This document shows, in pieces, positions 1-64,000 of a stretch of DNA of 64,000 nt. Position numbers and translations under genes: made by a program. The DNA is from Tetramitus jugosus (lineage: Eukaryota > Protista > Heterolobosea), in the NCBI GenBank assembly GCA_937625935.1, contig OW569351.1, forward strand, positions 62,001 to 126,000, read 5' to 3'. The stretch's first letter is position 1. Every line of letters begins with the position of its first letter. The notes below the pieces were generated by a model. It did no database searches and had not been told where the DNA came from. It saw nothing but the letters and a program-made list of their open reading frames with translations.

Positions 1-179
1 TTGGAGTTGGTGGAAGATCATGATCGGGGAGAACTCAGGAACAGTGGAAAGTTCCAAGTCGGTTTTTTCACAATCGGCCAAATCAAAAATCAAGTGACAC
101 AAACAAAACCGAATTTTCTCTCGAGAGAAAAACAAAACAACCACCACGACTAGTATTCGAACAAACACATACCACTCAC

Positions 180-1733
180 ATGAAACAACCCACTTCTCCA
201 CTCCTCATCAACACTCAAAACACCCATAAGGAATTCAACCACGATTCTCTTTCTCCGCTGTACAGCAAAAACAATACTCCGACCCGACATCTTTCTCCCG
301 ACAGCCTCTACAGTGTGAGCGAATGGTCCGTTGGTCAAGTCACACACTGGCTCAAGCAATGCGGATTCTCAAAGCACGTACAGAGCACGTTCGAATCGCA
401 TCGCATCGACGGACGCGTGCTCCTCTGTCTCAACGAACATGATTTGCGACAAGCTCCCCTGCGAATGAACATTCTAGGCGACTTGAAACGCATGTCCATT
501 GCGATACAACAATTGAGACGCAAATGGAAACAACAAATACAACAACATCAGTTAGCTACAACCAACAACAACAACAACAACAACAACAATGACGATGGAA
601 GTGGTGGAAACAACATGACTTTGGACAATGAAAATGATGATGACTCTGATAGCAATGATCGTAATGATGATTACAACAGTAAGCAAACAAAAACAAACAA
701 GTCATCCAAGAGTCATCACAGTCACAGTCGCAACAGAGACTCACTACAGTCATTGTTGCTACTAGGAGAAGACAATTCCATACCAGAGACATTGGGTCTC
801 TTGTGGGAGCATTATCTTCCGTCTTTGACGATACCGAGTCCAGAGATTGAACCCTGGTCCTCCATGTTATCCAAACTCTTTGTTTCCATTTGTTTCTTTT
901 TCATTTCTATTTTTGTCACGTCGTTGACCATGGTGTTTGTTCATGAGCGTGTGCCTGATCCGTTGACTTATCCTCCGTTGCCCGACATTATACTTGATAA
1001 TGTTCCGTTGATACCGTGGGCGTTTGTTGCGAGTGAAGTGCTTGCTGCTATTTTGTTTGTCATCATGTGTGGTGTCATGTTTGTTCACAAGCATCGAGGA
1101 GTGATATTGAGGAGGATGCTTGCAGTGATTGGAACAGTGTTTTTGTTGCGTTGTGTGACCATGTTTGTGACGAGTTTGAGTGTGCCTGGTGAGCACTTGG
1201 GTAGTGGTTGTAAGGCGTTGCCTCCATTGAATACGATTGATGAAAAGTTGCAGAGAGCTTGGTTGATTGCTTCGAGATTTGGTTTGTCGATCACTGGATT
1301 GAAAACATGTGGCGATTACATGTTTTCTGGGCATTCGAGCTGTTTGACTCTGTTGAATTTGTTTATTGTGGAATATACGCCAAGAAACTATCGAGGATTG
1401 CACATCATGTCATGGACAATGAATTTGTTTGGCATGGCGTTTGTGTTGGCCGCTCACGAGCATTATAGTCTTGATGTATTTCTGGCATTCTACATTTCTA
1501 GTCGTATGTTTGGTTACTATCATCAGCATGCCAACATTCAGCACGCGTTGGATGATCTGGACAAGGATCACAAGGATTCTTGGTTCATGTACATTCCTCT
1601 CTTCTCCTTTTTGGAAGAGAATATGAATGGAAAGCTACCAAACGAGTACGAGTGGCCATGGGCACCACTGCTCGACTCATTGAGGAGAAAGTTGCGCAGG
1701 AATAATCGAGATGAAAACAACAAACAGAAGTAA
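180..1733 (+). CDS. Sphingomyelin synthase-related protein (SAM domain + SMS/PAP2-like catalytic domain; SMSr/SAMD8-like)
   Basis: N-terminal SAM (WSVGQVTHWL...IDGRVLLCL...LGDLKR), PPLPD, CGDYMFSGH and HEHYSLDV SMS motifs, about 6 TM helices. Confidence 0.92.
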   Translation: MKQPTSPLLINTQNTHKEFNHDSLSPLYSKNNTPTRHLSPDSLYSVSEWSVGQVTHWLKQCGFSKHVQSTFESHRIDGRVLLCLNEHDLRQAPLRMNILGDLKRMSIAIQQLRRKWKQQIQQHQLATTNNNNNNNNNDDGSGGNNMTLDNENDDDSDSNDRNDDYNSKQTKTNKSSKSHHSHSRNRDSLQSLLLLGEDNSIPETLGLLWEHYLPSLTIPSPEIEPWSSMLSKLFVSICFFFISIFVTSLTMVFVHERVPDPLTYPPLPDIILDNVPLIPWAFVASEVLAAILFVIMCGVMFVHKHRGVILRRMLAVIGTVFLLRCVTMFVTSLSVPGEHLGSGCKALPPLNTIDEKLQRAWLIASRFGLSITGLKTCGDYMFSGHSSCLTLLNLFIVEYTPRNYRGLHIMSWTMNLFGMAFVLAAHEHYSLDVFLAFYISSRMFGYYHQHANIQHALDDLDKDHKDSWFMYIPLFSFLEENMNGKLPNEYEWPWAPLLDSLRRKLRRNNRDENNKQK

Positions 1734-1755
1734 ATGTGATAATTTAATTGTTTGT

Positions 1756-4287
1756 TTAGTATCCTCGAACTTCGATCAATTTCTTGGCTTGGTATTCTCT
1801 GCCCATTGCCTCATATCGATCAAATTGCATGACATAATGTCCCAATCCTCTCGTCATTGATCTCAAGTGTTTTGCATAACCAATCAATTCGCTCAATGGA
1901 ACTTCAGCGTGAATCACTTGTTCGTCGTGAGATCCTCTCATGACACTAATACCCTTCACTCTGCCTCTTCTGCCACCGCTAATATCAGACATGACACTGC
2001 CCAGATATTGAACATCGACCTGAATATCCATACTCATGATTGGCTCCAACAGCGCCACCTTATTCGACTCCATGCAAGTTGCAAAGACTTCTCTTAGACA
2101 CTTCTCAGCCACAATCTTCATCGTGTTGTTGTTCTGTTGATTAAATCGCTTGTGAGAGAAATGTGGAGGCAATGAAGCACCAACAAATCGAACGTGCAAA
2201 TCTTCCATATTATATCCCAAGATTACACCTCTCATGATTGCATTGTTCACTCCTTCTCTGACACCATCCTTCAATGGGAAGATGGCATCGATCACTGGCT
2301 CACATTGACCCGCGTCCAGTCCCATTTGGAAGTAGTTGCCTCTGCCACGGTCATTTTCAGACACTTGTAGCGTAAGTTTGTACACTTCTCCCTTACTCTT
2401 CTCATACTCTGTCGTGTGTATGATTGGCCTGTCAAGAGACAGTGTTTCCTTGTATGAAATCATAACAGGACCAGTGTAGAATGGAACCTTGAAATCTTTT
2501 TCTAGTCGATCCTTGATAATCTCCAAGTGCAGCTCTCCCATACCACTAATCAAAGTCTGAGTAGTCTCAGGATCAACACTCACAACAAAACTAGGATCTT
2601 CTCTCTGCAGATCCTCTAGTGCCTTATCCAACATGTATTGCATGGCACTGCTCTCAGGTTCGATAGAACAGAAGAACACTGGCTGAGGAATGTTAATCTT
2701 TTCGAGCTCATATGGATTGAGCTTATCCTTTGATCCGAGCAATGTATCTCCTGTTCTCGTGTTTTTCATTCCCGCGATCACACCAATATTACCTGCAGAG
2801 ATACAAGGAATATCCTGGGGAATGTTGGCATGCATCTGGAAAATCTTTGTTGGTGTTTCAATGTTGCCCGTTGCAGCATTGAACAACTCAGTCTTCAGAT
2901 TGATCTCTCCAGAGTACACTCGAACAAACACAAGGGGTCCCAAGTGAGCATCGTTCAACACCTTGAATGCCAAAGCGCACAATGGACCATTGGTGTCATG
3001 AGCAATCCTGAATTTTCTAAAGTCCTCTTCCTCTTCTTCCTTTCTCTTCATGGTTGCCAGTGGTTGTTCTCTCTCTGATGGACTGGGCAAATAGTCAACT
3101 ACAGCGTCCATCAACGGCTGCACTCCCATGTTTCTCAAGGAAGTTCCACACAGGACAGCCACAGCCTTTCCACTCAGTGTAATTCTTCGAATGGCAGCCT
3201 TGATTTGATCAATGGACAACTCATCTTCACCCATCTCCAAATACAAGTCACCAAACTGTTCATCAAACTCTGCTAGCTGTTCGAGCATAAGTGATCTTGC
3301 CTCTGAGACCCCATCCATGTCTTCTGACGCCAAATGATTTGAGTCCATTGACAGTGCCACTCTGTTCACTGTTCTTCCTCTGTCATTCTGATCAAAAGTA
3401 ATGATTTCCATGGCAACCAAATCGACCACAGCTCTAAATCCATCTTCCTCACCAATGGGATACTGTATCGCGATCGGTTCAATGTCCAGCTTGTCTCTAA
3501 TGGTTTGGACAGCAGCGGAAAAATCTGCGCCAATCTTGTCCATTTTATTCATGAAGCAAATACGGGGAACACCGTATCGCTTGGCTTGTCGCCACACAGT
3601 CTTTGTTTGAGCTTCGACTCCAGTCACGGCATCAAACACGGCGACTGCACCATCCAACACACGAACACATCTCTCTACTTCAACAGTAAAGTCAACATGC
3701 CCTGGTGTGTCAATGAGATTGATCTTGTTGTCTTTCCATGGGAATGTGATGGCAGCAGACGTAATGGTAATGCCTCTGTCTTGTTCCTGGGGCATATAAT
3801 CCGTGATTGTATCACCATCGTCCACTGTTCCCAAATATTCAGAGTAACCAGAATAAAAGAGCATACGCTCAGTCGTAGTTGTCTTTCCCGCGTCAATGTG
3901 AGCTATAATTCCGACATTTCGGATTTTTTGGTCCATGGCGGGAACTTTAATCTCCGCTGTTTTTTGTTGAGTTTTTTGGCGGACTTCTTTGGCGCGAACA
4001 GAAACTCGTTGTTTGAGGTCCTTGGAAGCAGCGGAGGCATATGTTCTGAGTGCAATGACATTTCTTTGTTGTTGCTGTCTGCAGTGACGAAGATTGACCC
4101 TCACTTTTGGTGTCAATGGATGGTTGTTGTTATTGTTGTTGTTGATGTTGACGAGAGAGTGAAAATTGTTCGTGCTTTGATGGTTGTGGAGAATCATTGG
4201 ATGAGCACATGTTTGATGGGTGCAATGACGTTGTGAGTGTGCTGCCTTGTTGCGAGCATTCCTCAGCAGCGAACCAACGTTTCTCAT
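1756..4287 (-). CDS. GFM2: Mitochondrial elongation factor G2 / ribosome-releasing factor 2
   Basis: [34 protein letters not shown]. Arg-rich presequence from ATG 4287. Domain IV lacks the EF-G1 QSGG and HxxDS loops, favouring EF-G2. Confidence 0.85.
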
Positions 4288-4396
4288 TTCTTTGGTTGCT
4301 TTTCTTTGTTTTTCAGTTTCAGTTTTTTTTCGTGTGAACAAAATTTTTTATGGGCAATTGTCCGTCGAATCCAGATCGGGAGCGGAGCAACTACGA

Positions 4397-5415
4397 TTAG
4401 AGGATCCATTGTATGAAGGTCAGGATAACAAAGCCATACAGTAAAATACTCAATAGACTCATCGACTTTGATTTTTCTTCTTCTTCTTTGGGATACTCCT
4501 CAATGACTCGTGGTGCTACAATGCCAGGCTTGTATTGAGCAACACGGACAATGGCCTCCTTGCTCTCAGCCAACAAAGCAATCGCCTCACCAAAGTGGAT
4601 ACCTTTGACTCCCTCGGGCTTTAATATTTGTGCCAAATAACCAGATTCTTCAACTCGCAACTCGATAATGGCCTTATCTGTTTCAACATCGCACAAAACA
4701 TCTCCGACCTTAACCTGATCACCAGGTTTGACTCTCCATTTTGAAATACTACCATCGGTCATTGTTGGTGATAGAGTAGGCATTTTAATTTCAGAGATAC
4801 CTTCTGGAGTGAAACCTTCAGATTGTGTGGTAGAAGCAGGAGCAGATACGTTAGCAGCAGAAGCAAGAGATTCGACAGTCATATCCGCTGCCTTTGGAAT
4901 ATCTTCCCTTTTATCTGCTACAATTGCAATGGTTTCCCCAATCAAAACGTTGTTGGAGTTCTCTGGCTTCAAAATCTTGGCAACGTATCCCTCTTCTGGA
5001 GATTCATACTCCAACCTTGCCTTATCGGTGTCAATCTCACACACAACAACCCGAGACCAACCCAATCACCTTTTCTCACTCTCCAGCGCACAATGTTTCC
5101 CTTGTCCATGGTCGGAGACAAAGCTGGCATTTTCATCTCAGAAACTATCGTGATCCAGACAGGTAAAAACAATTAAAGACAGAAGGGTAAGTTCATCACG
5201 AAAAAACCAACACATATGAAAGATGAAGAGATACGAACGTCCACTTGGCAATGATGTGCTATAACATCGAACAATCAATTGTTATTCGAGACTTGCTTTG
5301 TCATTGCAGGGATGACACAAAATGCATGTTTTTGGTGATTGATTGGGCAAGGGATGGTTGATGTATTGGCACGGATTAACACTCGTGGGGCTTGTATGCG
5401 TACTTGTCTGAACAT
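4397..5415 (-). pseudogene. Tandem lipoyl-domain protein with C-terminal TM helix; reading frame broken twice (pseudogene or sequence error)
   Basis: Two MPxLSPTM...(E/D)xxTDKA lipoyl domains. Intron 5145-5238 (GTTCGT...TAG) gives SLPSGLSEMKMP, matching repeat 2 (PEGISEIKMP). One base must be added near 5281 and near 5050-5052 to give a 308-aa ORF. Confidence 0.7.
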
Positions 5416-5485
5416 TTTGTTTTTTGTCAGGCAATGAACTTCCAAGGCTCAGAACTAGTTCTTTCTCCGCCGTGAGAGCTAAGGG

Positions 5486-6817
5486 TTAATCTTCCTCGTT
5501 ACTTTGAGTCCGGGTATCATTCAAGTTACTTGCATGACTCAGTATCATAGATAGTGCAACTGCATTGTCAACCACTGATTTCTCGTGATCCTTCAGACGC
5601 TGTGTTGTCTTGGGTACCTCTTCATCGTCGAATGGATCAAACACAATAGATTCGTCTTCACTGACACCACAAAGAGCCTCAATAGTTTTTAGACCGCACA
5701 ATGGCACCACTACAGGCGAATAACCACCTTCGTGCAGAAAACATAGCCGGCCATCGCAGCATTCATCTGCAATCCCCATTAATTTATCGGTCATGTAACG
5801 GAATGTGGAAGACACGAGTTGCATTCTACCCAATGGATCCAGAATGGCAGCATCAAAACCAGATGACACCAATATGAAATCAGGTTCAAATGCGCGCAAA
5901 GCAGGACAAACACACTGCTCCATTGCATATTGATACGCGCCTATTCCACTACCAGGTGGCAACGGAATATTAATATTGAATCCCTCTCCCGAGCCTTCGC
6001 CTATCTCATCAATGAATCCACTCTGTTTTGGAAAATGATCCTCCTCGTGTATGCTGATATAGAGAACTGATGGATCTTCATAAAATGCTTGCTGTGTCCC
6101 ATTACCATGATGCACATCGAAATCAAAGATACCAATCCTCTTTAATCCATACTTTTGCTTCAAGTGCATCGCTGTCAACACAATATTATTGAGCATGCAA
6201 TACCCGCGTCCCATATCTCTCTCCGCATGGTGCCCAGGCGGCCTCACAAGTGCATAGCCATTCTTAATGTTGTTCGATTTGTCCATGATTGTATCTACAC
6301 ATGTGACACATGCCCCTACAGCATACCTAGCAATCTCAAAAGAACCGGGACCAAAGGGAACGGATTCACCTGCATCTCCACCATGTTTCTCACTCTGTTC
6401 TTTGATCCTTTGCAAATAATCAACGCTATGAAATTTTGTCAATAAATCCATGGGTGCTGGTTCAATCTCATGTGGAGGTATGCGATATAGATGCGTGTGC
6501 AACAGATTGGTCACTTCCAGCAAATTGTGGAGTCGGCGTTTTGTCTCTGAATTCTCAAAACTCTTGTCCGGTTCCATAAAGATAAACTTGTTGGTCTGTT
6601 TTGGAGATGCACCATTGGATTGCTGTTGTTGCTGTTGTTGTTTGGATGGTCCAACAGGTGTGGGAGCCTTTCGTATACCTGGATGCCAATAACCACTGGA
6701 CTGAGATGATGTATCGTGCCACATGAACATCTCCATGAATGCATACACTGTTTGTCTCTGTTCAGGTGGTATGATGACTATCCGTGCGTTCTCATTGCTG
6801 TTTTGTGTGTCGTGCAT
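5486..6817 (-). CDS. Zn-dependent class II histone deacetylase-like amidohydrolase (bacterial HDAH type)
   Basis: RPPGHH, DFDVHHGNGT, GFDAxxxDPLGRM, EGGY; N-terminal WHDT...ENSETKRR typical of HDAH/PA3774-like enzymes. Confidence 0.9.
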   Translation of the reverse strand: MHDTQNSNENARIVIIPPEQRQTVYAFMEMFMWHDTSSQSSGYWHPGIRKAPTPVGPSKQQQQQQQSNGASPKQTNKFIFMEPDKSFENSETKRRLHNLLEVTNLLHTHLYRIPPHEIEPAPMDLLTKFHSVDYLQRIKEQSEKHGGDAGESVPFGPGSFEIARYAVGACVTCVDTIMDKSNNIKNGYALVRPPGHHAERDMGRGYCMLNNIVLTAMHLKQKYGLKRIGIFDFDVHHGNGTQQAFYEDPSVLYISIHEEDHFPKQSGFIDEIGEGSGEGFNINIPLPPGSGIGAYQYAMEQCVCPALRAFEPDFILVSSGFDAAILDPLGRMQLVSSTFRYMTDKLMGIADECCDGRLCFLHEGGYSPVVVPLCGLKTIEALCGVSEDESIVFDPFDDEEVPKTTQRLKDHEKSVVDNAVALSMILSHASNLNDTRTQSNEED

Positions 6818-7378
6818 TTTGTGTTTGTTGTTTTGTGTGAACGGAAAAATGTGAAAGATAACAGCGCTAAGTGAGGAGGAATAATCAAATACGATTGCTT
6901 GTGAAGAAGAGAAAGACAAAATGCGACACGAGTCAATAGATGATGGACCATCAATTGATCAGTGAAATGAAGTATGCAAGAAGATGAATGTTTGGTCTCA
7001 ATATCCTCTGACACAATCATAAAAGAGTGAATACCCAAAAGCAACTTCAAGCATCACTCGTCTTTTGTGAAAATAGTCATAAGATAATCACGCAAAAAAG
7101 AAAAACTCGCTTGTACAAAAGGTAGTGGACATTTAGGCCCCTCACATGATTATTATTGGGTTTTTTTTTTTTGATGATTGTTGTTATTGATTGTCGTAGT
7201 AAAAGTGTTGGAAAATAAGATTAATGTCTTCCGTGCTCAATCAGCTCCAATTTGTCAAAAATACTCACTGCATCAAATGGATGAATGAATATCCTTTGGC
7301 GTGCTCTAAAGCTCTGAACATTATAGATATAGTATTATGATATTGTTGTCGTCGTCGTTTTGTTGTTGTTGACATTGA

Positions 7379-7720
7379 TTATTGTTTTTGTGACTTTGTG
7401 TCTTGAGCCAACTTGTTGTAATCATTCAAAAAGTCCTGATATTGATTTCTGCCCACGTGTTGTGACATTGGAATGGTGTGAGGTGCGGTGTTGTTGAGAG
7501 AAGCAATGACAGAAGGCTTTTCTGACAATAGATCCCATTCCTGCTTTCTTTGAACGGCGCGTTGAGATTCTTCCATCAATCTGATTCTTCTCATTTCGTG
7601 AATGCGAGCAGACTTCTCCATTCTATCATCAATGAATTGTGCAATGTCATTTCTGAAAAATATTCCGAATCCAAGAATTGAGGAATAGAGAGTCAAGACT
7701 GAAATTTTCAAAGGTGTCAT
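7379..7720 (-). CDS. Small hypothetical protein, one N-terminal hydrophobic helix
   Basis: 113-aa ATG-initiated ORF with A/C-rich leader, divergent from RPL4; no family recognised. Confidence 0.6.
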   Translation of the reverse strand: MTPLKISVLTLYSSILGFGIFFRNDIAQFIDDRMEKSARIHEMRRIRLMEESQRAVQRKQEWDLLSEKPSVIASLNNTAPHTIPMSQHVGRNQYQDFLNDYNKLAQDTKSQKQ

Positions 7721-7967
7721 GATGAATGTTGTTTGTCGTCGACGTTGTTTTTTTTTCTTGTCGGTGAGTTAGCTTGATTGATTGCCCGATAACAATTGCA
7801 GCAAGAGGATGATTGTTTGCGTCGGAAATAATTGTGAAGCTTCAATGACTTTGGTTACAACCCGGTCAACCAGAGTCAACCTTGAAATCAACAAAAATTG
7901 TGAAATGCCGCAAAGGTAACACACAAAAAAACAAACTCACATCCAATCTTAGTCATAAATTAGTAAA

Positions 7968-9041
7968 ATGGCCCTCCAAAGACCTTTGGTTTCCGTCTTC
8001 AATAGCGAAAAGATCAATGAAGAGAAGACTCAAATCGCTCTTCCAGACGTTTTCAACGCTCCAATCAGAGTTGATGTTGTCAACACCATGCACAACATGT
8101 TGAGATTGAACAACAGACACCCATTCGGTGTTAACAGATTCGCTGGTCACCAAACCTCTGCTGAATCTTGGGGTACTGGTAGAGCTGTCTCCAGAATTCC
8201 TCGTGTTTCTGGTGGTGGTACACACAGAGCTGGTCAAGCTGCTTTCGGTAACATGTGCAGAGGCGGTAGAATGTTCTCCCCAATCAAGGTCTGGAGAAGA
8301 TGGGCTCACGTTGTCAAGAAGAACGAAAGAAGACACGCAACTGCTTCCGCTATTGCTGCTTCCTCCATCCCAGCTTTGGTTATGGCAAGAGGTCACAAGG
8401 TTGACAGAGTTAACCAAGTTCCTTTGGTTGTCTCCGACGATATCCAAGCTTACACCAAGACTAAGCAAGCTGTTGCTTTCTTGAAGAGAGCTAACGCTTG
8501 GGAAGATGTCTTGAGAGTCCAAAAGACCAAGAAGGTTAGAGCAGGTAAGGGTAAGCACAGAGGCCGTCAATACAAGTTGAGAAAGGGACCTTTGGTCGTT
8601 GTAAAGAGCAACGCTGGTGTCTCCAAGGCTTTCAGAAACATCCAAGGTGTTGATGTCATCAATGTTGACAGATTGTCCCTTTTGGAATTGGCTCCTGGTG
8701 GTCATGTTGGTAGATTCATCATCTGGACTGAATCCGCTTTCTCTGCTTTGAACGAGAGATTCGGATCTTATGACAACTCTGTCAAGTCCAAGTACACTGT
8801 CAAGAGCGGTGCTGCTTACCAATTGCCAAGATCTGTCATGGTCAACACTGATGTTGAAAGAATCATTGACTCTGAAGCTATCTCCAAGGTTGCTAGAATT
8901 GCCAAGAAGGAGAATGCTAGAAAGTTGAAGAAGAGAAATCCATTGAAGCACTTCTCCACTTTGGTTGCTTTGAACCCATACGCTGTCAAGAGCTCCAGAT
9001 TGGCTTTGTTGAGAGCAAGAAGAACTGCCAAGAAGAACTAA
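7968..9041 (+). CDS. RPL4: 60S ribosomal protein L4 (uL4)
   Basis: AGHQTSAESWGTGRAVSRIPRV, GNMCRGGRMF, LAPGGHVGRF; strong codon bias. Confidence 0.99.
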   Translation: MALQRPLVSVFNSEKINEEKTQIALPDVFNAPIRVDVVNTMHNMLRLNNRHPFGVNRFAGHQTSAESWGTGRAVSRIPRVSGGGTHRAGQAAFGNMCRGGRMFSPIKVWRRWAHVVKKNERRHATASAIAASSIPALVMARGHKVDRVNQVPLVVSDDIQAYTKTKQAVAFLKRANAWEDVLRVQKTKKVRAGKGKHRGRQYKLRKGPLVVVKSNAGVSKAFRNIQGVDVINVDRLSLLELAPGGHVGRFIIWTESAFSALNERFGSYDNSVKSKYTVKSGAAYQLPRSVMVNTDVERIIDSEAISKVARIAKKENARKLKKRNPLKHFSTLVALNPYAVKSSRLALLRARRTAKKN

Positions 9042-9103
9042 ATTTTATAAAGCAGTCTTTTACTTTATTTATGACTACACTTTTCTTTTGGATAACAAAC
9101 AAA

Positions 9104-9721
9104 ATGAGCAAAAACAAATATCTCCTGCAAGCACCAACAAGCATCACCTGCCACCACAATCACCATATTCATCAGCCGCAATCACACAATGCCGATTCCT
9201 ATTCCCTCGAATACAGCATCCATTCTTGTCCTTTGTTGCTCAGAGATGACATGTCACAAATGTTTGAACACTTGTCTCCCAGTGAAATCAAGTCAAAGTT
9301 ACTCATCGTGCCAATCATACAAGTGTCTGATGTTCCATTGTATGATTTGAACGAGGAATCGAGAGCTGCTTTTCGATCAGATTTTGTCTCGTTTGCCCGG
9401 CAGGTGGTGAACAAGATCAAAATGAGACAATCATCAGATGACACTCCACAACAAATGTGGACAGACTTTGTTGATCCTGCATCTGGTCAACCGGTGTTTT
9501 CAAAGACATGCAAGGTGAGCAACTATGACGACGCAAATTTATTTGAGTTGGTGTTAAAGTACTCGACTGAAACGACAAGAGATTCCACTTCAATCGTCTA
9601 TCATCCTGCCCATGGTGTTAATGTGTTCCCTGGAGTCATTTTTACAACAGCACCTGTTAGTGTGCTACAGCAGGTCATTGATGAGATTGCTTCCATTCGG
9701 CCGTGCAATTGTCACTTGTAA
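9104..9721 (+). CDS. Cobalamin trafficking protein CblD/MMADHC-like
   Basis: EYSIHSCP, WTDFVDPASGQP, HPAHGVNVFPGVIFTTAP resemble the MMADHC C-terminal domain. Confidence 0.75.
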   Translation: MSKNKYLLQAPTSITCHHNHHIHQPQSHNADSYSLEYSIHSCPLLLRDDMSQMFEHLSPSEIKSKLLIVPIIQVSDVPLYDLNEESRAAFRSDFVSFARQVVNKIKMRQSSDDTPQQMWTDFVDPASGQPVFSKTCKVSNYDDANLFELVLKYSTETTRDSTSIVYHPAHGVNVFPGVIFTTAPVSVLQQVIDEIASIRPCNCHL

Positions 9722-9741
9722 ATTGTTTCAACTTGAGTTGC

Positions 9742-12621
9742 CTAAGCCAGATAGTTGATAATGGTTGAGTCCTTTTCGTCTCTTGCAATAAATTCTCGTT
9801 CAATCAAGGTTTCAATCCTTTGTTTGATCATTCGTACTTCGGGTTTGAAGTAGACCAACAATTGCTTTGCACACTCGTCCACCAAAGCTTTATAGCTCAT
9901 TGCTTTTCTTGCTTTAATAACTCTAATCAATGCCGCTTCGATTGAATATTTTCTCTCTTGGTCAACTGTTTCTTTCACTTCCTTCTTCTCCTGAGCACTT
10001 TGACTCGTGACATCTGTTGAATCGGCAATCTTAATTTTTGTTAGGTTGGATTTGAAATCTTCGTTCACCACGAATTCACTGTCAACATTGGTGGCACCAC
10101 CGTTGTTGGATGCTCTCAGCTTGACGAGCTTGCATTTGGTTGATGCTAGCTTTTTGAAAATGTCAGCAATGTGTTTGTGAGAGGAGATATTCAAGTTTGT
10201 TGCAACTTGTCGAATACTGAGTGATTCATCCTTTCTCAATTGGTTGAATAGCAGTAAAACACATGTGTGAAGCGTAGGTAGAGTCAATTCGTATTGGCCT
10301 GACCAGAATCGTGCTACAATTGTGGCATTTCCTGCTGAATGTACCCACGATAACTTTCTTCCCTTGGATGTATGCAAAGTGTAAAAACCATTGAACGTTT
10401 GAATACATTCATCCAACTCTCTGGGCCATAATTGATTCAAATTTGGTTGCAGAGCTGGCCAATATCCATGCGTCAGTATCAGTGGCTTGAATACAATACC
10501 ATTGATAGAGTTATTTGGTTTCTCTGGAGACTTCTGTTCATCATGGTGCTTGCCTTGGTGTGAGGTGAACGCTTGGACAATATTCTGATTATTTGATACA
10601 TCTCTGACCATTCCTTCCATTCTAAAGGTAAAATGAAGTCCAAAATTGGTTTTCAGTTTAGCTAACATGACTCGTTCATCATACATCGAGGTATCATCAC
10701 AACGGCTAATCAATCGATGGGCCAATTGCCTATGGTACAGCGTTTGGAGAATGTCTTTGTCTTGAACGAGTTTGAAAACAGATATGATCTTGTCAAGTTT
10801 TCTCGCATCAAGCGAACCAGATTTCAATAGTTGATCACTAAAAGACAATGCTCGTAACATAACAGAGGGCCTACTTTGATTCTCTTCCGCGTCAGAGGAC
10901 ATCATGTTTGATATTGTAGTTTTCAATAGGCCATGCAGTTCCTTTTGTCCAAAAAAGTTCTTGTCGATCATGCTTCGCATCATCTGAGCATAGTGCAAAA
11001 TATCATCGATCGTTTGTTCTTCAGCACTATTCTGAGCAATCGAAAGAGAATCGCTACTAGGTGCATTTAGCGTAAAGTTCTGGAAGATTTGATCTCCTTC
11101 AGTCGTTAGATAAATTTGCAGATATTGCTGGAATAGTTGATTCGCTGTGCTATCATGCCTAAATAGATTATAGATATCAATCTTTTCCAAGTCTGAATAG
11201 TTTTGGAAGTCGCCAAACAGTCCCGATAATATTTGTTTCATGTCAATCTCGTTCAATGGTTTAGCAATTCGAAGTAGTTTCAACAAAGCGACTGCGAAGA
11301 ATCTCTTCTTACAGCTTACTAGATACTTTGGCGAATTTCCGCCTTGATCATTTCTTACAGTCTTAATTTTGTCCTTAAATGATGCATATGAAATGGTAAA
11401 GTCAGTTGTGTTGTCATAATCTATCCCAATGTCTACTTCAGCGATCGGAAAGCTATACACAACCTTCGAAAAGAAAAATAAACGAGGGATTTCAAACCTG
11501 ACAGAACCATCAGCAATCACCATTTTCCCTTCTTTCACATCTCTTCGGTCATTTAAATTGGTACTTGTTACTTTGAAGCTCTTCTTCTCTTGCTTTGTTA
11601 GAACGCGCTTCAATTTTTCATAATATCGCACGTCCAGCACGACAATTTCCATCCAACCATTCGCATCCAAATATCGATTCACTAATTTTTCAGTATCAAA
11701 GAATATTTGCATGAGATAGGTTCCTGATTGATTAGGTACAATTGTCAATTGAATCTTTCCGTCTTGAATATCGTGAACCGTTGTGAAGTTGGGGTTATTA
11801 AGACTCATTTTCATATCGAAAAGCACCGATATTTGATTGAGATTAGATCGAGTGGCGTTCACTACATTTCCATACTGATCATGCAACTCTACCTGTAGTA
11901 AAATTGGACGAGAGGCACAGAGTACTGTATCCCTCACACTATTCAATTCTCCTGTTAGTTCACACTTGGAGGCATCAATTGAACCAGGTGCCACATTGAT
12001 TTTGAATGGACTTCCATGAACATGTTCATTCAACACTTTGACATGCACCTTGTATTGTCCACTGATTGTTGGAATGAAACTGACTTGTCGAACATTGTTC
12101 ATAGATGGTAGAGAAGAGGATTCCTGTGGAGAAGTGGCTTGAGGGACAAGATCCATCACTCCAGTGACCAATATCTGGATTGAAGAAGGATGAATCACTT
12201 GATTTTCTTCGTTGCCAAACTCCTTACCATGATCATCAGCCAAGTAGAGTGAGAAATCAATAGAGTTACCAACCGTGTAGTTCAAAGTGGTAGATAAACC
12301 TCTGATATAGCAATACTTGGGACAAAGAACAGGTTCTTTAGGAACAATCAGCTGCTGAACAGACTGAAAAACGGTTTGAGAAACCGAGGGAGAAGGTTTG
12401 GAGTCTTCTTGTTGGTTGGCAGTTCCCCAAACAGCCCCAGAAATGGAGGACCACAAGGAGCTAAAGAAACCTTTCACACATTGAGAAATACTCTGTTGAT
12501 CTTGACCACCTTGTCGTAGTCCGCCGCGGTTATTCATTTGGCGCCTATTTTGCTTTCCGGAGCACGGGGAGAGGAGAAAAAATAAAGAGGAGATACCCAG
12601 GAGGAGTATCAGAAAGCTCAT
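9742..12621 (-). CDS. Atypical cullin: N-terminal signal/TM + filamin-type Ig repeats + PH-like region + cullin homology and neddylation (WHB) domains
   Basis: MSFLILLLGISSLFFLL; filamin motif FIPTISGQYKVHVKVLNEHVHGSPF; cullin DKDILQTLYHRQLAHRLI, RMEGMVRD, LTHGYWP, GRKLSW, IEAALIRVIKARK, IKQRIETLIEREFIARD. Confidence 0.9.
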   Translation of the reverse strand: MSFLILLLGISSLFFLLSPCSGKQNRRQMNNRGGLRQGGQDQQSISQCVKGFFSSLWSSISGAVWGTANQQEDSKPSPSVSQTVFQSVQQLIVPKEPVLCPKYCYIRGLSTTLNYTVGNSIDFSLYLADDHGKEFGNEENQVIHPSSIQILVTGVMDLVPQATSPQESSSLPSMNNVRQVSFIPTISGQYKVHVKVLNEHVHGSPFKINVAPGSIDASKCELTGELNSVRDTVLCASRPILLQVELHDQYGNVVNATRSNLNQISVLFDMKMSLNNPNFTTVHDIQDGKIQLTIVPNQSGTYLMQIFFDTEKLVNRYLDANGWMEIVVLDVRYYEKLKRVLTKQEKKSFKVTSTNLNDRRDVKEGKMVIADGSVRFEIPRLFFFSKVVYSFPIAEVDIGIDYDNTTDFTISYASFKDKIKTVRNDQGGNSPKYLVSCKKRFFAVALLKLLRIAKPLNEIDMKQILSGLFGDFQNYSDLEKIDIYNLFRHDSTANQLFQQYLQIYLTTEGDQIFQNFTLNAPSSDSLSIAQNSAEEQTIDDILHYAQMMRSMIDKNFFGQKELHGLLKTTISNMMSSDAEENQSRPSVMLRALSFSDQLLKSGSLDARKLDKIISVFKLVQDKDILQTLYHRQLAHRLISRCDDTSMYDERVMLAKLKTNFGLHFTFRMEGMVRDVSNNQNIVQAFTSHQGKHHDEQKSPEKPNNSINGIVFKPLILTHGYWPALQPNLNQLWPRELDECIQTFNGFYTLHTSKGRKLSWVHSAGNATIVARFWSGQYELTLPTLHTCVLLLFNQLRKDESLSIRQVATNLNISSHKHIADIFKKLASTKCKLVKLRASNNGGATNVDSEFVVNEDFKSNLTKIKIADSTDVTSQSAQEKKEVKETVDQERKYSIEAALIRVIKARKAMSYKALVDECAKQLLVYFKPEVRMIKQRIETLIEREFIARDEKDSTIINYLA

Positions 12622-13036
12622 TGAATTTTTAGTTGAATGATAATTGCAGCGATGATTATCATGCAATTTGTTTTGTTGGTGGTCTTTCGTTAGAAAAGAA
12701 CAGATCCGTTTGCATGTTCAAATAAAGAACATGATTTTCTGCAGGAATGAGCAAAACTCCGTCAAACTACAGTCTCGTTGTAAACAAATGATGACAGAAT
12801 AGTACAAGAGGCTTCAGATTGAAAAACCAAGGAATTCAGCCATTGGCTCAATCAGGGATAAAGCTGGAATCATCCGACAAAAAGTGTTATATTTTAAGGA
12901 ATGGAGTTGACTGATCTTGGTTGTGCAGTGGAGCACAAGGAAACCACCGGGAAACTCACTCGTTCTTTCAAATTAAACGACATATGTCCCCACAAAAACC
13001 CATTCATCACCTACCCAGTTTCGTTTTAAATTGATC

Positions 13037-13831
13037 ATGCAGAAGAGATTAAGATTTCAATCGCTAAACGAGGATCCCGAGCTCCAAAAAACCGATGCAG
13101 TCAGAGACAAGCCCACAGTTATTGAAAAGGACATCCCTCTTTCAACCAAGGAAACTTTGGAGACAGCAGCCAAAGAAAAATTGTATCAACTCAAGTCTTC
13201 GGTCGAGAGACGAGTGTTGATTACTCGAATGCTATGGAAGAGTACTCTGTTTGTAACTGCTTTGCTCTATTTTTTCAACTTTCTGTTCCTGTACTTTGGA
13301 ACCATATTTGAGACGGAACTGGCTCAACCACAAAAGTTTTTCGGTTTCAAGGAAGGTCAACACAAGCATTTACAAAGAACAAATGGTGTACTGTGGTTAC
13401 TAATGTCTGCAGTCAACGTTTTTGCTTTGGCAAAGGACGAGAACAGAGGAAGTACATCTACCTTGTTGTTCAGTGCTCTGTGTAATGCAACCGTCTCTCT
13501 GCACTATGCTCTGGAGATGCTTTACTTTGGTGGAATGAGACTTGAAGTGTTGGCTATTCAATTGTTCATTGTCAGTATCAACGGTTATTGGACCATGGTT
13601 GATTACAAGCAGAGGAGAAGAGTTCATGAATTACGAGGAGAGAATCCCGATTTGGCTCTCAAAGATTATGATGAAGGATTAAGGAGCAGAATCATTAGAA
13701 AATTGGTATTGTTCAAGTGGGGAAGAGGAGCTTCACCAGAACAAAGTCAACGATCCATTCTTGAACAAGAGACAATACCATCGATAAAAGTAGAGTCTCC
13801 CATGGTAAGTCAAGCAACAACAAATGCCTAA
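13037..13831 (+). CDS. Multi-pass membrane protein, possibly Erg28-like
   Basis: About 4 TM helices; RTNGVLWLL and HYALEMLYFG resemble the Erg28 RTFGxW and HFxxExxxFG motifs. Confidence 0.5.
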   Translation: MQKRLRFQSLNEDPELQKTDAVRDKPTVIEKDIPLSTKETLETAAKEKLYQLKSSVERRVLITRMLWKSTLFVTALLYFFNFLFLYFGTIFETELAQPQKFFGFKEGQHKHLQRTNGVLWLLMSAVNVFALAKDENRGSTSTLLFSALCNATVSLHYALEMLYFGGMRLEVLAIQLFIVSINGYWTMVDYKQRRRVHELRGENPDLALKDYDEGLRSRIIRKLVLFKWGRGASPEQSQRSILEQETIPSIKVESPMVSQATTNA

Positions 13832-13924
13832 GGCTTAACAAATAAACTATCATTAATCAAGGGCAAAACATTGTTTATTGACACAACTGCTAACAAGGGA
13901 TTCAAACGACCGTGATTTCTTCGA

Positions 13925-15289
13925 TCACCAAACAACAGTAATATCACACAGCTTTCCTCTTTGTTGAGCAGCGAGTAACTTTTCAGACATGGTAGAGTTA
14001 GTTTTCGTAACGCTGTACAAAAGGGTATGATAACCGTTGTGAGCACAAGCCACACGCAATTCACTGTGAAGAGGATCATAGGAAGCTCCAGGCAAACAAA
14101 CTTCAATCAGTTCACCATCTTGAGCTTGTAGTGAATAGGAGCTAAAGCCACACTTTCTTTCACCACATGCATAGATGCCTCCCTCCTTCGTTGTAAACAC
14201 AGTATAGTTTGCTCCACAACTGAAATCGAGCACCGTACCTATTGGCAGAGGAATATCACATACAATTAATTGCTTGTCAATGGTAGGAAACCCCAAACCT
14301 CCATGGTAGTTCTCTCCACAACCATAAAACTTGTTTGATTCTGTTCGAAAGACTGTAAAGTGTTTACCGCATCTTGCATCGACGAGTTTCTCGAACAGAG
14401 GGATACCATACACCAGAGCAGGACTAACAACGGATTCATTGGGTGAAATAGAGTCAAAACCACATTGACCATAATTGTCAAAACCCCAAGAGTACGCTGA
14501 TCCATCCTCTGCTATCACAACAGAATGGAATTCACCACACACGACCGTCTTGATCGCTACCACTCCCCAGAGATCAGAATGATCCACCTTGTTAGGAGTT
14601 AGACTATGTTGTTGAGGGTGTCCCTGTCCCAGGGATCCAAAACCACAATACCCTGAAGTATACACACAGTTATCAACAGTGACAAACACTGTATGATAAG
14701 CGCCAGGAGCAACCAGCTTTAACTTTTTGCCTTCAATGTTCTCCATTTTTGCAACACCATAAATGTTCTTTGGTGGAGCTACACCGCACTCACCATTGAG
14801 GTTGTATCCTGCTACATACAAGCACTCATACCCTTCACTGATGAAAAGTGAGTGAAGATTTCCACACTTGGTCTCCACAATATTACAATCGGTCAACTCT
14901 GGTATCAACGTTACTTGATTTACAGTCAAAATTGAATCAGCCATTGCGCAGCCACCACTAGAATTACGACCACAACTAAACACACGTCGATGGTTGGTCA
15001 CAAACAGTGAATGATGCTCACCGCAAGACACATTGACAATGTATTCACTGGGAGCCAATATTTCCTGGTCAGATGCAAACTCTTCCCCAATAGAACCGTA
15101 CTGTACCACTTGAGCAAACGTCTGAACAAGTTCCGATCTTATCCCGTTGTCCGTGTCATGCACCAGATACTGATCCATGTTGCCTATATGTGCATAGTAT
15201 GAGCGATTGAATCCGGTTTGGTGATGGTTGGAGTACCCAGCACCGTACACATTCAATTTCCTTTGAATCTTGTGCTCTGCTTGTGGCAT
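13925..15289 (-). CDS. RCC1-repeat beta-propeller protein
   Basis: Repeated (V/C)xCGxxH(S/T)xF...G.N..G.(C/L)G units; ATG 15289. Confidence 0.9.
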   Translation of the reverse strand: MPQAEHKIQRKLNVYGAGYSNHHQTGFNRSYYAHIGNMDQYLVHDTDNGIRSELVQTFAQVVQYGSIGEEFASDQEILAPSEYIVNVSCGEHHSLFVTNHRRVFSCGRNSSGGCAMADSILTVNQVTLIPELTDCNIVETKCGNLHSLFISEGYECLYVAGYNLNGECGVAPPKNIYGVAKMENIEGKKLKLVAPGAYHTVFVTVDNCVYTSGYCGFGSLGQGHPQQHSLTPNKVDHSDLWGVVAIKTVVCGEFHSVVIAEDGSAYSWGFDNYGQCGFDSISPNESVVSPALVYGIPLFEKLVDARCGKHFTVFRTESNKFYGCGENYHGGLGFPTIDKQLIVCDIPLPIGTVLDFSCGANYTVFTTKEGGIYACGERKCGFSSYSLQAQDGELIEVCLPGASYDPLHSELRVACAHNGYHTLLYSVTKTNSTMSEKLLAAQQRGKLCDITVVW

Positions 15290-15642
15290 GATGCTCGTTT
15301 TGTTCGTGTTGTCAAAGAACTGTGAAAAACGAAAAAAATTCACTGCAGCTACCTCTTTTCCTTGTTCACAGAAGTTTATGCTTTCTTTTCCACCCGTCAT
15401 ACCATTGCAGGAGGAACTCTTTGCTTACCCATCCAGGTATCTGAGTCAAATGATAGACTTCATTCGATACACTCCTGTGAGACATGTCGTCTCGGAACCG
15501 CAATTCAATTCGCTATTGTCCACGCCTCTTCGCTAATGAGTCTTTATAGACTTTACAAATTCACTCAATGCAGGAGTACCCATACATTACTATTTCTCGC
15601 GGCAGTATCTCCCTGTGATTCTTTTTATCCATAAATTCTGCC

Positions 15643-15875
15643 GGGACCTTTAGCCCCTTTTTTTTTTTTTTTTTTTAATACAACAAATGGTGCGTGAGCA
15701 CCACGTTGCGGAACTTTTATTTTTCTTTTGTTTGAGAGCAGGCTTGCCTACTCTCAATTGTCTAACATGGTGTGGTGCTTGCCCAGTGGAGTGGCAGGCC
15801 TACGCAACAGGATTCATTCTCTTCTTGGAATGTTGTTTTGATCCCTTCTTCAGGGATTCGGGGACCTTTAGCCCC
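15643..15875 (-). mobile_element. Short poly(A)-tailed retroposon (SINE-like or 5'-truncated LINE), body 15658-15860, with 15-bp target-site duplication
   Basis: GGGACCTTTAGCCCC at 15643-15657 and 15861-15875; T19 at 15658-15676 (A19 tail on minus strand) abuts one copy; AATAAA on minus at 15716-15721; several hairpins. Confidence 0.75.
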
Positions 15876-15905
15876 CAATATATGGTGAAATGGATGAAAG
15901 TATCA

Positions 15906-15979
15906 GCGGTTGTAGATCAGTTGGTTAGATCGTGAGCTTAACACGCTCAAGGTCGCCGGTTCGATCCCGGTCAATCGTA
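15906..15979 (+). tRNA. tRNA-Val (anticodon AAC)
   Basis: Cloverleaf: acceptor GCGGTTG/CAATCGT, D arm GATC/GATC, anticodon stem TGAGC/GCTCA with loop TTAACAC, T arm GCCGG-TTCGATC-CCGGT, discriminator A, followed by T4/T5 Pol III terminators. Confidence 0.96.
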
Positions 15980-16123
15980 CACTTTTCGTATTTTTATCCG
16001 CCACTTTACAAAGAGCATTGTATGTTGACAGATGCTGTATTCGCATCTTTTGTTGGAACCAAACGAAATCACAAACAATCACTCTTTCTTCTCAATCACT
16101 CACTCCTCTCTGTCCAGTACATC

Positions 16124-18703
16124 ATGAACTTTACAAAGGAGGATTACAAAAGCTTACGCGTCCATTTCTCTGTGAAGATGGACGCTTCGAAACTCGATCT
16201 TCCTATCGAGTCAAGTTGTACCGATGAATCTAATGATACCACTTTAACGAAACAACCACCTCTTCTCTGCAATGAAGACGTAGTCGTCGCTGTTGTTGGT
16301 AATTGTGAAGAACTGGGACGATGGAATCCGAGCAAGTCACTTCACTTGACATGCATGAATGTGACACAGCCAAACATGTGGCAAGGTTACACTGTCATTC
16401 GAACACAGACATCGACGCCGACTCCCACTCCTAAAACGCCACAGACACCAGAGTCACCCATCTCTGCTTCGGCTGCCTTCCAACAAATTCATTCTGCGAT
16501 GACCAAGGGAAGTTATTGTGCAGTGTCGTCTCCGAGTAGTAGTGTGAATAGCATGGAGTTGTCTGTCAATGGTTCATTGCCTCCACAAACGATTGAATAC
16601 AAGTATATTGTGTTGAGAAGAGTTGTGGAGCAAGAACAAGAAGAATGTGAAGCAGCAGACAATCAAGCGACTCCCGAACAAACCATTCAGATTGAGGTTG
16701 ACCGAGTCAATGAAAACGGAAGCAAAACACCAACCATCGAAAAACCATTGAATGGTCATCTCAAAACTACTCCACACATGTTACTAACGAGCAAGGGCAG
16801 TGTTCCTCAGTGGGAGTTGTTGAGATGGGAAACGATTGTGGGCAATCGAAAGATTCAAGCACCTGCAGACGCACTTTCGATTGAAGTGTTTGACGGAGAG
16901 TTTGGAGAAATCGATGTTACGAAACCTCATTCAAAGCAGTTTGTCGACGAAGGATGGCTAGTCGATCCGAACAAGATTGAATTGAGAATCAATCTGGGAA
17001 CATATCAAAAGTATGGGTCAACACCGTTGAAACTGTATCATCCACAGTACAAGGATGCTTCGTTCAACATTCAGATGTTATTGGTCAATTATCCATGCAA
17101 GAAGGGTCAATCAAGGAGGCCCTTCAGAGCTCAGTTGAGTCGATGGGTGTATGAAAATGAACAAGACACTGTAGGAAAGCCAGTGTCCCTACATGATGAG
17201 CAGATTGATGCTTGGAAGGATGGTGATATTCAAATTTTCAGTACGTACACATCGAATCTGGCAAATAAGGCAGTGGAGGTGAACATTCTTACAACGGGTC
17301 CGTCCAGTGAACTCATTGGAAAAGCCATAATCATTCCACAGATGGTTCTACCTCCCATGTTCAACAAGGAGCACTCCAACCTGAACAATAACAGAAATGG
17401 TGGTCATTTGAACTTGCCAATCATTGGTGTGTTGAACAACTCCCATGCACATGATCATGACGGATTGGCTACCAATTTGACAGTGATTGGCGAATTGAAT
17501 TGCAATTATTTGATCGCAAGGCCGTTTGAGCATCCAGAGAACAATCTATCGACGCTATGGAGAACACATTGGTTAACAAATGGCAAGACGTTGAATATTG
17601 GGCACAGAGGAATGGGAAGATCATATCGCCAAGTCGCTCCTTATCCCAAGGCCACACTCACAGAGAACACAATCCTATCCCTCGTTGGTGCCGCGCAGAA
17701 CGGAGCCGATTTTGTTGAATTCGATGTTCACTTAACAAAAGACTATGTACCTGTGGTGTACCATGACCTGACGTTCAGTGTAGATTTAAAGAGAGCGTGG
17801 TCCCAGGACAAGCACAAGGGTCACAACAGCTACAAGGAAAACATGGAAGTGTCAGTGCATGATCTAACATTGGAACAGCTGAGGAGAGTCAAGACGAATC
17901 CCATACCAAAGCACAAGCACATTTTCGAAACATTGACAAGTCAACTGGTTGACTATTGGAGTGATGTACTGGAGAATCAGCAGCAGAAACAGCAATCCAC
18001 ATCGGCAACAGGTTCTCCACACAGAGTAAACTCTCCATGCAAGGACAAGACCAAGAGTAGCCCTACATCCACAAATTACATGCAGCAAGAGATTGCTCGA
18101 TTCAAGTCATTGATCGAACAGGTACCAACTCTGGAAGAAGCGCTTAAAGCAGTTCCTCAACAGGTGGGATTCAATATCGAAATCAAGTACCCAGAAACTA
18201 CGACCCAGAAGATTACATTCTTCGATATGAACTTTTTTGTCGACACAATCTTGAAAGCTCTATTCGATCATGCTGGTAGTAGAAGAATCATTCTATCTTG
18301 TTTTGACCCTGATATTTGTACGTTGTGTCGATTGAAGCAACCCAGATATCCCGTCTTCTTTCTAACAAGCGGAGGTCATATCGATATCTTGGAAGATGTT
18401 CGATGTAATTCAATCGAACAGGCACTCATGTTTGCCAAGACGGAAAGATTGCTCGGTATTATTCCTTGCTCGACTCCCCTGCTCCAAAATCTAAAGTTGA
18501 TCGATCGAATTAAGAAGGAGGGTATCGTTCTGTTCACATGGGGAGACGACAACAATGATGAGAAGAACATTGAACTACAGAGAGAACGTGGTGTCGATGC
18601 TGTCATCTATGATAATATTGGTGGAGTAAGTGGAGTGAAAATGGCAGAGCCGTCTGCAATGCCTCAACCAGAGCCCACCTCTACCCAAGAACAAGTAAAA
18701 TAA
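16124..18703 (+). CDS. GPCPD1: Glycerophosphocholine phosphodiesterase with CBM20 starch-binding domain (GDE5/GPCPD1-like)
   Basis: CBM20 VVGNCEELGRWNP, IEYKY, RWE; GDPD IGHRG, ENT, VEFDV, NIEIKYP, TWGDDNN. Confidence 0.9.
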   Translation: MNFTKEDYKSLRVHFSVKMDASKLDLPIESSCTDESNDTTLTKQPPLLCNEDVVVAVVGNCEELGRWNPSKSLHLTCMNVTQPNMWQGYTVIRTQTSTPTPTPKTPQTPESPISASAAFQQIHSAMTKGSYCAVSSPSSSVNSMELSVNGSLPPQTIEYKYIVLRRVVEQEQEECEAADNQATPEQTIQIEVDRVNENGSKTPTIEKPLNGHLKTTPHMLLTSKGSVPQWELLRWETIVGNRKIQAPADALSIEVFDGEFGEIDVTKPHSKQFVDEGWLVDPNKIELRINLGTYQKYGSTPLKLYHPQYKDASFNIQMLLVNYPCKKGQSRRPFRAQLSRWVYENEQDTVGKPVSLHDEQIDAWKDGDIQIFSTYTSNLANKAVEVNILTTGPSSELIGKAIIIPQMVLPPMFNKEHSNLNNNRNGGHLNLPIIGVLNNSHAHDHDGLATNLTVIGELNCNYLIARPFEHPENNLSTLWRTHWLTNGKTLNIGHRGMGRSYRQVAPYPKATLTENTILSLVGAAQNGADFVEFDVHLTKDYVPVVYHDLTFSVDLKRAWSQDKHKGHNSYKENMEVSVHDLTLEQLRRVKTNPIPKHKHIFETLTSQLVDYWSDVLENQQQKQQSTSATGSPHRVNSPCKDKTKSSPTSTNYMQQEIARFKSLIEQVPTLEEALKAVPQQVGFNIEIKYPETTTQKITFFDMNFFVDTILKALFDHAGSRRIILSCFDPDICTLCRLKQPRYPVFFLTSGGHIDILEDVRCNSIEQALMFAKTERLLGIIPCSTPLLQNLKLIDRIKKEGIVLFTWGDDNNDEKNIELQRERGVDAVIYDNIGGVSGVKMAEPSAMPQPEPTSTQEQVK

Positions 18704-18733
18704 ACAAATATACCTCCTCTTGGCAAACAGCTT

Positions 18734-21700
18734 TTACTTCTTATTGCCCTTTTCTTCTTCAGACCACCAATTCTCAAATGCGTGAATCGAATGTTCAGAT
18801 CCCAATAGCTCTGAAATTGCCAACACGAGTGAATTCTCTTCTTGCAGTTCTTCTTCGGTCACTTCTGACTCGGATTTGTGTTGGCGCTCAATCAGGCGCT
18901 CCAGATACATGCTGACCTTAATTCGCAACTGATCCATCAGTACTGCAATTTCTTTTTCCACTCTAAATTTGATCCATTTGTCTACAGTCAATTGGCGAGA
19001 ATCCTTATCGTAACTTAGTTGACCGCCAAAGAGCATGAGTGAGTAAGGGGTGACCATTGTGGCATCCCTAATAAATAACTTACTGGTTCTGACCTTTTCT
19101 AGATAGACCAAATATTTGTTTTCGAATAGTGAGTCTTGGAACAGAACTGAAGATGGATGGAGACTCACCGCACCGTTGCTCGGCGTGAAAACTCTTGCTT
19201 CATTGTCTTTCTCTGTAATGAGTGCCACATTAGGATACAATCCAGCCACTAGACATGCTTTGACCATTGCAAGATTATGCGAGTTCTGGTTGCATTGAGG
19301 GTCAAGCTCATGCTCCTTGTATTGATTTTTGTGCCATCGAGTGATCTTGATGAATCCAATTTCTGCTAACAACTCCACAAATTGTTTCTTTCTCTGACTA
19401 ATCTGTAGGAAAGCATTATTAGATAGATAATTCACATTACAGAACACTCGCTCCTTCTTATCACTCATAGCCTGTGTCCACTTATGATATGCCTTCAACA
19501 AGCTCAAATGATCCGATTTTTCAACGCAGAGTTTCTGATGTGCTCTGCGCGCTTCCTCTCTTTGATTAATTGGAGAGAGGAATGGAGATTGATTACCCAT
19601 GCTAGCTGCAATTGTTAGTACAGGATCTAAACAATGGAGCATCGCTGCATATAACATCATCTTAGCAAGTTGTACATCAATTGGTATTTTTGATAAGTGA
19701 GCACCAAGCGGCGTCAACTCCTCATTACTGTCCAGCGCTCGAAGCATTACCAACGAATTCACCGAGGATTTGATGGATGATGAGCTTGGAGGCTCTACGG
19801 CCTTCGAGAGAACATGTTCAATTGAGCCAGTCATCTTTAATGCCTTGATTCGAAGACACAATGACTCTAGAGATACTCTGAATATTTCAGGTAATTGCTG
19901 GTCCTTGAATCGAGTCTCGTACCTAAACTTTGTATACAGGTTGTATGCCTTACCGGGCCTCACTCTTCCAGCTCTACCTCTGCGTTGAAGAGAATTTGCC
20001 CGTGAGATCCAACACTCTACAAGAGAAGACATCCGACTTTGAGCAGAGTACTGTGTCTGTTTCATTTTTCCAGAATCGATTACTACCGTACAATCGTCAA
20101 TGGTGATAGATGTTTCTGCAATGTTCGTGGAAATGATGATCTTTCGGCAACCAGGCTTTGGAACTTCAAACACTCTTTGTTGATTCTGAGTGGACAGCGA
20201 AGAATGCAACGGTAGAATCATAAATTTGCTACTGTTCTTGAATGGATCTTCTGCCATCATCATATTGTATAATTGAGTGATCTCAGATATACCTGGCAAG
20301 AATATTAAGACGCTTCCCAAATCTTCCCTGTCATTCTTAACAATATAATTAAGTAGCCTCATTATTAGCTCATAGTTGATAATCTTCTCATCAATGGAAG
20401 AAAGAGTATTGAGCGTGCGTTCACTGTACTTTTTAGCGTCATACACTTTCGCGCTTTGATCTTCGAATTCCTGCTTCTGGCGTTGTTGATTTTTGGTTCG
20501 TGCGTTGGGTGAATTCGCGGCACAAACATATCCAGTAGCTTCTATCACATCCTCCAAATAATATGATTCGATAGGGTATGTTCTACCAGGTATGTATAAT
20601 GTCTCACAATCATTAAAGTAATCAGAAAATAGCTCAGCATTCATCGTGGCTGACATCAATATCACCTTGATATCTCTTCGTTGCTTCAAGAGTTGTTTCA
20701 AAACGATCAATAAAAAGTCAGAATCCAGCGATCTTTCATGAACTTCATCTACTATAATGTGAGTGACGTGAGAAACACTCGGATCATTTTCAACCATTCT
20801 CAAAAGAACTCCAGTCGTGCAGAAGAGAAGCTTTGTCGAACTGCTCCGTTTTGATTCTAATTGGATTGAATAACCAATGCTTCCACCAATCGCTTCATCA
20901 CGTTCTGCTGCGACTCTCTCAGCGACACCAATAGCAGAAATTCGTCTTGGTTGTGTACAAATGATATTGCATCCAGCACCACTTTTACTCAGTAGCATAT
21001 CATCCAGAATAAACTGGGGAATTTGAGTTGTCTTACCAGCACCGGTGTCTGCTGTTATCAAAACAACTTGATTCTTATGAATAGCCTCCAAAATCTCATC
21101 ACGATACTCAAAAACAGGCAATTGTCCTCGGACTCGTTGCATTCTTTGATAACCTTCAGATTTTCTCTTCTCCATAAAGGAAGACAGTAATTGTTCACTC
21201 AATTTTGTCAATTCTTCCTTTGAGAGCTTTCGATCACTTGACTCAACAACATTCTTGGATCGAATAATTGGTTTCTTTCCCTTCTTCTTCCTATCCTGAC
21301 GAACAGCTGGTGCAATACTCTCTTCTTTCTCCGGAACCTTGCTTTCGATTAGTTGTTGTGATTCAACCAAGTTCTTGCCTTGCTCTCTCCACTCTCCTAT
21401 TTTCTCTGCGATGTTAAACTGTATCCACGTGTACATTTGATACATCATTGACGTTCCAATAAGCTGGTTTGCCTCGGTTTTTAATTGTTTTAGCAAGTAT
21501 CTCTTTGCTCCAATGGGTATGTGATCGTTCTCAATAACAAATATAGGGGTTTGTTGTGGATAGGCGCATGATTCTGGAATATATATGTGGAGATACGTCT
21601 TATGATCACGCAAATAATCGATATCATTGCCATGGCACTCCAGTTCGACAGAAAAGAAGGTTAGTGATTCGTTGTGCGTCAATCGTTGAGAGTCCTCGTC

Positions 21701-22450
21701 AAACATGGACTGCATCACCAACAACTCTTCTTCCAAAAGTTCAGTCCGCGATTGATGCGAATGATGTTCGTCATGATCCTCTGTAGCAGTTTCTTCTGAC
21801 GTGTCATCCAACACCATATTCTTCCACATGTATTCCAAACAATCCATCTTCACAGCATCAGTATCGTCACTTTCATTCGTATCAAACAAATTCAACACTG
21901 TTGTCACATCATCTCTCTCAAATCCATAGTGCATCAACGCTTTAAATAATTCAACATTTGATATACTATCATCAGCTTCCAACTCTGCCATAATTCCATC
22001 TTCTTCATTCTGCTGATCCACATTCTCAGAGAGTTTTTCTTCAAGTGATGATAGTTTTTTCTGAGAAGAATTACGAATGATCGTGTATGTGAACCTTTCT
22101 AGATCATCAAACTCACTCTTTATATCATCTGCATGGATCAACTCTCGAATCATCACTTGATTCTTGAATGCCATTTTGACTTGTTCAACGTTTCGAACAT
22201 TGGAAAGCTCTTGATCAATAATGGCCTTGGTGTCATTGGTAGGGACAGCAGACTCTAGTTGAATTTTGACGCCACCTGTAGCTGCATTTTCCACATGTCC
22301 ATGAAGTCGCTTCTCAGCCTTTTTCTGATAATTCTCTGATTGTTTAATTTCTGTTTTGGACTTTTTGTGCTTGTCATTCGTACGATTCTTCTTTTGACTC
22401 TTTTTGGAATGATTACTTCGGCTGCTTGCCTTGAGAGACTTTTTGGTCAT
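18734..22450 (-). CDS. DEAH-box RNA helicase with RWD domain (DHX57/DHX29/DHX36 group, DHX57-like)
   Basis: GAGKTTQ, TQPRRISA, DEVH, SAT, TNIAETSITI, QRRGRAGR, HA2/OB C-terminus, RWD-like YP motif upstream. Confidence 0.92.
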   Translation of the reverse strand: MTKKSLKASSRSNHSKKSQKKNRTNDKHKKSKTEIKQSENYQKKAEKRLHGHVENAATGGVKIQLESAVPTNDTKAIIDQELSNVRNVEQVKMAFKNQVMIRELIHADDIKSEFDDLERFTYTIIRNSSQKKLSSLEEKLSENVDQQNEEDGIMAELEADDSISNVELFKALMHYGFERDDVTTVLNLFDTNESDDTDAVKMDCLEYMWKNMVLDDTSEETATEDHDEHHSHQSRTELLEEELLVMQSMFDEDSQRLTHNESLTFFSVELECHGNDIDYLRDHKTYLHIYIPESCAYPQQTPIFVIENDHIPIGAKRYLLKQLKTEANQLIGTSMMYQMYTWIQFNIAEKIGEWREQGKNLVESQQLIESKVPEKEESIAPAVRQDRKKKGKKPIIRSKNVVESSDRKLSKEELTKLSEQLLSSFMEKRKSEGYQRMQRVRGQLPVFEYRDEILEAIHKNQVVLITADTGAGKTTQIPQFILDDMLLSKSGAGCNIICTQPRRISAIGVAERVAAERDEAIGGSIGYSIQLESKRSSSTKLLFCTTGVLLRMVENDPSVSHVTHIIVDEVHERSLDSDFLLIVLKQLLKQRRDIKVILMSATMNAELFSDYFNDCETLYIPGRTYPIESYYLEDVIEATGYVCAANSPNARTKNQQRQKQEFEDQSAKVYDAKKYSERTLNTLSSIDEKIINYELIMRLLNYIVKNDREDLGSVLIFLPGISEITQLYNMMMAEDPFKNSSKFMILPLHSSLSTQNQQRVFEVPKPGCRKIIISTNIAETSITIDDCTVVIDSGKMKQTQYSAQSRMSSLVECWISRANSLQRRGRAGRVRPGKAYNLYTKFRYETRFKDQQLPEIFRVSLESLCLRIKALKMTGSIEHVLSKAVEPPSSSSIKSSVNSLVMLRALDSNEELTPLGAHLSKIPIDVQLAKMMLYAAMLHCLDPVLTIAASMGNQSPFLSPINQREEARRAHQKLCVEKSDHLSLLKAYHKWTQAMSDKKERVFCNVNYLSNNAFLQISQRKKQFVELLAEIGFIKITRWHKNQYKEHELDPQCNQNSHNLAMVKACLVAGLYPNVALITEKDNEARVFTPSNGAVSLHPSSVLFQDSLFENKYLVYLEKVRTSKLFIRDATMVTPYSLMLFGGQLSYDKDSRQLTVDKWIKFRVEKEIAVLMDQLRIKVSMYLERLIERQHKSESEVTEEELQEENSLVLAISELLGSEHSIHAFENWWSEEEKGNKK

Positions 22451-23064
22451 CTTGTTCAAATTGTTGGGCTACTTCGTCGTTTGTGTTGCTCGAGGAATCA
22501 AAAATTTTTGATCTCTCTGTCGGGAATGCAAAAAAAGGCGGGAAAGTGAAATTGAATGGTTTTATTTCCCTACATCGAATCGATAAAATTGACGAAGTGC
22601 ATCTTGGTTTCCATGGTCGAATGCGAAGAATCGACTGTCTCAGTTCCCGAGGTCCAGCAACTCTTTGACCGTTGCCCCGCGTCCCAATTCTAAAAAGGAG
22701 ATACCCGCACGTTAGCCGGACATGACATGCCCATTGATAGCCATACCCCCACCCGCTTACAGTAACGTTTTTTAAAAAATCGAAGGAACGCTCGTATACC
22801 TCGCATCATACGAGCCTTCTGATCCAAAAACCAACCTATTGTCCTTTTTATCGATAGTGAACTTGCAAACAGAGAGTACCACTCATCACACGCACAAGAA
22901 AACAAATTCTCTCCAAAAAGCAGCCATCATCTGAGTTCTTCTTGTTCACACACAAAGATTCCTTCCATGGAAAACCCCTTCACAAACGCACACATCATCC
23001 CAAAACAAACAAAACAAACAAAACAACAACAACCAACAACTAACCACCACCACCAGTATTCAAT

Positions 23065-25122
23065 ATGGCCATTTCGCCCATATTATCATCGACACCCGTC
23101 TCATCTGTGAGTAGCAACAACAACAGCAAATCATCATCATCACACAGTATGATCACTGGCCGTAAACTTTTTTTGATTGTGCTTGCACTGGTCGTTGTAG
23201 GACACTTTACTCTCATGTACATTTACAAAAGGCACAGTGAAAAAAATTTTTTGTCGCAATTGGATGACAATTTTGCTCATGCTGATGAGCGCACTCATTT
23301 ACAAATGCCCTTTCGCACAACCAACGCCATTGTAGAGAACAATGATCATAACAACAACAACAACAATATTAACAAAAATAATCAAGAAGCTGCAAATCCC
23401 AAAAAAACAAGAGAGGAACAAGCTCAAATCACGAGACATGAAAATTGGAAGCAATTGATTGCACAGGAAGAAGCAGAGCTCTCCAAAAAGATTGAAGAGC
23501 TAAAAGCGCTCAAGGAACAGGAACAATCAGAGTTGCAAACATTAAAGGAAGAAAAGAATCGCATCTCTGCTGACAATAAGGCAGCACAGGCGACGACCAC
23601 AACAACTTTAACGCCACTCTCTACTCCTGATGCTCCAACAACAGTTGTTGCTGCTGTTCCTGTGTTGACTGGTATTAATGCCATCATGAGTGCTGAAGAT
23701 GCTCATGCAGTGGAGACTGGTGTGTCACTTCAGACTCAGCCTCCACTGGAGTCAAACTCGATCATTATGCCATCGAGTAACGATGAAATACAGACCAAGC
23801 AATTGTTTGTGATACCCGTGTATGATCAACAATCCATGGACGAAGCAGCCAAATTTGCAGTCTGTCTCCAAAATTTCATGAGCACCAAGACTTATGAAGA
23901 ACAATCGGAGATTATTCCAATCATCTATACGATTGACATTGATAGAAAGCACATGAAGGAGATGGAGAATTGGAGGTATTTTGATTTGGTGAATTTGCCA
24001 ATGGATCGTATCATCTCCAATGCACTGAGTGCCTCTCCAATGAACAAGCGTGTGATTCAACAGTACATTCTGAGACACTTGTACAAGCGATTCAGAATTA
24101 CAAAGAAGAAGAAGACTGAACTCATTGTTTTCCCATACAGAGTCGCAAATAAGAAGGATCTGTTTGATTTGCCTGCCATTGGTTCCCTGTTGAACATTGA
24201 GAGCCAATGTGCTGGGCCTATTATGCAAAAAAAGTTTGCATTGGTCGTTCCGTTCCCTCGTGTGCAAATTGCTGAAGTGTTGGAGCAATTGAAGCGGTGG
24301 GGTCATCACAAGCCATGTGTCGGAAGACCAAAGATTTACGGTGAAAAGACGGATTTGATCTTCTATTATCACACCACAAAGTTCCCTCATTTGGAAGATA
24401 TCATCCTGAGACAGTTGAGTTCCAATGGAAAATCCAATGGTCCATTGAGATCCGAATTGTACTGCTTCAATCCAAAGATTACCTTTAGATATACGAATCT
24501 GCTGCCAGAGGAAGATAGTTATCCAAGCTCTGCAAATCGTATGTTCTACAGATTAATGTTTGATAACACTGTGTACACGCAGTACAGATATCACTTTTAT
24601 GCCGAACCGGACACTTTCCCTATCCGTGATGGATGGTTGACAAGAATATTGGATCAAGCATATGTTCCTGATACTCCATGGTGGGTAAGTGGATCTATTT
24701 ATCGAGGAAAAGTCGCTTTTGCCAACAGGGATGGAAAATCACAGGATGATCCAACTGGAGGTGATTTGGGATCACTTGAGATGAATATTCATGTCAATGG
24801 TAACGCACTCTACAGTTTCAGCAGCGATTTCAGAGAGTTTGTTACGATGATGTTGAACGATAACTATGATTATGCTGCATACGACTTGGCATTTACTCAA
24901 TTCTTGTTCCGATATGGATGGAGACTGACGCGTAAAGTGTGGCACCACTTTTTGTTCAGCGATTTTATCTTGAATATGTGGAAGACAGATTGGACCGAAC
25001 AACAAATCATTTGGGACTCCCCCAACACCTATCTCGTTCACAGCAAACAGATCAAGGAAGACGCTTTCAAGAAGAAGGAAGTTGCAGTCCCAGCACAAAA
25101 ACAACCAGAAACCGTGCCTTGA
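23065..25122 (+). CDS. Type II membrane protein, putative Golgi glycosyltransferase
   Basis: Short cytoplasmic tail, TM helix, coiled/Thr-rich stem, C-terminal globular domain with EPD (DxD-like) and HVNGNALY. Confidence 0.55.
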   Translation: MAISPILSSTPVSSVSSNNNSKSSSSHSMITGRKLFLIVLALVVVGHFTLMYIYKRHSEKNFLSQLDDNFAHADERTHLQMPFRTTNAIVENNDHNNNNNNINKNNQEAANPKKTREEQAQITRHENWKQLIAQEEAELSKKIEELKALKEQEQSELQTLKEEKNRISADNKAAQATTTTTLTPLSTPDAPTTVVAAVPVLTGINAIMSAEDAHAVETGVSLQTQPPLESNSIIMPSSNDEIQTKQLFVIPVYDQQSMDEAAKFAVCLQNFMSTKTYEEQSEIIPIIYTIDIDRKHMKEMENWRYFDLVNLPMDRIISNALSASPMNKRVIQQYILRHLYKRFRITKKKKTELIVFPYRVANKKDLFDLPAIGSLLNIESQCAGPIMQKKFALVVPFPRVQIAEVLEQLKRWGHHKPCVGRPKIYGEKTDLIFYYHTTKFPHLEDIILRQLSSNGKSNGPLRSELYCFNPKITFRYTNLLPEEDSYPSSANRMFYRLMFDNTVYTQYRYHFYAEPDTFPIRDGWLTRILDQAYVPDTPWWVSGSIYRGKVAFANRDGKSQDDPTGGDLGSLEMNIHVNGNALYSFSSDFREFVTMMLNDNYDYAAYDLAFTQFLFRYGWRLTRKVWHHFLFSDFILNMWKTDWTEQQIIWDSPNTYLVHSKQIKEDAFKKKEVAVPAQKQPETVP

Positions 25123-25463
25123 TTGAATACTGAAAGGTTTGGTTCAATTAATCGGGATCACACTCTACGACCGATGGGCAAATGAAAGAGCTCTCAATAA
25201 TGGTCTTTGACAAACTTGTCATAGTTCTCCTTGTCGGCACTGGCAACTAAACATCACTTTATTACCAATCAAGCAACGCTTGTTTTGCATTCCAATGGTC
25301 AATGCTCATTTTCATGGTCCTTACACATAAAACAATTTCTGACAGTATTATTATACCATTGTTCCTTGTGATCATGTGTTTTGTAAACTCTCCGAACGAT
25401 TCTTTTTGTTTTGAACACAAATACAAACAGTTCAACTTTTTCTCGTATGTCAACTGTGAAATC

Positions 25464-26489
25464 ATGAGACGCAAGACCTACAAGAAACATCTTAACCAAG
25501 GATCACCCTCCCTTATCGTTAATCATGAGATCAACAAAAACGAGAGAGAGAAGAGTGAAGATCGGTTGAGTGCACTATCACCGACGCCACAAGAACAACT
25601 AATCAAATTCTATAAGAGTACTCCAAATGAATTCCACACATTACCACAGCATGTGCCTGAGCCCTATATCATGTCATCATACCGAGTCAACTTGACATTC
25701 AAGGAAGCACTATTCAGCTTGTTTTCATTGCACAATGAAACGATGAACATTTGGACCTCTCTAATATCTATGATCACATTCTCCATACTGCTCTATCGAG
25801 TTTGTTATGTGTGGGAGATGGATGATCCATATCATAGATTAAGTTACGTTGTGTTCTGTCTTGGTGCCGTCTATACCTATGGAGCATCTACTATCTACCA
25901 CTGGTTCAATTGCATTTCATTTGGACATCATCAGACGTTGTTGAGGATCGATGTTTCGGGCATTGGAATGTTAATTCTGGGATGCTTCTATCCTCCCATC
26001 TACTACTCATTCCACTGTCATCCCTATTGGGGTTTATTCTACATTGTGGCGGCTACAGTAGGATGCATCGTTGCCAGTGTAATATTCTTGATACCAAAGT
26101 ATACAACGGACACTTACCGATTCTTCCGTATTTGCATATTCGTATGCATTTGCAGCATTGCTATTCTCCCAACGATTCATCTGTTTATGATCTATGGCAT
26201 AGAGAATGCAATGTTTATTGAGACATCATCTGGAGTCGCTCAAACAGCTGCCATGTGTGCCATAGGACTGTTGTTCTATGCAACAAAGATACCAGAGAGA
26301 TTCTACCCCGGTCGGTTCGACATTGCCCTACATAGTCACCAGTTTTGGCACTCAACAATCTTTGTTGCCATGCTCGTTCATCTAAGGAACATGCTGCGAG
26401 TGATGGCCACTTTTGACACTCATCCATGCTATGGCATGAAGGGTTCATTCTACGTTGACGATGCTCCCTCACACTTCCATTCCAGCTGA
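25464..26489 (+). CDS. PAQR / adiponectin-receptor (HlyIII) family 7TM protein
   Basis: SLFSLHNETMNIWT, STIYH, RIDVSGI, KIPERFYPGRFD, SHQFWH. Confidence 0.95.
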   Translation: MRRKTYKKHLNQGSPSLIVNHEINKNEREKSEDRLSALSPTPQEQLIKFYKSTPNEFHTLPQHVPEPYIMSSYRVNLTFKEALFSLFSLHNETMNIWTSLISMITFSILLYRVCYVWEMDDPYHRLSYVVFCLGAVYTYGASTIYHWFNCISFGHHQTLLRIDVSGIGMLILGCFYPPIYYSFHCHPYWGLFYIVAATVGCIVASVIFLIPKYTTDTYRFFRICIFVCICSIAILPTIHLFMIYGIENAMFIETSSGVAQTAAMCAIGLLFYATKIPERFYPGRFDIALHSHQFWHSTIFVAMLVHLRNMLRVMATFDTHPCYGMKGSFYVDDAPSHFHSS

Positions 26490-26642
26490 CTGACACACAG
26501 ATGTGTGCAATTTCAAGGCTGCCTGAATGGACGTAACGGTCAAAATCTAAAACTTTCACAAAAATAAACCAGGTTGTCGCAAAAACACACAAAAGGCGAC
26601 AAAAAATTTGCACAAAGCACACAATTACCACCTTGAACGAGA

Positions 26643-28799
26643 ATGCCAACCTACTGCGAGCAATGCGAGGTTGAAGTGGAGCCAGCCTATGAAGTCAACG
26701 GTGTTTTCTGCTCTGTTTGTGGTACTGTCTTAGAGGCTCAAATATACGACAATTCAAGTATGTGTTTTTTTTGACGGTTTTTTTCTTCTGCGTAATGAGA
26801 AAAAGCTTATGAACAATGATTGGTTTTTTAGCTACTTTTATGAGCTCTGGCAGTGGAGCTGTGGCTGTAGGTACCATTACGAGTGGCACAGGTGATAATT
26901 TGTTGAGGGACCTTCCTGGTGGTGTGACGAACTCTAGAGAAGTCACTATTGGAAGAGCCAAGAGAAGAATTCAGGGATTGGCAGGTCGCTTGAACCTACC
27001 AGACTACATTTCTGAGCATGCACTCAACGTCTATAAAATGGCGCTTCAGTACGGCCTCACAAAGTATGTTTTTAACATGTTGAGTGCTGTTTTTTTTTGT
27101 TCTTCTTGTTTAACACTTTTTGTGTTTTCATAGAGGTCGAAAGGGAAGACATATTGCCGCTGCCTGTCTCTACATTGCCTGTCGAGCTAAAAAAACTCCG
27201 CATATGCTCATTGATTTCTCCGAGGCCCTCGAAGAAGATGTGTTTATCATTGGTCATTGCTTCATGAAATTGACACAAAAATTGAACCTTCCGTTGCCCA
27301 TTTGTGAACCATTCTTTTATGTGAGACGTTTTTGCTCTCAATTGGAATTTGAAGAAAAGTATAACACTGTGGTGAACACTGCACTTCATCTCGTGTCTGC
27401 CATGAAGAGAGATTGGATGCAAACTGGACGTAGACCTGCTGGAATCTGTGCTGCAGCCATTTTGATCTCTGCGCGTGTTCACGGATTCCGGAGATCACAG
27501 GAAGAAGTGGTCCAGGTTGCTAGAATCTGTGGAGCGACATTGGCAAAGAGATTGCAGGAGTTTGATCAGACAGAGGCAGCCCAGATGACTCCTGAGGAGT
27601 TTCATCAGCATGCTGAAGCACTCGAACTGGGAAAGATTGATTACAGAACGGTCAGTCAAGCTGTCCCACCTGCCTTCCAGAGATCAGAGGAGGCAAAGAG
27701 AAAACAACGATTGTTGGAAGAGATGAAGAAGCGATACAATGAAGAAGAGGAAGGTGAGAATGAAGAGGAAGAGAATTTGACAGAGGAAGAGAGACGACAG
27801 ATTCAAATTCGAGTGGCCAAAGCGAACCGCGTGCCATCATCCTCTACTGCCGAAGCTGTGATTGAAACTGTGAACACTGCTGCAGATGCAGTCAAGGAGT
27901 TATTGACAGATGCATCATCGAGCGAATATGTGAAACCAGATAAGGGGTCATCGAGTGCCAATCATGACGATTCTAATGTAGGTTCAACTCAGACCGGAGA
28001 CGCTACACAGTCCACATCTGATGACACCTTGAATACGAGTATTTCAATGGATGCATTGACTCAATTGCAGGAGATGACGAAAGACAGCGAGATTCAAAGC
28101 TTGGACAAGGATTTTAATCATTCAAACAATAATAATGGTGATTCGTCAGCTGACACGGATGCATCTGTGGTGGTAGCTGCTGCTATGGATCCTTATGCAA
28201 CCATGGACTCGGAATACGACCAAGCATATGAACAATATGACGAACAATATGATGAGCAATATGACGAGAGTGCCTACGTCGAAGAGGCTGTTGATGAAGC
28301 TCATGCCTATTTGTTTGATGATGTTGATGAAGAAGAAATTGAAACTTATCTGGTGACTAATGAGGAAGAGGTCAAGCTAAGAGAAGAAATTTGGGATTCA
28401 CTACATCTTGAATTTTTGCAAATGAGAGAGCAAAAACGGTTAGAGAAGGAACGATTACGTGCAGAGAAAGAGTTCGAGCCCCGAGCACCTAGAAAGAGAA
28501 GGAGAGCTCAAGACGATCAAGCACCTGCCAGATCTGCCGCCGAGGCAGCTGCCTCTCTGTTGAGAGCAAAATTCTCAAGAAGTCATATTCCTGGAATCGA
28601 TTTGGATAATTTGTTCGAAGATGATGCAGCAATGAACAAGCCAAGAGACGTGGATGACAATGGCTACGGCAATCTAGATGTGTCTCATGAACCAGGTGGT
28701 TATGGCGATGATGGAGACTATGAATCGAGTTATAATGAATATGGTGGTGGTGATACTTTCGATCAGCCATACAAGAGATCACGCTATGACACCTATTAA
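26643..28799 (+). CDS. BRF1: TFIIIB subunit Brf1; exons 26643-26757, 26832-27063, 27134-28799 (670 aa)
   Basis: Zn ribbon CEQC...CSVCG, AACLYIACR, MKRDWMQTGRRPAGICAAA, PPAF, acidic C-terminal homology block; two GTATGT...TAG introns restore frame. Confidence 0.95.
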
Positions 28800-28845
28800 C
28801 TGCAATGATGAGTCACACCATATCAAACAATACACTTCGAATGTT

Positions 28846-30639
28846 TTATTGTTGAATGACTGTCATTCTTTGTTGGTTTCTGTTGTTAGTGATGATCTTA
28901 AGCTCACCTTGGCCTGGATGCACCTTCACCTTTTCTGTCTCACAGTATATCTTATCATACCCTCGTACTCTCATCGAAGAGAGCTGCTCACAAGAAGAGG
29001 CATCAACCAACTTCAGATGTGGACATGTCTCTCTCGAAATCTCCAGGCCTGCAAGAGCCATACATCTCTGAACGGACAGAAACTCCAAAGAACCATGCTT
29101 GAGATGAATGTTTGTCAATCCATTACACCCTGCTACTTCCAGACTCTTCAATTTTGGGCATTGGGATAGGATTACTTGGAATGCTTGATCTTCAATAGGT
29201 ACGGAAGAAATGTTGAATTGTTCAAGAGAATTGAGTTGAAGAGTGCCTAAATTGGCAATACCTTCACATTGTTGAACATCTAGTGTCGTTAACGAAGGAC
29301 AGTGATTCACAATGTCACATAGTATATCGCCAGTTATCGATGTACCTTGTAAATGCAAAACTTGAAGAGAAAAAGAATAGATTCTGGGTCGAACAATCGA
29401 TGTTTGATTCAGGTATAGTTGCTTCAAACCTGCACTTGCACAAGTGATCTGATCTATCGAATTATCATTGGCCTCTGTATAACTACAATCAAAACACTCT
29501 GTATCCAACCTCATGAGCTTTCCTTCATCCTCGGAAGAGTCTTGAGATAAGTTGATGTTGCTGAATTTGTAAGCTCTGTTAAAGTTCCACTTAAGTACTT
29601 GAGGGTTGGATCTGATTAAATTTTCAAGTTCTTGTACCACTAAGGCAGTAGCAGAAACATCAATCTCTCTCAGGCGACTACAGCCAGTAATTCTGATCTT
29701 AAAGATATGAATGCACTGAGAAAATGATATGCTCTCCAGTGATGGATGATCAGTGATACGAACATTTTTTAGTCCAATGCAGTAGTTGACATTGAGATGA
29801 GTTAAATTTGGCAGCAGACTCAAAATATCTGCGAGTGCTTGGTCGTACACATTGGTTCTCTGCAAGTCAAGTTGTCTCAATTTTGGAAAGTTAGGAATAG
29901 TAAATTTGGCCAAGTTCTTACAAGAGTTGAGCTTTAACACTGTTAGCGGAGCTTGTGCTTGCATCAAATCATTCAAGCATACTTCGAGATGTCTCTCAAG
30001 TATCATCGACATCCCAAAATCAAGCTCTGTTAACGAACTGCAGCCCTCCAATCTTACTCCAGACAAAGTTGGGCACTTTAAAATCCTCAGCTCTTTTAAT
30101 CGGGGACATGAAAATCGAGGATTGACGAGATTACTGTTTCGGATCTCTATAGTCTGAAATTCATTGGCAAAACTGCGCAGATTTTCTTCCATCAGTATTC
30201 CGAAGTTGTTAAGCACTCTCCAAAATGTTACATTACTTACCGGTCAAAGATTGGTTGTAAATGATCGTCTAATATTCCTGCTCCATTAACAATATCCAGT
30301 TCATACAAGAGATGATATCTGGACAGTAGCACTGCTATGGTCGATGGATCATATGATGCTCGCCCGAAAGCAATGGAATCAAACTGAACACAATGTATGT
30401 AAGAGTACATCAAATTCCACCACCTTTGACAGACTCTACTGCTCGCTAAAAATTGAAAAGGATGAATATTAAGACATGGCAAGAGGTGACTTCAGAATAC
30501 TGAACACACCTATCTGGTTCGTCGTTTCCAAAAAGCTGAAAATCTCTCCCATGATATCATCCGACAATAAGCTAAAATTATTGGCTGAGCTGTATTGATC
30601 GAGCTCAAGCATATCTTCGTCACTCATATCGTCATACAT
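28846..30639 (-). CDS. F-box/leucine-rich-repeat protein; exons 30510-30639, 30241-30445, 28846-30172 (553 aa)
   Basis: Spliced F-box LSDDIMGEIFSFL...SRVCQRW followed by cysteine-containing LRRs. Confidence 0.85.
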
Positions 30640-30776
30640 CCTGTTGGTCGAGAACTAGTTTTTTTATCGTAAATAGCGGACTTTTTGGTTCAATCGGACT
30701 TTTAAATTCATCGTTGTAACTAGAATGGCGGGTTGACTAAGAAAAAAAACAAACACACGCGATTACCCACCCAACA

Positions 30777-31508
30777 ATGAAGGCCTTCACTCACTTGACC
30801 AGGATTTCTCAATCCGCCAGAAGAACTGCTATCAACTCTCAAGTCAGGTATGTCCTAAACAGCAATTATTATCTTGTGCTGCTTTTTGACCAACATGCTG
30901 CAAAAATCATTTTTTGCGTTTGTTTGGATGTCTTGCCAAATGTAAAAATTTCCAAAAGCTCACTCTTTTGTTTCCACATTGTCTTTCATATGGATGAATA
31001 TTGATTTTTTGTCCTTACCATGAAAATATAATAACAAATGATGATGTGCGTGCGAAGATTGGTGAGATTTGAGCAAGACAATCAAGCTCGCGCTCGTAAT
31101 GTGATCCTCGCTTCTGAGAGTTGGGACGCTTTGAAGACTGTTGCATCTCCTGATATCAACTCTTATAATCACTTGTTGTGGAAGATCACTCAAAACCGTG
31201 GTTTCGATCAGACCAAGTACTACTATCGTGAGATGATTGATAACAACATTACACCTGACGTTGAGACATTCTCTATTGTTTTGGCATCCGCTCTTGCTGA
31301 TCGTTCATTGTCCAGAATCACATACTATTTGTCCGAGATGGTCAGACAGGATGTCGCTCCACCAAGCTTCTTCCTTTCTGCTGCCGGTAGTGTCTTCAAG
31401 GCAAACGGTCAAGAGAATTTTGGAAGACAATTCGAATCTCTTTCCGCAAAGCCAGACGCAAAGGAACTTGGCGAGTTGTTGGAAACTTTGAACAAGGTTT
31501 TCCGTTAA
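30777..31508 (+). CDS. Small mitochondrial PPR-motif protein; exons 30777-30847 and 31058-31508 (173 aa)
   Basis: Arg/Ser/Thr presequence; PDINSYNHLL and EMIDNNITPDVETFSIVL PPR signatures; GTATGT...AAG intron. Confidence 0.75.
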
Positions 31509-32212
31509 ATGAGATGACTCATGAATCACACACACTTGCAAGTCTGTTGTTGTGTGCGTATATTTCGATGCAAAAACAATGCTGCAAGTTTTTCAATATG
31601 TAGTCGATCGATACGAACACACACATAGATTTTTTTTCATGAAACGCGAAAAATATGGAGTTGGAATTTAGAATTGAGAATGCAGTTGTAAAAAAATACA
31701 TGTCGAAACATTGATCATTGTGCTTTACTATTCTACATCTACCTGCTACGTGTGTGTGAGATTGTGTGAATTCTATGCGTGTTTCTATCCATCTATATTC
31801 ATTGTAGTTCACCATCTATCTATTCCTCCTTACTTGTGAATTAAAAGTGGCAAGGGTCCTTATCGTTTCTCTCGTGTTTCCTTCCTGCATTTCTGTGAAA
31901 GTTGTTCCTTCACCGCTTTGCTTGACATCCAGCCCAGTGCATGTCGGAGGTATTTAATTCCAGCCATTGTTCTCTATTGTAAACGCAGATAATTGTAAAT
32001 CATCATCTCCGATGGAAAAAGCTAAAAATACTTGGGATCAGAGAAGAAAATGTTTGCCACCGACCAGACACAAAGTGCAAAACATATCAAAAAAGTCAAG
32101 CAAACACCAAAAGGATACCTGCCCACACTGACTTTGTTTTTCTGCGACCGCTCTCGTTCTCTGAAAACACCAACAACAACAATCAACAATAATAATATAA
32201 ATAATATAAATA

Positions 32213-33006
32213 ATGTCTATTCTTGAATATAACGGAGGATGTGTCGTTGCCATGGTTGGCAAGAACTGTGTTGCGATTGCGAGTGATAAGAGATATGGTA
32301 TACGTCAACAAACTGTTGGAAACAACATGCAAAAAGTGTTCCAAGTCAACGACAAGTGTTTCCTTGGTATGAGCGGTCTCGCCACCGATGTTCAAACAGT
32401 GTATGTGTGTGTTCATTTGATGATGGTGACGATCATTCAATCATATCGATACTGACTGTTTGTTTTTTTTTGACCATTTGTTTTTGATGATGTTTGTCTT
32501 TTTCGCATCATTCCATTTCATTGTTGTTACATTTGTCGAAAAAATGAATGAATCGACGTACGATATCAATTGACAGTCATGAAAAGTTAAAGTTCAGAGT
32601 CAACATGTACAAATTGAGAGAGGACCGTGACATTAAGCCTAGCAGCTTCTCTAATCTTGTGAGCAGCGTGTTGTACGAGAGAAGATTTGGACCATGGTTC
32701 ATTGAACCTGTGATCGCTGGTCTCGAAGGCCCAGAAAACAAACCATTCATCTGTGCACAGGACTTGATTGGAGCCAGTTGCTTCACTGATAATTTTGTGG
32801 TGAGTGGAACCTGCTCTGAGGCACTGTATGGCATGTGTGAGAGTTTGTTTAAGCCTGATATGGAACCAGAGGATTTGTTTGAAGTGATTTCTCAGTGCTT
32901 GTTGGCTGCCATTGACAGAGATTGTATTACTGGTTGGGGTGCAGTGGTTCACATTGTGACACCGGACAAGATTATTACAAAGAATTTGAAGACCCGTCAA
33001 GATTAA
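32213..33006 (+). CDS. PSMB3: 20S proteasome subunit beta 3; intron 32401-32576 (205 aa)
   Basis: [53 protein letters not shown]. Confidence 0.98.
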
Positions 33007-33179
33007 GATCCATACGTGTGTTTTGGACACAACGGGTATTTCAGTGCAAGTGAGATTGCAGTGCTGTGTGCATTGTCAGTGATCTTAAACAAGTGTAATT
33101 TTTGTACAAAGGCTTCTATAAAAAAACAATTGAAAACAACAGAAGTTTCATCCAATTCTGGAGTCATGCTTCGTAACTT

Positions 33180-35597
33180 TTATCGGACACGACCCAAGCC
33201 AGCAGCAAAGTTCTGAACAATAGGAAGGTCATGTGACGTGAGCTGTAGCATTTGAAGCATATGGTTGATGAGAGATTGTTCGTTTTGTGGATTCGTGCTT
33301 CTCATGGACCGCACAGCCTTGATGATGATTTGTGCTTTGCTCAGATACTCCAGTTTGAGGCTGTTGATGAGACTGTCTTCCGTGATCCGTATCTTTTCCA
33401 TCATTTGCCTATCTAGTTCGTCCTTGCTGCATGACTGAGGAGTCTTGTACCGCAGAAATGACTTTGTGTACAGTTGTTTGATTTGCATGCCTAGAGTTGT
33501 TTCATGCACTTGTCCTTCGTACACGAGGTTTAACATTTGGAGCTTTGTTTTCTGGTGACTCCGATTGTGATTGTCCTGCATGAACGTTAGATCCAACAAT
33601 ACACTGCCATGGTAGTCAATATCACTTCCTGGAATGGGAACTGAGCTGTGAACGGTAACAAAGTTAGCTTCATAGCTCTTCTTCACCTTGGAGCAGTTGA
33701 ATGCAACACTTGCATTCTTTTCCGGTATCAACTTGACGTACAAACGACAAATATCATTGGCAATATTGATATCGTTGCTCCGGATAATGAGCTGATGCCC
33801 CACGAGAACACAATACGTCAAAGTGTTCATAATTTGGCTGTGTGAGTGCACGTTGCTATGCACAGAATGATTCACTTCGAGCGATGCTTCATACGTCGAC
33901 AAAATGTCACCATTGTGTCCTGTCCTGTCTTCTGACCTGCTATCAAACATGAGAGCATTAAGCACATCCGTCTCATTCGAATGTGAAATAAATAAGTTTT
34001 GTTTCTTGAGGTTCTTAATCTGTTGAGCAATTTGAGCCTTTGCCTTTTGTTTCTCTACATCTTTAATCAATCGTTTCACAACAATTGACCACTGATTCAA
34101 GCAATCCATTGCAAGCGTCGTTGTTGCGTTTGTTGACCGAGGTGATTTCATTGCAGTGCCGCTCACAGAATCATCAGAGCTCGTACGCTCTGCTGCTCCA
34201 TTTTGATTCATTAAATGAACATTGCTTGTCACATGAGGCATGGCACCAAAACTCGTCGTGTGCAAGTACATGGACGGATCCAAGTGAATCATTCGATCAC
34301 AAAACGCTCTCAGAATAGAACTCTGCCACACGTGCAAATCAACAAACAGTGATTCGTGTTGCAGCAGGACGGGCAATGGTCTCAAAGGCCCCGTTCTCTT
34401 CTGAATCGATCGATGATGATGATAAAAATTGTTCATCATGGGTGGCATCGATGAACCCTCTCCTGCACTAGTTGTCGTAGTAGTCGTACCAACACTACTC
34501 GATACACCTTGACTTGCTCCCAAGCTACCAAAATGCTGCTGCTGCTGCTGTTGCAACTGTTGCTGTTGCTGCTGTTGTGACTCGATTAAAAATATTTCTT
34601 GTGATCGCTTCTTGAGACACTTGACAACATGACAGAACGCTTTTTGAACAAACGACCAGGACAATGTCAAACAGGAGAGACCCTTGTCCATCAACACAAA
34701 CGAATACCATCTAGTGAAGCCACGAGCCTTACTATCTTTCAATTTAAACACATAGGCAATCCCATAACCCGTTGTTTCATCACCAAACAACACTGGTCCT
34801 TCTCTTCCTGGCCCCACATACTCTACAGACAAGCTCCGAAGTGATAAACTCTTGAATTTACTAGTGTGAGCATGTTTGATGCGATGAGCACTGATAAAGA
34901 GTTGATTGTGATCCAGAGTAGCATGTTGAATGTGATGCAACAGTACGTTGGATTGATAGAGACGCAAAATTCGATGAATTTCATCTTGTTGTTGTTGTTG
35001 TTCTTCGTTTTGATGTTGTTCTTGTTGCTGTTCTAGTAGGTATTCATCAGTTAGAGTACTGGAAGTGGGTGATGATGTAGGTGATGATGGTGATGTAGGT
35101 GGAGAAGGTGGTGATGAAGGTGGTGGAATGTGAATATGATGTATATGAGTATTATTATTGTTAGTATTATTAGTATTATTAGTGTTATTGTTATTAGTAT
35201 TGGTGGTGGTGTGATTGTTATTAGTGCTGTTATTGTGAGAAAAGGATAGTGAGTGATGAATGGTTTGTGTACAATAGAGAACACTCGGTCCATCTCTCTC
35301 ACAAAAATGACACAACAGTAATAGCTTTTGATTGAATTCGTCATTTTCTTCGGGATAGGATGCACTGTTGCGACGATTGTTATTATTGTTAGTAGTCGTG
35401 GTAGGTTGATTGTTGATATTGTTGTTGGTGGATAAAGAATAGGATCTGTGTCGTTGTTGAGATGTTGTTATTACATTGGAATTTTTATGCATGTCCACTT
35501 GTGGTGGCAGAGCTTGTTGTTGTACTTGTTCATTCTCTGGTGGTAGTAGTTGTTGTTGTTGTTGAAATGGTGGTGGTTGATGTTGTTGTGATGTCAT
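33180..35597 (-). CDS. FLCN: Folliculin
   Basis: LCHFCERDGPSVLYCTQ, RSLSVE, GREGPVLFGD, FKLKDSKARGFTRWYS; poly-Q/N/T tracts. Confidence 0.92.
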   Translation of the reverse strand: MTSQQHQPPPFQQQQQLLPPENEQVQQQALPPQVDMHKNSNVITTSQQRHRSYSLSTNNNINNQPTTTTNNNNNRRNSASYPEENDEFNQKLLLLCHFCERDGPSVLYCTQTIHHSLSFSHNNSTNNNHTTTNTNNNNTNNTNNTNNNNTHIHHIHIPPPSSPPSPPTSPSSPTSSPTSSTLTDEYLLEQQQEQHQNEEQQQQQDEIHRILRLYQSNVLLHHIQHATLDHNQLFISAHRIKHAHTSKFKSLSLRSLSVEYVGPGREGPVLFGDETTGYGIAYVFKLKDSKARGFTRWYSFVLMDKGLSCLTLSWSFVQKAFCHVVKCLKKRSQEIFLIESQQQQQQQLQQQQQQHFGSLGASQGVSSSVGTTTTTTSAGEGSSMPPMMNNFYHHHRSIQKRTGPLRPLPVLLQHESLFVDLHVWQSSILRAFCDRMIHLDPSMYLHTTSFGAMPHVTSNVHLMNQNGAAERTSSDDSVSGTAMKSPRSTNATTTLAMDCLNQWSIVVKRLIKDVEKQKAKAQIAQQIKNLKKQNLFISHSNETDVLNALMFDSRSEDRTGHNGDILSTYEASLEVNHSVHSNVHSHSQIMNTLTYCVLVGHQLIIRSNDINIANDICRLYVKLIPEKNASVAFNCSKVKKSYEANFVTVHSSVPIPGSDIDYHGSVLLDLTFMQDNHNRSHQKTKLQMLNLVYEGQVHETTLGMQIKQLYTKSFLRYKTPQSCSKDELDRQMMEKIRITEDSLINSLKLEYLSKAQIIIKAVRSMRSTNPQNEQSLINHMLQMLQLTSHDLPIVQNFAAGLGRVR

Positions 35598-36054
35598 ATT
35601 ATGTGAGAGAGAAAATGATCATTCACATATGAAGGTGGTAGTGTGGTGGTGTGGTGGTGTGGTGGTGGAAGAATGTTGTTGAATGTTCAACTCCCTCCTC
35701 TGGTCGATTGCTGTTTGTTGTTTGTTCGAACGTGTGTCGATTTTTTCAATTGTTGTATATTTTTGTTTCTCCGGCAAGTTTTGGAGGGAGGTTTTTTTCC
35801 AATTCGGAGTTGGAATGGTGGACTACGGCAGCAAAGAGGAGCTTTTGGAGGAGAAACACTAATGAGTCCAAAGATTGAAGAACTTTGAGTTCAACTATAC
35901 CCGCCAAAATAGATAGGTAACTGCTGATTTTTCCCGTCGAGACACCACGGATTCATTGCATTCTTTCAAGTACGATCGTCGTTGGTTCAAACAACAAGAT
36001 TGAACTAAGAGCCGCCACAAAAAAACTAGATACCAGTTCATTTCGTCATATACA

Positions 36055-38565
36055 ATGAAGGAAATGAAAGAGTATGAAAACTTGGAAGATGATGATGGTT
36101 GTTTGCCCTCTTCTTTTAAAAGGTCTTGTTGTTTTCGAGCTCTGACTTCGATGCAAACAGCTATTATAGTGCTGTTCCTAGCTCTTTTTACAGCTTATGC
36201 AGCTGTGTTTGGTATGTATTGATGAGATTCTTGGACTTGGGATAGTAAAGTAAGTTCTATGAATTTGACACTGAAACATTCTACATTCTCAGCATTTTGG
36301 TCCGCACCATTCTACACGAGTGTTAGAAATTTAGCATGGCAATTTCAAGATAATTCCATGTCGTTTCTTCTGCGTCAGATAGATGAACAACTAGTAGCTC
36401 AAGAAACTATGGTTGATGGAATGGGCCTGGACTTGAAGTACAAGAAAGATATCATCTCGAACAGGACTCTGTTCACGGACTATGCTATTTCATCCTTTCG
36501 AACTGTCGCGGCTCGAGACTTGGAGTACAATTCTTTAGTAATTATTGACTACGAAAACCCGAGTATCATCAGTAAGTTCTTTAATTTCAAAGTTTCTCTT
36601 ACTGATACTCTTTTCTAACTTTAACGAACAGGCATTGTAAGGGATGACAAAAACTATACTGATAAGTTGGATGACTTGAAATACTCTATTTTTTCTTCGA
36701 TTGATGCTACTGAACCAGGAAATGGTACACTGACATTCTATGAAGATATTCACTTTGATACGATTATCAGTTCAGAGAACTACTACTTCAACTATTTAAA
36801 TTCAGAGTGGGTCCAACAAGCGAACGCCAGCTCTAAACCCAAGTACTTTTGGACTCCTACCTTTATTCAATCAAATCCCCAGTATGGATATGGAAACCAT
36901 TCTTTTAATTCAGTCATGAGGATGATTTATGATGATAGCGGAGTACTACTTTACTCCGTGGCTTGTTCAGTTTCTAACCTTCAATTAGGGGTAGAACTAG
37001 ACCAAATCGTTGGAGATAGGATAGCACTAATATATCAAACACAGACCGAACATATTATTGCATCATCGGATGATCGGATAAAAACTGTAGACAATCAAAC
37101 TTTGACCTCCCTTCCTAGTGTACGGATAAGAGAATTGAAAACACTGATCCGATTTGTGGCTGATAAATTTGATACCAGAAGTTTCAACCATTCTCAAATT
37201 GAAAAAGCAGACTACTTCGATGGGCCAAAGGGATCTAGATACTTGGTGAGTGTGACCAGAATACTTCATCCTGGAGGATTGGATTGGATAATCGTTCTGG
37301 CAAGTAATAGAAACAAACTTGTTTTCCAATCGTGGGTTGCTTTCATAGCAGCAACGATTCTTGGTTCAATATTCTTAATTGTAGGTTTGGCGGTTGGTGT
37401 ATCTGCAAGTTTTTGGTTGACCTCACCCATAAAACAACTTCAGAAGGAGATGGAGAAAGTATCTGAATTAAACTTGGATATGGTGAAGGAATTGGAAGAA
37501 TCTGCCTTTTCGGAGATGAAATCTATACAGAAAACATTTCAGTTAACTGTTGAGAGACTAAAGGAATACAGGTCTTTCATACCAGCTCATCTGTTAAATG
37601 AAATTGATGGAAATCATGAAGACGATATTATTGAGAGTTCAATTGTTTCTAACATGGAATCAACACCAGCTGACAGAGCGAGTAGCTTCAGAAATTCCAG
37701 TTTAAACAAAGCAACAAACAATCAAAACGCCAAAGAAAGAAGAGAAGCTATGTTTAAAGTTGGATTGAGTGAACGACCCATATCCTATATCTACGTTAAA
37801 ATTGAGAATTTTGAGGACATTATGAAGATTGTGAGACCCGATGAATGGGCTCTTAGGATTCACCGAGAGCTTGTTGAGCAATTATCAAAGATAGCCACAG
37901 ATTTTAAGGCTCATCTGCGGTTCGATGTAACATCTTTCGAACTGTTTTTCAATACATCCCATGATACACGAGAGTATCAAGATAAAGCCTGTGGTGCAGC
38001 TCATGCGATATATGAAGAACTAAAGAAGTTATCTTCTGTTAGCGATCTCGATACTTCATTGAATTTCAAGATCTGCGTCTTGAGTTTGAATGCTTTCTGT
38101 GGAAATATTGGTTCAGAAGTAAATAAGCAAGCTATTGCGTGGTGTCCAGATATGGTTAAAAGGGCTTTAAATGCAATTTCTATCGCTTCTGCTTGGAATG
38201 TCGATATCCTTGTAGATCATGACACTTGCTTAAAAATTGAGAAGAATTACATGGTACGACCAGTAATTGACACTCATTTAGGTGGCGATCCAAGAAAACT
38301 AGAACGGTTGCATCAACTTGGACCGAAACATCAAAAATCTGAAGGAGAAGAGTGGATGTATGAAATGCATATCAATGAAGAGAATTCGAGATGGAATGGC
38401 TATGTTGAAGCATACGATCATCTCATGAAGAGAGAATACGAGGAAGCAATGAAGGGCTTTGAAGACTTTTTAGCAAACAACCCAGAGGATGAATTGACTG
38501 CAAGCCACATTGAAGCTCTCAAGCAAAGATCAAATGGTCACGTAAAGGAATTCCACGAAGTTTGA
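36055..38565 (+). CDS. Receptor-type adenylate/guanylate cyclase-like protein with degenerate catalytic domain; exons 36055-36211, 36293-36571, 36632-38565 (789 aa)
   Basis: TM - extracellular Cache-like domain - TM - HAMP (PIKQLQKEMEKV) - LKEYRSFIP - cyclase-like fold (CGNIGS) - EWMY/TPR-like tail. Confidence 0.75.
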
Positions 38566-38687
38566 CCTAAAAAGACACACAACTGACATACAAAACAACT
38601 ACAAACAAACCATAACAACAAGGAAGTAAATAATCATACTATCAATTACCAAAATCTTTATTTACACGCGGTGGCCTTCTCTCTCTA

Positions 38688-38975
38688 TTACAACTGTTGC
38701 GATTTTGCAGCTTCCTTCTTCTCAGCCAACTTTTTCTTGTGCTCAAAAATCAAATGATTGATCGTATCCATGGACTCCCACTGTTTTGGATTTGGCCATG
38801 AAAACATGGTAAATATGGCAATGACCGTTCCTACACCTAGATAGCCAATGCATCCACTTCGGATAAACAATTTTGCATTGAATTTGCCGTGTTTGAGCTT
38901 TGCAGCAGCAATTTCAGCTTCGGTTGGTCCTGCTTTTTGTTGTTGTTGAAAGAGTGGAGCTGTGAATCGGAACAT
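38688..38975 (-). CDS. Small single-TM protein, probably mitochondrial
   Basis: 95-aa ORF, MFRFT start, central hydrophobic helix; divergent from DDAH. Confidence 0.6.
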   Translation of the reverse strand: MFRFTAPLFQQQQKAGPTEAEIAAAKLKHGKFNAKLFIRSGCIGYLGVGTVIAIFTMFSWPNPKQWESMDTINHLIFEHKKKLAEKKEAAKSQQL

Positions 38976-39133
38976 GTCTGTCGTTCTAGGTAGGTATCAA
39001 TCAAAGCGTAAGTTGCAATTCTTGGTTGCTTTGCGATGTTGTTATTGTGCGCCCCAGAGTTTTTTTGGCGGCTATTTGATTCCGGAGAAATGGCTGAACA
39101 TCAGAAAAACCAAGAAGGATCTAAAATAGAGTC

Positions 39134-40069
39134 ATGAGTACGAGTATGCGCATAGAGACACATGCTGTCACCAGAGGAATCTCAAAGGAACTTTGCCATG
39201 CGTTAGCCATGAGTCCAGTACCATCAGATCAAGCCATATCCTACCAAGTAGCCTGCGATCAGCACGGAAGCTACAGCCGTCTGTTGAATTCCATTCTTCA
39301 GTCATCAGATAATCCCAGATTGCACCACATTGATGCATCGGATGAATACCCAGATTGTGTCTTTATCGAGGACACTATCATTGCCACACTAGACAAGGTG
39401 CTAATCACTCAACCGGGTGCTGTTTCAAGGAGAGGAGAAACGTTGGCAGTCAAGCAATTTTTTGAGTCGAGAAAAACTGCAACAGTCGTGCAATGTATGA
39501 GTGAGATTGATCCTGAATCTACCATGGACGGTGGAGATGTGCTGTGCATTGAGTTTGCAAGGTTGATCCTCGTGGGACAGAGCTCTCGAACCAATCAGAG
39601 AGGTATTCAAGTACTTCGCAACGTATTCCCTGATTTTAAGGTGGTAGTAATTCAAGTGAATCGAGGCCTTCATCTCAAATCATTCTGTTCCTTGTTTGTC
39701 TGTCTTTCATCTCATCCATCTGATACGGTTGTTTTGGTTTCAGGGTGTGACATTGGTAGAGATATCGGACGACAGATTGAACAAAGTGTGACTGGTATTA
39801 AGCTTGTATTTGTTGGTGATGTTGAATCCAGTAATTGCCTTTTTATTCCTTTGCAAGTAGAGGAGTCCTCAAAGGGCAACTACCGAGCATCCAAGTTTGC
39901 CGTTGTGCGAAAGAAGGGATACCCAACCAGTGATTTTGCGTTTCAACAATTGATGGAGGAATATGGGCAATCTGAGAGAGGATCCATCTATGAAATAATG
40001 TATGACGAGTTGGCAAAGGTTGATGGGGCTCTCACCTGTTGTTCAGTCATCTACTTGCAACGCTCGTAA
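39134..40069 (+). CDS. DDAH: Dimethylarginine dimethylaminohydrolase (amidinotransferase superfamily)
   Basis: PDCVFIED, PGAVSRRGE, DGGDV, LHLKS, KVDGALTCCS. Confidence 0.92.
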   Translation: MSTSMRIETHAVTRGISKELCHALAMSPVPSDQAISYQVACDQHGSYSRLLNSILQSSDNPRLHHIDASDEYPDCVFIEDTIIATLDKVLITQPGAVSRRGETLAVKQFFESRKTATVVQCMSEIDPESTMDGGDVLCIEFARLILVGQSSRTNQRGIQVLRNVFPDFKVVVIQVNRGLHLKSFCSLFVCLSSHPSDTVVLVSGCDIGRDIGRQIEQSVTGIKLVFVGDVESSNCLFIPLQVEESSKGNYRASKFAVVRKKGYPTSDFAFQQLMEEYGQSERGSIYEIMYDELAKVDGALTCCSVIYLQRS

Positions 40070-40186
40070 AACCTAAGCTTCCGATTGGATTTCCTTCCAG
40101 AAATCTTTTGACCGGAACTCAACAACCCAAACTCAAAGAAATTCCACACACATTCACACAACCAACAATATCAATAGCAGTAGAGT

Positions 40187-41096
40187 ATGGGAAGTTTCCC
40201 TTTTAATTGTCGCCATTGCCGTGGGGGCTATGGCCAGTGTGCCATCCGTCGCCAACGCGAAAGGGCAGAGCGATCAGAAGCAGTTCAACCTCAGAAAGAA
40301 GAAGCCAACAAAGAAGGGAGGGAGCAAAAGAAAATACAAGCAAAGGACAAGAAGAAAGACAAGAAAGATAATGAAGAGGAGGGAGAAGATATTGAATGCA
40401 CTCACGACGAAGAGGAAGAAGAGGAATATGATTATGAGGATGATGAAGAAGAAGAATATGTACCACATGCTAATTGTGAAGGAGGACAATTTTGGTACTG
40501 TCACATCTTTTTTTTTTCGCCGACGCAGAGATGATAACTGACTCTTAACCAATTAATTCTTTTTCTGAAATCGTGTGCCTAGTTACTCGGATGAGATTGT
40601 GGTTCATGTTGGAGAGAGCGTCATTTTGGGCTGTCACTACACATCTTATGGATCTGCGACAATTGAGGGTCACAAGATCTATTCTTGTGAATTTTCACAG
40701 TACTTTGATGGTTGGGGAGGTGTGAAGCTCGTGGCTGATGGATTCATGTGTGCTGACTGTTATGAGGATCGAGAAAGTAGTTTCTCTAGGAAGGAGGAAA
40801 TTGATGGCCGCGTGCCGGATGATAATGAATACAGGAGAAAACATGCTCTCTATGTGTTGAAGTCCAAGTTGAACATCCCTTTGCCAGTGATTCAACATCA
40901 CATCATGCCCTACTTGAAGAATTGCTCGGAGAGAAAGGATAGATTTGATTGTTTGTTGTGCACTGCGATTGGAAGGTCTTACTACACATTGGATAGAGAG
41001 GCGGAGTTGCGATGTCAGAGAGAAGAAGAAGACGACGAAGACGACGAAGAGGAGGAGCAAGTGAGGAAGAAACCACGCTTGAGCTTTGAATGGTAG
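40187..41096 (+). CDS. Hypothetical Cys-rich/acidic protein; intron 40495-40582 (273 aa)
   Basis: Splicing joins two ORFs in frame (CEGGQFCYSDE); CxxC pairs; C-terminal RKKPRL NLS-like motif. Confidence 0.65.
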
Positions 41097-41382
41097 TGTC
41101 CTCGAAATAGTGAAGTCCATGGACTTGCTTTGGGAGTGATCAGATGTCTATTGTTGGTAACGAGATATTAGTTTCTTACCAGAAATGTTCAAATCCTCCG
41201 CGCTTGTTTTTAGTGCACAAACAAAAATTGTAAAAATAAGAAGATACACTTGAGATATCTCAAGCTGGTCAACCAGAGTTATATGATCCTATCAGATTGG
41301 TGCATTCGCGTGTTCCAACAGGCACAAACACGAGCACAACCGAAATACGAACCCATCACTCTCCTTTACCCCACTCTCTTGC

Positions 41383-43245
41383 ATGCACAGAACACTCAGT
41401 GTGTCACAACCGCTGAAAACTTCAGCTCTCTTCCACACCTTACCTGTCGGACCACCTTCTGACTCTTCTCCCACTCAACTTCTTCCACTACCAACCAATC
41501 ACTCCAACCTCCCAACAACACCCAACACAATTTTCACTCTTAACCCTCCTGCAGCTTCCTCTCACTCCCTCACACCCTCCTCTCCAATTTCGAACTCCCA
41601 ACAACCTTCGCTTTCCATCTCTTCCTCCACTAACTCTCCTTCCTCCTCCATCAATCACTCCTCACAAATTTTTGAAACCAAAATGAAGTGTTACAGGAAT
41701 ATGTTGTCAGGCATGGTGAGCAACATCATTCCAGGAAACAAGGGCAATAAAAGCATCCAACAACCTTCGACAACCAATCTTCTTTTAACGACTAACACGA
41801 ACAAAACCACAAGAAGAGACCAAGACAGTTCCTTCTTCCCTGTCTACACATGGAAACCACAGTCAGAGCTAGAGACGTTAGCACAGAGACTAGCTCCAAG
41901 TGACAGGTTGCTCAGCATGGCCAAATCTCATGGATCATTGGATGCTGCATCAAGGATCCTCATGGTGACTCAATGGTTCCTCTCTCAATACCTCAGTTCC
42001 ATTCCCAACTCTGATTCGTGGACCTCCTCTTCCTCCATTCATCCACTTCTCGGAGAAATATTCAAGTGTTCTTGGCGGCATTCCACCCGTAGCAGATACC
42101 TCGGAAAAGAATCTACGACGGAGTTCACAGCAGAGCAAGTTACTCCGAGCTCTTGCGCTGTTCATTGGGAGAACGGTGAGTATGGAGTTTGCTTGGATGC
42201 GACGCTGAGCAATGAGAGTGACAGCTATCGGTATGGTATGGGAACAATCGATTGTCAACAGACAATTGTGGATGATCACATCAACGAAGCTCCAGGGCTC
42301 TTCTCTTCCTCATCTCCTCGCTTCTCCTTGTCCGTGGTGTCGCCAGCTTCGTTTGCTTATTCGCCTTTTGCAACTTTGAGCCCTTCTTCGTCAACAGGAG
42401 CAACGAGCTCTCATACACCATCTTCGTCATCATCATCTCTATCTCCATCTCGATGTTCATTCTCTCAGGGCTCTTCCTTAGTCCTGCGAATGAAGGACCT
42501 CGGTGAGACGTATCGAATCCGTTTACCTGTCGTTCGACACAAGTTTAGCATATGGGGCACAGGGAATCAGAGTGTTCAGCTCGCAAAGGAACTGTGCATC
42601 ACTTGCAGCCAAACTGGTATGACGTCCGTTGTGAACTTTCAAGCTCCAAGTCCTCTACCACGATCGAAAGCTCAAGACAAGAAGAACAAGGAGACAGTCG
42701 ATAGCACAGTTGCTGAGCAGGACAATTGCTCCAACAAGGCACCATTCAAGGGAAAGATTGAACACTGGGAGAAATCATCAAAGACTTCGAGTGTAAAGAA
42801 GGTGTTGGTGGCTGAGTTATCAGGCGATTTGTCTCAAAACCTCAAGGTTGTTTCTCGAAGCAACTTGTTACCATTTGATGAACAAGAATGGGATATGAAT
42901 GAATCAAGTGACGATGAGTTGCCCTGTCAAGAATTACTCGTCAAACCATTGAGCGAACAAATGGATAATGAGTCACAAAGGTTGTGGTACCCACTTAACT
43001 ATGCTTTGACGAAGCGCAAGAACAAAGAAGATGTTGCTGAACGACAAGAAGAGAAATCAATTTTGGATCTCTGGGAACAGACACGAAAGGAATTCAACGA
43101 CAGTAGAGATGCATTTTCGGTTGAATTACCATTATACTTTCAAATGGACCATCTTACATTGGACGGTCAACCCATATTCGTGTACAAGAAACTGGGACAA
43201 GCATTGAGCGGAGCAATCTGTGCTTCTCCATCGAGCCGTGTGTAA
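41383..43245 (+). CDS. Divergent oxysterol-binding protein (ORP/OSBP) family member
   Basis: HPLLGEIFKCSW, FTAEQV, ITCSQTG, VKPLSEQMDNESQRLW. Confidence 0.75.
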   Translation: MHRTLSVSQPLKTSALFHTLPVGPPSDSSPTQLLPLPTNHSNLPTTPNTIFTLNPPAASSHSLTPSSPISNSQQPSLSISSSTNSPSSSINHSSQIFETKMKCYRNMLSGMVSNIIPGNKGNKSIQQPSTTNLLLTTNTNKTTRRDQDSSFFPVYTWKPQSELETLAQRLAPSDRLLSMAKSHGSLDAASRILMVTQWFLSQYLSSIPNSDSWTSSSSIHPLLGEIFKCSWRHSTRSRYLGKESTTEFTAEQVTPSSCAVHWENGEYGVCLDATLSNESDSYRYGMGTIDCQQTIVDDHINEAPGLFSSSSPRFSLSVVSPASFAYSPFATLSPSSSTGATSSHTPSSSSSSLSPSRCSFSQGSSLVLRMKDLGETYRIRLPVVRHKFSIWGTGNQSVQLAKELCITCSQTGMTSVVNFQAPSPLPRSKAQDKKNKETVDSTVAEQDNCSNKAPFKGKIEHWEKSSKTSSVKKVLVAELSGDLSQNLKVVSRSNLLPFDEQEWDMNESSDDELPCQELLVKPLSEQMDNESQRLWYPLNYALTKRKNKEDVAERQEEKSILDLWEQTRKEFNDSRDAFSVELPLYFQMDHLTLDGQPIFVYKKLGQALSGAICASPSSRV

Positions 43246-43319
43246 TAAAATTCATGTGCGAAGCAACTGATTGGAAAATACTTTGGTCAACCGAGGAAAT
43301 ATGATGAAAAATTGTATTC

Positions 43320-46300
43320 TTATGGTGAAATATCCAAATCAACGTTTTCCAGGCGAACGTGCATGGCTTGCTGTTTCACTAAGAAGGAATACTCTGTTGT
43401 GTCTGTATATCTTGAGAATGTGTCACTCAAATTTGTCATGATGGCTGTTTGAAGGGCTCTCAATTCTCCAAGTTGATCAGGCAAAGGATCATGGCTAATG
43501 CTGTTGCGAAGCTTTGAGAACGACTTTCTGTTCTTGCCTGAGATATTGAGTGTGTGTACTCCTTCATATGAAATGAAATTCGAATAGAAATAGTCGAGCT
43601 TAGCTTGCTTCTCATTCACTGTGCATTTGTCCCATTGTTCTAGAAGGTCTAATATTTCGATCATAGCCAACAGATTCTCTAGTGATTGTTCCTTGATGCA
43701 ATACTCTCTAAAATGAGTTTGTTTTGATTTCACAATTGCAATAATCTCATTGTCCTTGTCAGAGTTAAATGTCGAAACACTTCCAAGCGTTGCACGATCT
43801 CCAGCTTTTCTTTCCTTGATCATTTGCACAATTCGAATAATAGCTATTCCTCCACCAAATGCTGCAATTCGCAGAATAGTGTACATGATATCGAATATCA
43901 GGAAGACAATTCTTGCGGGAGAATTGCTCTTCTTCATTGTAGATTCAGCAGCAATACCAGCACAGAATGATATAAATCCGACCATAACCGCTGACGTGAT
44001 AAGGATTGAATCAATTCTAAAGAACAATGGGTCATTCGATACCAGATGGGAATAAAGGAATGATGGCAGTACATTTGTCAATCTACGAAGCCATGCGATA
44101 TCAGTCCAAAACTTCTTGTTTTTGCCTGCATTCTGATCTGGTGACACATTATTGAAGCGATCACGCTCCTGCAGGAAAACAATCACAAAGTCATAAAGGA
44201 ATGTTAGTACAATACCAACACCAACCGAGCACAGCAGTGCTAGATATGTCACAGAGCTTGTAATCGTAATAATTGTGGCATTCTTGGTAGATTGAGCACT
44301 CTTCACTCCTCCAGCGATACCAATCGAGAGGAAGTATGCGAAAAGCACACTCCAAATCACTCCAATATTGACATAGAACAGTGGTCTCGAAGAGATAATC
44401 GCTGAAGCTTTCATGACAACGTTCACAGCCTTACCCTGACGAATATTCATCAGATAGTAGAAGTGCTTCAGAATGAACTGTCTAATATTCTGCCAGAAGA
44501 AGACAAACAAACTGATAATCGAGAGTGGGCACGAAATCATCAAAATGATACTACCTATCACATTGATTGGATAGACTAATCTAGCGCGATCCTTTCCTGC
44601 TAACAATGCGTTACGCAGAATTCCTTGTAAACAACATTCGACGAGCAGGGCAATTAAACATATCACAGGTGCATAAATTCTCGATCTGATCGGTTGCTTG
44701 TTTCTATGGTACAGCAAGAATAGCAACAAGGAAGAAACTATAACTATGAAAAATGCATTAAATACAATTGCCACAATGTAGATTCCTCGGTCTAACTTGG
44801 TATCATCCTTGGACAACTCACTCTTGGAATATTGAATGAATGCAGCAAATGACGTTGTATGATTACAATTACAAACAATTGTTGTTTCAGTTTCATACTG
44901 GAGCCAACATCCACCTGTCTCCCATTCATTTTCTTTCTGGTCATCAAAGTAGTGACAAACAGTCGTTTGATTGGCCCTGAGTGTATCATTCATGTTCGTT
45001 TTCTTCAGAGTGATGACTAATGGCGCATCATTTGATGTTTCAATTGCTACCTTTTCAGTTCCACTGAGCACTCTAAACGTAATGACCGATGAGAATATTT
45101 CGGAAGAAACAGCAGAGTTCTCGTTGTTTGTGGCATAATCACTCAAAGACTTCTTCCAAATTACGTTTCCAGTCACATCATTGTATGCCGTGTACTCAAG
45201 ACCATAGGTCGAATCAGTCAGATTTAACTGAGGTATTCCAATACTCATGTCGTCCGATGTTGAAACATTTGGACTCATGGCATCACTGAACACTTTTTGC
45301 ACGGACAAACTGAATGCTTCGACATCAACAATGATAGGATCTGATCCAGGTTCAACTGAGTTCATAATGCATGAGGTGATAGCTCGCATTGTTTCTACTC
45401 CGTCCTTGGCTAATTGTTCTTCATCTGCTCCCCCTTGACTAGAACTCATAATGACGTTCGATATAGACTGACCAGCGGTAGTCAAGACAGCGTTTCCTCC
45501 ACTCGCTAGATCGACACTTTTTAGCATACTTTTAAGTGATCCTAATAGTTTTGGCTTTTGTGCAGCGGTGAGCGATGCTGCTTTGCCCGAGAGCAATCCT
45601 AACGTGTTGATCAGTTGAGTAGCTACGGTTGACGAAACATTGTGCACTGATGAGATTGTATTTAACAACCCATCAGCGAGTTCAGGAGATGTTGAGTTGG
45701 ATTGAGCGTAAGCAGCACCGAAGGTTAAGAGGGTGGAAGCTTTGTCAGCATCACTCATTGCTGTCCAATTTGTACTTGAAAGCTGATTGTTTAGTTCAGC
45801 AGAGCTGATGACACGAGAGTTGACGGTGATATCATAATAAGTCACCTTTTCATCACCATAGTTCGTTCTCACTCTCAGTGCTGTATGAATTGTTGAGTTG
45901 GCTTTCTGGCTAATCATTTGGGTGCGATAAGAGGCAGATGAACCGGTGTACAATGACCTCCAAATCTTGCTATCACTGTCATAATACTCATAACTATACG
46001 TAAGAACTGCACCACCATATGCTTGCCATCCAGTAGCTGTAAAATTAAACTTTGTGTCGAATGAAGTTCCATTCTTTGGGGTCACAAAGAATGGAGTTGA
46101 GCTCGTTGAGAAAGGCACAGCAGTGAAAACAGATTTTTGGAATGATGCTGTCACATCAGCGCCAGAATCCAACTTCACGCTCACTGAGATTGAAACATTA
46201 TCTGCTTTGGAGAATGAAAACGTTGAGTTGATACCATTTTGAGTACCACAGCTAGCTCCCGTAGATTGTGTACAAGTCCAATAATATATGGAAGACTTGC

Positions 46301-49300
46301 CGGCATAATTCGATAGAACAGCTCGCAAACGATATGTCCTTCCCGTTATCCAGTAGGATTGTGGACTAGTTTCAGAAATGGTGACTGATGGAGTTTGTGT
46401 GGTGTTGTGATTTTCACAATTCAAACCATAGTACATATCATTACACATGCACGTGTCACCACCAACACAAGTTCCATGACCAGAACATACGGTGATATCA
46501 GTTGAGTTGATTCCATGGCATTGTACTACAGAACACTTATTGCCAACGTAACCATTATAACACTGGCATGTGTTTGGACTGACGCATGAGCCATGGCCAC
46601 TGCAAACATGAGCACTATCAGCGTTAGAATATCCATCACAGAGCGGAATTGAACAGTTTGATCCAGTGTAGCCAGAAGAACAATTACATCTATCAGGTGC
46701 ATAACATGTTCCGTGTGAGCTACAAACTTGGATATCATTTGAACCTTTGCCAAAACACTTTGGATATTGACAAGTTGATCCAGTGTAATTGCTGTTACAA
46801 TAACAGAAATTTGGACCAAGGCACTGCCCGCGACCGTGGCAGACTGAGGATGTTTCATTTGATAAAATACCATAACACTTTGGAATATCACATTGAGAAC
46901 CTCCATAAGAGTTGGAGCAATGGCATTGATCAGTTGCAACACAAGTTCCATGACTAGAGCATACATTCGACGCTTGATAAGAAATACCATAACATGTCAC
47001 ATCGCTCGACAACTCAATTTCATGGATGGCATTTCCAGTTTCCTCGAACACAATAAGGGAATTTCTTGTCGCATCATAATAAGTACTTCTAATGCCATCA
47101 AATATTTGTGTCTGCTTTCGATCATACTCACCAGCAAGTGTGTCATACATGTCATTAATAGTTAGTCGTTTGATCACTCCACGTTGGTTATAGACTATAT
47201 AGACGTCTCCAGTAAGCTCGTTAACAGACATATGAATAGGCTGGTCCATAACAATATCCTTGATAAATCCATTTGTATCTCCTCCAATGTTCCAACCAGC
47301 TTTCACTTGGTAAGTCATGGCACTAATATCTACTAACAAGACACCATTATTGTTGGTACTCGTGATCAGTAGCTTGCCTGCAAAAAATTGAACTCCCAAT
47401 CTATCTCCCCCTCTCATAGAATCTGGTATGATAAACATTGTGTTTTGTGTTGTCTTATAAGGTGAGTTACTACGTGTTGGCGAACTAATTGTTGTTGTTC
47501 GAACAAGTGATATGTCTAGTCTTCGAATTGTATTCGCCCCAGAATCATTTTGAACGAAAATGACGACATCCGCATTATATGGATCCACAGCTAAGCTCTG
47601 AACGGAATTGATCAGTGACTCTCCAACAAAACCATCGACTAAACCAAAAACGTCCGGCATACCCGCAAGAGTCACAATACTCCTGCTCAATAGATCAATC
47701 ATTTCAATAACATAATTTCTTCGCACAACAATGACACTTTTCTGATCCCCTGAAGTGACTAATAGATCGCAACCTGGGCTGTAGGTCATAAAAGTACTGA
47801 CTTGAGAGCTGGAGCGATTGAACTGCAGTATATCCGCGCTACTATCACAAAATAAGATTAAATTATGACCGTTAACATACACTGATGCACCTGATGTTGG
47901 TGCTACAGTGTTGTTGGTCAGCAATTTAATCTCCATTCTCTCTTTCTTTACTTCACTACAATCTCTATTCGTGGAATCGTTTTGACAAATGCAATGATCT
48001 GGTGCTATACAAGTACCAGAACCACTGCACGCGGCGCTATTGTCAGATAATACTCCGAAGCATATTGGATTGAAACAATATTGTCCACCATAACCTCTCT
48101 CACAATTCAAAGGAACAATAGAGAAGACATTGGGAGCACTCAGAGCATACAGATAATTACCATCGCTTGTTAGGCCCATATCCAATGCAACCTTTTGGTC
48201 AAGTTGACTCGAGGTCCAACTAATAACTTGGTCAGAGGTTGTCAATTGACTTACTTGATAATCAGCAGTAGAAACGTAAATCGAATCATCCACATGACTA
48301 ACTGCCAAACTTGTAATAAATGCCGACATTTGGAAGCGAGAGATCAGTTGTTTGGTCGCAATATCATACTTGAGCACGAGATCGTCCATCGTCGATACAA
48401 CTAGAGTTGTTGAAGTTGCTTCAATGTGTTCAATGTCATAAGGAACAGCCATAAATAAAGTAACAGCTGATGTTTTCAAATTCAACTGCCAAACACTTCC
48501 GCCCATAGAGTCAGTAAAATATAGAGTATCGTTTTTTGCGGTCATCTTCTCTACTGTTCCTATGTCATACTCTGACTCAACCGACATTGTCTCCATATCA
48601 ATTAATATTGCTTTCTGACTATCAACTACAACAACCTTTTCTCCTTCAACAAGTGCGATGTGACTCAACGATTGAACTCTAATGACATCTCTTCCTTTCG
48701 TACCCATGATTAAATCAAAGGTCAAACCATTACTATCAAACCAAATCTTATAGCCCTCAGTTTCTGAAATTGCATAAATGTTGTTACTCTTCGTGACAAT
48801 GAACCCTATGCTCGTTGGAAGCATGTACAATTCAACGTCATGACCTTCGGAAACATATCTCTTTCGAGCTTGACACTCATCTCCAATAAAGCTATTACTG
48901 TCACAAGCACATCTATCACGAGAAATGCACGTTCCTCTACCAGAACAGACATTAGGATCCGAGGATGATCGTCCAAAGCATGTTAATTCCCTCTCACAAA
49001 CAAAGGAAGAGAAATCCCCAGTGCCAGGCACGACAACAAAACGAGGAACATCTGAGGAAGCATCAATCGCAATCAGATCACCCTCATTAAACGTTGTTGC
49101 TTCAATTGCAGAAACAAATGGAACTGGTTCTCCCATTTCGTTCACAAACATAGTGCCATTATATCTGCCGTCGATAACTGCACTACCATTCACCAGTGGC
49201 TCAATAATACCTGATAAAAATCCATAGGTCCTTTCGTCTTTGAGCAATGCCAACCGATCAAACCCTAAACTCATGCAATAGTAAACGGCTTGCTCCCATG

Positions 49301-50446
49301 ATGGTACTGTCCTAGAGACGATATTTCGATAACATGATCCCCTATAGTAATACGCATTCAATGAGTTACAGTCCTGTGATGGCATATGCTCACACACGAC
49401 ATAGGGCACATCATTATAAGACGAATCATTACTCGTCAGCATGACTAACTGATGATTCACCACATCGATCACAATCATCGATCCATTGTTACTATTGCCG
49501 GGCATGGATGGATGCAACGACAAGCCTTCGATAAAACTGGGAACAGATCCATCAGAGTACACATAGCCATCACCTTTTTCGTTCACAGTCAAATCAGTAA
49601 TAAAAATCGTCTCATTGCTACCACCACCATTGCTACTCAAGCTCTTATCATTCTTCATCAACTCGACGAGCAATTGAATTTCCTTCTTGCTACGCGGTCG
49701 AATGAGATGAGTGAAACCCCTGGGGCACTGCACAGATTGATCATATGGCCCATTGGACACAAATTGCTTCATCTCCCACCGCACACACTTTCCATTGATA
49801 AAGTGAGAGTTCATACGATGACAATAATCATCGTACTTTACTTCGCAGACTTGAGAACGAGCTATACTGGGATCCGATTCATCAAAATACGATTGTCCAC
49901 TAATGAAGACAGATGATTGATTTGGTTGTAGAGCATACATGCTTGGATAATAACTTTCGGATCCTGTGGGAGTGAATCCAACTCTCCAATTCTCAGGTGT
50001 GTACTTTGCTAAGAACCATTTCAAATGAATGTTAACAAAAATTATTGTTGTTGTTGTTGGATGATGACAAAAGTGAAAATTGTAGATGGGAAAAAAAACG
50101 CCCCCTACGTACCTCGCTGACCGTCTCTCCAACGCCACTCTCCATTCTCAAAAGCGTACTGCGTCCAAGATTCTCCAAACTTCTCGAACAAGAATTGATT
50201 CTCCGATTCATGCTCCACTTGAATTCTTCCGTCGAAAGTGAACAAGGGTGTGTGACACTCTGTTCCAGTCGCAGTACTACCTAGATCAGTACTACGACCA
50301 CTTGTTGCTACATAACACTTTCCATAGTACATTGTACCATTGCGTAACTGTTGACAATGGTTCACATTCGCTCTCAACTCCACAACAAGTAGGGACAAAA
50401 CGATGAACAGCTGTACCACCAGTGACAAGATTATATTGTTGGTCAT
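43320..50446 (-). CDS. Giant adhesion-type receptor: signal peptide, C-type lectin-like, EGF, beta-propeller, REJ/GAIN-GPS, 7TM, RGS; intron 50009-50112 (2340 aa)
   Basis: Many CSGHGTC...C.C EGF repeats, WETGGC...CNCNHTTSF GPS, seven hydrophobic helices, RGS FREYCIKEQSLENL...LNIS...LSDTFSRY. Confidence 0.9.
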
Positions 50447-50717
50447 TTTGATGGTGTAGGTTTATGTTACTGTTTGATATTGTTTCCAGAAAGTTTCAAC
50501 AACTACAAAAGGGGTGATAGCGAGGAGTGCGTTTGTTATAATATGGTGGTGAGTCGTTTTGTGAATGACCCATTGAAAAAAATACTTTCGGGAAGGTGCG
50601 AGGAAGTTTCGAGCGAGGGTTCTGTGGAACTCCCTTTTTTCCAACAGGGAAAATCGGATGACAAATGACATGCTGCGCCGTCATGTTTGTTCGTTTATTG
50701 CGATGGCGAACGGATCC

Positions 50718-53700
50718 TCAGTGACCAACAGTCATTTTGTAGTTTCTATTGAAGGGTAGGTTTCCGTTGGGGAGGTCATCTATTTCTTCGTCTACAGGTT
50801 TCTGTTGAGATGGTTCCTGAGAGGAAAGATCATTCCAACTCTCGTACCTCGTTCCGTACGTTGAAAGAAGTTGCTTTCGTTGTGATTCCTCTTGCCACTC
50901 CTGAATTACGCGCTCTGCACGGCTACTTGGTTTGACATACAAGGCGAAGAGGTTCTTGGTTTCTGTGAAACCTTTTTCGAGCTCTAAATGCATTGCCTTT
51001 CTGCTAGTCTGCGCATAGCGTGAATCAACTCGAAGTCCCAGTTCGCACAGGAACAGGAAGTATTGACAGCGATCATTCAACTTTGCGAGGAATTGACGCT
51101 GGTGTTTGCCGCGTTCTGATTTTGCTAAGAAACACTCCACGATATCCTTTGGACCACCATTTACTCCTGCTCTGACAGAACCCTGGAGAATCATCTGTAA
51201 ATTCTCAACGTTGGGAGAACTGGAACGCAATACCTCTTCCAATTTCAAAATTTGCGAGTCCATGTTGTCAATTGCGGACTCGATCGGTGTTAGAATTGTT
51301 TCCTCCTCGGAAGCAACTCGTAACTTCGTTAACACACTGGGGAACGAATCTTCGAGATTGAGAATAACCCTTCGCTTATGTATATCCGTCACATCCGTTC
51401 CAACCTTTCCAGTTTTGGAGAAAGCAACCTCATAGAAGAATGATCTCACATTCATGTGATGCTGATACTTGGTCTTCCTGTCAACTCTCTTGGCCATCAC
51501 ATCATCTCCGACGAAGGGTTTCACACTATGGAATTGCAGGTACTTGGCTTCTGGATCCAATGTTGACTCGTCAACTGTTTTGGGTGATGATATGAGCTGA
51601 GCATCACTGAACAATAGTTGAATTCTTCTCTGAGTCTCTTGAAGCTTGAATGTTTTTGGCATTTTGATCACAAATTGTTCTCCGTCTACATTCTCCCATG
51701 CCTTGCCAATGAAATGCAACCTATAATACGTACTGAATTGTCGGCTGTTGTTTCCATTGCACTTTTCAATCAACGAATATGTTTTTCCAATTTGGATGTG
51801 TGACTTTGACAAATTGTCGTAATCTCCAACCTTTTGTAGCAATCGTATCAATAATTGAATGAGAGGAATCATGTGTTCATACTGTTCTGCCAAACTGTGA
51901 AATTCAATAATCGTATACAACAGGGAAATAATACCGGACTCCGTAAAATCTGGCCCTTGGGGAACACAAGAAAACTGGCACGATGAATTTGATGTTAGAA
52001 ATCATTGCCCATGTGCAAAATCAATAAAAAATGTCGTAAGAAACATACCATCTCTTCCTGTTGTCTCTTCCTCATGTCAGACGAAACAACAGAATAAAAA
52101 TATTCCAAGGGCAAACCTGCAATTAAGTGACTATTAATGCTCTGCAAGTATTGAAAGACAGTAGCTAGAATTCTAGAGAAACATTCGGCAGCTTCAGAGA
52201 ATTGCATATTCTGAAGATGGTAGTTGGATAGCTGTCTTAGCCAAATGAATCTGAGTTCAGGAGTTTGGTTGTACATGGTAGAGATTCCATAAAGCAGTTC
52301 TTCTGTTTTGTGAACATCCTTGCCTACGACTGTTTGGTTAACTGAAATAATGTCCTGCACGAGCTTCTTCAGTTGATTGCAGATAACATGCACTCTTCGA
52401 CTAAATTGTGAGCCTCCTGTTGTTTTTAACTGTGTGATATCTCTCTCTGTTGAATTCAAAAATGCCAGAATACCTGATAGTTTCGTATTGGCTATCTCCT
52501 GGCTAGAATCGACATGTACCGAGCACCCAACATCTGTCTGAGCGATTGAATCGATGTCGTCAATGGTTTGTAAAATGTATTCCTTTTGTGGGACAGATCT
52601 TTGGAGGACTCGGCTCAATGCAACCATCAGTAGTACATCAATTCTCGACGTGTCAGCACCATAACGAGAAGCTGAACGTATCAAAGTATATACAGCAGAA
52701 GAAGTAAGCTGCCTGACTGAAGCCAGGTTCGAATTTCCAAGACACAATAACGCATCACAAAACATTTGTCCATACTCTGACCCGAAACCGAATAGAACAT
52801 GATCAAACTTCGTGAATAACCTCCGAAGATATATGAGCAACACACACAAAAAGTCCTCACTCTGATTGAAGTGGAGGAATAGTAACAGCGTGCGTGTAAC
52901 TGCCTCCAAGAAATGCTTCTCACTCACAACTCTCGTGCTTCGAAGAGATGCAACACTCGATTGTTTCTGATCAAACTTCTCAACAACCTTCGATATGATG
53001 GCCAGTGTAAAAAAGCTCTGACTATTCGCTAAATGCTTCTCTTGCAGGAGCATTCTTTCGACGAACCTATCTTGGATCACAGAATCATCTCTCTTCGGGT
53101 GTGGGTTTTCGCTGTAAGACACTGGCATCTGAGATAAGCGAGCAGTTGAAGGACTAAAGGAGATATCCTCACTTACGGAGAATAACCTAGGAGCAAATAG
53201 ACTAAAAACGCTGGATTTCGATTTCTCTGTCGTGGGACTCTTCCTCATCCTCTGCTGTATCGCCTCCGCAAGTAATTCAATGTCAACACGAGTGAGCATA
53301 AGTGGGGCACTCCATTCTGACACTCCCCAACCGAAATTAGACTTGGTTTCTAGCAGCCTACCTTCTTGATTCAATCGAAAGAGCGACCTGTACATAGCCT
53401 GCACTTTTTCAGATCCTGCATATTCAAACGAATAGATACTTGTTTGAAGCAACTCAATTAGAGCTATTTGTTTCGCTTGATCATCTTTGTCCTGGCATAT
53501 CCATTTCAGGAGCACCTCCTCATTCATACTCTTCAAAATATGGGTTATGCAGGTGATTAATTGGCGTTTTTCAGTTCTCACCTTGGGTCGCTCCAACTTT
53601 AGCTCAGATTCAATCTTTTGCATTTGTACTTCTAGCTCCTTTTTCGAACTCTCAAGGTATGCCATTTCATGTTTAGTTCTTATATCAACACTTTGTCTTC

Positions 53701-56700
53701 GTCCCTTCTTTGAATTATTCATATTCATCCTTTTGGAATTCAAATTATTGTCTAAGGCGAATATTTCTTTCTTTGTACTCGCGAGTTGTTCAAGTAATTC
53801 GTTGCGCCGGGCATCACAGTTATGCTTCCAATCATGGTAAATGTCAAGAAATCGTATCACAAAATCAAAATGAACTTGGAATAATCTCTCCTTAAAACAG
53901 GGTTGATCATATCTTTCATCTCGATCATGATTATACAAAAGCTCTCGGAGAAAAGATAGAGCCTTAACTCTGGTCTGTCTAGATGTGCTTCGTAGGCACT
54001 TGACTAATAGGTCAGTGTACGCCGCATAAATAAAGTGGCCATGACTAGTGGGAGTCACATCATCATTCAAACTTGACAGAACAATTTCGGTTTTAAGAGG
54101 CAAAAATAACATAATGTAGTGCTTGTACGAAAACAACTGTTTGAAAAAAACAAGCTGCATGTCGGTGGAAACATCTTCAGATAACTTGGATATTGAACCT
54201 AGCATGCTATTAAACCTGGCAGCCAACGACAGAACAAAATCTTTTCGCAGAAGCGAAAATAGTTGGACAAAAACCGATGCTATTCCCTCTGTCATGTAAA
54301 TAATCGATGGACTATCAACATTTTTCTTCATATGCCGACCGACAGCACGAAGAAATAGAGCTGACAACTTTTCGTAAAACTCGCTTGAAAATCGATCACC
54401 AACGTCTGAAGAAGTCACTGCATTATATTCACACATAATTGCTTTTAGAAGCGTAGAAAACATAAACCAACAACACTTATCCACAATAGAGCTACTTTGC
54501 TCGATAAATAATCGCATCGCTGAGAGCAACGAAGTAGGATGTTGAAATATGAAATAATACTTCACAAATAAGAGTATAATGTTTGGATCATCAACGCGAC
54601 ACTTGTCAACTAGAGCCATAATTGCTTTGTATGCAACAAGTGATACATCACCTTGATCATTTGATTGCTCCTTAATGATTTGAAATAATTCGCTCAGTAT
54701 CAGTGGGACATAACCATGCAATGATTTTGGTAAATGGGTGATGTGAGCAACGCTACGTTCTAAATCCTCCTTAATTATTTCCGAATAACTGGATACTCGA
54801 TTCATATATGACAACAAGTCACTAATACTATTATGTGCACCGCAAGGGAAGGCTGTCGACCGAAAGGAAAATTGAACATTGAAGCTAGCTCCCTCCATCT
54901 TTTCTGGATTGCTCATATAGTTAGATATGTTTTTTGTTTCATACATATCGAGGATTATTGGATCCAGTTTGAACGATCCATTGGCATGTATCACTGCAGA
55001 CAGTCGCACAAAAGTGTAAGCGACGAGTTCTCGCTTTCCTAATTTTGTGATCGTGCTATCTGTTAGGTTATGCCTATAAAATTTGAAAAGAATATGCGTG
55101 TTTGGTTCGATTGTTGTGGGTAGCTGAAACTTCATCTCTTCACTAAATACTGGCGTTCGACTTGAAAAGGAAATGAAAGACCGACTTGAATTTTCCATAG
55201 CATTCAATGATCCATCAAATACCATCGGATAAAAGGCCAACAGGCCGTTAGTCCTGATGTCCTTGTCAATAAAATGAAGTGAGGCTTCTACTGTAGTGAT
55301 CTTAACATCTCTCGAACCAAAATTAGCAGAGAGAGGATAGATAAGTCCTGTACTCTCCAACTCAATGACCTTTGAACAATCAGGACGTATAGGCTTGATT
55401 CTAATTGCTCGTTGAATATCATTGTCTACACGAATTGCAACTTGATTTGTGGAAACTGTGTGACTGAAAATATCGGGTAACTCACTGATCGAGGTTAAGC
55501 AAAAGCGTACTGTGCCAGGTATAATTTTGAACTTCTTCATATCCGTATTTAAGAAATTGTTAATCAATGTTTTGTCCTGTATGATACCAGATTTCTCATT
55601 CAGCAAGTAGATTTGTGGTATGGATCGCTCTTGGTTCGAAATACTATCATGAAGTGTCGTTAGCGTCCAGGCAAAATAAGAGTAGGTACCCTCACCTTCA
55701 TAGAAGGATTTAGCAGTTTTCAACTTGACACTAAATATGTCCTTTCCTTTCACTGTATCCTTCCGCAAATATAAATCATTTAGTGCTTCATCGTGCTCTC
55801 CTCGAAACTCGCGGCTGAACTTAAACAATAGCACCATTGTGGATGTAATTTTCGAAAGATTAAATACAGACAACATTGAACTGTTGCTGCTTTCTTTGAA
55901 ACTGAATGGAAATGTAAAAGTTTCTGTCACCTTGACTGGATCTGAGTCTGGGCTAACATCGTAGATAGTAACTGAACAATATAGAATTTCCAAAAACTCT
56001 GCACAACTCTCCAACAACTTTAGATGTAATGAGATGGGTTGGAATAAAATATCAGCTCCCATCAAACCTAGATTGGAAGGCAATTGTACATTTTCTAACA
56101 TAGTGTCTGGCGATTCAAAGTTTACCTTCAACGCTCGCTTTTGTTGTGAAACTGGATGTGCTCTCTCCAGCATTTCCAAACCAAAATTTCGCATCTTCTT
56201 GTGATTATAATGGCTCTGCAATGAAGATTGGAATGAATCAAATTCACAGGATAGTAAATCATGATTATTATACTTTGTTACAGTGCTATTTTTCTCGACC
56301 TTATGCTTCTCTTCATTTGGTAGTAGTGTGATGTCAGTTTCGAACAATAATTCACCCATATCTCTCTTTTGAATCGCTGCATTCGCCCTGGATCGCAACC
56401 TCCTCTTTTCGCACACAACAAAATCTTGAGATTGTATTTGAAGGCATTGCCGCACATGATATGGCAACGCATCAATTCTCTTCTCATAAAACCCATCTAG
56501 AATCGATGGTTGATCGTCATTCCACACATTCTTATTATACACATTTTCACTCGATAAGATATTGACCACATATTCTCCATCAAAAGCCTGGGATTTCTGT
56601 TTTTGAAACATGTCATCATTCTGAGTAGCTTCAGATTCTAAAAAGGCGCCATATCCACTCATATTGAGTGACGAATGAGAGCCCAATGAGTGAGAACCGA

Positions 56701-57724
56701 GTGTAAAAAACGAACCATACTCTCGATCATCATCCTCATCGTCATCTTCTTCTTCCTCCGTCTCTCCGTTGTGAAGCTGATTGTTGTCGTCAGATCGACC
56801 ACTATTCTCATAATACTCCAACTGTTGGGTGTCCAAGGACAATAGCGGAGAAGTCGTCGAAGAACGAGATGAAGCAAAGCTCTCCCTAGCACTAGAGCTC
56901 GATCTACGCCGTGTCCCTCTTCCGTTTGAAATTCTCCGTCCAATCACCACCGAATCACTATTGATTTGGTTATTAGTGTCAATGTGATCCTCTGCAATCT
57001 TGATGTCTTTGAACACGGGATACGCATTCCCCCCAGTCAATCGCACACTGATTCGTTTACTTTGGCGATTTTCATCATTTGGACTTTTGGCGCCATTTGA
57101 ATCTACAATTTTTCTGGCGGAAGAAAGCGATCTTTTTCTCGTGGGAGGCGCAGTGGTTGTTGACGTTGACGACGACAACGAATCAGAGCTAGTCGTTTCT
57201 AATCGATACTGTTGCATTTGTTGTCTCAAGTACTGAATCATGGAGTGAGCAAACTGAGAGTGACCACTCTGAATAGCCAAATGAAAGGGCGATAGAGAAC
57301 GACTTGTCGCATCAGTCGTAGCAGTTGATGAAGAATCTACAACGTCAGCACTCCTCTCACACAATATTCGATTAATCTTGTCAATGCTCTTACTCTGTAC
57401 ACACTTGTCAATAATGTAACGACAAGTTTCTTCATTTGCATTCCTGAATGCGAAAGCTATCGGTGTTTCATATTCAGTTGTCTGTTGTTGTTGTTGTTGC
57501 TGTTGTTGATTGTTGTTGTTATCATGATTCTCATGGGTTTTGGATGCTGAAGTGGTTGTTGCTGCGGCCGATGATAATTGAAGAGACTGTAGTTTGACCG
57601 AGGAAACTGCGGTTGTCAGGAAATGAAACCCATTTTGTTCAAAACCATGAATCACATAATCATGCAATGAAAAATGATTGCTAACGTCAGTGTTGCTTGT
57701 GATACTGTTGGTCATGATTGACAT
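50718..57724 (-). CDS. DOCK-family (zizimin-like) Rho GEF with N-terminal ankyrin-like repeats; intron 51975-52048 (2310 aa)
   Basis: DHR-1 PVFSEEMKFQLP..HILFKFY; DHR-2 PELRFIWL, EAAEC, YYRLHFIG, LTPIESAI, LQGSVRAGVNGGP. Confidence 0.9.
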
Positions 57725-58008
57725 GGATTATCTTGTTGTTGTTATTGTGATGGTGATGATTCGTTTTGTTGATAATCCTAGTGATTGAGAATCACAATAA
57801 TGCAAGTGACACTCGAAAGTTGTACGCAGTGTTCTTGTTGAGGTACTGGTTTGTTGTTTGAGATTCCAATGGCGCTTGGGACTCTCAGCAAATGAAAAGC
57901 ATCGATCATAGACTGATGTTTGACGCGATTAAACGGAGGCCCCGAACAGCGGAAGATTGTGAATTGAATCGGGAGGCCTTCCTCTTATTTTATTGGGTGT
58001 GCACTTTC

Positions 58009-58971
58009 CTAAGCAAACATGGGGACACCCCAGAACATTGGATTGATGAATCTGAGGTTCTTGTTGAGTCTGGAAATGGAGTTCATATCTTCCTCGGTCA
58101 ACTCGAAATCAAACACGGTCAAGTTTTGTGTCAAACGATCAGGTGTCACAGACTTTGGAATCACAATGATACCTCTCTGATAGTTCCACCTCAATATGAC
58201 TTGGGCAGCTGACTTGCCATACTTTTCGCCAATCTTGATCAATTGTTCGTCAGTGATTGGAGAGCCGTCTCTTCCTGAACCAAATGGTGAGTATGCAACA
58301 GTTTTGATGTTGGCCAACTCCTTTGCAAAATGAACCACAGATTCATTGTTCAAATAGGGATGAACCTCAATCTGGTTGACTGCTGGTTGAATCTTTGCAT
58401 GTGCACACAGGTCCAACAATGACTGAACAGAGAAATTGGAGACACCAATGGATCGCACCAATCCATCCTCCACCAACTTTTCCATCTGTCTCCAAGTGTC
58501 TTGAATCGTAACAGGGGCCAGTTGTGCCTTGATGCTGGACGATGTGTTCACATTGAGTTTCATCGATTGACTAATATCACTCAAATCCAATCCATTGAAC
58601 TCGAATGCAACGGGCCAATGAATCAAATACAGATCCAAGTACTCCAACTGAAGATCCTTTAGTGTCTTCAAGCACGCTTCTCTTACATGACCATGATGAC
58701 TGTTCCATAGCTTACTCGTCACAAAGAGATCACTTCTCTGAATTGATGTTGCTTGTTTCTCATCAGAAAACAATTCACCAAATGCCTCACCAATCTCCTT
58801 CTCATTGCCATAGAAACTAGCACAATCAATGTGTCTGTAACCGTTGTGAACAGCGTGCAAAACTGTTTGTTTGATGACACCCTTGTCAGCCTTCCAAGTA
58901 CCTAGGCCGAGAGCAGGAATGGAGGTACCATTGTTGAGTTGGACGCTTGGTGCGTAGTGAATATTGGACAT
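58009..58971 (-). CDS. Aldo/keto reductase (AKR1-like)
   Basis: GLGTW, HIDCASFYGNE, TSKLWN, YLDLYLIHWP, IGVSNF, QIEVHPY, IPKS. Confidence 0.97.
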   Translation of the reverse strand: MSNIHYAPSVQLNNGTSIPALGLGTWKADKGVIKQTVLHAVHNGYRHIDCASFYGNEKEIGEAFGELFSDEKQATSIQRSDLFVTSKLWNSHHGHVREACLKTLKDLQLEYLDLYLIHWPVAFEFNGLDLSDISQSMKLNVNTSSSIKAQLAPVTIQDTWRQMEKLVEDGLVRSIGVSNFSVQSLLDLCAHAKIQPAVNQIEVHPYLNNESVVHFAKELANIKTVAYSPFGSGRDGSPITDEQLIKIGEKYGKSAAQVILRWNYQRGIIVIPKSVTPDRLTQNLTVFDFELTEEDMNSISRLNKNLRFINPMFWGVPMFA

Positions 58972-59067
58972 CTATCTTATTTGTTTTGTTTTGCGAAAGC
59001 TTTTTTTTATTTTAGAGAAGCTTCAGGAAATCGAGTTCTTCTGTTACATTGGATTGAAGGGAACTTC

Positions 59068-59130
59068 GCGTCAGACTACTAATGGGTTGTACCATCTCAC
59101 CGATAGGGTGAATAGTTCTTTATCATCCGC
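59068..59130 (-). ncRNA. Candidate box C/D snoRNA
   Basis: GCG-g-ATGATAA ... CTGA-CGC with terminal stem extendable by GAACTT/AAGTTC; box C has one mismatch and no target identified. Confidence 0.3.
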
Positions 59131-59345
59131 TTTAAGTTCGTGATTATATATATGGTGTACTCGACCTTGGACAGGTAGCAAACCACTCACTTGTATTTAT
59201 GCACAAAAAACATTTCTCATGACCTCAGACTCTTGTGGGTCAGAAAAATTTCACACAGCCCGGTGTCGGAAGACGGAATTAGTCATGTGAAAAAAAACTT
59301 CGAGTAGGAAAAACAACAAAAAAGAATCAAAAAGTGAACATCAAA

Positions 59346-60676
59346 ATGCTTCGACAGTCTCTCAAATTACCATATGCTCAGCACAACAAGAGAGCGTTTC
59401 AAAGTGCCAAGAAACAACAAATCTTTTTCTCCACAACTGTAACAACTCAACAAGGTGCCCAATTCTTTAATGTGACGCCTCAAATTGAAGCCAAGGTATG
59501 CAATCATGTCGTTGTTGCCATGGTTCTTGTGTTTTTTTTGCGTGATATCCAATATGTGATGACCATCACAAATAAGCTCACACATGCCTTTTTTTTTGAT
59601 CGTTTTGATTTGCGCGCCAAAAATCTCAGATTGGCCGAAATTTGCATCTACAGGAACAGCACCCCCTGAACATTATCAAGCATCGAATTCAGTCTTGCCC
59701 TTCTCTCAAATCATTCAAGAGCTTTGATACCATTGCTCCAAAGGTCCCAACCAAGCACAACTTTGATCAATTGCTGATACCTGATGATCATGTGACCAGA
59801 AGCTTAACTGACACTTATTACTATGACAAGGAAACTGTGTTGAGAACACACACGACAGCTCATCAAGTTCCACTCCTCTTGGAAGGTCACACTGAATTCT
59901 TGGTCACTGGTGATGTCTACAGGAGAGATGATATTGACTCTACTCATTACCCAGTTTTTCATCAAATGGATGGCGTTAAATTGTTCAATATGAAAGAAAC
60001 GGGAATGACCAGAGACGATATCGTACGAGAGCTCAAGAATGATCTCGAAACAATGATTAAGCACTTGTTTGCAGGCCGTGTGACTCAAATGAAATGGATT
60101 GATGAGTATTTTCCGTTTACGGAGCCAAGTTTTGAGTTGGAGATTGAATTCAATGGACAATGGTTGGAAGTGTTGGGATGTGGTTTGATTCGTGAGTTTA
60201 TTCTGACCAATGCAGGCAAGGACATTACAGAGTATCAAGGATATGCATTTGGATTGGGATTGGAGAGACTTGCAATGATCATGTTTAACATTCCTGATAT
60301 TCGATTGTTTTGGAGTAAGGATGCTCGTTTCCTCTCTCAGTTCTCATCCATTGATGTCAACAATCCAACTGATTTGATATCGTTTAAGCCATATAGCAAG
60401 TATCCTGCATGCTACAAGGACGTTTCATGCTGGTTGCCATCTGAATCATTTGCTGACAACGATCTGTATGAATTGGTGAGAAATGTGGCTGGTGATTTGG
60501 TGGAGTCTGTTAAGATTGAGAGCACATTTGTTCATCCAAAGACAAATCGTTTGAGCAAGTGCTATCGTATCAATTATAGATCAATGGACAGGAATTTAAC
60601 AAATGAAGAGATTGATCAAATTCAATGGAAGCTCAGAGATGCCATGGTTCAAAATTTGGGAATTGAATTAAGATAG
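59346..60676 (+). CDS. FARS2: Mitochondrial phenylalanyl-tRNA synthetase; intron 59496-59629 (398 aa)
   Basis: IGRNLHLQEQHPL, LRTHTTAHQ, GDVYRRDDIDSTHYPVFHQ, YFPFTEPS, GLGLERLAM, C-terminal FDX-ACB domain. Confidence 0.97.
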
Positions 60677-60740
60677 AATAAAAGTTTGATTTTCAATTCG
60701 ATATCTAACATATCGTATGTACATATTTACAGAATAGAGC

Positions 60741-62330
60741 CTATACAGTAAATGTTGTGATTCGACAAAACTTGTGTTCAGATGATGTCTTGTCAGAATA
60801 GTCAAATGTGCACTCCATGAATTGACCATTCTTTGTCACAACATACACAACATTTGGATTGTGTTGATTGAAGCAGCAAATCGACTGACCTTCGATTCCG
60901 TGCATCTTGAATAGTGACGTCTCACTGGTCATTGATGAGGCAAATGACGCCAAATAACCAAATATACCTCCGGAACTCTCTTGAGAGCTGGGGCAAAGAT
61001 CAAAGATATGAAGCGTGCCAGATGAGCTCGTCGAACACAAGTACTTGCTGTCTGAACTAAAATTAATGCAATAGATACCGCTCTGATACGTTCCTCGCTT
61101 CAACTCCTTCCACAGCTCAAATGGCCCAGTGTGAGCCTTGCGTTTAAACAACCGTATCACAGTTCCACGCTCCGAAGCAGTCGCAATGACATTGGCTCCA
61201 TTGTTGATTGTAACCACACGAATCGATGACTCATGCGCCTTCAGTGTCTCTCGAGACACCTCTCGTATGAGTGATCCCATACGACTGTGATCACTCGACG
61301 AGTGAGACATTCTCTTGTTGTGAGTTTTCTTGAGATTGACTGCACTCAACTCTACGACATCGAGGTGACCAGTGTGAGTGACACTTGGAAATGTGAGGAG
61401 CAGCGAAAATGAATCCTGTTCGTCCTCACTGTCCTGATCATTGTCATCATTTTCCTCTGATTCTTCATCATCATCATTATCACTATGATCATCAGAATCA
61501 GAATATGACTCAATGTCTCTTCTCCTACGATGGTTTCTATTGTGATGATCTTGTCTTGTTGGTTGAGTGGTCTGCTTCTGTGGCAGCGTTGGTGGACGTT
61601 GAGCAATTGAACAGAGTCCATTTGGATTGGGTCCTGTTTTTAGCACGAGACATTGGACATAAAAATCAGCACTACTACCACTACTGGCTGTCGTAGGAGG
61701 AGTTTGCTGCTGGTTCGTAGTGTTCACTTGATCATCGTCATGATGATTCTTGCTTTTGCTATGACGGCGCTTTGGAAGACTCTTTCTCCGAGCTCTGCCG
61801 CTCCCACTGCTCTTGATCACCTCCCCTTCATCATTTCTCAATCGTAAATGAACGCTGATTTGATTCTCCGACACTACGCAAAGAATGGCGCCATTTAAAC
61901 AACTCTGACAATTTAGAATGGTGAAGGGTTGGGCCACTTGACTAACGACACGATTCTCTCTCATGTCATAAATGTACAACTGAGGAGACGACTCATTCAA
62001 CAAAGCTAAAAACCGTTGGTTCAACATTTGTAGTGCGTGAACTGTTTCTCCGCCTTGGAACACCTTACGGAACTCTTCTTGGAAAGTTTCGGCGGGAAGC
62101 GGAGAATCTAATTGTTGCGCGTCTTCTATGCCATTGTTGGAGGTTACATTATGATTCGGAGGTGATGACTGAGAAGCCAACGATGAAGATGCATCGAGTT
62201 GATAAATATGTGTCGCACCATTCACTGTTCCAATCTGAACATGAGTCAGATTGCTGTTGAATGAGAGAACAGAAATGTCTGCGGATTGGTCATGCACATG
62301 AGATGATGATGATGATGATGGATCAATCAT
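60741..62330 (-). CDS. PROPPIN / ATG18-WIPI family WD40 protein
   Basis: NPNGLC, AHESSI, ATASERGTVIRLF, ELKRG, SSSGTLHIF. Confidence 0.9.
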   Translation of the reverse strand: MIDPSSSSSSHVHDQSADISVLSFNSNLTHVQIGTVNGATHIYQLDASSSLASQSSPPNHNVTSNNGIEDAQQLDSPLPAETFQEEFRKVFQGGETVHALQMLNQRFLALLNESSPQLYIYDMRENRVVSQVAQPFTILNCQSCLNGAILCVVSENQISVHLRLRNDEGEVIKSSGSGRARRKSLPKRRHSKSKNHHDDDQVNTTNQQQTPPTTASSGSSADFYVQCLVLKTGPNPNGLCSIAQRPPTLPQKQTTQPTRQDHHNRNHRRRRDIESYSDSDDHSDNDDDEESEENDDNDQDSEDEQDSFSLLLTFPSVTHTGHLDVVELSAVNLKKTHNKRMSHSSSDHSRMGSLIREVSRETLKAHESSIRVVTINNGANVIATASERGTVIRLFKRKAHTGPFELWKELKRGTYQSGIYCINFSSDSKYLCSTSSSGTLHIFDLCPSSQESSGGIFGYLASFASSMTSETSLFKMHGIEGQSICCFNQHNPNVVYVVTKNGQFMECTFDYSDKTSSEHKFCRITTFTV

Positions 62331-63356
62331 TTCTATTGTTGTTGTTGTTGTTGATCTGGAGAACAACGGATGAGTTCGCAAGTGGTTGAATATTTGATGG
62401 TGTTTGTTGTTGTTTTTGTTGTGGTGAACCAAATAGGTGCCGTGCGTGTTTGTGTCTGGACGATAGAAGCAAATGCGTTTTTGGGATCAAGTTCAACCAA
62501 ATGTGCGTTCTTTTTTTCTGTCGTGACTGAACTCAAAACGGGCTCTCCGTAAAAGGAACCCACAGAAAATGTAACTGAGGAAGAACTGTTTTTCTGCTTG
62601 GAAGGCGGAGACGTGGAGAATTTTCGTTTGGTTTGCAGAAAATCAGCACGTGAGGGAATGGACGATGGCGTTGAATGCAAACAGACACGGAGCTTGATAA
62701 TTTTTGAATAGAGTCAAAGGCATGATGAAATCAGGCATTGAGCTTCTTAGCTTAGCCAAAACATTGAAACAACGCGGGTGTCGGCTGAATACCCCTGGCT
62801 CTGATTTTTGAATGGATTTCCTAAGACGTTTGACACGTTGTCCCAAGATGGAGCGGAAGAAACAAATAAATCAAGAGTTCGGGCCGACTTCAAACAGCCG
62901 TTTCTAGGGCCAGTCACAGCGCATATGTACCGGCAATCCGGAAACATAACGAAAGCAACTTATAACGCTGCACCTTGTACATTTTCATTTCTCCACTCTC
63001 CATTTCCAGCTTCGAGAACACTGTACTCTGCAACAAGCACACACCTGCAACAACCGTGTTGAAACTGATAGAATTCCACACAACTTATAAAAAACATATC
63101 ACCAAGACGACAACCAAAACAAACCTTCCTTCCTCACGTTGGAACTTCTCTCTCACCCAAGCCTAAAAAAGTCTTCATTCACACGCGCGTGAACAATTCT
63201 CAGGAGAAATTTCCCTTGCACCCCTGAAGGATCCAATCAAACAACGTGAGAGCAGCTTAGAAGAACGATCACCAAAAAAATACCCCCAAGAAGTGACACC
63301 AAACACCACCATCCATTTTTTAACAAACAAAAACACAACAACAACAAACAACAATC

Positions 63357-64000
63357 ATGCTTTTCAAATCACCGAGTGAATCTTTGGTTACTGGAGAGGA
63401 AGAATTTCAGACTTTCAGAAGGCGTCGACAACAAAGCATCGACCACGACAGCAGCATCATTTCCAACACCAATGGTACCACTCCTACTTCCAACAACAAC
63501 ACGAGTAACAACAATAGCATAACAGGATCACCTACGAGAAGCTCTCCACCTCGGTCCACTCCCCCAAAAAAAACAACTCGTGTCTCCACCAAACGATCAT
63601 CCATGAGATTGACACAACAACAACAACAACAGCTATTACTCATGGAATCAACAAAACGAAAGAGAAAAAATACGTTAATCATACCCAAAAACAATAGTGA
63701 TGCTCAGTACATGACTGTCATGTGGACTCATTTACTCAAGAAACAGTTCATGAGCAACAACAATCCACTGGATTTGTTCACAGAGCTCATGAACGATCCT
63801 TTTCATCACACACCTTCTTCATCACCATCCTCACCATCGACAGCTGCTGCAAGTATGATGATGAATGGTAGTAAGCTGCACAGAGAGTATGATCCATGTG
63901 ACTACAGTCCATACTATGAACAATTTTATCAACAGCAAGTCACTGATTTTTTGTCGTCGTCGCCATCGTCATTGGGAACGAGCGCAGAGCAAGCAATGCT
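63357..64000 (+). CDS. 5' part of an unidentified protein, truncated by the window end
   Basis: ATG 63357 after a CAA-rich leader; frame open to the end of the window; Ser/Asn/Gln-rich. Confidence 0.7.
   Translation, partial: MLFKSPSESLVTGEEEFQTFRRRRQQSIDHDSSIISNTNGTTPTSNNNTSNNNSITGSPTRSSPPRSTPPKKTTRVSTKRSSMRLTQQQQQQLLLMESTKRKRKNTLIIPKNNSDAQYMTVMWTHLLKKQFMSNNNPLDLFTELMNDPFHHTPSSSPSSPSTAAASMMMNGSKLHREYDPCDYSPYYEQFYQQQVTDFLSSSPSSLGTSAEQAM

What the first reader, a model, noticed from the sequence alone, without database searches (positions are those of the whole stretch)
9742..12621. AREL1-like filamin module fused to a cullin C-terminal domain: possible self-contained, membrane-anchored cullin ligase
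Seen: one uninterrupted ORF with a hydrophobic N-terminus, two filamin/Ig repeats, a PH-like segment (RLFFFSKVVYSF...LVSCKKRFFAVALL), then cullin homology domain, Rbx-binding strand (LTHGYWP) and intact neddylation motif (IRVIKARK). The N-terminal cullin repeats that bind Skp1/BTB/DDB1 adaptors appear largely replaced. Established: AREL1 has filamin + PH-like + HECT; canonical cullins need adaptors. Inference: a domain swap gave an adaptor-independent cullin-RING ligase using an AREL1-type targeting module. I do not know this architecture from described cullins. The AREL1 resemblance is from recalled motifs.
Basis: partly seen in the sequence, partly recalled or inferred. Interest (0 to 1): 0.8.

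Follow-up and report, generated by a model that had tools for sequence, protein, structure and literature searches.

The report
Membrane-anchored filamin–PH–cullin fusion protein
A soil protist has an intron-less, transcribed gene for an unusual cullin: the front two-thirds of the usual adaptor-binding stalk is replaced by a hydrophobic anchor, two filamin-type Ig domains and a PH-like domain, while the ubiquitin-ligase core is kept. Only three such genes were found, so it is a rare and so far undescribed way to build a cullin ligase.

Summary
Window 9742-12621 (minus strand) is one 959-aa ORF.

Domain order, N to C:
- a hydrophobic N-terminus
- a basic, disordered linker
- two filamin Ig repeats (Pfam 4e-14)
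- a basic PH-like domain, seen by fold only (VIA Z 12.3, from a moderate-confidence AlphaFold model)
- a cullin from repeat 3 onward (Pfam Cullin positions 259-620, 1.6e-59)
- a Cullin_Nedd8 domain with the acceptor lysine (K903)

Cullin repeats 1 and 2, which bind adaptors in canonical cullins, are absent.

Two other assemblies encode the same architecture, at 52% and 35% identity. Both also start with a hydrophobic segment at their first ATG. Soil metatranscriptome contigs cross the junction collinearly, with no introns.

No further members turned up in the word searches, in one exhaustive HMM search (only the top 150 hits visible), or in the metagenome and viral contig scans. I found no paper describing a filamin-plus-cullin protein.

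The AREL1 link is an analogy, not homology. There is no HECT domain, this genome shows no filamin+HECT gene, and outside the three-member family only generic filamin repeats match the N-terminal module.

Adaptor independence and membrane topology are still inferences.

Verdict: a real, rare, new variant of the cullin family. It is most likely a membrane-tethered cullin-RING scaffold with its own targeting module. The scan's only other note on this stretch is this same finding.

The parts
9742..12621 (-). Whole coding sequence, 959 codons plus stop (9742-9744), no intron
   Evidence: ORF list. Collinear metatranscriptome contigs with no joints. Translation check.
12559..12621 (-). Hydrophobic N-terminal segment (residues 1-21): putative signal anchor, or signal peptide
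   Evidence: Kyte-Doolittle 2.17 over residues 2-20, the only such segment. Both homologs also start with a hydrophobic stretch at their first in-frame ATG.
12334..12558 (-). Basic, low-complexity linker (KQNRRQMNNRGGLRQ) followed by a conserved amphipathic motif (VKGFFSSLWSSISGAVWG); residues 22-96
   Evidence: Alignment with L001 and L019. Low pLDDT apart from a predicted helix at 44-65.
11986..12333 (-). Filamin-type Ig repeat 1 (residues 97-212)
   Evidence: Pfam Filamin, best stretch 100-207. Filamin-A chains in PDB at 1.8e-9. Own-genome scan 38.1 bits.
11635..11985 (-). Filamin-type Ig repeat 2 (residues 213-329), more divergent
   Evidence: Second Pfam Filamin stretch. Own-genome scan C8:73686-73979, 25.2 bits, just under the cut-off. 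Filamin proteins match across the repeat 1/2 boundary.
11257..11589 (-). PH-like domain (residues 345-455), strongly basic
   Evidence: AlphaFold model m8ada4222a9ed. VIA-align Z up to 12.3 with all top 50 PH-superfold. Foldseek puts PH domains first. Net charge +8 to +10 in all three members. No Pfam match.
10012..11256 (-). Cullin repeat 3, four-helix bundle, alpha/beta and WH-A subdomains (residues 456-870)
   Evidence: Pfam Cullin 474-856, profile 259-620. PDB CUL4B 2e-44. Model pLDDT 75-90 and Foldseek matches to cullins over 508-550 columns.
10456..10476 (-). LTHGYWP motif of the cullin alpha/beta subdomain (residues 716-722)
   Evidence: Translation. T717, W721 and P722 are invariant in the 10-sequence alignment.
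9745..9957 (-). Cullin_Nedd8 / WH-B domain (residues 889-959)
   Evidence: Pfam Cullin_Nedd8 4.2e-21. PDB WH-B chains.
9913..9915 (-). K903, the lysine aligned with the NEDD8 acceptor of canonical cullins (IRVIK*ARK against VRIMK*xRK)
   Evidence: Alignments and translation. That this position is the acceptor is my own knowledge of CUL1 K720.

Best explanation
This is a real, expressed, single-exon gene for an atypical cullin.

The C-terminal 500 residues are a complete cullin catalytic platform: cullin repeat 3, four-helix bundle, alpha/beta subdomain, WH-A, and WH-B with the acceptor lysine. I infer that this platform binds the genome's Rbx1 and is activated by neddylation like any cullin.

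The adaptor-binding repeats 1 and 2 have been replaced by two filamin-type Ig domains and a basic PH-like domain. These hang on a flexible basic linker behind an N-terminal hydrophobic segment.

Most likely (inferred) the hydrophobic segment acts as an N-out/C-in signal anchor. This is the arrangement of microsomal P450 anchors: hydrophobic stretch, then basic residues, then a Gly- or Pro-rich hinge. The whole ligase would then sit on the cytosolic face of a membrane, with the basic PH-like domain adding contact to acidic lipids. The Ig-PH module would take over the role of the missing stalk, either by binding substrates directly (for example cytoplasmic tails, as filamin Ig repeats do by strand addition) or by docking a non-canonical receptor.

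Shown: architecture, conservation, transcription, and loss of repeats 1 and 2.
Inferred: Rbx1 binding, neddylation, topology and the targeting role.
For: Architecture:
- Pfam and PDB matches.
- Full-length model with a confident cullin part that matches solved cullins over 508-550 columns.
- PH-like fold.

Conservation:
- The same architecture occurs in two independent assemblies: P0001/L001 at 52% identity and P0039/L019 at 35%.
- All three start with a hydrophobic stretch at the first in-frame ATG.
- Two of the three have a basic cluster right after it, followed by a G/Q-rich or PPPP stretch.
- Residues invariant in the organism's canonical cullins, including LTxGxWP and the R..K.RK neddylation motif, are kept in all three.
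- In a tree of the C-terminal halves the three form one clade (100/100) next to a canonical paralog of the same genome.

Expression and selection:
- Contigs from soil metatranscriptomes of separate studies cover 9401-11777 and 10148-12514 collinearly, with no joints and no coverage of the upstream intergenic region.
- An oligo-dT library holds identical pieces of the 3' half.
- Differences from the soil variant fall in 22 synonymous against 15 non-synonymous codons. The one indel is in frame, in a variable loop.

Partner: an Rbx1 gene is present in the genome (87.8 bits).
Against: - No experiment or complex model shows Rbx1 binding or neddylation.
- Topology is not established. The N-terminus could be a cleaved signal peptide (small residues at -1 and -3 in two members), and the third member lacks the basic cluster.
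- RNA contigs stop at 12514, short of the ATG at 12621. A conserved in-frame Met (residue 29, inside the RRQMN motif) could be an alternative start giving a soluble protein.
- The RNA libraries may contain some DNA.
- The PH-like fold rests on a 3-sequence alignment. Only one of five models reached pLDDT 63, and no sequence profile supports it.
- The Ig domains were modelled poorly (pLDDT about 40-64).
- Nothing shows what the Ig-PH module binds.
Confidence: 0.55

Rival explanations
1. Same protein, but not adaptor-independent. The Ig-PH module would be a docking or dimerisation platform that recruits a separate, unknown substrate receptor, as repeat 1 does in ordinary cullins and as the non-cullin parts of CUL7 and CUL9 do.
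For: Every characterised cullin works with separate receptors (Marin 2009, PMC2785787). Filamin Ig repeats are known protein-docking and dimerisation modules (my knowledge). The module is well conserved between the two closer members, for example HVKVLNEHVHGSPFKI and MQIFFDTE, which fits a fixed partner.
Against: No partner is known. No co-conserved neighbouring gene was seen: the neighbourhoods of L001 and L019 differ from the window's.
Confidence: 0.25
2. The N-terminus is a cleaved signal peptide and the protein is lumenal or secreted. The Ig repeats would then be extracellular-type domains and the cullin part would have a role other than ubiquitin ligation.
For: A hydrophobic stretch right at the N-terminus with no preceding positive charge and small residues at -3/-1 (CSG|K, SGG|W) looks like a signal peptide. 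Filamin/GEX2-type Ig repeats also occur in surface proteins (Pfam Ig_GEX2_N match).
Against: No ubiquitin or NEDD8 machinery is known in the secretory lumen (my knowledge). Even so, the acceptor lysine motif and the residues shared by all cytosolic cullins are conserved in all three members down to 35% identity. The basic cluster after the hydrophobic segment favours a cytosolic C-terminus by the positive-inside rule.
Confidence: 0.07
3. A non-catalytic regulator. A stalk-less cullin at a membrane would sequester Rbx1, NEDD8, DCN1 or CAND1 and damp other cullin ligases instead of ubiquitinating substrates of its own.
For: It lacks the canonical receptor-binding repeats but keeps the Rbx1 and NEDD8 side. 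The cullin part sits on a long branch (stem 1.33).
Against: The large N-terminal Ig-PH module is conserved in three species, which would not be needed for a simple sink. Purifying selection acts along the whole gene.
Confidence: 0.08
4. Artefact: a mis-assembly or a read-through ORF joining a filamin-repeat gene to a truncated cullin gene.
For: None beyond the oddity of the architecture.
Against: The same order of parts occurs in three independent assemblies, plus a fourth contig of the same species at 99% identity. RNA contigs from separate studies cross the junction. Conservation is continuous across the junction.
Confidence: 0.02

Closest known systems
Canonical cullins (CUL1/CUL3/CUL4 type). 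The nearest is a full-length paralog of the same genome at G000:C5:78990-80891.
   Same: Cullin repeat 3, four-helix bundle, alpha/beta, WH-A and WH-B domains. LTxGxWP motif. Acceptor-lysine motif. About 30-35% identity over the C-terminal 350-490 residues. Structural match over 508-550 columns.
   Different: Lacks cullin repeats 1 and 2, so it has none of the known Skp1, BTB, Elongin C or DDB1 binding surfaces. In their place it carries a hydrophobic N-terminus, two filamin Ig repeats and a PH-like domain. It sits on a long branch in the tree.
CUL7 and CUL9/PARC (vertebrate cullins that arose by gene fusion)
   Same: They are the precedent for a cullin C-terminal platform fused to unrelated N-terminal modules (Marin 2009, PMC2785787).
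   Different: Pfam finds no DOC/APC10, CPH, ARM-like or RBR domain here. The fused modules (filamin Ig, PH-like) are different, the size is different (959 aa) and the lineage is a soil protist. This looks like an independent fusion.
AREL1 (KIAA0317), a HECT E3 with a filamin repeat
   Same: The same logic: a filamin-type Ig module placed ahead of an E3 catalytic platform (AREL1 is listed as Filamin + HECT in PMC6457168).
   Different: The catalytic part is a cullin, not HECT. No sequence evidence ties the N-terminal module to AREL1 rather than to filamin repeats in general. This genome has no Filamin+HECT gene. The resemblance is an analogy.
Filamin / ABP280 rod repeats
   Same: Two repeats match the Pfam Filamin profile and solved filamin-A and filamin-B repeats.
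   Different: Only two repeats. There is no actin-binding CH domain. They are followed by a PH-like domain and a cullin.
APC2 (cullin-related subunit of the anaphase-promoting complex)
   Same: A cullin-homology C-terminal domain that binds a RING subunit.
   Different: APC2 lacks a neddylation site and has its own ANAPC2 C-terminal domain (my knowledge). This protein has a Cullin_Nedd8 domain with the acceptor lysine and no ANAPC2 match.

Membership tests
Cullin family (Pfam PF00888 + PF10557) | Cullin homology region (four-helix bundle, alpha/beta, WH-A) | tested here: met
   Pfam Cullin 202.7 bits against a cut-off of 33.2, profile 259-620. PDB cullins down to 2e-44. Foldseek matches at 1e-24.
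Cullin family (Pfam PF00888 + PF10557) | WH-B / Cullin_Nedd8 domain with the conserved acceptor lysine | tested here: met
   PF10557 75.2 bits against a cut-off of 36.9. K903 aligns with the lysine of the VRIMKxRK motif in six of the genome's seven canonical cullins (the seventh, L008, lacks it) and in CUL4B.
Cullin family (Pfam PF00888 + PF10557) | Three N-terminal cullin repeats, with repeat 1 binding the adaptor | tested here: not met
   Profile positions 1-258 have no counterpart. Residues 97-455 are Ig, Ig and a PH-like domain. Only repeat 3 is retained.
Cullin family (Pfam PF00888 + PF10557) | Binds Rbx1/Rbx2 and is neddylated | not testable with these tools
   Only indirect support: the alpha/beta subdomain motif LTxGxWP is conserved and the genome has an Rbx1 gene. 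No complex prediction was available.
Filamin/ABP280 repeat (PF00630) | Match to the repeat profile above the curated threshold | tested here: met
   53.7 bits against a cut-off of 26.9, in two stretches. Repeat 2 alone scores 25.2 bits, just under the cut-off.
PH-like superfold | Seven-stranded bent sandwich capped by a C-terminal helix | tested here: met
   The model has seven strands plus a helix. VIA-align Z 12.3, rmsd 2.5 A over 96 residues, and all top 50 matches are PH/PTB/FERM-F3. Caveat: mean pLDDT is 63, the alignment has 3 sequences, and only 1 of 5 models was this good.
PH domain (Pfam PF00169 and related sequence families) | Sequence-profile match | tested here: not met
   No PH-type Pfam family at E<=10 for the segment in any of the three members.
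AREL1-type HECT ligases | C-terminal HECT domain | tested here: not met
   No HECT match in the protein.
AREL1-type HECT ligases | N-terminal module specifically related to that of AREL1 | tested here: inconclusive
   The profile search found only generic filamins outside the family, and the genome has no Filamin+HECT gene. No AREL1 N-terminal sequence could be obtained for a direct comparison.
CUL7/CUL9 | DOC (APC10) and CPH domains ahead of the cullin domain | tested here: not met
   Pfam lists none at E<=1.

The most novel reading that the evidence does not exclude
A self-contained, membrane-tethered cullin-RING ligase. A single polypeptide would be anchored in a membrane by its N-terminus and pressed to acidic lipids by a basic PH-like domain. 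It would recognise cytoplasmic tails of membrane proteins directly through its filamin Ig repeats and ubiquitinate them through Rbx1, with no Skp1, BTB or DDB1-type adaptor. This would be a fourth way of wiring a cullin, arisen independently in a small group of soil protists.
Probability: 0.2. Interest if true: 0.8.

Novelty: new variant of a known kind. Interest (0 to 1): 0.55.

Why it matters
Cullin-RING ligases are defined by a modular plan. A long stalk of three cullin repeats holds an exchangeable adaptor and receptor at one end and Rbx1 at the other. Natural exceptions are few (CUL7, CUL9, APC2), and they have been informative about how geometry and regulation by neddylation, CAND1 exchange and CSN depend on the stalk.

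A cullin that keeps only repeat 3 and carries its own Ig-PH module and membrane anchor is a natural experiment. It asks whether the catalytic platform can work with a short, built-in and membrane-fixed targeting arm, and whether CAND1-type exchange is dispensable in that case.

It also offers a compact single-chain scaffold that could be studied or engineered.

Its limits are that it is known from only three uncultured or obscure protist sequences and that nothing about its activity has been tested.

Tried and rejected
1. Word-index searches gave only P0001 or the query itself, plus ordinary cullins at about 30-35% identity. They used the whole protein, then P0039, then the cullin half. These blanks are therefore weak.

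2. The exhaustive HMM search with the N-module profile returned 989 hits, dominated by multi-repeat filamins. Only the best 150 are visible, so family members scoring worse than about 1e-15 could be hidden.

3. The ESM Atlas feature search gave no usable hit. The Atlas shape search returned PH-containing proteins only and no PH-cullin cluster.

4. The metagenome contig scan found only a 99%-identical contig of the same species. The viral contig scan found nothing.

5. Pfam on ten mid-length filamin hits, looking for a Filamin+HECT (AREL1-like) protein to compare with, found none.

6. The full-length AlphaFold run failed on the N-terminal half (pLDDT below 50 for 245-443). The PH-like call rests on the second, shorter run.

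7. I looked for a paper naming the assembly that holds P0001 and found none. The organism could not be identified with the tools.

8. Mis-assembly or a chimeric ORF was rejected.

9. The 1329-aa ORF on contig C25, flagged elsewhere in the scan as an F-box-cullin fusion, has only a 50-residue Cullin match and a sub-threshold F-box match. I did not use it as support.
Full report
**What is there**

On the minus strand an ORF runs from 12666 to 9742. Its first ATG is at 12621, giving a 959-aa product. The neighbouring genes are also long uninterrupted ORFs: ribosomal protein L4, an MMADHC-like protein and an RCC1-repeat protein. The assembly is 26.35 Mb in 56 contigs. This looks like an intron-poor eukaryotic microbe.

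Pfam finds four things in the protein:
- Filamin: 4e-14, two stretches.
- Ig_GEX2_N.
- Cullin: 1.6e-59, but only profile positions 259-620 of 620, at residues 474-856.
- Cullin_Nedd8: 4.2e-21, residues 889-951.

Solved cullins match residues 526-959 (CUL4B 2e-44, then CUL2, CUL3, CUL1, CUL5). Filamin-A repeats match residues 147-213.

**Domain map**

A full-length AlphaFold run used the three family members plus the C-terminal parts of the genome's seven cullins as its alignment. It modelled residues 440-959 well (pLDDT 75-90) and the N-terminal half poorly. Foldseek aligns the model to solved cullins over 508-550 columns at E about 1e-24. That corresponds to cullin repeat 3 plus the whole C-terminal domain.

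A second run covered residues 325-560. Mean pLDDT was 63, with 70-84 in the core, and only one of five models was this good. It gives seven strands capped by a helix at residues 347-449, followed by the helices of repeat 3.

An exhaustive structural comparison puts PH, PTB and FERM-F3 domains in all top 50 places. Z is 10.3-12.3 and rmsd is 2-3 A over 85-98 residues. Foldseek and the ESM Atlas shape search agree. No Pfam family matches this segment even at E<=10. The call is therefore "PH-like fold", at moderate confidence, not membership of a PH sequence family. The domain is strongly basic, with net charge +8 to +10 in all three members.

The layout, with coordinates checked by translation:

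| Residues | Part |
|---|---|
| 1-21 | Hydrophobic segment |
| 22-96 | Basic linker and amphipathic motif |
| 97-212 | Filamin Ig repeat 1 |
| 213-329 | Filamin Ig repeat 2 |
| 330-344 | Short helix |
| 345-455 | PH-like domain |
| 456-870 | Cullin repeat 3, four-helix bundle, alpha/beta, WH-A |
| 889-959 | WH-B, with K903 in LIRVIKARK |

Cullin repeats 1 and 2 are absent.

**Is it one gene, and is it expressed?**

Three lines say yes.

First, the same order of parts is found elsewhere. P0001 (948 aa as called; NCBI assembly GCA_037189345.1; 52% identity) and P0039 (924 aa; a JGI metagenome; 35% identity) both have it. Conservation is continuous across the Ig, PH-like and cullin junctions. A further metagenome contig holds the same species' gene at 99% identity.

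Second, contigs from soil metatranscriptomes of separate studies lie collinearly on 9401-11777 and 10148-12514, at about 98% identity. There is no joint, so no intron and no break at the junction. An oligo-dT library holds identical pieces of the 3' half. None of the four runs covers the upstream intergenic stretch 12546-13000.

Third, the differences from the soil variant fall in 22 synonymous against 15 non-synonymous codons. The one indel is 12 nt, in frame, in a loop that also varies between homologs.

Caveats: these are assembled contigs from RNA libraries that may contain some DNA, and coverage stops at 12514, before the start codon.

**The N-terminus**

The gene callers had cut both homologs short. 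In L001 the frame is open upstream and the first ATG gives MLHLLVISVLPYAVYFL, then HQKITSDRRQMN, then PPPP. In L019 the first ATG, preceded by an in-frame stop, gives MFDWILLIFIASMLSGGWTFL.

All three members therefore begin with a 15-20 residue hydrophobic stretch. Two of them follow it with a basic cluster containing the shared RRQMN motif and then a Gly/Gln- or Pro-rich hinge. All share an amphipathic W/F/S-rich motif before the first Ig repeat. In the query this is the only segment with mean hydropathy above 1.6.

The layout resembles an N-out/C-in signal anchor of the microsomal P450 type (my knowledge). By the positive-inside rule it would leave the ligase in the cytosol. A cleaved signal peptide cannot be excluded from sequence alone. 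The conserved Met29 could also serve as an alternative start. No topology predictor was available.

**Is the cullin part likely functional?**

I aligned the three family members with the seven canonical cullins of the same genome. Twenty-one columns are invariant, including T717, W721 and P722 of the LTxGxWP motif, plus R890 and R900. K903, R905 and K906 are nearly invariant; the only exception is a paralog that lacks the whole WH-B end.

The genome encodes an Rbx1 (87.8 bits).

In a maximum-likelihood tree of the C-terminal halves, the three fusion proteins form a 100/100 clade on a long stem (1.33). The clade is sister (95/93) to one full-length paralog, L003. L003 carries Cullin positions 1-620 plus Cullin_Nedd8. 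It is not clearly CUL1, CUL3 or CUL4 by its PDB matches. Other paralogs are a clear CUL4 and CUL3-like genes. The long branch makes the exact placement uncertain.

The simplest history is that a canonical cullin was duplicated and the 5' part of one copy was replaced.

**How it probably works**

This section is inference. The C-terminal platform binds Rbx1 and is switched on by NEDD8 at K903. The anchor and the basic PH-like domain hold it on the cytosolic face of a membrane. The two Ig repeats and the PH-like domain replace the missing stalk as the targeting arm.

Filamin Ig repeats are known to bind cytoplasmic tails of membrane proteins by strand addition, and to dimerise (my knowledge). 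Direct capture of membrane-protein tails is therefore an attractive but untested reading. An equally reasonable variant is that the module docks a separate, unknown receptor.

I put the general model at about 0.55 and strict adaptor independence at about 0.2. The rivals are a lumenal or secreted protein, a non-catalytic sink for Rbx1 or NEDD8, and an artefact. Their evidence is listed in their own section; the artefact is excluded.

**Comparison with known systems**

Marin's survey of 490 cullins singled out as structural exceptions some Plasmodium proteins without the Nedd8 domain, and CUL7 and PARC, which arose by gene fusion (PMC2785787).

The present protein is a second, independent kind of fusion. 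It has no DOC, CPH or RBR domains.

AREL1 is listed as Filamin + HECT (PMC6457168). That shares the idea of "filamin Ig ahead of an E3 platform", but nothing here shows common descent:
- This protein has no HECT domain.
- This genome has no Filamin+HECT gene.
- The profile of the N-terminal module hits only generic filamin repeats outside the family.

I could not obtain an AREL1 N-terminal sequence through the tools, so no direct comparison was made.

**Distribution and novelty**

Three members are known. Nothing more came from:
- three word searches;
- the exhaustive HMM search, where only P0001 and P0039 cover the whole module among the 150 visible hits;
- the Atlas searches;
- one metagenome scan and one viral scan.

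Full-text searches found no paper pairing a cullin homology domain with a filamin repeat in one protein.

Limits on this negative result:
- The HMM list is swamped by filamins.
- The library holds one representative per 50% identity cluster.
- No InterPro architecture query was possible.

I rate it a new variant of a known kind: rare, real, and of moderate to good interest for people who work on cullin-RING ligases.

**Housekeeping**

The single read-laying run used 3601 letters. No spliced model was needed because the gene has no intron.

Noticed in passing
L008 = G000:C5:98739-103487, ORF 1420-3402 (+): A cullin paralog of the same genome (661 aa) matches the full Pfam Cullin profile 1-620. 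It has no Cullin_Nedd8 domain and ends ...IVRYVHNNSIILS, so it has no acceptor lysine: a cullin that cannot be neddylated.
   Followed up: partly
L021:843-4829 (+) = G000:C25, about 188342-192328: A 1329-aa ORF with only a 50-residue Cullin match (profile 523-572, 35 bits) and a sub-threshold F-box-like match at its N-terminus. Another first-stage note calls it an F-box-cullin fusion. The evidence seen here is thin.
   Followed up: partly
window 9071-9721 (+): An MMADHC-like protein (Pfam 1.4e-16) converges on the cullin gene with only 20 bp between the two stop codons. RNA contigs run across both genes, which suggests overlapping 3' ends.
   Followed up: no
window 10520 (about residue 700 of the protein): Soil populations about 98% identical to the window carry an in-frame 12-nt deletion in the variable loop ahead of the LTxGxWP motif. 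It was seen in contigs of two studies.
   Followed up: no
window 13925-15400 (-) and 13031-13831 (+): An RCC1-like repeat protein (WD40_RLD 1e-52) and a multi-pass membrane protein with a borderline Erg28 match (1.4e-4) lie upstream of the cullin gene.
   Followed up: no
L004 and L005 (G000:C36:29454-34025, G000:C17:225489-230114): The two CUL3-like genes match the Cullin profile in two pieces separated by stops. They seem to have an intron near the 5' end, unlike most genes seen in this window.
   Followed up: no
L001:1754-1987 and L019:3487-3522: Public gene calls for both homologs start at an internal ATG and miss the conserved hydrophobic N-terminus.
   Followed up: yes
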